NCBI GenBank assembly: GCA_964392835.1
Contig: CAYMRI010000001.1
Location: forward strand, 1 to 33,747
Length of the DNA stretch: 33,747 nucleotides
Reading direction: 5' to 3'
DNA from: an uncultured Eubacteriales bacterium
GTDB taxonomy: Bacteria > Bacillota > Clostridia > UBA1212 > CASDQQ01
Below are positions 1 through 33,747 of the stretch, one piece after another (position 1 is the first letter of the stretch; every line of letters starts with the position of its first letter). Below the pieces are notes generated by a model that did no database searches, had not been told where the DNA came from, and saw nothing but the letters and a program-made list of their open reading frames with translations. The position numbers and the translations under genes were made by a program.

Positions 1-150
1 ATTGGTCACCTGGGTATAGGGGGTATATTGATTGGTTTCTGCCGTTTCTCCCGAATCTCCCGGCGTTACCCCTTGTTGATCTTGGCAACCGGTTACCACC
101 GTACAGATAACAATGGCCAATGCCAAAACTGCTAACAGTCTCTTTTTCAT
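1..150 (-). CDS. Lipoprotein, N-terminal 50 codons only (gene runs off the left edge). It may be a solute-binding protein downstream of rhaD.
   Basis: ATG at 150..148 lies 7 nt after GGAG. The translation MKKRLLAVLALAIVICTVVTGC QDQQ... has a basic N-terminus, a hydrophobic core and a V-T-G-C lipobox. It is on the same strand as rhaD, 12 nt downstream. Confidence 0.6.
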   Translation of the reverse strand, partial: MKKRLLAVLALAIVICTVVTGCQDQQGVTPGDSGETAETNQYTPYTQVTN

Positions 151-162
151 ATGCGAGCTCCT

Positions 163-990
163 TTATTTTTCATATAAAAAATCTTCCGGTAATTCTACCT
201 TAAAATCTTTTGCTAACGCTCTAAATTGTTCCGGCGTAATGGTTTGTCTCTTTGCTCCGGTCATGGAAAGCACTTTCACCAAAATATCAGCAGCCTTTTC
301 CACTGTATGAGCCAGACCAAATGTTAAATCAAAATCTTCCCCGGAGCAGAACATACCGTGATGCGCCCAAATTGCCACATCATATTTTTTCATCAATTCA
401 GAGGTTGCCACTGCAATGTCTCTGCCACCCGGTACCATCCAGTCCACAACACCTACCCCTGCAGGAAAAACAACAGGGCATTCCGTAGCGCTTTCCCACA
501 GTTCTCTGGTAAACGCTTCGTCCGTCAAAGGTAAAACAAATGTCAACGCAATCACATTGGTGGCGTGACAGTGATAAATGACTCTGTGTTTGCCACCGGA
601 TGCTTCCATTTTTACTGCGTGATTCATTAAATGAGATGGCAACTCGCTGGTAGGTCTGCCGCCGTCGGACAAGCCCCAAACCACGCGGTAGTTGCTGCCT
701 GCCCCATCGATTTGGATGATGGCAATATTTTTCTCCGGGTCCAACGGCACATTGCGGAAATATTTTCCGGAGCCGGTCACCACAAAGTAAGTGCCGCCTA
801 AAGTTGGCACCGCTGTCCCAATGGGCGTAAAGGGTCGTTCCGTTGAAAAATTCTCTTTCACCATCTCTATTTCATCTTCTTTCATGCGGTAGGTCAGGTT
901 TCCGCCGTTTCGTTCATGCCAATTTTGGGCATTCCCGTCCTCACACATACGAATAAATCCTTGTATAAATGCAGCATCCAACACGTTCAT
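163..990 (-). CDS. rhaD: Rhamnulose-1-phosphate aldolase (class II aldolase family), 275 aa
   Basis: MNVLDAAFIQGFIRMCEDGNAQNWHERNGGNLTYR... matches the RhaD N-terminus (W-x-ERNGGNL-T-x-R), and the length is close to E. coli RhaD. I chose the start at 990 (the internal Met of the 294-aa track ORF) because it directly abuts the rhaA stop at 993. The gene is last in the rhaB-rhaA-rhaD order. Confidence 0.88.
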   Translation of the reverse strand: MNVLDAAFIQGFIRMCEDGNAQNWHERNGGNLTYRMKEDEIEMVKENFSTERPFTPIGTAVPTLGGTYFVVTGSGKYFRNVPLDPEKNIAIIQIDGAGSNYRVVWGLSDGGRPTSELPSHLMNHAVKMEASGGKHRVIYHCHATNVIALTFVLPLTDEAFTRELWESATECPVVFPAGVGVVDWMVPGGRDIAVATSELMKKYDVAIWAHHGMFCSGEDFDLTFGLAHTVEKAADILVKVLSMTGAKRQTITPEQFRALAKDFKVELPEDFLYEK

Positions 991-992
991 GG

Positions 993-2255
993 TTACACTC
1001 TTCCTTTCAGTACAGTATTTTCGTAATCTTCCACGGTTAAAAACCAATCTTGGTTGGCAGGTACACCGTGTTTTTCACAAAATGCTTCCCAAACCACTTC
1101 CATAGGATAGGTTTTCAGTTCTTCCTGTAATACCAGCAATTCTGTCATACGGCCCTCTTTCTGCCATGCCATCAAGGTGTCGTGAGGTTGCAACAAAGCT
1201 GCCAACAGTGCTTTTTGCATATTGCGCATACCCATTACCCATGCTGCAATTCGGTTGATGCTGGCATCAAAATAGTCAAGGCCGATTAACACTCTGTCCA
1301 AAGCCTTGTGGGCCACAATTTCCTTGGCAATTTCTTTGGTTTCGTCGTCCAAGCGCACCACATGGTCACTGTCCCAACGAACTGCCCGAGTTACATGCAA
1401 TGCCACTTTGTCAGAGAATAACAACATGGAGGACAGTTTGTCGGAAACCACTTCCGTAGGATGATAGTGTCCGTTATCCATTAAGCTTAAAATCCCTGCG
1501 TTGGCCGCATAGTTCATACAAAATTCCGCAGAACCTACGGTGTAAGATTCCAAGCCAATGCCAAACACTTTGGATTCCAAGCAAACCAACACTTTTTCTT
1601 TGTCATAATCAATAGAAAGAATCTGGTCCAAAGAATCTTTAAATCTGGCTCTTGGGGAATATCTGTCCGCAGGAATGTCCTTATAACCATCGGGAATCCA
1701 GATGTTCATCATACAGGGCTGTCCCAGTTCTTCTGCAAAATATTGTGAAATGCGGATACATGCCTTTCCGTGGTCAATCCAGAATTTGCGAATTGCTTCA
1801 TCCGGGCTGGACAAGGTAAAGTCCGCTGCTTTTGGATGGGAAAAATAGGTCGGGTTAAAGTCCAATCCCAATCCTCTTTCTTTGGCAAATGCCACCCATT
1901 TTGCAAAGTGCTTTGGTTCCAGCGCATCTCTGTCTGCATATTCTCCCGGTGCAAAAATCGCATAGCTTGCATGCAAATTGATTTTATGGGTTCCCGGAAT
2001 CAGCTTTAATGCCACATCAATGTCCGCCATGAGTTCTTCCGGAGTCCTTGCCTTTCCGGGATAATTTCCCGTTGCCTGAATCCCGCCGGACAAAGGTCCT
2101 TCTTGGTCAAATCCCCCTACATCATCCCCCTGCCAGCAGTGCATGGAAATGGCTACTTTGCTTAATGTTTCAATGGCTGCGTCTGTGTCTATACCAATTT
2201 GGGCATACAAATCCTTTGCCCATGCATATCTTTGTTGTAATGTCTGTCCCATCAT
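993..2255 (-). CDS. rhaA: L-rhamnose isomerase, 420 aa
   Basis: VAISMHCWQGDDVGGF...GGIQATGNYPGKART is the hallmark RhaA N-terminal block. The length is about that of E. coli RhaA (419 aa). The start overlaps the rhaB stop (ATGA). Confidence 0.95.
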   Translation of the reverse strand: MMGQTLQQRYAWAKDLYAQIGIDTDAAIETLSKVAISMHCWQGDDVGGFDQEGPLSGGIQATGNYPGKARTPEELMADIDVALKLIPGTHKINLHASYAIFAPGEYADRDALEPKHFAKWVAFAKERGLGLDFNPTYFSHPKAADFTLSSPDEAIRKFWIDHGKACIRISQYFAEELGQPCMMNIWIPDGYKDIPADRYSPRARFKDSLDQILSIDYDKEKVLVCLESKVFGIGLESYTVGSAEFCMNYAANAGILSLMDNGHYHPTEVVSDKLSSMLLFSDKVALHVTRAVRWDSDHVVRLDDETKEIAKEIVAHKALDRVLIGLDYFDASINRIAAWVMGMRNMQKALLAALLQPHDTLMAWQKEGRMTELLVLQEELKTYPMEVVWEAFCEKHGVPANQDWFLTVEDYENTVLKGRV

Positions 2256-3649
2256 TTTTCAACAACCTCCTTGATTTCAAATGAATCCCGTACACATTGT
2301 CGGGCTGTCTCTACGCTATTCCAAATTTTTTGTTGTAACATTTGTGCCATTAGATTTCCTGTAGCGGTGGCTTCCGCCGGACCTGCCAGCACTTTCTTGC
2401 CTGTGGCTTTGGCAGTTAGGCGGTTTAAATAATCTGCATTACAGCCGCCCCCTACCACATAAATGGCTGGATAGTTGATGCCTGTCAAATCTTCAATTTC
2501 CTTTACGGTCTGGGCATAGCTTTCTGCCAGACTTTTGTAAATCACCACTGCCAATTCTCCTACGGTTTGGGGAATGGGCTGGTTGGTATTTCGGCAATAG
2601 GCCTTCACCGCCTCTATCATACTATCCGGCGCCAGAAAACTTTGGTCATTCACATCCACTCGAGATGAAAAACCATCTGCTTCCTCTGCCAGTTGGCAAA
2701 GCTGTGCAAAACTGTAAGCGTCGTTCAGCTCATGCCGCACGGACTGAATCATCCAAAGTCCCATAATATTTTTCAAAAAACGAAATCTGCCTTCGTATCC
2801 GCCTTCATTGGTAAAATTGGCTTGTCTGCTTTTCTCGCTGCAATTCGGTTCCCATTGTTCCGTGCCCATTAAAGACCAGGTACCGGAGCTGATATAGAGG
2901 AAGTTTTCTTCTTTTGCAGGAACCGCTAATACAGCCGACCCAGTATCGTGGGTTGCCGGTAATACCACTTGGCAATCAAAGCCTATTTCTTCCTGCACTT
3001 CTTTGGAAAAATTTCCAATGAGAGTGCCTGGCTGTTGTAGGGATTGGAACAGGTGGGTTGGCAAGTTTAGGGCTTCGATGAGTTGGAAATCCCATTGCTT
3101 GGTTTGGGCATCCACCAATTGGGTGGTTGTGCCGTTGGTATATTCTTGTACCTTTTTCCCAGTCAGGCAAAAATGCAGATAATCGGGAATCATCAGCAAA
3201 GACTTTGCCTGTTCCAGGCGTTTATCCTCTGCCATCAATTGAAAAATGGTATTAAAGGGCTGCTTTTGAATGCCCGTTTTTGCATACAGGGCTTCCGGAC
3301 TTATGGTTGCATACACTTTTTTGTCCATTTTTTGGGTGCGGTGGTCGCGATAGCCATATACAGGCGCTATGGGCTTGTCGTTGCCATCTAACAGCACATA
3401 GTCCACCGCCCAGGTATCGATTCCCATGGTAACAGGGATTTTGTTCATGGCTTTGCAGGTCTTAAGGCCCTGCTTAATTTGGGAAAGCAAATGCGCTATA
3501 TCCCAGCATAAATGCCCTTTTTGGTTACGAATCATGCCGTTTTCGAAGCGGTATACTTCTTCTAAAACCAGCTTGCCGTTTTCCAGTGTGCCCAAGATAT
3601 GCCGTCCGCTGGAAGCGCCAATATCCACTGCCAGATAATAAGGGTTCAT
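2252..3649 (-). CDS. rhaB: Rhamnulokinase (FGGY carbohydrate kinase family), 465 aa
   Basis: The FGGY N-terminus YLAVDIGASSGRHILG is present, the size is right, and the gene sits directly upstream of and overlapping rhaA. RBS AAGGAGAA lies before the ATG at 3649. Confidence 0.88.
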   Translation of the reverse strand: MNPYYLAVDIGASSGRHILGTLENGKLVLEEVYRFENGMIRNQKGHLCWDIAHLLSQIKQGLKTCKAMNKIPVTMGIDTWAVDYVLLDGNDKPIAPVYGYRDHRTQKMDKKVYATISPEALYAKTGIQKQPFNTIFQLMAEDKRLEQAKSLLMIPDYLHFCLTGKKVQEYTNGTTTQLVDAQTKQWDFQLIEALNLPTHLFQSLQQPGTLIGNFSKEVQEEIGFDCQVVLPATHDTGSAVLAVPAKEENFLYISSGTWSLMGTEQWEPNCSEKSRQANFTNEGGYEGRFRFLKNIMGLWMIQSVRHELNDAYSFAQLCQLAEEADGFSSRVDVNDQSFLAPDSMIEAVKAYCRNTNQPIPQTVGELAVVIYKSLAESYAQTVKEIEDLTGINYPAIYVVGGGCNADYLNRLTAKATGKKVLAGPAEATATGNLMAQMLQQKIWNSVETARQCVRDSFEIKEVVEK

Positions 3650-3754
3650 ATGTAATTCTCCTTGCGTGTTATTATCACTATTTTACAATAAAATGTGTGG
3701 GTTGTATAGGACTTTTATTAGCCGAATTAGAAAAATGATGTCTTCCGGACACAT

Positions 3755-3768
3755 TGAAAACGTTTAAA
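3755..3768. promoter_or_regulatory. Candidate catabolite-responsive element (cre, CcpA site) upstream of rhaBAD
   Basis: TGAAAACGTTTAAA compared with the remembered cre consensus TGWAANCGNTNWCA has one mismatch (A instead of C at the penultimate position). It lies about 105 nt upstream of the rhaB start. Confidence 0.3.
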
Positions 3769-3817
3769 AAATGAATAAAAAGCAAAAATGCGGAAACATT
3801 AAAATTGTAATATGAGG

Positions 3818-3846
3818 TTGACAGTTTTCGTCAATTAGCATATTAT
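3818..3846 (+). promoter_or_regulatory. SigmaA-type promoter driving the antitoxin repeats and toxin gene
   Basis: TTGACA (3818-3823), a 17-nt spacer, then TATTAT (3841-3846, overlapping TATAAT at 3844-3849). The repeats begin about 10 nt downstream. Confidence 0.7.
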
Positions 3847-3857
3847 AATGATACAGA

Positions 3858-3963
3858 AAGGTCTCCATTAGCCTTATAGTTTTGAACTATAAAAGAGATG
3901 AGCATTAAAGAAGGTCTCCATTAACCTTCGGTAATCAGTCCGTAAAGAGATGAACATTAACGA
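3858..3963 (+). ncRNA. Type III antitoxin RNA (ToxI/CptI-like): two tandem 53-nt units
   Basis: Unit 1 (3858-3910) is AAGGTCTCCATTAGCCTT-ATAGTTTTGAACTATA-AAAGAGATGAGCATTAAAG. Unit 2 (3911-3963) is AAGGTCTCCATTAACCTT-CGGTAATCAGTCCGT-AAAGAGATGAACATTAACGA. The units sit between a promoter and an intrinsic terminator, immediately 5' of a ToxN/AbiQ-like ORF. That is the canonical type III TA layout. Confidence 0.65.
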
Positions 3964-3993
3964 ATGGGAAGCTTAGTCTTCCCATATTTTTTT
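3964..3993 (+). terminator. Intrinsic terminator between the antitoxin repeats and the toxin gene
   Basis: Stem ATGGGAAG (3964-3971) pairs with CTTCCCAT (3978-3985) around a 6-nt loop, followed by A and T7 (3987-3993). In ToxIN-type loci an equivalent terminator limits read-through into the toxin gene. Confidence 0.75.
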
Positions 3994-4010
3994 ACAAAAA
4001 GGAGTACAGC

Positions 4011-4574
4011 ATGTTTACACTGGATGGAAACTTGACTTTTATCAATATTGACCAAATTTATCTCAAAAAATTACACGATGTATGTTCTGAAGTGTATTAT
4101 AAAGAGTGCGGATACGAAAACAAGCCATATATTGGAATTCTAATAAACAAAAACGATAAGAAATATGTTATTCCATTATCTTCTGCGAAGGAAAAGCATA
4201 AAGCTTGGAAAAATATTGAAAACGACTGTTATTTAATATATGAAACAGCGGCTAAATCCTGTATGGGGACAGATGATATTTGGGTAAGCATTGATGCAAC
4301 AAATGTAAAGCATATCCTGGCTGTTATGGATGTCAAAAAAATGATTCCCATTATAGATGGCGTTTATAGCAGAGTAAATATTAATCCAGAACCGGCAGAT
4401 ACAGAAACATTGCGTAAATATAAAGATTTACTAAATAAAGAATACATATTCTGTTTGAAAATCATTGATGATGTAATTGCCAAAGCAAATAAAATATATG
4501 ACAAACAAAAGAAAACCGGAAAAGTATCTAGGTTTTGTTGTGACTTTAAGGCTTTAGAGTCTGTTACATATTAA
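4011..4574 (+). CDS. Type III TA toxin, ToxN/AbiQ-family endoribonuclease (abortive-infection type), 187 aa
   Basis: By eye, several blocks resemble ToxN/AbiQ: KPYIGILINKNDKKYVIPLSSAKEKH (compare RPY[IV]GIV...Y.APL[ST]SPK.KH), a central KKMIPI block, and a C-terminal LLNKEYIFCLKIIDDVIAKANKIY...CDFKALE block. RBS GGAG is 6 nt before the ATG. The gene is preceded by tandem repeats plus a terminator and is much more AT-rich than its flanks. Confidence 0.85.
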   Translation: MFTLDGNLTFINIDQIYLKKLHDVCSEVYYKECGYENKPYIGILINKNDKKYVIPLSSAKEKHKAWKNIENDCYLIYETAAKSCMGTDDIWVSIDATNVKHILAVMDVKKMIPIIDGVYSRVNINPEPADTETLRKYKDLLNKEYIFCLKIIDDVIAKANKIYDKQKKTGKVSRFCCDFKALESVTY

Positions 4575-4590
4575 GTCAGATTTTTCAGTA

Positions 4591-4619
4591 TTGACAACCC
4601 ACCCCGCATACAATAGAAT
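4591..4619 (+). promoter_or_regulatory. SigmaA-type promoter for the GNAT leader transcript
   Basis: TTGACA (4591-4596), a 17-nt spacer, then TAGAAT (4614-4619). It lies about 230 nt upstream of the GNAT start codon. Confidence 0.6.
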
Positions 4620-4647
4620 GTAGAAAAATTTTTGAGAGGTATTGAGA

Positions 4648-4758
4648 ATGCAAAGCTATTTGATCCAATCTTATTCCATGGTCAATATGCGTGCCGACGC
4701 TGTCATGTATTGGCAGAATGGCAGGCTTGCATTGTCGTACCCTTATCAGCGGAATTAG
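4648..4758 (+). CDS. Possible 36-codon leader ORF (uORF) inside the GNAT leader
   Basis: GAGAGG is 8 nt before the ATG at 4648. The translation is MQSYLIQSYSMVNMRADAVMYWQNGRLALSYPYQRN, ending at TAG 4756-4758. It covers the candidate antiterminator segment (4721-4731). No homology is recognised, so coding status is unproven. Confidence 0.25.
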   Translation: MQSYLIQSYSMVNMRADAVMYWQNGRLALSYPYQRN

Positions 4759-4785
4759 ATTTTTAATCAGAGATAAGAGAAATGC

Positions 4786-4822
4786 AGTGCAGGCTAGAGG
4801 AAAATGGCTTGCGCTGTTTTTT
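4786..4822 (+). terminator. Leader terminator (attenuator) 30 nt upstream of the GNAT start codon
   Basis: AGTGCAGGC (4786-4794) pairs with GCTTGCGCT (4807-4815): 9 bp including 2 G-U pairs, with a 12-nt loop, then G and T6 (4817-4822). There is no room for a promoter between it and the ATG at 4852, so GNAT expression requires read-through. Confidence 0.55.
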
Positions 4823-4851
4823 ATATTTATTTTTAAAAAAGGAGGATAACG

Positions 4852-5418
4852 ATGATGACACACAAAGGCACACAAACCATTACAACGAGGCGGCTGACCC
4901 TACGAAGATTTCAGCCGGAGGACGCCCAAGACATGTTTGAAAATTGGGCAAATGACGAAAGAGTCACCCGTTTTTTAACCTGGACACCCCATGGTTCGCC
5001 GGAATTGACAAAGCAACTGCTATCCATTTGGTGCGCCGCCTACGAAAATCCCAACAACTACAACTGGGTAATTGAAAAGGACGGCAAAGCTATCGGCAGC
5101 ATTAGCATGGTTCGCATGGATGAAGAAAGCGAAAATGCCGAACTGGGCTATTGCCTAGGGCACGCCTACTGGAATCAAGGCATTATGGCAGAGGCAGCAA
5201 AGGCAGTCATTGACTATTTATTCCGTGAAGTGGGATTTCATCGTATTGAGATTGGTCATGCAGTGAAAAATCCTGCCTCCGGTCGGGTTGCGCAAAGGTG
5301 TGGATTGACCTACGAGGGCACCAAGCGAGAATTCTACAAATGCGCCAGCGGCGAGTTTTGGGATATTGCGGAGTATGGGATTTTAAGGAGGGAGTGGGAG
5401 GAACTAACTCTCTCCTAA
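4852..5418 (+). CDS. GNAT-family N-acetyltransferase (RimJ/RimL/YdaF-like), 188 aa
   Basis: TTRRLTLRRFQPEDAQDMFENWANDERVTRFL... and a later ...GFHRIEIGHAVKNPASGRVAQRCGLTYEG block are typical of RimJ/RimL-type GNATs. RBS AAGGAGG precedes the start. Confidence 0.88.
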   Translation: MMTHKGTQTITTRRLTLRRFQPEDAQDMFENWANDERVTRFLTWTPHGSPELTKQLLSIWCAAYENPNNYNWVIEKDGKAIGSISMVRMDEESENAELGYCLGHAYWNQGIMAEAAKAVIDYLFREVGFHRIEIGHAVKNPASGRVAQRCGLTYEGTKREFYKCASGEFWDIAEYGILRREWEELTLS

Positions 5419-5425
5419 TGAGAAG

Positions 5426-5490
5426 GTTAACTACAAAAGTGCCTTTTCGTTATCTACTCTAGTTAACCAAACCGGTATTTTGTAGTTAAC
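5426..5490. repeat. About 65-bp nested-palindrome intergenic element (copy E1)
   Basis: Outer perfect 13-bp inverted repeat: GTTAACTACAAAA (5426-5438) with TTTTGTAGTTAAC (5478-5490), separated by 39 nt. An inner arm TcTAGTTAACC (5458-5468) starts exactly 22 nt after the TTAACTACA core. The element fills the gap between the convergent GNAT and spoVB genes, and its right arm contains the spoVB stop codon (5486-5488). Confidence 0.8.
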
Positions 5491-7018
5491 TCCCCTTTCC
5501 GGGCTCCTTTTTCATGCACGCTACTGCCAGCAACCCCACCAGCACCTGCATTCCCACCATGAGAACAGTTTGCAGCCGGGCGTCCGCCGGGACCAGCAAC
5601 GCAACCCGGCGGATAGGCTCTGCTAAAAATGCCATGACGCCGAATACAAGGCCCGGTTTGATAATCCATTTCCGTAACGGCAGGCTCATGCCGGTTGTTT
5701 TCATAATCATGCGTAAGTTCATAAGGCACACCACCACGCTACTGGTAATCATGCCGGCCACATAACCGGAAATGCCATAAGTCGGAACTGCAAACCAAAC
5801 AAATCCAATACGGATGGCATCGCCACAGATGGAGCTGACAAGGGCTTCCTTCTGCTTATTGAAGCCATTTAAAATACCAATTAAGGTTTGTTGCACATAG
5901 ACAAAAATGCAAGTGAAGGACATGACATAGAGCATCCCCCCGATATTTTCTTTGGCGTATAAAAGAGCACCGATTTCATGGGGAAAACTAAAAAAAACAG
6001 CCATACAGACAAAGCCCATGGTAAAACTCAGCTGCAGAGAGCGGGAAATCCTACGATTGGCCAAAGGATAGTTTTTCAAAGCCACCGCTTCGGAAATAGC
6101 AGGAACCAAAGTGGTAGAAAGTGCTGATGTAATAAAGGTGGGGAAAAAAATAAGCGGAGACACCATCCCCGAAAGGCGTCCGAGAGCCTCCAGACTGGCT
6201 GTATAGTCCAAGCCACCGGCCAGCAAGCGGCGGGGAATTAAAATGGATTCTATGGTACCCATAATAGAGGTCAAAAAGCGGGTGGCGGAAACCGGAATCG
6301 CAATGCCGGCAATCTGCCGACCCACATCCCGCTTGCGCATCAGGACCCCCTGGCGGACGGTTTTTCTCCGGTCCAATAAATAGGCCACAAAGACAACGCC
6401 CAAATTAAACATTTCCCCCACTGCGCTGCCCACAGTGACCAAAGCGCAGGTGTACTCCAAGCCCATGCCCATAGCAAACTGCAATAACAACAGTACAAAT
6501 CCAATCCGTACAAACTGTTCAATAATATTCGCTACCGCATTGGGGGTTACTTTCTGCGTGCCGTAAAAATACCCCTTTACTGCGGACTGGCAGGCCACAA
6601 TAGGAATGCAGGGCACCAAGGCCAGCAGTGACAAATAGGTACGGCTATCCTTTAACAGAACATTGGCGATAAAGTGGCCGGCGCCCCACAGGCATAAAGC
6701 AGCAATTAACCCGCCAAAGCCCACTACCAGGGCGGCCATTTTAGTAATACGACCCAGGTTGCAAGTGTTGCCACGGGCTTTTTCCTGGGCAACCAAGCGG
6801 GAAACTGCAATGGAAACACCGGACGTTAACGTTAAAATAATGAGAGAATATACGGGGCCGGTCAAGGAAATCAGACCCATGCCCTCTGCACCAACAAAAT
6901 TGGACAAATAGATACGGTACACAAAGCCCAGCACTCTGGTAATCATACCCGCAATTACCAAAATAGCGGCGCCCTTTATAAAGGACTGCCCCGTCAGCAT
7001 CTTTTTGATTTTTCCCAT
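5486..7018 (-). CDS. spoVB: Stage V sporulation protein B-like MOP/MurJ-family flippase, 510 aa
   Basis: It is a polytopic membrane protein. SFIKGAAILVIAGMITRVLGFVYRIYLSNFVGAEGMGL matches the SpoVB/MurJ N-terminus. I chose the start at MGKIKK (7018) because GGAGG lies 6 nt upstream; the longer track ORF (to 7066) has no RBS. Confidence 0.8.
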   Translation of the reverse strand: MGKIKKMLTGQSFIKGAAILVIAGMITRVLGFVYRIYLSNFVGAEGMGLISLTGPVYSLIILTLTSGVSIAVSRLVAQEKARGNTCNLGRITKMAALVVGFGGLIAALCLWGAGHFIANVLLKDSRTYLSLLALVPCIPIVACQSAVKGYFYGTQKVTPNAVANIIEQFVRIGFVLLLLQFAMGMGLEYTCALVTVGSAVGEMFNLGVVFVAYLLDRRKTVRQGVLMRKRDVGRQIAGIAIPVSATRFLTSIMGTIESILIPRRLLAGGLDYTASLEALGRLSGMVSPLIFFPTFITSALSTTLVPAISEAVALKNYPLANRRISRSLQLSFTMGFVCMAVFFSFPHEIGALLYAKENIGGMLYVMSFTCIFVYVQQTLIGILNGFNKQKEALVSSICGDAIRIGFVWFAVPTYGISGYVAGMITSSVVVCLMNLRMIMKTTGMSLPLRKWIIKPGLVFGVMAFLAEPIRRVALLVPADARLQTVLMVGMQVLVGLLAVACMKKEPGKGS

Positions 7019-7093
7019 ACAAGCCTCCTGAAACAAGCATTGGTACATCCTACGCAGGTTTTTCATAGTTTAGAATGAGGAGGTGATGAAAAA

Positions 7094-7759
7094 ATGGATT
7101 TTCTATGGTTCAATACCCAGCCTGCTGCCGTTGCCGCAGGTAGGCACACCCTACCCCCGCTTCCTTACGGGTACAGTGCTTTGGAGCCGGTGATGGATGC
7201 CCGTGCATTACGGATTCATCACGACATTTTGCATCAAGGCTATGTGGACGGGTTAAATCGGGCGGAAAAACACCTGGCAGAGGCTCGGGAAAGCGGTAAT
7301 TTGGAGTTGTTGAAATATTGGGAAAACGAGTTAGCCTATCAGGGGTCCGGGCATATTTTGCATAGTGTTTTTTGGACCAATATGCAACCGGCTAACCGGG
7401 CAGTGCAAACCCCACGCTACCGCACCATGCGGGCAATCAAAGAATACTTTGGATCCTACGAGGCGTTTTTGAAACAATTTACGGAAGCCGCCATTTCTGC
7501 TGAGGATAGCGGTTGGAGCATTTTGGTATACCAGCCGGCTTTTGGCCATTTAGAGATTTTGCAGGCCGGCAAGCATCAAAATCATACCCAATGGGGCGGC
7601 ATTCCCATTTTGGTTTTGGATGTGTGGGAACATGCTTACTATTTGAATTATGAAAATCGCCGCAGCGAGTATGTGACGAATTGGATAAAGTTGATTAACT
7701 GGGCAGACGTAGACCGCCGGCTGGAAGCGGCCCAAAATGGGGAGTTGCCGCTGACGTAA
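7094..7759 (+). CDS. Fe/Mn-family superoxide dismutase, 221 aa
   Basis: HTLPPLPYGYSALEPVMDARALRIHHDILHQGYV... and ...DVWEHAYYLNYENRR are signature Fe/Mn SOD blocks. An N-terminal extension of about 18 aa precedes the usual LP.LPY start. RBS GAGGAGG is upstream. Confidence 0.93.
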   Translation: MDFLWFNTQPAAVAAGRHTLPPLPYGYSALEPVMDARALRIHHDILHQGYVDGLNRAEKHLAEARESGNLELLKYWENELAYQGSGHILHSVFWTNMQPANRAVQTPRYRTMRAIKEYFGSYEAFLKQFTEAAISAEDSGWSILVYQPAFGHLEILQAGKHQNHTQWGGIPILVLDVWEHAYYLNYENRRSEYVTNWIKLINWADVDRRLEAAQNGELPLT

Positions 7760-7787
7760 AAAAATGGGCTGTAGCAAAATACAGCCC
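7758..7787 (-). terminator. Intrinsic terminator between the convergent sod and dinJ-like genes
   Basis: GGGCTGTA (7766-7773) pairs with TACAGCCC (7780-7787) around a 6-nt loop. On the minus strand it is followed by A and T7 (7758-7764). On the plus strand there is no U-tract, so it is mainly a minus-strand terminator. Confidence 0.6.
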
Positions 7788-7808
7788 TGCAACATTATGT
7801 ATCGGAAT

Positions 7809-8099
7809 CTAATCATTTCTTGCCGCATTAATTTCTTCGTTAATTTCTTCTAATGTCATATCAGAAATGCCGTTCTTCTGTGCCGTTGCACTCATCTCCT
7901 GCATTGCTTTTACTGCTTCTTCCGCCTTATATTCAGGCTTGGGAAGATGCATACTAAAAGGAATTCCATTTTCCAGCACAGAGCGTTTCAAAAACATTCT
8001 TACTGCGGTGGGAAGATCAATCCCCAACTGTTCATATATCATTGTGGCTTCCGCCTTTAAATCATCATCTATTCTAATTTGTACTAATGAAGTTGCCAT
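7809..8099 (-). CDS. RelB/DinJ-family antitoxin-like ribbon-helix-helix protein with no adjacent toxin gene, 96 aa
   Basis: LVQIRIDDDLKAEATMIYEQLGIDLPTAVRMFLKRSVLENGIPF is a typical DinJ/RelB N-terminal domain. It is about 40% identical by eye to the dinJ at 17301. The start at 8099 follows AAGGAGG. Confidence 0.8.
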   Translation of the reverse strand: MATSLVQIRIDDDLKAEATMIYEQLGIDLPTAVRMFLKRSVLENGIPFSMHLPKPEYKAEEAVKAMQEMSATAQKNGISDMTLEEINEEINAARND

Positions 8100-8115
8100 A
8101 ATAACGCCTCCTTTC

Positions 8116-8146
8116 ATTGCATTTTTGTATTTGTTTGTAATGCAAT
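8116..8146. promoter_or_regulatory. Candidate operator: ATTGCATT-N15-AATGCAAT inverted repeat
   Basis: A perfect 8-bp inverted repeat (8116-8123 with 8139-8146) lies between the minus-strand TATAAT (plus-strand 8145-8150) and the RBS of the dinJ-like gene. It is inside the 135-bp divergent intergenic region shared with the 8235 operon. Confidence 0.45.
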
Positions 8147-8187
8147 TATACTATATTGTATGTTAAATAGCAACTTTTATTCATGCT

Positions 8188-8216
8188 TTGCCAATGTCCC
8201 TCCGCTGTGCTAAAAT
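8188..8216 (+). promoter_or_regulatory. SigmaA-type promoter for the 8235-11808 operon
   Basis: TTGCCA (8188-8193), a 17-nt spacer, then TAAAAT (8211-8216). Confidence 0.5.
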
Positions 8217-8234
8217 AAAAACGAGGTGATTTCT

Positions 8235-9809
8235 ATGAGAAAAATTGGGGTTTGGGCAACATGTGGTTTCTTAGCACTATGCTTAATTACTGCTTTTCTG
8301 TTTAGCACAGGAGAGGTAGCACCCACCATAACGCCAAAAATTCCAGCTCCATCGCCCACCCCCATTGTTCTTGAGCCTGGTTTGGACTTTGGAGAAACCT
8401 ATTTTTCCGAACCACTTGTATATAAAGATTTGGATATTTTTCCCAACATAAAAACGGATACCTGCCAAAATGCAACCTGTGTAGTTTATGGAAGCGGTGA
8501 AGTTTGCTATATCTCAGAACCCTATTCCAAATATGAAAAAAGTCAGGATGGGCAAAAAGCAGCGTTACTGACAACATCCGGAAAACTATGGTTTATTGAT
8601 GCTCATGGAACACAGGTGCTGTCCTGGGATGTTTCTGATTTTTCCCTTGCCGGTAACGGAAGCTATTTATATTATATTAGTAACAGTAAGTTGTATGGCT
8701 ATGACCCCGAAACAACCAATATAGAACTGCTTTACGTCTCTGCGGCAACCATAAGTTTCATGGTGTCCTCCCCTGCCGGCGGTTACTGCGCATTTTCTGA
8801 GTCAACCACCCAAATTCGCGTTTGGAAAAGAAAAAGCGGCACCTCCTTTATCATTGCTTTAGAGACAAAGATAACCTCCGTGGCCGCCATTTCAGAAGAT
8901 GGGCAGTGGATTTATGGTTATTCTCCGGAAATTGGCTTTGTGCGGGTGAATACGGCAAATAATACCATAACACAGCTGTCTGCCACCGGCGACATGATTC
9001 GCAAATTGTATTTTAACAAAGATGCCACCGAGCTGTATTACGAATACGAAGATACGTTGTATTTTTGCAACAGACAAAAAATGCCTATAAAACTTTTAGA
9101 CTTGGATTCATCTTCGTGGAACCCTTTGTTAGAGCAGCAAGACGATGTATATACCAGAGAATATCTCTATGTCGACAATATGTTTTTCTATAACGGAACT
9201 TTTTCTGAGGACGTCTTAGTTTATGGTAGGAATAATTTATATCAATTGAAACGGGACGACGATAACATATCCTTGGAATCCCACTGTGAAAACGTTGTTT
9301 GGCACAATGATTTTTCTGTAATTTACAAAAAGGAAAATACGTTTTGGCATTGTCACATCTATAGCGACCTACCACACCATAATACCATATCTGCAGAAGC
9401 CGCAGCGCAAGGGAGTACAATTGTGAATTATGCCAACTGGTATCCTTACGCCAACGGAATTATCTTTTATATGGATAACAAAATGGTGCTGCATGGGTGT
9501 GACTCCTCGACAAAAGGAGATTTGTTTGCTCTCAATTTTGCTGATGTGACCGACTATGTAATTTCAAAAAATGGCGACAGTCTCTATTTTTTAACAACAA
9601 ATGGTGTCTTACATGGCTATGCTGTGGGAAGGGGAACGCAAATCCAATTGGGGAACTTCCCGTCAATCTCGGATTTCCCCGATGTTTCTCTTTTAGCAGA
9701 AGACGGTGGCGTTTATCTCCGGGATGACAGAGAATCAGAGACCAAAATTTACCGCCTCAGCTTGGAAGCACCTTATATCACATATTTAGGAGAGGAAATT
9801 TATGGGTAA
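8235..9809 (+). CDS. Uncharacterised single-pass membrane protein with an extracytoplasmic beta-propeller-like (TolB/DUF5050-like) domain, paralog 1, 524 aa
   Basis: The N-terminus has one hydrophobic helix (WATCGFLALCLITAFLF) followed by a Pro/Thr linker. Repeated blade-like motifs follow (GNGSYLYYISNSKLYGYD, ISEDGQWIYGYSP, FNKDATELYY, ISKNGDSLYFLT). The ATG at 8235 lies 8 nt after GAGG; the track start at 8226 is a GTG inside the RBS. Confidence 0.75.
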   Translation: MRKIGVWATCGFLALCLITAFLFSTGEVAPTITPKIPAPSPTPIVLEPGLDFGETYFSEPLVYKDLDIFPNIKTDTCQNATCVVYGSGEVCYISEPYSKYEKSQDGQKAALLTTSGKLWFIDAHGTQVLSWDVSDFSLAGNGSYLYYISNSKLYGYDPETTNIELLYVSAATISFMVSSPAGGYCAFSESTTQIRVWKRKSGTSFIIALETKITSVAAISEDGQWIYGYSPEIGFVRVNTANNTITQLSATGDMIRKLYFNKDATELYYEYEDTLYFCNRQKMPIKLLDLDSSSWNPLLEQQDDVYTREYLYVDNMFFYNGTFSEDVLVYGRNNLYQLKRDDDNISLESHCENVVWHNDFSVIYKKENTFWHCHIYSDLPHHNTISAEAAAQGSTIVNYANWYPYANGIIFYMDNKMVLHGCDSSTKGDLFALNFADVTDYVISKNGDSLYFLTTNGVLHGYAVGRGTQIQLGNFPSISDFPDVSLLAEDGGVYLRDDRESETKIYRLSLEAPYITYLGEEIYG

Positions 9810-11808
9810 ACTGTATTACATCACAGGAAATGACCAACAAATGCGGGAAAAAGTTTATTCTGCCATTTTGCAATGGTCTCAGGACCAACAAACAACGCCC
9901 CTGCAGCCTTGGCCTGCAACCCCCAATTTCTATTTGTACGATTACTTAGGGCATGGCACTCAAAACGAGATCGCACAACTGACAGAACTTTATGGCGAAA
10001 ACACCATAGAACCTATTTATTTGCAAAGTGATGCAGAAGATGAAACGGAAACTGCCCTGTTGGAAGCAGGAATTTATCAAAGCTATGACCCACAAACAGA
10101 TTTCCAAAGCTGCATGCAGGAACTGGTGGAAACGGTTTTTACAGGGTATCAAAAAATATCCTATGATTTCACGATAGAAGAGAAAGCACTGCAATCAGAA
10201 AAGGACCCCAAACGCAAAAAAAATTGGCGCCGCGGGTTGCTGCTGATAGGCGGGGTCTTAGTGTTGTGTTTGGTAACGACTTTGATTTCCACCATGACAA
10301 CAAGGAATCAAAAGCAAGATGGTAATCAAATACACATTACGCCGGCTCCTTCCGAAGTTACAACAACCACACCAGAACCAACACCCATGCCAACATTGCC
10401 AATGAGTTCCTCCTCCGCATCAGCAATAGGGGAAACCCGTTTTTCCGAACCGGCAGCCGGTATGGATTGGATAAATGATGTAAAAATGGAGGGTCAAACT
10501 ACCACTTGCGTATCCTATAGCAACGGCATCACCTGCTATATTCCGGGGGTATTGGTGGAATCTCAAACAAGCTGGGATCGACAAGTAGCTGCCCTATTAA
10601 CAGAAGAAGGTAATTTGTGGTGGATTGATAGCTACGGCATCAAAGAACTAGCCCAGAACGTCTTTCTGTTTGCACTTTCCAGAGATGGAAACTATGTATA
10701 TTTTGTCAGCAACCGAATCCTTTATTGCTATGACAAAAGATCGGACACCCGCCAGCGAATGACTTCTCTAACTACTAACTTAAATTCCATGGCTGTTTCC
10801 TATGACGGAGGCTATTGTGCATATGCCTACCCCAACAGGAAAGCTGCTGTAATAGAAAGAGAAAGTGGAACTGTTACAAATTTGGATACAAAACTAATGA
10901 CGTTAGGCGCCGTTTCCACAGACGGACAATGGATATATGGGCAATCCCCTAACGATTTTAGCTATATTCGGGTAAATACCAAAGATTCCTCTTTCATACA
11001 ATTAACTCCTCCCAATGGTGGCGGTAAATTTTACTTTAATAAAGATGCAACACAGCTATATTACGAGGATGATTATATATTGTATTTTTGTGACGAGTCA
11101 GGAACCTGTTCCAAATTATTGGAAGAAAATGAAGAAAATCAATGGTTTTATTTTCTTTCTCATGAATATAAAGATACTGATTTACTTTTTAATTTCTATC
11201 ACGGCTCTTTACAAAATGCTTTCCTTTGCGTCGGTAACAACGTTTATACCTTAAAAAACACAGGAACGGACGGTGCCTATTTAGAAACCGTGCAGGAAAA
11301 TGCCCTTTGGATGTCCTATAATTGTTTCATTTTTAAGGAAGAAACAGATTATATTGCCTATTGTGCTGATTCTGCTAATTGGTGGGAATATAAAAAGCTC
11401 CCAATAGAAACTACAGAGCATTTGTTTTTGGATTATTCCTCTTATGGTATGCTCTTTTATGTAAACGAAAGTGCCGAAGTATGCGGATATTCTATAGAAG
11501 ATGGCAGTACTTATTTAATAGCAGATTTTTATAATGTTTTAGACTGGACACTTGCCAGCGATGGTAGTGTGCTCTACTATATTGAAGATAACATTCTAAA
11601 GGGCTTTTCTGTATGGGAAAAGAGAAGCATTGATCTTTATGATTTTTCCCCTTTCAACGATGAATTTGGTAAGGCAAACATAGAATTGGAATGTAACGGA
11701 TTTGGGGAGGTATATCTCAAAGCTTATACCGCAACAGATTCCGCCATCTACCGACTACAACTACATACAATCAATCCCAAACTCATATATTTGGGAAACT
11801 GTAATTAA
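9802..11808 (+). CDS. Uncharacterised membrane protein, paralog 2, 668 aa. It has a roughly 150-aa cytoplasmic N-domain, a TM helix, a Thr/Pro linker and the beta-propeller-like domain.
   Basis: Its start overlaps the stop of paralog 1 by 8 nt, and RBS AGGAGAGG is upstream. The TM helix is GLLLIGGVLVLCLVTTLISTM. The C-terminal roughly 470 aa are collinear with paralog 1 (GETRFSEP / GETYFSEP, VSTDGQWIYGQSP / ISEDGQWIYGYSP, FYFNKDATQLYYEDDYILYFCDE / LYFNKDATELYYEYEDTLYFCNR). Confidence 0.78.
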   Translation: MGKLYYITGNDQQMREKVYSAILQWSQDQQTTPLQPWPATPNFYLYDYLGHGTQNEIAQLTELYGENTIEPIYLQSDAEDETETALLEAGIYQSYDPQTDFQSCMQELVETVFTGYQKISYDFTIEEKALQSEKDPKRKKNWRRGLLLIGGVLVLCLVTTLISTMTTRNQKQDGNQIHITPAPSEVTTTTPEPTPMPTLPMSSSSASAIGETRFSEPAAGMDWINDVKMEGQTTTCVSYSNGITCYIPGVLVESQTSWDRQVAALLTEEGNLWWIDSYGIKELAQNVFLFALSRDGNYVYFVSNRILYCYDKRSDTRQRMTSLTTNLNSMAVSYDGGYCAYAYPNRKAAVIERESGTVTNLDTKLMTLGAVSTDGQWIYGQSPNDFSYIRVNTKDSSFIQLTPPNGGGKFYFNKDATQLYYEDDYILYFCDESGTCSKLLEENEENQWFYFLSHEYKDTDLLFNFYHGSLQNAFLCVGNNVYTLKNTGTDGAYLETVQENALWMSYNCFIFKEETDYIAYCADSANWWEYKKLPIETTEHLFLDYSSYGMLFYVNESAEVCGYSIEDGSTYLIADFYNVLDWTLASDGSVLYYIEDNILKGFSVWEKRSIDLYDFSPFNDEFGKANIELECNGFGEVYLKAYTATDSAIYRLQLHTINPKLIYLGNCN

Positions 11809-11821
11809 CAAAAGGAGAATT

Positions 11822-12091
11822 ATGGCATACACAGAACTGATTAAAAATTTTGAGCGCATCCGGGACTACATGAAGGAATTTTATGTGTACGGATTTAAAA
11901 GCCGGGACGGATATAACAAGAAAAGTGGCCGTTCCTATGATAACGAGCGCCGTCGTGTGGAAAGCTACCTGGGCGATTACATGGGCTTTCGCCAGACGGC
12001 TGCAGGGAAAAATGTTTTTCTCTCCATCGACAGTCGCTCCTCCGGTTCCAACCACCTAAGTCCTGTGTACAATTTTAAGGCGGATAACTAG
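11822..12091 (+). pseudogene. N-terminal fragment (89 codons) of a WYL-type/HTH transcriptional regulator, apparently truncated
   Basis: MAYTELIKNFERIRDYMKEFYVYGFKSRDGYNKKSGRSYDNERRRVESYLGDYMGFRQ...NVFLSIDSR matches, from memory, the N-terminus of roughly 300-aa Clostridial 'WYL domain-containing' regulators. The frame stops at TAG 12089-12091, inside the first arm (GATAACTAG) of a palindromic repeat cluster. No WYL domain follows. Confidence 0.5.
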
Positions 12092-12169
12092 CACTTTTGC
12101 AGTGGTTATCTACAAAACCGCCAAATGGTTATCTAAAGTAGATAACGAAACCGCACTTTTGTAGACAAC
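12083..12169. repeat. Nested-palindrome intergenic element (copy E2) plus an extra arm
   Basis: Outer inverted repeat: GTTATCTACAAAA (12105-12117) with TTTTGTAGACAAC (12157-12169), separated by 39 nt exactly as in E1. The inner hairpin is GTTATCTA-aag-TAGATAAC (12128-12146), and the inner right arm starts 22 nt after the TTATCTACA core. An extra inverted repeat GATAAC (12083) pairs with GTTATC (12105). The block AAACCG after the inner hairpin is shared with E1. Confidence 0.8.
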
Positions 12170-12215
12170 TTTGGGCTACGGCCAGCATATACTGAAAACA
12201 AAAAGGATGTTTTCT

Positions 12216-12737
12216 ATGCTTGTACAAATTCCGTATAACCGCCAAGCTGCGGTGGCTTATGCCAATCAATGGGCCTTGGGACGAAACCCAAAATACAAAA
12301 ATTTTGATGGTATGGGAGGCGATTGCACCAATTTTGCCTCCCAATGTTTATTTGCCGGCTGTGGCGTCATGAACACCACGCCGGATGTTGGGTGGTACTA
12401 CTATAGCCTGGCCAATCGAGCCCCTGCTTGGTCAGGGGTGGAAGAACTCTACCATTTCCTTACCACCAACGCCCGGAACCCGGCTGCAGTGGGCGCTACC
12501 GGGCCTTACGCCACGGAAACCCAAGATCCCCGGCGGATACAACCCGGGGATTTGGTACAGCTTGGGGACAGCACAGGACATTTTTACCACTCCCCGGTCA
12601 TTACCCGCATCGCCGGACCCGAGCAGATTTTTGTGGCAGCCCACACCTTTGACACCAAGGACCGCCCCCTTTCCTCCTATACTGCATCACAAATTCGTTT
12701 TTTACACATAGAAGGTTGCCGAAAATGGCAATCCTAG
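12216..12737 (+). CDS. Amidase-domain protein (putative 'Amidase_6'-type, NlpC/P60-like Cys peptidase fold), 173 aa
   Basis: YNRQAAVAYANQWALGRNPKYKNFDGMGGDCTNFASQCLFAGCGVMN...WYYYS...APAWSGVEELYHFL matches the remembered pattern of this family (YNR..AV.YA..WA...NP.Y..F...GGDCTNF.SQCL.AG). I chose the ATG at 12216 because AAGGA lies about 9 nt upstream. Confidence 0.75.
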   Translation: MLVQIPYNRQAAVAYANQWALGRNPKYKNFDGMGGDCTNFASQCLFAGCGVMNTTPDVGWYYYSLANRAPAWSGVEELYHFLTTNARNPAAVGATGPYATETQDPRRIQPGDLVQLGDSTGHFYHSPVITRIAGPEQIFVAAHTFDTKDRPLSSYTASQIRFLHIEGCRKWQS

Positions 12738-12778
12738 TGTAAAATAAGAACAATATTTTTCAAGGAGGATTCAGACAA

Positions 12779-13069
12779 ATGATAAAACATGTTGTTTGCT
12801 TTAAATTAAAGGATGCAAGTCCGGAAAACTGTGAAAAAGCCAGAGAAGTACTGGCATCCATGAAAGGCAATGTGGATTTACTGCGTGGCATCGAAGTTGG
12901 TGTGGATATTCTTCGCTCTGCCCGCTCTTATGATGTAATGCTGGAAGTGTGGTTGGACGATATGGCGGCGTTGGATGCCTACCAGGTAGACCCTTATCAT
13001 GTGGGTGTGGTGAGAAAGCACATGCACGCCGTGGCAGAAAGCAGCATTGCGCTGGATATGGAAGTGTAA
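12779..13069 (+). CDS. Dabb-family (stress-responsive alpha/beta-barrel) protein, 96 aa
   Basis: MIKHVVCFKLKD...LLRGIEVG...YDVMLEVWLDDMAALDAYQVDPYHV is a typical Dabb domain. RBS AAGGAGG is upstream. Confidence 0.82.
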   Translation: MIKHVVCFKLKDASPENCEKAREVLASMKGNVDLLRGIEVGVDILRSARSYDVMLEVWLDDMAALDAYQVDPYHVGVVRKHMHAVAESSIALDMEV

Positions 13070-13087
13070 GTGAGAAAAATGGAAAGA

Positions 13088-13110
13088 GGCTGTTTCACAC
13101 AGCCCCTTTT
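13088..13110 (+). terminator. Probable intrinsic terminator after the Dabb gene
   Basis: GGCTGT (13088-13093) pairs with ACAGCC (13099-13104) around a 5-nt loop, followed by CCTTTT. Both the stem and the U-tract are short. Confidence 0.45.
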
Positions 13111-13151
13111 AAACTGATGCCAAAGTCATTTTACTTCTGAATTGTATGGTG

Positions 13152-13360
13152 TTTAACTACAAAACTAAGATTTTTGCGTAAAATGTAGTTAAAGTTCCAT
13201 TAAAGCTTAAGTCATTTAACTACAAAAAGACATTTTAAAAATTAAATGTAGTTAAACTTAACTGCAAACTGGTAAATTCGGAATGAAATGCAGTTAAAGT
13301 ACCGATTGACTCCTAAGTATTTAACTACAAATGAATGGTTTCAGCACAAAATGCAGTTAA
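13152..13360. repeat. Array of four palindromic units, TTTAACTRCA-N22-TGYAGTTAA
   Basis: U1 is 13152-13161 with 13184-13193. U2 is 13215-13224 with 13247-13256. U3 is 13258-13266 with 13289-13297 (TTAACTGCA with TGCAGTTAA). U4 is 13320-13329 with 13352-13360 (one mismatch). Every loop is exactly 22 nt, the loop sequences are unrelated, and all start with AA and end with AAA. The array lies in the gap between the convergent Dabb and sigma genes. Confidence 0.85.
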
Positions 13361-13385
13361 CCATCATGGAGAAAAGCAAATACTG

Positions 13386-15002
13386 TTATGGCAGAATATC
13401 ACTGAACATAATCAGAGTGGATGTGACTTTTTCGTTTTCCGTCAGCGGCTTAAATGTGCCATCCCCGTAAAGAATATCCATAACCATGAGAGCAACCTGA
13501 TTGCTGACAAATCCACTAGCTCCCCATCCAATCACGAGGTCCTGCATTTGCGGCGGATAATTTTTCGCCTCCAGCATTGCAGATTCCAAAGCAAACTTCG
13601 CAAAGATTTCTTTTCGTTTTTCATCCAGAGCCGGAATTTTATCAAAAAACTCGTTTTCTGCTCCCTTTACCAGCATAATATTCACCTGATTGTCTTTCGT
13701 CAGATACTTCCGTTCTTTCAGTCGATGAAACTTTTCTGCATTGGCAGCATTGTCGGAAAGGGTGCCATTTAAAAATTCATATAAGTATTCATAGTCAGAA
13801 GTATAATTATTTTGCCAATAGCCAACACGAGAAGATAATCTGGAATCAATGGACCAGGAATATACTGCCGGGTATTTTCCCGAATCCCGAGTCATATTAC
13901 CGCAGGTCCAATAAGATGGTAACTGCAGTGTAGCTTTGTAATCCGGATCTGCCTGCACTTGCGGAAGATCTATATAAGCAATAAAATCGCCCCCTGCCGT
14001 TGTCTTAATATAATACTTGGAATAATCCTTTTGAATGGAAACATTGCATTTGTTTGCCACGCCGTAAAAAATTGCAGCTGCTTCCAACAATTCCCGATTG
14101 CCTCCCGGAATATAGACATCCTGCACATCTGCAATGGCAGCTCTCACCGCCGGGACATATTCCTGAACCAGAAGTTGGGCAACTTCCAGTTGCTTTTTTA
14201 AGTGATTCTCCCTTAACTCCAGGGAATAAGTCGTAGGGGAAAATCTTACATAAGTAGTAAATCGATTGCGGTCAATGGGAACTAAAAAGCCATTCCCCTC
14301 CAAAAAATTGATTTTGTCTTCAATATACACAGGGGTAACACCCAGTTCTTCTGCAATCTCTTCCCGACTCTTGGGCTCAAAATATACACTGTAAACAATA
14401 TTCAGATTCAGCTTATCGCCTAAATAATATTCCGGACCACCATTGGACCCCGGGTCCCCGCTGTGTCCAAAATTGGTAGCTGTAATTGGGGATAACCCCA
14501 GTTTTCCTATCTTTCTTTCCATTGAAAAACCCTCCTTTAATTCATTTCGCGCTTTGTTCAAGTGCCACTTGACCGTTCCTTGGGGCATGCCTAATTCCTT
14601 TGCAATCCAAGCAACCGTCTTGTCTTCGTAGTAGAACAAATAAACAATTTTTCGGCGTTTTTCTGTCAAGAAAGCAATTTCTCGCCGCAGACGCAGTATT
14701 TCTTCCTGGGATTTTTCGAAAGTATATGCATCCTGAACCGGAATTTCCATACCATCAATGGAAATGCCTTCCTGTTTCTTTTTAGAAGAAACATATTTGG
14801 AATAGGTATGCTCGCTAATTCGCCAGATGTACCCTTCCAGATTGACAATTTCCTCTGTTCTTAATAGGGAGAGATATACTTCCTGCACAATATCCGCACA
14901 TAAATCCTCTGCTTCTTCGTAGGAAAAGGATTTTTTCAGTGCAAACCCATAAATTTTTTGCAGATACTCTGTTATAATGCTGTCCGCTTTTTGCTTGTTC
15001 AT
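13386..15002 (-). CDS. Sigma-70 family (ECF-like) sigma factor fused to a roughly 370-aa C-terminal extension, 538 aa
   Basis: The N-terminal roughly 165 aa look like sigma region 2 (DLCADIVQEVYLSLL...YIWRISEHTY) plus region 4 (LTEKRRKIVYLFYYEDKTVAWIAKELGMPQGTVKWHLNKARNELK). A long soluble extension follows, with a second HTH-like segment (SREEIAEELGVTPVYIEDKINFLEGNGFLV) and no hydrophobic helix. GAGG is 7 nt before the ATG. Confidence 0.75.
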   Translation of the reverse strand: MNKQKADSIITEYLQKIYGFALKKSFSYEEAEDLCADIVQEVYLSLLRTEEIVNLEGYIWRISEHTYSKYVSSKKKQEGISIDGMEIPVQDAYTFEKSQEEILRLRREIAFLTEKRRKIVYLFYYEDKTVAWIAKELGMPQGTVKWHLNKARNELKEGFSMERKIGKLGLSPITATNFGHSGDPGSNGGPEYYLGDKLNLNIVYSVYFEPKSREEIAEELGVTPVYIEDKINFLEGNGFLVPIDRNRFTTYVRFSPTTYSLELRENHLKKQLEVAQLLVQEYVPAVRAAIADVQDVYIPGGNRELLEAAAIFYGVANKCNVSIQKDYSKYYIKTTAGGDFIAYIDLPQVQADPDYKATLQLPSYWTCGNMTRDSGKYPAVYSWSIDSRLSSRVGYWQNNYTSDYEYLYEFLNGTLSDNAANAEKFHRLKERKYLTKDNQVNIMLVKGAENEFFDKIPALDEKRKEIFAKFALESAMLEAKNYPPQMQDLVIGWGASGFVSNQVALMVMDILYGDGTFKPLTENEKVTSTLIMFSDILP

Positions 15003-15074
15003 TCTATTACCTCATTACTCCGACGCCGTTTTCGAATATATAGTGCGAAGAAATGAAAAAAGGTTGGCGATTTT

Positions 15075-17066
15075 TTATATCATTTCTGATTTTAGTTCCA
15101 AACAATCCAGCCCGTAAAAATACCCGGTAGACTTCTCATTCTTATCCAGCATTCTGACTTCCAGCACATGCAGCCCTTCTGTGAGAAAAATATCCTTCCC
15201 AATAGGAATGCGTTTAGAGCGAACTACCCCATCATGGTATAAATCCACAGGTTCGCCCAAAGAAACTCCGTCTATGAAATGGGATGCAATGCCATAATCC
15301 CCCGCCAGGGTAAAACGGGCAACAACATCATAATTTCCCGTCACAGGCACATTGACATAAAGTTTTAAATAACCATTTTTCTCTGCCATAAACAGCAACT
15401 GGTTGCCGTCAGACCAAAAACCGTGAAAGGGGTACATGTCCTGGACTTCCGCTTTTTGCATGCCGGAGCATTCTATGATTTTCATGGCTTCCCCTTCGTA
15501 AAACGTTTCGGGCTCCGGATAAGGCAATCCATAATAGGCAGTCCTCTCTTCCAGGGACACTTCGCCGTACCCGTCATCCTCCCCTTTTTTCATGTACCAG
15601 TAGTTGGTCACTACCTGGTTGGCATAGCCGTCCCGGTGATATTTTTCCAAATAAGCCACAAAAGATTGCAGGAACGGTACATTGTCAATGATGTGGAAGC
15701 GATTGTTCAGCCGATTGCCAATGCCCCACATACCACCGTTGGTAAAGGGTTGGGCATGATAAGGATAGGCAAAGGGATACCAGCTTCCCCAGGCGTAGCC
15801 AAAATAGTCTTCACTGCCGGTGCCAAACCAAGAAGGGAATTTTTCATCGTCCACGAAAAATTTTTCATCCCCTTCTCCCCACCACCAGTCGGGATGATTG
15901 GCCGGGTCGCCGGTGCCCATTTCTTTATATACATGTAAAGAGGTTCCTACAAATCTGCCGCTACCTTCCACGGATAAGAATTCTGCATCCGGCCATCGGT
16001 CAGAGTCCGTATCCGGGTCACAAAGCTGATTCCATTTTGCATGGAAGCGAAGCAATCCATCCGTTTCTACCTTGTCCATCTGCATAGCGGAAACGGTGTA
16101 TGTAACGGTGTAGGCAACCTCACCATCATTTTGTAACAGCAGTTTGGCACCGTCGCTGTAAGGCATATACCAGTTGCAGTACATGGTGCCGTCTTCCAAC
16201 ACACCCATAGGCAAACTGTGATAAGGGTGCAGACCACAGATACTACCGAAAAATCCCCCTAACGTGGTGTGTATGGCAGTTTCTATCTCTCCGTCCCAGT
16301 AGGCGGCGATGGCAAGCTGACTAAGGGCGTTCCAGTCATCCCCTGGTGCTTTCATCCCCTCTAATTTGACTGCAATTCTTGTAATAGCACCGGCATCTTC
16401 CGTTTCAAGCAGTATGGCACTGCCATGGGCCGGCACGGTGACAGTTTTCCCTTCTGCACAAGGCGCACCCGCTTCAGCTAAACCCTTCAAAATCCCCTCT
16501 GCCTCCATCAGTGCTTTCTCATTTTCTGAAGAAAGGGGCAAAGAAAAGGGTTCCACCGTTGTATCTCCCGGAAAAATAATATATCCCACATGAAAATACC
16601 GTCCCCAGTTGTCGTATGCCACCACTTTGCAAGAGGTGTTGTAGGGAATGGGCAGATAACAATTTTTTCCTCGGGCAGCATCGTAAGAAATGTGGGACAG
16701 ATGAAAAGGAAAAGCACCACCAAAGTAGTCGGAAAATGCCATATCCACTGCCGGAGTGGAGCTACCGTCAATGAATATTTTTACATGGCCACTTTCCGGT
16801 TGGGCAGACCACAGACGAACAATGGCGCCCGGCCCGGTTAAGTCTGCCAAAATAGCGCCGCCGTCTTCTGTGTAGTCAAAGGTGGTGCCCCAGTCGTCAT
16901 TGGCGTCCCAATGGATATAGCTATCGGTTGCCTGGTCATATTGGGAACGACGGTCATAGGAAGTGTATTCCCCCGCCTTCTCACCGGGGGCTACCGGCTG
17001 GGCAAGGGCTTTTAAATCTGTCATTTTATGTACCACATCTGCATAGGTTAAATTTCTTTCGGTCAT
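15075..17066 (-). CDS. DUF2961 (GH172-like) protein with an extra C-terminal beta-sandwich/CBM-like domain, 663 aa
   Basis: DWWWGEGDEKFFVDDEKFPSWFGTGSEDYFGYAWG is the characteristic DUF2961 block. There is no signal peptide. The start at 17066 (MTERNL) lies 7 nt after AGGAGG; the track extension to 17207 starts at a GTG without an RBS and crosses the predicted promoter. Confidence 0.78.
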   Translation of the reverse strand: MTERNLTYADVVHKMTDLKALAQPVAPGEKAGEYTSYDRRSQYDQATDSYIHWDANDDWGTTFDYTEDGGAILADLTGPGAIVRLWSAQPESGHVKIFIDGSSTPAVDMAFSDYFGGAFPFHLSHISYDAARGKNCYLPIPYNTSCKVVAYDNWGRYFHVGYIIFPGDTTVEPFSLPLSSENEKALMEAEGILKGLAEAGAPCAEGKTVTVPAHGSAILLETEDAGAITRIAVKLEGMKAPGDDWNALSQLAIAAYWDGEIETAIHTTLGGFFGSICGLHPYHSLPMGVLEDGTMYCNWYMPYSDGAKLLLQNDGEVAYTVTYTVSAMQMDKVETDGLLRFHAKWNQLCDPDTDSDRWPDAEFLSVEGSGRFVGTSLHVYKEMGTGDPANHPDWWWGEGDEKFFVDDEKFPSWFGTGSEDYFGYAWGSWYPFAYPYHAQPFTNGGMWGIGNRLNNRFHIIDNVPFLQSFVAYLEKYHRDGYANQVVTNYWYMKKGEDDGYGEVSLEERTAYYGLPYPEPETFYEGEAMKIIECSGMQKAEVQDMYPFHGFWSDGNQLLFMAEKNGYLKLYVNVPVTGNYDVVARFTLAGDYGIASHFIDGVSLGEPVDLYHDGVVRSKRIPIGKDIFLTEGLHVLEVRMLDKNEKSTGYFYGLDCLELKSEMI

Positions 17067-17094
17067 GGGATTTCCTCCTGTTGGATATATTCCT

Positions 17095-17123
17095 ATCATA
17101 ACAAAATCATCTTCCCTTGACAA
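17095..17123 (-). promoter_or_regulatory. SigmaA-type promoter (extended -10) for the DUF2961 gene
   Basis: On the minus strand: TTGTCA (17123-17118), a 17-nt spacer, then TGtTATGAT (-10 at 17100-17095). It lies about 30 nt upstream of the ATG at 17066. Confidence 0.55.
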
Positions 17124-17153
17124 ACTATCGTTAGTGTAAAATAGTTGTCCTTT

Positions 17154-17205
17154 GGCCGTTTCAAGCCTGTGCTTGGCCGCTTCGAGCCTCGACTCGGCCA
17201 ACTCC
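17154..17205. repeat. GC-rich 21-nt tandem repeat (about 2.5 copies) containing a 25-bp near-palindrome
   Basis: GGCCGTTTCAAGCCTGTGCTT (17154-17174), then GGCCGCTTCGAGCCTCGACTC (17175-17195), then GGCCAACTCC... Positions 17175-17199 read GGCCG-CT-TCGAG-C-CTCGA-CT-CGGCC, with 20 of 25 positions symmetric. It lies 30-85 bp upstream of the DUF2961 -35 box in an otherwise AT-rich intergenic region. Confidence 0.7.
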
Positions 17206-17241
17206 ACAACAACTTGACACTATTCAAACTATTCTATTGTG

Positions 17242-17279
17242 TTGCTAATATGCATATAATGTGTTACAATATGCATATA
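17242..17279 (+). promoter_or_regulatory. dinJ-yafQ promoter with a duplicated operator
   Basis: TTGCTA (17242-17247), a 17-nt spacer, then TACAAT (17265-17270). The 12-nt palindrome-containing box AATATGCATATA occurs twice (17247-17258 and 17268-17279), 21 bp apart, overlapping the spacer and the -10/transcription-start region. Confidence 0.6.
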
Positions 17280-17300
17280 CTAACAGCGGAGGTGTAATAT

Positions 17301-17573
17301 ATGGAATCTACTAATTTAAATATTCGAACGGATAAAGATGTCAAAATTGCAGCTGAAAAACTTTTTAACGCACTCGGACTGAACATGACCACTGCTGTCA
17401 ACATTTTTTTAAGACAGGCAATCAGAGAAAACGGCATTCCTTTCGAAGTAAAGATTCATGTGCCCAATGAAACCACTGCCACCGCTATTGAAGAAGGCAG
17501 AAAACTCGCACAGGATAATACTGTGAAAGGATATTCCGACATCGCTGATTTAAGGGCAGCGCTTGATGTATGA
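17301..17573 (+). CDS. dinJ: DinJ/RelB-family type II antitoxin, 90 aa
   Basis: NLNIRTDKDVKIAAEKLFNALGLNMTTAVNIFLRQAIRENGIPFEV is a DinJ-type ribbon-helix-helix N-terminus. RBS GGAGG is upstream. The gene overlaps the downstream YafQ-like gene by 11 nt. Confidence 0.88.
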   Translation: MESTNLNIRTDKDVKIAAEKLFNALGLNMTTAVNIFLRQAIRENGIPFEVKIHVPNETTATAIEEGRKLAQDNTVKGYSDIADLRAALDV

Positions 17574-17841
17574 AATTAAATTTACAAATCAATTTAAAAA
17601 AGATTTAAAACTGGCCAAAAAGCAAGGCAAAGATATAGAGAAGCTTTTTGGTATTGTAGAAAAATTGGCCAACAGACAGCCTTTGGAGGAAAAATATCGT
17701 GACCACGATTTATCCGGCAATTACAAAGGCTGCCGTGAATGTCATGTGGAACCGGACTGGCTACTTATTTATGAAGTGATTGATGACGTTTTGGTGTTAA
17801 TGCTTTATCGGGCAGGTAGCCACGCTGAATTATTCCGATAA
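17563..17841 (+). CDS. yafQ: YafQ-family type II toxin (RelE/ParE superfamily mRNA interferase), 92 aa
   Basis: YEIKFTNQFKKDLKLAKKQGKD...EKYRDHDLSGNYKGCRECHVEPDWLLIYEVIDDVLVLMLYRAGSHAELF matches the YafQ pattern (..H.L.G.....RECH..PDWLLIY.......L.L.RTGSH..LF). Confidence 0.88.
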   Translation: MMYEIKFTNQFKKDLKLAKKQGKDIEKLFGIVEKLANRQPLEEKYRDHDLSGNYKGCRECHVEPDWLLIYEVIDDVLVLMLYRAGSHAELFR

Positions 17842-17952
17842 CCCCCCTACCGGAACATTTGACTATCCAGCTGCAACTCGTCCACAAACCGGGTAATGAC
17901 CTGCAATTCTTTCTGCACTTCGTCCTCCATGCCCACTTTTACAAAACAATGT

Positions 17953-19818
17953 TTATTTCTGTGTCAGCCGCTGCATATGGTCTACCCCATAATAATGACT
18001 ACCCACCATATAAGCACCTTGTTTCAAGGCCTCCAGCATTTGTCCCGACTTCGAACAAGTAAAAACATATACATCGATAGAAGCCTTCTTGCAAATATCC
18101 ATAATTTCTTTTCTACAGTTTACCGGACTTAAGGCCAAATAACGAATATTCCTAGATTTACAAAACGCTACTGCCTCTCGGCAAATTTCAGGCAATTTTT
18201 CTGTGGATTCCTCAGCACAAACCACATAATAAATCAGATCCATGGTAAAACCGGCTTCTTGGAAGAAAAGAATATCGGTTTTTCTTTCCAACCGAAGCTT
18301 GAACTGGGTTTGTTTCAAGCCATACTGTTGCAACAAAGCGGGTATGGCAACCGCCATTTTTTGCAAAGTCTCTTTAGAGGGACGCCCTATCCCTAACACT
18401 ACCTGTATCTCTTTCTGTTTTAAAAGCGGGGTAACCTGTTTCAAAAAGTCTGCAAAGGATAGCGTGGAAAAACGGTTATAATATTTACAGTCAGCAAACT
18501 CCTGTGCGGTAAGTGCCTTGGCCTTTTCGCCTTCTGCCAAAGGAAGATTGAGCATTTTATAGGTATCCGCATGCCACCGATTCACGCAAACTGGCACATC
18601 ATCTGCAGTCAGGCGAAGATCCAATTGAAAATTTCCATAACCATTTTGATAGGAATGCTCAAAAGCTTCCATGGAATTGGTATTTTTATATCGCAAAGAA
18701 ATCCCACCCAAGGCAGGTGCTATCATACATTTTGGATAGCAGAAATCCTCTTTTGTCGTTTCTCTTTTCTTACACCACTTCTTTACGAACTGTTTTACCG
18801 CAGAATAGATGGGCTGCTTCTGGGCTTTTCCAGGAGCGCAACCTTCTTCCATGGCCTGCAACAATCGATTCACGGCATTTTCCGGTGTCATTTCCTCCGG
18901 GAACAAAAAACGTTCCGGATAACCAATCCGTTTGCCCCAAAAAGCAAGCTTCTGATTCCACACAAAGCCAATGCTGGGAATCCCCAAAGCATACGCAATA
19001 ATATTGGAGTGCATGCGACCTGCAATGACAGCCCGGAATTGGGCAATACTTTGCACCAAAGAAACAGAATCCATAGGAGTTAGCATTTTTTCGCCATGAC
19101 CGGTATACTCCAGCACTTCCTTTGCAAACAACTCATCATTGGTGTCTCCATTGGTAAAGGCCTTCCAAGAGAAGCCTTTTTCCTCTAATAACGTGATAAC
19201 CCCTTTCCAAAAATCCAACTGCATCTGCTTGGTAATTTGGGGATTCCCATAGTCTGCAAATATTTTATGCCGCACAATGCCAAGACCAATGACCTTTTTA
19301 TCTCGCAAAGCAGGCATATGCTTTAACTGTTTTGCATACACATCTTTTGTCCAAACTGCCACATCATACACCGGCAGGATTTGAATGTCCGGATTGGTAA
19401 TATAATCTCTTTTTAATGTTTCCACATCATCTCTGACACTAATGCTTTTTACGCAAGGCAAATTTAATGCTCTTTTAAAATTAACACTCTTTTCGTCATC
19501 AGGATGAAAGGCTTCTACCCCGATACCATTCAGCAGAACAGGTACATTGTATTTTTGTGCGGTCTCCAACAATTCCGGTATGTACAGCCAAAAATTTTCC
19601 GACGTACTCTTAAAAATCCCGCCTGCGAACACAACTGCATCCACATATTGAATTTGTTCTGCATCCCGAGAGTTAATGCTATAAGGAATAATGTCAAATT
19701 TTCTGGGAAACAGCGCTTTTTTCAATAAGTAATCATTGCTATCCCCAATGACGCTATCCCCCAAATTCATATTTGCTGTGTAAACCATTAAAATTTTTAA
19801 TTTCCGAAACATAGCCAT
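17953..19818 (-). CDS. Polysaccharide pyruvyl transferase-family domain fused to a C-terminal GDPD-like (degenerate) domain, 621 aa
   Basis: The N-terminal roughly 360 aa are KILMVYTANMNLGDSVIGD...AGRMHSNIIAYALGIPSIGFVWNQK, the PS_pyruv_trans pattern. The C-terminal roughly 250 aa begin MIAPALGG...NTNSMEAFEHSYQNGYGNFQLDLRLTADDVPVCVNRW, which parallels the GDPD opening motif. The start ATG at 19818..19816 overlaps the TGA of the upstream gene (ATGA). Confidence 0.7.
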   Translation of the reverse strand: MAMFRKLKILMVYTANMNLGDSVIGDSNDYLLKKALFPRKFDIIPYSINSRDAEQIQYVDAVVFAGGIFKSTSENFWLYIPELLETAQKYNVPVLLNGIGVEAFHPDDEKSVNFKRALNLPCVKSISVRDDVETLKRDYITNPDIQILPVYDVAVWTKDVYAKQLKHMPALRDKKVIGLGIVRHKIFADYGNPQITKQMQLDFWKGVITLLEEKGFSWKAFTNGDTNDELFAKEVLEYTGHGEKMLTPMDSVSLVQSIAQFRAVIAGRMHSNIIAYALGIPSIGFVWNQKLAFWGKRIGYPERFLFPEEMTPENAVNRLLQAMEEGCAPGKAQKQPIYSAVKQFVKKWCKKRETTKEDFCYPKCMIAPALGGISLRYKNTNSMEAFEHSYQNGYGNFQLDLRLTADDVPVCVNRWHADTYKMLNLPLAEGEKAKALTAQEFADCKYYNRFSTLSFADFLKQVTPLLKQKEIQVVLGIGRPSKETLQKMAVAIPALLQQYGLKQTQFKLRLERKTDILFFQEAGFTMDLIYYVVCAEESTEKLPEICREAVAFCKSRNIRYLALSPVNCRKEIMDICKKASIDVYVFTCSKSGQMLEALKQGAYMVGSHYYGVDHMQRLTQK

Positions 19819-22800
19819 CAGTCCTCCATACCCACTTTTACAAAGCAATACCGGTCTCTCCAACTATGCACAGAATAATTGCCGTGAGGGCTAAAGCACC
19901 CCGGCGACACACCGTAAAGCTCTCCGCCCGGATGGTGGTGAGGCCCCAGTACATTTCGGTTGCCGATTACCAGTTCAAACGTAATTTTATTCATAGCATT
20001 GGGATTTAAGAAGTCGGTCAAATCCGCTTCATAATCCGCCCAAAGATACGTGTTCACTTCTTTGTCGTTGACAAAGAGTTTACACAAGCCGGCATACGGC
20101 TTGGTCCAACGTAGCATAGTTTCATCCGTCACGAAAACTTCCTGAGAGAGCCGAATGGTGCCACGGAAGAAAGGATATCCTTGTGTTACCAGTTCGCCGC
20201 CATCCAGATGCACATTGCGGTTGGTAATGGCAAACCCGCCGTCGGTAAATAAAGCGCGCCGCGCGCCTTCCGTGTAACCGCTTTGGGAATACACACCAAA
20301 ATCCCCCACCAGATACATACTTTCAATTTCCGTATCATAGGTCAGCTTGTTCCGTTCCGTTTCATGAACATTTTCCCCAAAAAGCACATCGTACACCTTC
20401 TTCTTTTGATAGAAGGTACCCTTTACCAAAATTTCATTTTTTCCCTTTTGCAGGAAAGCACGAATATCTACTTTGTGGAAGGCTTTATCCAACCACCAAC
20501 TGCTGCCATCCCAAGTGACCGGATTGCCGTTTACGGTCACGGTAAAAATCTCCGGTGCATATTCATGTACCAAAGAAAAATCTGCCATCTTCTCTAAGTC
20601 CGCATCTTCTGCAATGGTAAAGTTGTAACGGAAAATCACCTTATCGTCGTAGCGTTTGCCGATGAGCTTATCCATCACATCCAACACCGGCCATGGTCCG
20701 TCAAAAGTCGCCCCATCATCCAGAGAATAAGAAACATAATCTAAGGTCATAGCATTGGCATCTGCCTGTTCTACCGTCCAGTTTCTGCCTAAAACAATTG
20801 GCTTTTGGTATGCCGGCAAAGTAGGTGCAGTCACTTCCGGTACATTTTTCCCTGTTAAAATCACATAAGACTGCATAGGTTCAAAATGCAATTTCACCAA
20901 AATGCCATCTGCTGTTTCGTGGATTGCCAGCGGGTGCACGCTCATATCTTCTAAGTTTAATTGCACCGCCTGTGTCTGGCCGGAAAGTTTTACTTGCACG
21001 GTATAAGACCCATAACGATTTTGGTTTTGTATGAAAAATGCCTCTCCCTCCGGCACCCTTCTGTGACAGTAGCGGACCTCTTTCACTTCTCCTTCTCTGT
21101 CGGTGATGGAAATATTTTTCAAACCTTGAGAGGAAAAATATCCAAGCATCAGCTCATCATCTTTGGGCACATGTGAAATTCTCTCTGCCAACTGTTTCAT
21201 TCTGTCATCCAAACGGCCGTCAATTCTTGTAGGCATATCGCCGATGGAAACGATGCGACCCCCTTGTTGTAAGAAGGCATCCAATAACAGATAGGTACTT
21301 TCATCCATAGTTTCCATGCTGGGCAATACCACCGCTTTATAATGACAATTACCTACATGGAACAAGCCGTTTTTCACACTGCCGTGGCGTTCCAAAATGG
21401 TTTCATCTCCAAAATGATAAGGAATATGCAACCCGGCCAAGGTATTTGCCATCCATTCCATATCCCGGTCCAATCTGCGTAAGCGTTCACTGTCGCAGTC
21501 GGTATAGGAAACCCAAGCACTGTGCATGGGGTGCAGAAGCAAAACGTCCACTTGCTCTTCCCCATCTGCCAGTAATTTGCTCAGCCGTGCAAAATAATCA
21601 TTAAAGTCTTTATAATCCTTCCACCAGGGGGATTGATAAAAAATGGAAGGTGGATAGTCTCTTTTTCGCATGCCACGAATGGAATAGCCCTCCAGGTGCT
21701 GACAAATGGAATTGACACCATTGACAAACTGCCATTCTGCAATCCATTTTAATTCTTCCATGCTCACATCCCAACCACAAAGAGCAAATGTTTCGGTCAA
21801 AACAAATTTTTTACCCAACTGTCTTGCAGCAGAGCTGACCTGCCGGGGAATAATGGGGGATGCAATGTGTCTGCCTAACCAGTCAATACCCGGCTGGTGC
21901 ATATATTCATAAATAGGCATTACTCCTGCGGTACACCGCATTTGAGCCAACAGATTATCTTCATTCATGGCGTGTCCTGTCCACTTGCAACCATGGACCT
22001 CGCACCAGTCGTAAATCTGTTTCCCAAAAGACTTGGTATACAAATCACTGACCAGTTTCCAGTAGTCATAACGGAAGTGTTCTGCGTCCTTCACTTCATG
22101 GAACAGGCAGATTAAATGTTCCACGGGATTGTAAAAATACCGCAGGAAAAATTGTTCCGGCAATATGTAGGACCACGGGGTGTGGCAGTTGGAATACTGG
22201 GGCTCATCGGTGAAGAATCCCGGCATCTTTCCATCCCCAAACTTATCGCCGATACGCTTATAGTATTCTTCATAGGTGCAATCAATAAAAGCTTTGACCA
22301 CCTTGGGATTTAAGGTGTCGACATAATATTGATTTTTGTTGTGGCATACAAAATATATGGTTTGCCCATAGGTGCCAGCCAGTACCGCTTCTTTGACAGA
22401 AGCATCTATGGTCACTTCATTTCCCAGATAGGCATATTCCCGGGTAGCATCATCAATGGTGTAGAGACCTAAAATAGGGCCGTTGGGGTTATTTTTTCCA
22501 TAAACACCCCACTCCAACCAGCGCACATGGTATTCATCCCCCAATGCAGTCACTTTGCCCCCACCAAAACCGGAGGGCCATCCGTCTTCGTCATAGGACC
22601 AGGAATCCATGCCCAGTTTGCTGCCTTCGTCAATGCAGGCTTCGATACACCGGAACCAGTCATCCCCTAAGTATTCGGTAATGAGGCCCCCTCTGGCGTG
22701 CATAAAATAGCCGCCCAAGCCGGCCTTCTTCATTTCGCGGATTTGCCACCGAAGTTCCTCCGGATCCAGTTTGTCGTTCCAGGACCAAAAAGGGGTGGCA

Positions 22801-22847
22801 CGATATTCATTTGATGGTTGTGCTAAAGTTTTTAGGTAGTGCTTCAT
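19818..22847 (-). CDS. Large cytoplasmic glycoside hydrolase, GH106-like ('glycosylhydrolase-like jelly roll'/alpha-L-rhamnosidase family, tentative), 1009 aa
   Basis: The N-terminal block YRATPFWSWNDKLDPEELRWQIREMKKAGLGGYFMHARGGLITEYLGDDWF matches my memory of the GH106/PF17132-type N-terminus (PFW.WN..L...EL..QI..MK..G.GG.F.H.R.GL.T.YL...WF). There is no signal peptide. The family call was not verified by search. Confidence 0.6.
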   Translation of the reverse strand: MKHYLKTLAQPSNEYRATPFWSWNDKLDPEELRWQIREMKKAGLGGYFMHARGGLITEYLGDDWFRCIEACIDEGSKLGMDSWSYDEDGWPSGFGGGKVTALGDEYHVRWLEWGVYGKNNPNGPILGLYTIDDATREYAYLGNEVTIDASVKEAVLAGTYGQTIYFVCHNKNQYYVDTLNPKVVKAFIDCTYEEYYKRIGDKFGDGKMPGFFTDEPQYSNCHTPWSYILPEQFFLRYFYNPVEHLICLFHEVKDAEHFRYDYWKLVSDLYTKSFGKQIYDWCEVHGCKWTGHAMNEDNLLAQMRCTAGVMPIYEYMHQPGIDWLGRHIASPIIPRQVSSAARQLGKKFVLTETFALCGWDVSMEELKWIAEWQFVNGVNSICQHLEGYSIRGMRKRDYPPSIFYQSPWWKDYKDFNDYFARLSKLLADGEEQVDVLLLHPMHSAWVSYTDCDSERLRRLDRDMEWMANTLAGLHIPYHFGDETILERHGSVKNGLFHVGNCHYKAVVLPSMETMDESTYLLLDAFLQQGGRIVSIGDMPTRIDGRLDDRMKQLAERISHVPKDDELMLGYFSSQGLKNISITDREGEVKEVRYCHRRVPEGEAFFIQNQNRYGSYTVQVKLSGQTQAVQLNLEDMSVHPLAIHETADGILVKLHFEPMQSYVILTGKNVPEVTAPTLPAYQKPIVLGRNWTVEQADANAMTLDYVSYSLDDGATFDGPWPVLDVMDKLIGKRYDDKVIFRYNFTIAEDADLEKMADFSLVHEYAPEIFTVTVNGNPVTWDGSSWWLDKAFHKVDIRAFLQKGKNEILVKGTFYQKKKVYDVLFGENVHETERNKLTYDTEIESMYLVGDFGVYSQSGYTEGARRALFTDGGFAITNRNVHLDGGELVTQGYPFFRGTIRLSQEVFVTDETMLRWTKPYAGLCKLFVNDKEVNTYLWADYEADLTDFLNPNAMNKITFELVIGNRNVLGPHHHPGGELYGVSPGCFSPHGNYSVHSWRDRYCFVKVGMED

Positions 22848-22865
22848 GGAAAGTTCCTTCCTTTT

Positions 22866-24452
22866 TTAGCTGTCTTTAGAAATAAATTTGAAGTCAATTC
22901 CTTTTTCTGTGCCATATAAATCATAGGCGTAATCTGCATCTTCCTCTTGGAATGCATAATAGTAAGTGGCTGTGGCCGTTGTATATACATGATGAACCTC
23001 TTCGGAAATCAATTCCGGCTCTTTTCCATCCTTTACAGCATACAATTCGCTTTTTTCACCATACTGCATAGCATCATTGCACAAAAACAATACATAATCA
23101 TCATGGGTAATATAGAAAGAGTATACAGAATCGGCAAGCTTTACTGCCTTTTCAGTTCCTTTTTGATACCAGAGAGCGAGATTGGTATCGTGGTAATAAA
23201 CCGCACTGCCGTCGGATGTCATGACAAAAGAAATTACATTCTCTGCAATCTTCTCTTTCTTGTCTATCTCTGCATTTTTAATTTTAAAAATGGTATTATC
23301 CTCTGCATAGCAAAGAACAGAACCGTCATAACTGAGTCCATAGGATTTACCGGTCAGCTTTGATGAAACCTCTTTTGCTTCCCAGTTTTCATTTACATAA
23401 CATAAGGTATTTCTGCCGTTACCTAAGTAATATTTTCCTGCTAAAGAGTCTACGCCATAGGTAAGAATGTTTCCATAAAATTCCCCTTTAGAAAAAGCTC
23501 CCATAGGGATTACCATATAAGTTTCAATGCTTGCCATAGCAAAATTAATTAAATTCAAAATTTCTTTCCGTTCTCCATGGTCTATTACCTGCCACTTTCC
23601 GTCACCACAAAAAATAAGTTGCGTATGGTCTTTATTTAAAATATAAAAATTGCGCGGTCCCTCTGCCATTTGCGTTACATTGCCTGACAAATCCGCAAGA
23701 TAAAAACCATAGGCGCTGATAGAAGAACAATAAATATACTGTGCATCATTGGAAATGGCACGCGGTTTTAAGTCTCTTCCTATTTTGGTATGTTTCCCCT
23801 GATGATACACATATAAAATAGATTCCTCGCCCTCTTCTTTTACATAGGCAACAGAATTTCCATCCGGTGAAATGGCAAAGCCGGTAGCTGCTTGTTCACA
23901 AAGTAATACAGGCTCATCTTTTACAGGAATGGATTGTAAATATAATTTGTTTTCTGCGTCCAAATAGACTGCTGCTTTTCCGGAAAGTGCCAAGTTAAAA
24001 TACCCACTCTTTCCAATGCTTTTGGAAATTCCCTCTTTTGTAGCCACATAAATATTTTTATCGCTACCATATAAAAGCTGAACATTTCCATCTAAACTAA
24101 CCAAGTCCCCCGTATAGGAAAAATAACCGGCAAACGGCTCTCCTATCTTGTCTGCATTTGCCACCAATATGGTTTCCGTCTCAGAAAGATTATTTGTTAC
24201 CAATAATGTGGTGTCCGGGAACATATAATCACTTTCCATTTCCGCCCCATTGGGCAGAACAAACACCACAACCAAAATCGCAACAAGCACCAGTGCAACT
24301 GCCCCTAAAATAATGGGAAGAAGCGTTTTTTTCTTTTTGGGTGCGGGCACTGTTTCCTCCTTCTGTTGTGCTGTCTCCAAAGAAAGGCCGCACTGGGTAC
24401 ATGTCATCTCCTGATCCTCATTTTCTGTTCTACAATAACTACAGACCTTCAT
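22866..24452 (-). CDS. Zinc-ribbon / TM / beta-propeller-like membrane protein, paralog 3 of the 8235 and 9802 family, 528 aa
   Basis: MKVCSYCRTENEDQEMTCTQCG is a CxxC...CxxC zinc ribbon, followed by the TM helix LLPIILGAVALVLVAILVVVFVL. The extracytoplasmic domain has the same blade motifs (ISPDGNSVAYV, ISNDAQYIYCSS, FYILNKDHTQLIF, MTSDGSAVYYHD). RBS GGAGGGG is upstream. It lies 13 nt after GH32 and 18 nt before the next hydrolase gene. Confidence 0.78.
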   Translation of the reverse strand: MKVCSYCRTENEDQEMTCTQCGLSLETAQQKEETVPAPKKKKTLLPIILGAVALVLVAILVVVFVLPNGAEMESDYMFPDTTLLVTNNLSETETILVANADKIGEPFAGYFSYTGDLVSLDGNVQLLYGSDKNIYVATKEGISKSIGKSGYFNLALSGKAAVYLDAENKLYLQSIPVKDEPVLLCEQAATGFAISPDGNSVAYVKEEGEESILYVYHQGKHTKIGRDLKPRAISNDAQYIYCSSISAYGFYLADLSGNVTQMAEGPRNFYILNKDHTQLIFCGDGKWQVIDHGERKEILNLINFAMASIETYMVIPMGAFSKGEFYGNILTYGVDSLAGKYYLGNGRNTLCYVNENWEAKEVSSKLTGKSYGLSYDGSVLCYAEDNTIFKIKNAEIDKKEKIAENVISFVMTSDGSAVYYHDTNLALWYQKGTEKAVKLADSVYSFYITHDDYVLFLCNDAMQYGEKSELYAVKDGKEPELISEEVHHVYTTATATYYYAFQEEDADYAYDLYGTEKGIDFKFISKDS

Positions 24453-24465
24453 AAAAAATCCCCTC

Positions 24466-26025
24466 CTAAATATTTTTTAAACGATGGATACTTGCACTTT
24501 GTATGTGTAAAACTCCTTCTACTGTTTTTACGGACAGTTGATTTAAGGTGTAGTCACAGATAAAACCATTACACATAAAAACCTGTCCCCGATCCTCATA
24601 AATTTCAATTCCCAGTTTATCTACCAGCAATCGTAATTTTAGCACATTATCAGGATAAAAAATAGGCATAGAAGCCCCATCCATGAAAATTTGATTGTCT
24701 TTGGCGTTACACTTGATTTCCATGCCGAACAGAGAAATGATTGCCACGCTGTCTGCCTGTAACTGCAGTTCCAGTTCTATGTCGTAGGCACTGCCGTCCA
24801 ATATGGTTTCCAACGCCTCCAACCCTACATAATCCTTGGTTTCTTCCCAAAGGGTTTCCACTTCCTTAATGGGATAACTGCAAAGACACAGTTCGTCGTC
24901 AATGGTCTTTAATTCCATTTGGGTGGGGATGCACATGGAGCAGTTAAACGCTTCAAAAGGTGCATGGGTGGTATTCCAGGCAATTCGAACCCGTCTTCCT
25001 ACGCCGTCAGCACCCTGTAAGCCTGAAAATGTTTGGGCAGCATAGCTATTCTTACCATAATGGAGCCGCTTTTCCTCCATCTCCGGAACAAACTTGCCGT
25101 TTACCACTTCCCCAATCAAATAATGGTCATGAGCTGCAGTAAACACCCATTTTTTCTTATTTGTATCACCGTCTACATACAGCGGGTAAAAATCGGGACA
25201 TTCATCGTCCCCCTGCATGGTTAACTTTTGTAACAATTCCCAGTGCAATAAATCTTGTGATTGATAAATCGCAAAATCATGTCCGTTTAAGAAAAGTGCC
25301 AACACATAAGCACCGATTTCCGGGCAGTAAATCACTTTGGGGTCTCTGTTTTCCGCTTCCACATGGGGAATAATGGGATTGCCTTTGTATTTTTCAAAGG
25401 TCTTACCACCGTCTTTGCTAATGGCAACACATTGGGTAAACCGTTTTCCTTTGGACATCAAATTGTTGCCGCCGGCTGCGGTATAAAACAACATGATGTT
25501 GCCGTCTTTATTTTTGATGGCAGAGCCGGAAAACATGGTGCCAAATTCGTCGGAAAACAGTGCTTCGTCCAGTTCCTCCCAATGGAGCAAGTCTTTGCTG
25601 ACAGCGTGTCCCCAGTGCATGTTTCCCCACATATGGCCCACCGGGTTGTGTTGGAAAAATAGATGATACAATCCGGTATCCGCATCATAGATACAGCCGT
25701 TGGGGTCGTTAATCCAACCATAGGACGCGGAAAAATGCGCAGTGGGTCTGTATTTTTCCTTATAAATGCCGTCTTTTGGTAATTCGTCAATCATTTCAAA
25801 GATGTAATCCAGTGCAGGTACACATTCCAGCTCCAGTGTTTCACCGTGGAAGCGAGAAATATCCAAATATCCGTAGTAATCCGGCCTTACAATATCAATG
25901 GCAGCATCCACGTCATAAACAATTTTCTTGCCTTCCGGGGTGTTCCGAGAAAGAATGATTTTTTTATTTCTCGCATGATAGCCTAAAGGCACTACAATGT
26001 ACTTCTTTGTAATGAAAATTTGCAT
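24466..26025 (-). CDS. Glycoside hydrolase family 32 (beta-fructofuranosidase/sucrose-6-P hydrolase/fructanase type), cytoplasmic, 519 aa
   Basis: All three GH32 catalytic blocks are present: WINDPNG (nucleophile), RDPKV and ECPD. An N-terminal extension of about 95 aa precedes WINDPNG. There is no signal peptide. RBS AAGGAGG is upstream. Confidence 0.9.
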   Translation of the reverse strand: MQIFITKKYIVVPLGYHARNKKIILSRNTPEGKKIVYDVDAAIDIVRPDYYGYLDISRFHGETLELECVPALDYIFEMIDELPKDGIYKEKYRPTAHFSASYGWINDPNGCIYDADTGLYHLFFQHNPVGHMWGNMHWGHAVSKDLLHWEELDEALFSDEFGTMFSGSAIKNKDGNIMLFYTAAGGNNLMSKGKRFTQCVAISKDGGKTFEKYKGNPIIPHVEAENRDPKVIYCPEIGAYVLALFLNGHDFAIYQSQDLLHWELLQKLTMQGDDECPDFYPLYVDGDTNKKKWVFTAAHDHYLIGEVVNGKFVPEMEEKRLHYGKNSYAAQTFSGLQGADGVGRRVRIAWNTTHAPFEAFNCSMCIPTQMELKTIDDELCLCSYPIKEVETLWEETKDYVGLEALETILDGSAYDIELELQLQADSVAIISLFGMEIKCNAKDNQIFMDGASMPIFYPDNVLKLRLLVDKLGIEIYEDRGQVFMCNGFICDYTLNQLSVKTVEGVLHIQSASIHRLKNI

Positions 26026-26232
26026 ATGAAATTACCTCCTTGAATAAAAAGAGTTCTTTCTATTAAGATATACGATTTTGCAACTTTTCACAAGGAAAAA
26101 TTATGTAAAAAAATGAGAAATTGAGACAGGCTTTCGATTTCCTTTTTTCAAAACCGTCACATAATATTTTTCTTCCCTTCATTTTAAACCCCACGGATAT
26201 CTTGTATACTAAAGAAAATAGGAGGATGGAAA

Positions 26233-28959
26233 ATGGGAAAAAAAACATATTTAAAAGTATCTTGCCTGCTGTGCGCTTTTATTTTATTGATAACTGCTGC
26301 ATGTGGCACTGACCAAACAAATAACAATTCAAATGCAACAGATGCAGATGCGGTACGGCATTATGCTACCACTTGGAGTTACGACGAGGATTTTCACTGG
26401 TATGCCTGCACCGATACCGGTTACACAGATTTGCGTAGCCAGGAAGAGGCACATACTTTTTCCGAAGCGATAATTCAGGAAGCCACCTATACCGAAACCG
26501 GTCTTGCAAAGTATACCTGTACCGTTTGCGATTATTCTTATGAATCCGTATTAGGTTTAAAAGTGGATATTTTAGAGCTGCCTACTCTGGCAGAAGAAAC
26601 CGTTTATATCGGACAGCCCCTTTCCACCATTTCTCTTACGGGTGGCAGCGGCAGTGTAGATGGTGTGTTTACCTGGACCAATCCGGAGGAAACCGTAACC
26701 GCACAGGGTACTTACAGTATCACCTTTGTGCCTAATGATACTACCTACGGCAAAATAAGCGCTTCCATTTCCCTTTCTGCCGAACAACTAACCATTACTG
26801 TAAACGCCGGTCAAGAAGGCATGGTAACCCCTTCCGGCACCACAAATGTGAATTACGGCGATACTTTGCAGATTACCGCCATGCCCAACCTGGGTTATGC
26901 AGTTTCTAAATTGGTAGTAGATGGCAAAGAAATGACGGCAGCCTCCGTTTATACATTTGAAAATATTACCCAAAGTCACACCTTGTCTGTTTCTTTTGAG
27001 GAATCGGATTCTTCCATTTCCATTTCTTGTGTTTCCGGCACTGCGGGTTGCTACTCTATCGCAGGAAATACGATTACCTTTTCCGGCATTAAAGCAGATT
27101 CTGTCTACGCCATTTCCGGTGAAATGATGGGAAACATTGTCATTTCTATAGACGATGCATATCAATTTGATTTAGAGCTTTGCGGACTAACCCTTTCTTC
27201 CCAAAGCACCAGTCCTATTACAATCCTTTCCGGGGACAAAGTGACCATTTCTGCCAAAAGCGGATATACCAACGCAATATATGATTTAAGAGAAACCGTA
27301 GCAGAGGATGACGAAACGCAATATGCCGCTGCGATTCACTCTGTTGTGGACTTAGACATAGAAGGAAAAGGTGCTTTAACCGTCATATCAGAGAATAATA
27401 ACGGCATTCATTCCAAAGATGATTTGGACATAAAAAATCTTACCCTTTCTGTTACTTGTGTGGATAATGCCCTGAAAGGAAATGACAGCGTTACCGTAAC
27501 CGGCGGCAATATCACATTGATTGCTACAGGCGGAGACGGCATTAAAACTTCCGCCACTGACATTTCAGAAAAAGGAAACCAGCGGGGTACTGTTACGCTT
27601 TCCGCAACGAATATGACCATACATGCAGCCTGTGACGGGATTGATGCTGCCTACAACGCCATCGTGGAGGACAATGCTACAACATTAAATATTTTTACAT
27701 CCAAATACTCCGAACATGCAGGAGATGTTTCTTCTTCCGGCTCTTCTTCCTCCGGTACTTCCAACAACGAATACTACATTCGTTTTACTAGCAATCAATA
27801 TAATTATGCAGTTAGATACTATAACAACGATTCTGACACCCTGTGGGTAAGTGCAACCTACCATTCTACGGTTTCCGGCAACAGAAGCAACTATTACTAT
27901 TATTCTTTCCCTAAACATACGAAATATAGTAAAATGCAGTTTTTCATTTTTGAATCTTCTGTGACCCCCAGTGAAGCCAACGAAGCCAAAGCCTTGGTAA
28001 GTTCTGACTATTTGTCCATTAACACAGAATATGACACCTTTGCTTTGACCAGTTCTTACAATGGCCTTTATTATGAATGGGTCAACTACACCACATCCAT
28101 ACAAGATGGTGGTATGGGTGGTATGGGTGGCATGGGTGGTATGAGCGAGGGGAACAGCAATAAAAGTTCTTATTCCGCAAAGGGCATCAAAGCGGGCAAT
28201 GAAATTAAAATTTCCGGCGGCACCATTTCTGTGAAAGCCTATGACGATGCCATTCACGCCAATGCAGATACTACTTTGGAAAACGGCGCAACCCCTACCG
28301 GGAACGTAACCATCTCCGGTGGAAAACTTACCCTGTATTCCAGCGATGACGGGGTTCACGCAGATGGAACTCTGACGGTTTCCGCCGGTACCGTTAATGT
28401 GACAAATTGTTATGAAGGCTTAGAGGGTACTACCATTGCCGTTTCCGGCGGAAATATTTCCGTGGTTTCTTCCGACGACGGTATGAATGCAACCACCACC
28501 AGCGGCACAGCTATTACCATCAGTGGCGGCACCATTTACGTTTATGCCGGCGGTGATGGTCTGGATTCCAACAGTAGAACTTCCTATAGTGGTATTGTAT
28601 TTAAAGGAGGAAACACCGTTGTCATTTGTACTTCCAGTGCAAATTCTGCTTTAGATACAGAAAACGGTTATCAATATACCGCCGGTTCTGTCATTGCCAT
28701 TACGCCTAACGGTGGTATGGGAAGCAGCGAAACCACGCATTGCTCCAATTTTTCCAGCATTGCCTCCAAATCTACTTTATCCATGTCTTCCGGCGAGTAT
28801 TTGACCGTTACTGTCTCCGGGAAGGTAATCGCTACAGTAAAGGCCCCTTGCAAACTTTCTTCTCTGGTTGTGTATCTTGGAAGCACTTCTGCCAAATTTA
28901 CTACTGCGTCTACCACTTCCGTAGGGCTGGACAGCAACGGAGTTTGTTGGGAAAAATAA
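26233..28959 (+). CDS. Large surface lipoprotein: MBG/Ig-like and InlB-B-repeat-like modules plus a Cthe_2159-type parallel beta-helix carbohydrate-binding region, 908 aa
   Basis: The signal peptide has a lipobox (LLITAAC at Cys24). A central module is VNAGQEGMVTPSGTTNVNYGDTLQITAMPNLGYAVSKLVVDG (Listeria-Bacteroides/InlB B-repeat style). The C-terminal half has repeated turns: DDAIHANADTT..ISGG, SSDDGVHADGTL..SAG, CYEGLEGTTI..SGG, SSDDGMNAT, GGDGLDSNS. This is the typical pattern of Cthe_2159-like beta-helix proteins. RBS AGGAGG is 7 nt before the ATG. Confidence 0.75.
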   Translation: MGKKTYLKVSCLLCAFILLITAACGTDQTNNNSNATDADAVRHYATTWSYDEDFHWYACTDTGYTDLRSQEEAHTFSEAIIQEATYTETGLAKYTCTVCDYSYESVLGLKVDILELPTLAEETVYIGQPLSTISLTGGSGSVDGVFTWTNPEETVTAQGTYSITFVPNDTTYGKISASISLSAEQLTITVNAGQEGMVTPSGTTNVNYGDTLQITAMPNLGYAVSKLVVDGKEMTAASVYTFENITQSHTLSVSFEESDSSISISCVSGTAGCYSIAGNTITFSGIKADSVYAISGEMMGNIVISIDDAYQFDLELCGLTLSSQSTSPITILSGDKVTISAKSGYTNAIYDLRETVAEDDETQYAAAIHSVVDLDIEGKGALTVISENNNGIHSKDDLDIKNLTLSVTCVDNALKGNDSVTVTGGNITLIATGGDGIKTSATDISEKGNQRGTVTLSATNMTIHAACDGIDAAYNAIVEDNATTLNIFTSKYSEHAGDVSSSGSSSSGTSNNEYYIRFTSNQYNYAVRYYNNDSDTLWVSATYHSTVSGNRSNYYYYSFPKHTKYSKMQFFIFESSVTPSEANEAKALVSSDYLSINTEYDTFALTSSYNGLYYEWVNYTTSIQDGGMGGMGGMGGMSEGNSNKSSYSAKGIKAGNEIKISGGTISVKAYDDAIHANADTTLENGATPTGNVTISGGKLTLYSSDDGVHADGTLTVSAGTVNVTNCYEGLEGTTIAVSGGNISVVSSDDGMNATTTSGTAITISGGTIYVYAGGDGLDSNSRTSYSGIVFKGGNTVVICTSSANSALDTENGYQYTAGSVIAITPNGGMGSSETTHCSNFSSIASKSTLSMSSGEYLTVTVSGKVIATVKAPCKLSSLVVYLGSTSAKFTTASTTSVGLDSNGVCWEK
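28108..28143 (+). repeat. In-frame 9-nt tandem repeat x4 encoding (Gly-Gly-Met)4
   Basis: GGTGGTATG GGTGGTATG GGTGGCATG GGTGGTATG lies in frame with the 26233 CDS and gives QDGGMGGMGGMGGMSEG. Confidence 0.9.
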
Positions 28960-28962
28960 ATT

Positions 28963-29673
28963 TCACTCAAACCAGTCCACCGGAATTTTTTGTTTCTCCA
29001 TAGGATATAAAGCAAGCTGGCCATTTGCATCGCAGGTGGCCAGAAAAATTTGACGCACACTATCATACCCTTGTGCTTTGATGCGTTTTTCCAGCCAATG
29101 TAGATTATGCTTCACCAGTTTTAAATTGGCTTCATTGACTTTGCCGTCCAAAATAACAGAGACCTGCACTTGTTCCTGTTGGGGGGACAAGTTAAAATCA
29201 CCGGGGGTTGCCGGTCGTTGATTGGATTTGAACAGCAAACTAAGGCTACCGTTATATTCTAAAATAGCAGTTTGTATCTGCCCAATGTCAAAACACCCTT
29301 GCACCCTGCACATCATAAGAAAATCGCTGACATCCATTCTGGCTTTGGCTAGATTTTTCTTAAAAATCACCCCATTGTCCATTAGAACAATGGGCCTGCC
29401 GCTTAATATTTTTTGTGCTTTGACAGATTTATTGGTCAAAAAAGAAATACCCACTGCCAGAAAGGCATATACCATCATGGCAATAATAGGGTTATACCAG
29501 TCCGTTTCCAGGTTTGTAGCCATCTCCGCAGCAATAGAACCGATGGTAATGCCCGTCACATAATCAAACATACTCATTTGAGAAAGTTCTTTGTTCCCCA
29601 TGAGTTTGGTCAGCAGAAAAAGGACCGCTACTGAAGTAATGGACAGGATAAGAACCCGTAATATTGTATCCAT
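28963..29673 (-). CDS. DUF421 (YetF-family) membrane protein, 236 aa
   Basis: ILRVLILSITSVAVLFLLTKLMGNKELSQMSMFDYVTGITIGSIAA is the typical YetF/DUF421 N-terminus. RBS AAGGAGG is upstream. Confidence 0.8.
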   Translation of the reverse strand: MDTILRVLILSITSVAVLFLLTKLMGNKELSQMSMFDYVTGITIGSIAAEMATNLETDWYNPIIAMMVYAFLAVGISFLTNKSVKAQKILSGRPIVLMDNGVIFKKNLAKARMDVSDFLMMCRVQGCFDIGQIQTAILEYNGSLSLLFKSNQRPATPGDFNLSPQQEQVQVSVILDGKVNEANLKLVKHNLHWLEKRIKAQGYDSVRQIFLATCDANGQLALYPMEKQKIPVDWFE

Positions 29674-29798
29674 GTTTGTACCTCCTTGCTTGATTGGATT
29701 AGTATTGCCGGTGGGTTGGAAAAATATGAAAAATTGTATTAACTACCAACATATGCTATAATAAACATATGAAAAGCAAAAAGGGGGAGACTTGCATC

Positions 29799-30743
29799 AT
29801 GAAAAAGCATATTGGGGGGAATATTGTAGGCATATTATGCTTGGTTTTATTTATTGGTGGCATAGGCCTTGGTCTGGTTGGTAGATCCCTTTGTGTTCGT
29901 AACACACAGAACTATCAAGATTTACAGCCCGAGTTATTTGCGCCGGAAGAAATTGCAACCGTTCTTCACCATAAAGAGACAAAACAAATCTATGTCTGTT
30001 ATAATGATGCTTCTTACGTTAATGTTTATTCCCAATCCGGTCAGTTTCTTTGGGCCGTTTCCACACCCTATTTAAGAAATGTGTATTTTGAATTAGACGA
30101 AGACAAATTAATTATTTATAACGATGAGGCTTATATTTATAGTGCACTGGATGGCAGTTTTGTAGACTGTGTAAATGTGGATGCTCTAGATTATTTAGAC
30201 TATGATTGGGAAGACAATCCGGTCACAGACGAATTTCAGGCAGGGGAACTATACTACGATACTTATCAGGTATATACAGGACAAGCTGACGGCACATTAA
30301 AAACCATTGTTACCCGCCCATGGTGGTATTGGATTTTTCATTTTGGCGTAGACTGGTGCATCGCTTTTTCCGGTGCAGTCATTTTTGGAATTTCCATGTT
30401 TTTGGAAACACGAAAAGAATGGAACTCTGTTAAAAAAGGGCTTTTGATAAAGGACAAAGAAGTCGCCTTTATTTTGAAATATTACAGAATCACTTCCATT
30501 GTGCAAGGTGTATATCTCTTTGCAAATGTTCTGGTTGGATTTTTCGGTGGTTTTCTAATCCTTGGTATCATCCCGCTTGTCCTTCACTTTATTCTCTCAA
30601 GTGCGATTTTGGGCAACCGCCTTAGAAAGTATGTACTTACCTCTCATGAAACAACTGCCTTCGAGTACTGGAACTTAATGCGAATAATTACAATTGTCAT
30701 TGCCTTTTTCTCAGTGATTATTGTTGGAGTCATGATTGGATAA
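29799..30743 (+). CDS. Uncharacterised polytopic membrane protein, 314 aa
   Basis: It has an N-terminal TM helix, a soluble segment of about 150 aa, then at least 4 hydrophobic helices. The ATG at 29799 follows GGGGGAG. A promoter (TTGTAT, 17 nt, TATAAT) is upstream. No family is recognised. Confidence 0.6.
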   Translation: MKKHIGGNIVGILCLVLFIGGIGLGLVGRSLCVRNTQNYQDLQPELFAPEEIATVLHHKETKQIYVCYNDASYVNVYSQSGQFLWAVSTPYLRNVYFELDEDKLIIYNDEAYIYSALDGSFVDCVNVDALDYLDYDWEDNPVTDEFQAGELYYDTYQVYTGQADGTLKTIVTRPWWYWIFHFGVDWCIAFSGAVIFGISMFLETRKEWNSVKKGLLIKDKEVAFILKYYRITSIVQGVYLFANVLVGFFGGFLILGIIPLVLHFILSSAILGNRLRKYVLTSHETTAFEYWNLMRIITIVIAFFSVIIVGVMIG

Positions 30744-30785
30744 CGATTGCAATTACATATGAAATCAGAAAATATAATAGCTGAT

Positions 30786-30827
30786 TCAAAAATAATAAAA
30801 TGAATTCCAAGCCTTTGTTTTTTTCAT
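30786..30827 (-). CDS. Candidate 13-codon mini-ORF (MKKTKAWNSFYYF)
   Basis: On the minus strand, GAGGAGGGG lies 6 nt before the ATG (30827), and the stop TGA is at 30788-30786. It has its own near-consensus promoter (next feature). It is too short for any homology argument. Confidence 0.25.
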   Translation of the reverse strand: MKKTKAWNSFYYF

Positions 30828-30868
30828 GACATTCCCCTCCTCAGATTTAAATTTGTTTCCGTAACTAT

Positions 30869-30898
30869 ATTATAGTCATAAAACCCATGCAGAATCAA
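30869..30898 (-). promoter_or_regulatory. SigmaA-type promoter upstream of the mini-ORF
   Basis: On the minus strand: TTGATT (30898-30893), an 18-nt spacer, then TATAAT (30874-30869). Confidence 0.45.
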
Positions 30899-30913
30899 TG
30901 TTCTCGTGCACAA

Positions 30914-30941
30914 TTGACTTTTGCCCCATACTTCGTATAAT
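30914..30941 (+). promoter_or_regulatory. SigmaA-type promoter for the 30968 gene
   Basis: TTGACT (30914-30919), a 16-nt spacer, then TATAAT (30936-30941). It sits back-to-back with the minus-strand promoter, with the two -35 boxes 15 bp apart. Confidence 0.5.
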
Positions 30942-30967
30942 AAAGCTACATGGGGGAGGTTTATCAT

Positions 30968-31864
30968 ATGAACAAAAAACATCAATTTGCGCTGAACAGA
31001 CTATTTTATTTATTTGTCATCATGGGTATTGTTTTCGGGTACTTTGCGGTTACTTCACTGCTGGAACAGGAAACTACCCTAGGTATTGTCCTAGGTATTT
31101 TTTCCTTGTTCTTTGTGTTTGTACCCATTTTTGCCATGCCCTATTGCTATCGGTTTGACAACGAAGGGGTATCCATTTGTTATCTGTTTTTTCCAAATGA
31201 ACGCTACTTGTGGGGGAACATTCACACAATTACCGTAGAAGAGGACAGTAGCTCTTCCGACCATCCTTTTTGGGACTTGCTGTTTTCTCGCGTATTTAAA
31301 ATCAAGGGTCGCATAGAAGGAGAACGCCGTCCATATATGCAAGGGCATATTCAAAAAAGCCACCGTACCAAACGCCTTTTGGAACAATACTGGGACAGCA
31401 CCATTACCGGTTATTTTGGAGAAGGCTTTAAGGCATGGTGGAATCAGCGGAAAAGCAGACCCCATACCGGAAAGTCTTATCAAACGGATGAAATCATTCC
31501 CATGGAACGGGAAGCCTGCGCAAAAGCAAAGGAATGGGTCAAGCCTTTTGCTGCCCAAGCTTTACAAATGGACTTGGAATTACGCCCCAAATTCCGGTAT
31601 GTCACAAAAGACTTCCAGGAGCTGAAGTCCCGACCGGACGAAGGCTACACCTACATGGTCATTGTAGAAATTTCTCATCGGGGCGAGAAAAACGAAAATC
31701 GTATTGTGGAAGTGGGCGCCGATTTGCTTTATGTGCGCATCGGTAAAAAAGCTTATCGAGGCGTGGTGTATGACGAGGCGAAAGAAGACCTGCAGTGGTA
31801 TTTAACAGACACTTTGAAGGAAATTCAAAAAAACGGGATGGAAACCTACTGCAAAAATCCTTAG
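30968..31864 (+). CDS. Uncharacterised protein with two N-terminal TM helices and a soluble domain of about 230 aa, 298 aa
   Basis: The ATG at 30968 lies 8 nt after GGGGGAGG. The TM helices are LFYLFVIMGIVFGYFAVTSLL and LGIVLGIFSLFFVFVPIFAM. No family is recognised. Its 3' end overlaps the convergent ATPase gene by 4 nt. Confidence 0.6.
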   Translation: MNKKHQFALNRLFYLFVIMGIVFGYFAVTSLLEQETTLGIVLGIFSLFFVFVPIFAMPYCYRFDNEGVSICYLFFPNERYLWGNIHTITVEEDSSSSDHPFWDLLFSRVFKIKGRIEGERRPYMQGHIQKSHRTKRLLEQYWDSTITGYFGEGFKAWWNQRKSRPHTGKSYQTDEIIPMEREACAKAKEWVKPFAAQALQMDLELRPKFRYVTKDFQELKSRPDEGYTYMVIVEISHRGEKNENRIVEVGADLLYVRIGKKAYRGVVYDEAKEDLQWYLTDTLKEIQKNGMETYCKNP

Positions 31865-33744
31865 GAAAACTTCCTATCATACAGCAGTGCCGCAATCAAG
31901 ACCACAAAACAGGAACCTGCATTATGCACCAAAGCCCCGGTGGTAGGATTCAAAAGGCCCACTACGGAAAGTACCACAGCAAGAATGTTAATAAACATGG
32001 AAAGAAAAATGCTGAATTTAATGGTTTTTACTGTGGCAATGGAAAGCCGTTTTAAATACGGAATTTTGGAGATATCATCGCTCATTAACGCAATGTCTGC
32101 CGCTTCTACTGCGATATCGCTACCCATACTACCCATGGCCACACCCACGTCCGCCGTTTTTAAAGCCGGTGCATCGTTGACGCCGTCTCCAATCATACAA
32201 ATGGTTCTGTTTTCTGCTTGCAGACTTGTAATACTCTCTACCTTTTGCGCCGGCAACAGATCTGCTTTTACTAGGCTGATGCCAATCTGCTTTGCAAAAT
32301 ATTGGGCAGACAGTGCATTGTCCCCTGTAAGCAGAATTATATCGGTGTGCATACCATTCAGCCGTTCCACCATTCCCTTTGCTTCTGGACGAAGCTCATC
32401 GGAAAGGGCAATCACACCTATGACACAGCCGTTTTTTGCCATCAAAACCGAGGCCTTCCCTTGCAAACGAAATTCTTCCAATTTAGAAGATACGTTGCCG
32501 TTAAGAGCAACGCCGTGGTCTGTCAAATAACGCTCATTACCGCAAAGAATGTTTTTCCCTTCAATTTGCGCAGAAATACCTTTCCCTGCCGTCATTTGAA
32601 ACGCTTCCGATTCTGCAAGTGCCAAATTCCTCTTTCGAGCAAACGCTACAATGGCCTTTCCTAAAGGATGCTCACTCTTTGCTTCTGCAGAAGCAGCCAA
32701 GGATAACAGCGTCTCTTCTCCCACGGTATCATCCACGGGAAAAATATCGCTGACTTGTAATCGACCATAGGTCAAAGTTCCCGTTTTATCAAAAGCAATG
32801 GTATCCACTTTTCCCATTTTTTCAAGGGCTTCTCCGGATTTAATGACAACACCATGCTTGGTTGCCTGCCCAATGGCAGCCATAATAGCTGTGGGCGTTG
32901 CCAATACCAATGCGCAAGGACAAAACACAACCAAAACAGTTACTGCACGTACAATATCCTTTGTCAAAATACCCGTAATGATGGCAATCACCAATGCTAG
33001 CGGCACTAACCAACTGGCCCACTTGTCTGCAACTCTGGCCATAGGCGCCTTTTTATCTTCCGCTTCCTTTACCATGCGGATGAGTTTTTGCAAGGAGCTG
33101 TCTTCCCCTACTTTTGTGGCCTCCATATCCATAGCACCAAATCGATTGATACTTCCGCAAAAAACCATGTCCCCTACAGTTTTATCCACCGGAAGAGATT
33201 CTCCGGTCAACACTGACTGGTCTACTGATGTTTCGCCACTGACAATGACACCATCCACCGGCACCGCTTCTCCGGGGAGCACCCGCAAAATATCTCCTTT
33301 TTTAATTTCTTGTGTAGGAATCATTTCTTCCTTACCATCTATCATTCTTCTGCCTTGTATAGGTGCAAGTGCAATAAGTTTTCTTAAGCCCTTCTTTGCG
33401 CGGTCGGTTGTCATATCTTCAAGGATTTCACCCAATGCCATAATAAAGGCTACTTCTCCGGCCGCAAACAGGTCCCCAATGAAAATAGCTGCAATCATGG
33501 CGGAGGTAATTAACAATGCAGAAGAAATCTTGCTAATACCGGAATTCTTTACCAGCTTTCGAATGGCTGCATACAAAAGGGGCAATCCGCTGATAAGAAC
33601 TGTTATCCAAGCAGGGTCTACCGGTAATGTTATACCCACTTTGGGGAGTGCAAAACTCAATAACAAAAATATACCGCTCACTATGGTTGCCGGAATGCCG
33701 GTTAACATCTCTTCTATTCTTTCTAATTTTTCTGACATAAACAT
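31861..33744 (-). CDS. P1B-type heavy-metal-translocating ATPase (CPC type, Cd/Zn/Co-like) without an N-terminal metal-binding domain, 627 aa
   Basis: The motifs are FCPCALVLATP (TM6 CPC), DKTGTLT (phosphorylation site), GDGVNDAPAL (hinge) and TGES in the actuator domain. By hydrophobicity there are 8 TM helices. The protein starts directly in the first TM region with no CxxC HMA domain. The RBS lies beyond the window edge. Confidence 0.9.
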   Translation of the reverse strand: MFMSEKLERIEEMLTGIPATIVSGIFLLLSFALPKVGITLPVDPAWITVLISGLPLLYAAIRKLVKNSGISKISSALLITSAMIAAIFIGDLFAAGEVAFIMALGEILEDMTTDRAKKGLRKLIALAPIQGRRMIDGKEEMIPTQEIKKGDILRVLPGEAVPVDGVIVSGETSVDQSVLTGESLPVDKTVGDMVFCGSINRFGAMDMEATKVGEDSSLQKLIRMVKEAEDKKAPMARVADKWASWLVPLALVIAIITGILTKDIVRAVTVLVVFCPCALVLATPTAIMAAIGQATKHGVVIKSGEALEKMGKVDTIAFDKTGTLTYGRLQVSDIFPVDDTVGEETLLSLAASAEAKSEHPLGKAIVAFARKRNLALAESEAFQMTAGKGISAQIEGKNILCGNERYLTDHGVALNGNVSSKLEEFRLQGKASVLMAKNGCVIGVIALSDELRPEAKGMVERLNGMHTDIILLTGDNALSAQYFAKQIGISLVKADLLPAQKVESITSLQAENRTICMIGDGVNDAPALKTADVGVAMGSMGSDIAVEAADIALMSDDISKIPYLKRLSIATVKTIKFSIFLSMFINILAVVLSVVGLLNPTTGALVHNAGSCFVVLIAALLYDRKFS

Positions 33745-33747
33745 ACC

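Follow-up and report, generated by a model that had tools for sequence, protein, structure and literature searches.

A probable intact type III toxin-antitoxin cassette of the toxIN family in a gut Clostridia-type genome

Introduction

Type III toxin-antitoxin systems have a defining layout in which a promoter, a set of repeats, a terminator and a toxin gene stand in that order (PMC5086642). Published repeats span 31 to 62 nt in toxIN (mean, 38.1 nt), 40 to 48 nt in cptIN and 39 to 57 nt in tenpIN (mean, 50.9 nt) (PMC3401426). Characterised toxIN systems come from Pectobacterium atrosepticum (plasmid pECA1039), Bacillus thuringiensis and Escherichia coli (2XD0/2XDD, 4ATO and 7D8O), and the active site of ToxN comprises K33, T52, S53 and K55 (PMC8860590). 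A Firmicute Abi toxin of the ToxN family is found in AbiQ/antiQ of Lactococcus lactis plasmid pSRQ900 (4GLK). Its antitoxin, antiQ, is made of short repeats of about 35 nt. CptIN of Eubacterium rectale (4RMO) also belongs to type III, comes from a host similar to ours (gut Clostridia) and has few, longer repeats (40 to 48 nt).

Here, we analyse a 33,747-nt stretch of DNA from an uncultured Eubacteriales bacterium, which as a whole we call the window. A preliminary description had read positions 3818 to 4574 as a type III toxin-antitoxin module. We find that this segment is very probably an intact toxIN-family cassette, whose RNA processing, toxicity, neutralisation and defence activity we infer from its family. 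In this genome, of a gut Clostridia type, the window can now be annotated with confidence as carrying a self-contained type III toxin-antitoxin cassette, likely of the abortive-infection kind. With standard annotation, the toxin alone would be marked and the antitoxin RNA left out.

Results and discussion

The cassette and its setting

On the + strand, positions 3818 to 4574 hold a promoter, two RNA units, a terminator and a 187-amino acid open reading frame (ORF), in that order, which is the layout of the ToxIN systems of P. atrosepticum, B. thuringiensis and E. coli. All four parts named in the preliminary description were found, at coordinates that were exact or off by a few bases. Its claim of a type III module is borne out by ToxN_toxin and AbiQ matches, by the predicted fold of the toxin and by a part order that is kept in relatives. 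The cassette appears complete and undamaged, and is ordinary as a type; toxicity, RNA processing and phage defence would be those expected of its family.

The predicted promoter is of the sigma-70 type (3818 to 3846, + strand), with a −35 TTGACA (3818 to 3823), a 17-nt spacer and a −10 TATTAT (3841 to 3846). It scored 11 of 12 in a consensus scan, as its description as near-consensus implied, and transcription would start at about 3853 to 3856. Note that the AT-rich stretch contains six promoter-like matches against 6.3 expected, so a single match is not above chance. We compared 80 related genome loci, 79 of them with upstream DNA, and a −35/−10 pair whose −10 ends 8 to 11 nt 5′ of the first unit recurs in 67 of these 79. 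We predict the promoter from its sequence together with this conserved position.

Between antitoxin and toxin lies an intrinsic terminator (3964 to 3993, + strand; AUGGGAAG-loop-CUUCCCAU and then a U run). In the terminator scan, an 8-bp stem at 3964 to 3985 with four G-C pairs encloses a loop of 6 nt, and a run of T extends to 3993, at the place first proposed for it. A stem and T run also follow the last unit in the related loci read, so the position is kept, while the stem sequences differ (for example, GGGAAG/CUUCCC, AGGCUGC/GCAGCCU and GACCGCC/GGCGGUC). By direct reading of the sequence, a ribosome-binding site, AAGGAG (3999 to 4004, + strand), lies 6 nt 5′ of the toxN ATG.

The cassette sits in an AT-rich islet, as had been noted, with a GC content of 0.30 to 0.33 across 3601 to 4650 versus 0.42 to 0.50 on either side. 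Related cassettes hold their own GC content (0.343 ± 0.026) regardless of that of their flanks. Horizontal acquisition, which the preliminary description suggested, is consistent with this low GC content and with the lack of flanks in common between the window and the 80 related loci (tblastn and blastn), which do not share its RhaB and GNAT neighbours; neither an empty site nor a scar of insertion came to light. In the search for an empty site, exact-match look-up with GNAT returned a single 1-kb contig only, and look-up with RhaB returned no match. Sister contigs that carry the same toxin also share its downstream genes, and end within the repeat. Neither flanking direct repeats nor tRNA genes were found at the cassette. 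Insertion of the cassette is therefore not demonstrated.

A toxin of the ToxN/AbiQ family

The toxin gene, toxN (4011 to 4574 including the stop codon, + strand), encodes 187 amino acids, compared with 185 to 205 in relatives. Its assignment to the ToxN/AbiQ endoribonucleases agrees with profile searches: Pfam ToxN_toxin (PF13958) matches residues 8 to 185 with E = 2.5e-40 (138.7 bits versus a cut-off of 25), and AbiQ is the best PADLOC model (8.8e-25). There was no family match in NCBIfam. Sequence matches in the Protein Data Bank (PDB) were to ToxN/AbiQ chains only (ToxN_Bt 4ATO, AbiQ 4GLK, ToxN_Ec 7D8O and ToxN_Pa 2XD0). An AF2 model of the toxin (pLDDT 91.2) retrieved the same four structures at the top of a Foldseek search (2XD0, 7D8O, 4ATO and 4GLK; E from 1e-8 to 1e-7; TM, 0.62 to 0.75; TMt, 0.70 to 0.75), and the toxin is accordingly modelled with a ToxN fold.

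Residues K38, S57, S58 and K60 align to the catalytic K33, T52, S53 and K55 of ToxN_Ec, with T52 replaced by Ser. These four are invariant in 24 homologues, and the window toxin retains every column that is invariant among them. It thus shares Pfam family, predicted fold and Lys/Thr(Ser)/Ser/Lys positions with the ToxN proteins of P. atrosepticum, B. thuringiensis and E. coli, although the nearest characterised toxins are only 22 to 26% identical to it. The window toxin also has an extra segment at about residues 66 to 100. AbiQ, at about 26% identity, is on par with ToxN in sequence and fold similarity.

The Pfam and PDB matches, the AlphaFold fold shared with ToxN and AbiQ and the kept active site place the cassette in the toxIN family, not in cptIN or tenpIN. 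Of the preliminary label "ToxIN/CptIN-like," the first half thus stands and the second does not. The PDB sequence search returned no CptN match at E ≤ 10, and the Foldseek match to CptN of E. rectale (4RMO) was weak (E = 0.027; TM, 0.43 to 0.51; 14% identity). TenpN chains were absent both from the PDB sequence matches and from the 50 best Foldseek matches. The longer repeat could still be taken to indicate cptIN, tenpIN or a fourth type III family, given that the 52- to 53-nt unit is closer to the tenpIN mean than to the toxIN mean and that cptIN is common in this kind of host (PMC3401426). Since sequence profile and predicted fold both group the toxin with ToxN and AbiQ, and toxIN repeats extend to 62 nt, we regard this as extremely unlikely. 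The earlier statement that described repeats are about 34 to 45 nt was mistaken, as those of toxIN and tenpIN reach 62 and 57 nt (PMC3401426). A 53-nt, two-copy array lies inside the described ranges, so the length of its repeats is not enough to mark it as the variant or new subfamily that had been suggested.

Two predicted antitoxin RNA units

The two tandem repeats first seen upstream of the toxin are confirmed by covariance model as imperfect units of 53 and 52 nt. Unit 1 (3858 to 3910, + strand) scores 64.8 bits with model R1 (E = 3e-15). Its first hairpin, P1, pairs 3859 to 3862 with 3871 to 3874 (AGGU/GCCU, one G-U), and its second, P2, pairs 3874 to 3881 with 3885 to 3892 (8 bp; also found as an inverted repeat, I4); the minimum free energy fold contains both. 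Unit 2 (3911 to 3962, + strand) scores 75.6 bits (E = 5e-18), with P1 at 3912 to 3915 and 3924 to 3927 (AGGU/ACCU) and P2 at 3929 to 3931 and 3940 to 3942 (CGG/CCG) around an 8-nt loop. The units end in the conserved tails AAAGAGAUGAGCAUUAAAG and AAAGAGAUGAACAUUAACG, respectively. R1 has no further match on either strand of the 33.7-kb window. A variant of unit 2 with one P2-loop base changed is the commonest at that position (19 of 128 units in related loci).

The units are identical at 36 of 54 aligned columns (67%), with conserved ends (18 nt at 94% and 21 nt at 90%) and a divergent middle. This low identity is why Tandem Repeats Finder reported no array in 3600 to 4900; the repeats are not absent. 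Rfam 15 (cmscan, 3600 to 4900, E ≤ 10) gave chance-level matches only, none of them over 3858 to 3962, and a literature search with the unit sequence returned just an unrelated primer. The antitoxin RNA of this gut-bacterial branch thus appears in neither Rfam nor the literature searched.

Divergence of this degree might be read as decay, and decayed modules do exist among relatives: one locus (L035:4013-4064) retains a unit and terminator, with the toxin gene absent. We consider it highly unlikely that the window holds such a non-functional remnant. Its ORF is full length and keeps all invariant columns, active-site positions included; there is no damage to promoter, terminator or ribosome-binding site; and neither unit scores worse than those at other loci. 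Moreover, what sets unit 1 apart from unit 2 is also conserved from species to species.

A unit of about 50 nt lies between promoter and terminator, upstream of toxN, in all 79 related loci with upstream DNA. Across about 480 kb of related loci, every strong covariance-model match was 5′ of toxN and on the toxin strand, bar the decayed module. Copy number varies, with one unit in 34 of the 80 loci, two in 45 and four in one. Loci L050 and L060, from the isolate genome of Treponema zioleckii kT3, are among those with one unit. The clade is large: 199 loci were found among the species-representative genomes scanned, and it also counts 528 protein clusters.

RNAalifold predicts P1 and P2 independently, and both hairpins are supported by frequent compensatory changes in the aligned sequences. 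For pair 19-34 the counts are 46 CG, 25 AU, 7 UA and 1 GU, and it is broken nowhere; for pair 20-33 they are 53 GC and 26 UA; and pair 2-17 is AU, GU or UA. The G-U pairs are consistent with a + strand transcript. A pseudoknot of the kind typical of ToxI could be formed by a single candidate pairing, CUC/GAG (columns 6 to 8 with 39 to 41), though this is speculation: the pairing is 98% paired and invariant, so it offers no covariation. It is absent by inspection from the Clostridium perfringens relative, and transfer onto the Enterococcus faecalis and C. perfringens units gives inconsistent registers. Such a pseudoknot, present in characterised ToxIN, is thus not demonstrable in the window units. 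The window RNA shares an A-rich unit junction with characterised ToxIN. It differs in unit length (52 to 53 versus 34 to 36 nt), in an extra, freely varying P2 hairpin and in having two non-identical units where the characterised systems have near-perfect repeats.

Plasmid relatives and phage contigs

The nearest annotated relatives of the toxin are on plasmids pGTC3 of E. faecalis (45.6% identity) and p5 of C. perfringens (37.7%). RefSeq and GenBank records already call relatives "ToxN/AbiQ family toxin," and each of these plasmid toxins, so annotated, is preceded by a related repeat array. The pGTC3 and p5 arrays share with the window the P1 module (AGGU-8 nt-ACCU) and a GAAC(A/G)UUAAA tail. 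The pGTC3 array consists of three units of about 42 nt without P2; in that of p5, two units have the P2 hairpin and a third, short unit lacks it. From this presence and absence, P2 looks insertable and removable, and appears to have become fixed in the clade of the window.

Single full-length units were also observed as orphans on uncultured phage contigs, far from any toxN (L175:10835-10884 and L180:8384-8434 are examples), and several are near tRNA genes. Scanning viral sequences again with the 3′ block brought no further orphan unit among the matches listed. Phage PhiTE carries a pseudo-ToxI, a sequence resembling the host antitoxin that can act as an antitoxin mimic (PMC3475682). Like it, the orphan units are phage-borne and antitoxin-like, with the toxin gene absent; they differ from it in being single, full-length units, in their uncultured phage contigs and in the tRNA genes near several of them.

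These comparisons bear on whether the RNA upstream of toxN is an antitoxin at all. It might be a cis-acting leader for toxN, such as an attenuator or protein-binding operator, in which the two-unit repeat is incidental. The single unit in 34 of the 80 loci indicates that repetition is not required, and the unit always adjoins the terminator. Yet the distant plasmid relatives have classical three-copy arrays of a related unit (AGGU-loop-ACCU ... GAACAUUAAAG), and one related locus has four copies. The distance of the phage orphans from toxN points to action in trans, and the invariant single-stranded 3′ tail of the unit matches the ToxI tails that sit in the grooves of ToxN (PMC5086642). We therefore judge a cis-acting leader very unlikely, and the antitoxin reading is the one followed below.

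Proposed mechanism and biological role

We propose that the promoter at 3818 to 3846, of a constitutive type, would drive a single transcript that starts a few bases 5′ of the two ToxI-like units. The terminator at 3964 to 3993 would stop most transcripts, keeping antitoxin RNA in excess of toxin mRNA, with ToxN translated from read-through. ToxN, a predicted sequence-specific endoribonuclease using the equivalents K38, S57, S58 and K60, would split the precursor within the A-rich junction UUAAAG/AAGG to give units of about 52 nt, which on the family pattern would carry a 2′,3′-cyclic phosphate, and would remain on their single-stranded tails in a closed, inactive RNA-protein ring. Should the antitoxin supply fail, for example when a phage infection shuts off transcription, the labile RNA would decay, and free ToxN would cleave cellular and phage RNAs, arresting the cell and aborting the infection. 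The processing site, the assembly and stoichiometry of the ring, toxicity, neutralisation, trigger and defence outcome are all drawn by analogy from the family.

Taken jointly, the data lead us to suggest, tentatively and as something short of probable, that the window represents a large undescribed toxIN clade whose RNA of about 50 nt and two hairpins is far more conserved than its toxin and works singly, and that the phage orphans are antitoxin decoys. If so, close to half of these systems would escape any survey built on tandem repeats, given the 34 single-copy loci among 80. Through the consensus sequence, the two supported helices and the covariance model, the antitoxin RNA of a common gut-bacterial toxIN clade is now defined in a form that can be put to use. 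If the observations on single-unit loci and phage orphans hold up experimentally, the working definition of type III antitoxins as tandem repeats would need widening, and natural RNA decoys could be added to the arms race between gut phages and their hosts.

A working type III pair may also serve selfish self-maintenance or stress-linked growth arrest, and not phage defence. The cassette stands alone among housekeeping genes in the window, as do most of its counterparts at the 80 related loci, and a GC content of its own whatever the flank fits a mobile, self-interested element. Against this, the characterised ToxIN_Pa and AbiQ abort phage infection (PMC3401426, PMC5086642), one relative adjoins a Shedu gene, and phage contigs with orphan units are hard to explain unless phages meet the toxin. 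We consider the purely selfish or stress-linked role unlikely, though much less so than the alternatives above; note that such a role and phage defence are not mutually exclusive.

With phage defence kept as the preferred role, genomic context adds little to it and was not used as evidence, because the neighbours are mostly housekeeping genes. Those in the window encode sugar catabolism, a GNAT acetyltransferase, a flippase and SodA, with no defence island. The 141 nearest neighbour ORFs of the related loci (PADLOC and Pfam) are likewise mostly housekeeping, with rpsI at eight loci and EF-Tu and DAHP synthase at three each. The few defence neighbours include Vsr (three), AbiH (two) and PDC-S02 (two).

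A complete toxIN cassette in an AT-rich islet

[quoted passage not shown] A promoter, repeats, a terminator and a 187-aa open reading frame (ORF) had been proposed in this order from the sequence alone, and we find all four on the plus strand. The promoter, TTGACA-17-TATTAT (3818–3846, +), matches at 11 of 12 positions in a promoter scan; promoter-like sites as such are not above chance in the AT-rich stretch (6 found versus 6.3 expected in the same scan). It is followed by two antitoxin RNA units (3858–3910 and 3911–3962, both +; 64.8 and 75.6 bits with a covariance model) and by a terminator-like hairpin (3964–3985, +; terminator scan) with a T run after it. AAGGAG (3999–4004, +; read directly in the sequence of 3500–5000) and the toxN ORF of 187 aa (4011–4574, +; six-frame ORF list), with its ATG at 4011 and its stop ending at 4574, complete the cassette. 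The claimed AT-rich islet was likewise recovered, with a GC content of 0.30–0.33 over 3601–4650 versus 0.42–0.50 on both flanks.

The identity of these parts is read directly; for processing, assembly, toxicity, trigger and phage defence, we infer the most likely mechanism by homology with characterized ToxIN systems (PMC5086642, PMC8860590). Transcription from 3818–3846 would give a two-unit RNA, and the terminator would restrict read-through into toxN. By analogy, ToxN would cleave the precursor in the A-rich junction and stay on the unit tails in an inactive ring, and loss of the labile RNA would free the nuclease.

The toxin belongs to the ToxN/AbiQ family

A profile search, which the preliminary description had proposed, returned significant matches of the 187-aa protein to Pfam ToxN_toxin (PF13958; E = 2.5e-40, residues 8–185) and to the PADLOC AbiQ model (8.8e-25). 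With its parts in order and this match, the complete type III module claimed in that description is real and was correctly interpreted. The sole real sequence matches among solved structures were ToxN of Bacillus thuringiensis (4ATO), AbiQ (4GLK), ToxN of Escherichia coli (7D8O) and ToxN of Pectobacterium atrosepticum (2XD0). The same four ranked first in a Foldseek search with an AlphaFold2 model of the toxin (24 homologues, mean pLDDT 91.2), at E values of 1e-8 to 1e-7, TM scores of 0.62–0.75 and 22–26% identity. In an alignment to the E. coli toxin, K38, S57, S58 and K60 fall at the places of K33, T52, S53 and K55, which form the catalytic site of that toxin (PMC8860590); these four residues, plus G42 and P55, are invariant across the 24 homologues. 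Matches in sequence, predicted fold and predicted active site thus assign the toxin to the ToxN/AbiQ family.

The toxin had been described as ToxIN/CptIN-like, and only the first half of that label holds. CptN (4RMO) came next in the Foldseek ranking, after the ToxN and AbiQ structures, at E = 0.027 and TM 0.43–0.51, and we reject this identity; MazF-type toxins ranked lower still. We also reject TenpN, since both sequence and predicted fold place the toxin with ToxN/AbiQ.

A large protein collection holds 528 relatives of the toxin at E ≤ 1e-5; all 120 of the relatives listed carry PF13958, and a few are called 'type III toxin-antitoxin system ToxN/AbiQ family toxin' or AbiQ in their source records. 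With each prokaryotic species represented by a single genome, a further scan gave 199 loci encoding a relative, of which the best 80 were fetched and compared. Among these 80, loci with toxins at 62–77% identity are mostly from Lachnospiraceae, and those at 52–61% mostly from Treponema and from rumen or gut bacteria that are unclassified. Desulfovibrionaceae, Alphaproteobacteria and an actinobacterium have one assigned locus each; binning errors are possible in metagenome-assembled genomes.

An undescribed antitoxin RNA conserved across the clade

Upstream DNA is present for 79 of the 80 related loci, and in every one of these, as in the window, the antitoxin unit lies directly upstream of toxN. 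Its consensus runs from AAGGUCUCCAUUAACCUU through a variable hairpin to AAAGAGAUGAAC(A/U)UUAA(A/C)G, and its core is near-invariant while the toxins diverge to 52% identity. The comparison of homologous loci that had been called for found the unit to be conserved (79/79) and its copy number to vary: two copies in 45 sources (the window and 44 related loci), a single copy in 34 loci and four copies in another. Every strong covariance-model match in ~480 kb of related loci is upstream of toxN on the toxin strand, except in one locus, L035. In 67 of 79 loci, a −35/−10 pair ends 8–11 nt upstream of unit 1, which should place the primary 5′ end no more than a few bases from where the unit begins. 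The loci read have a terminator after their last unit, with stems that differ between groups and always pair, and the motif UUAA(A/C)GA is retained between units and after the last one.

A single, unrepeated unit sits between promoter and terminator in 34 of the 80 related loci (e.g., L050:2904–2952 and L055:2904–2952; group L007, L009, L011, L020, L037, L046 and L048–L080), and two of these single-unit loci come from Treponema zioleckii kT3, an isolate genome. In L035, an intact toxIN is followed after ~450 nt by another unit (4013–4100), which is degenerate and has its terminator and ribosome-binding site and no toxin gene: its ATG is directly followed by TAA, and the module has decayed. In eight loci of a mouse-gut Lachnospiraceae group (L033–L047), ribosomal protein S9 is the nearest upstream neighbor and the TTGACA-17-TATTAT promoter is absent; the cassette there may be read from another promoter or from rpsI read-through. 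Two Logan contigs (L085 and L086), with a toxin of the same 90%-identity cluster and downstream genes as in the window, have only 44 and 108 nt in front of toxN, their ends falling within or beside the repeat. Short-read assemblies evidently tend to break there, and in metagenome data loci of this kind will often be without their antitoxin.

The two units of the window share 36 of 54 aligned columns (67%), which falls under the detection level of Tandem Repeats Finder and explains why that program reported no array at the site. A repeat finder recovered two conserved blocks, 3858–3875/3911–3928 (18 nt, 94% identity, spacing 53) and 3892–3912/3944–3964 (21 nt, 90% identity, spacing 52). The middles of the copies differ in sequence, and in length by one base; that of copy 1 is a perfect 8-bp hairpin (3874–3881 with 3885–3892). 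Across both strands of the whole window, the covariance model found nothing comparable elsewhere (next match 11.7 bits, E = 0.3).

A 53-nt, two-copy repeat had been proposed as a variant or a new subfamily, with described repeats put at about 34–45 nt. That range is wrong: published toxIN repeats measure 31–62 nt (mean 38.1) in 1.9–5.6 copies, which includes the present case, and those of cptIN and tenpIN measure 40–48 nt and 39–57 nt (mean 50.9), respectively (PMC3401426, Table 2, a 2012 survey). ToxI sequences alignable to the pseudoknot template were 31–46 nt; three of ~60 nt and nine others were not alignable, and one had a 12-nt hairpin insertion (PMC3401426). According to a 2025 paper, most of the antitoxins reported for toxIN and cptIN consist of perfect repeats (PMC12283969); the two repeats here are non-identical. 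Type III loci have been defined by a tandem array from Tandem Repeats Finder (PMC3401426; 2016 review PMC5086642), a criterion that cannot find single-unit loci. The unit has no match in Rfam, and its sequence is absent from the searchable literature.

Two helices and an inserted hairpin

Unguided RNAalifold on a MAFFT alignment of 79 distinct units gave two helices, P1 and P2. In P1 (columns 2–5 with 14–17), pair 2–17 is AU in 67 units, GU in 7 and UA in 3, and pair 3–16 is GC in 78 and AU in 1. In P2, pair 19–34 is CG in 46, AU in 25, UA in 7 and GU in 1, with none broken; pair 20–33 is GC in 53 and UA in 26; and pair 21–32 is GC in 68 and AU in 9. No shuffle or slid control came near these values, and the G-U pairs fit plus-strand transcription of the unit. 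In the minimum-energy fold of 3853–3995, unit 1 forms both helices, unit 2 forms P1, and the terminator is also present. A candidate pseudoknot would join CUC of the P1 loop to GAG of the 3′ tail; this pairing is 98% paired and never varies, and by inspection, it is not kept in a Clostridium perfringens relative.

More distant arrays illustrate the evolution of the unit. Enterococcus faecalis plasmid pGTC3, whose toxin (45.6% identical) is annotated as a ToxN/AbiQ family toxin, has three ~42-nt units with the P1 module and a GAACAUUAAAG tail, without P2. In C. perfringens plasmid p5 (toxin 37.7% identical), the P2 hairpin is present in two units and absent from the short middle unit. Seen against these arrays, the 52–53-nt unit of the window is of the ToxI type and carries an inserted hairpin. 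Across species, units 1 and 2 of the two-unit loci in Lachnospiraceae each retain their own P2 type, and single-unit loci of this family have the unit-2 type or a hybrid of units 1 and 2, which is what recombination between copies would be expected to give.

Orphan units on phage contigs

We scanned IMG/VR for exact words and filtered the matches with the covariance model, which left at least six viral contigs with full-length units. Scores of 50–62 bits were obtained on five: L175:10835–10884 (+), L142:981–1033 (−), L151:2278–2328 (+), L180:8384–8434 (+) and L149:7936–7984 (−). The sixth contig has two weaker matches of 38–39 bits (L122:1002–1287, −), in one of which the P2 loop holds a large insertion. 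GGGU/ACCC provides a further P1 pairing in the orphan units. They sit in ORF-poor stretches, three of them sharing the fetched stretch with tRNA genes ~0.3–0.9 kb away, and no ToxN-family ORF was found in the limited flanks fetched. Clear phage genes, including endolysin, dCMP deaminase and PHROG families, occur on L175 and L180, and only two IMG/VR contigs encode a toxin relative. Phage PhiTE carries an antitoxin mimic, pseudo-ToxI (PMC3475682), which the orphan units resemble as far as their limited flanks go; by this analogy, they may be antitoxin decoys. The antitoxin RNA of this toxIN clade is undescribed, often unrepeated and present as orphan copies in phages, which lends the cassette modest added interest.

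Neighborhood and mobility

The window has neither RhaB nor flanking DNA in common with any of the 80 related loci, and none of them has a close homologue of its GNAT acetyltransferase; one has a 32%-identical GNAT fragment. Cassette GC is 0.343 ± 0.026 irrespective of flank GC (0.31–0.53; r = 0.16), and the nearest neighbors are mostly housekeeping genes, along with a few defence genes. This fits a small, self-contained cassette that moves horizontally. For the horizontal acquisition suggested at the window locus, the cassette's own GC and unshared flanks speak in favor; no empty site, target duplication or tRNA was found there, so insertion is plausible, not more.

A complete toxIN of the clade also occurs on L083, an unverified GenBank record (MT837915.1) with the label 'Bacteriophage sp.'. 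Upstream of it are a Shedu SduA-like gene, an isochorismatase gene and a SnoaL-like gene. None of six ORFs scanned against Pfam is a phage gene, and the sequence resembles a piece of bacterial DNA carrying defence genes more than it does a phage.

Elsewhere in the window, a 102-aa ORF (7809–8117, −) encodes a RelB/DinJ-type antitoxin (Pfam RelB, E = 9.5e-13) without an obvious toxin gene next to it; the neighboring ORF on the minus strand overlaps sodA on the other strand. At E ≤ 0.01, Pfam gave no match for a 527-aa ORF (8226–9809, +) that has an N-terminal hydrophobic segment. The interval from toxN to the GNAT gene contains a promoter-like site, TTGACA-17-TAGAAT (4591–4619), a 36-codon ORF without a Pfam match (4648–4758) and a strong terminator-like hairpin (4784–4817) with the GNAT ribosome-binding site directly 3′ of it. 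These intergenic features (4591–4851) match no Rfam family and look like a leader or attenuator for the GNAT acetyltransferase.
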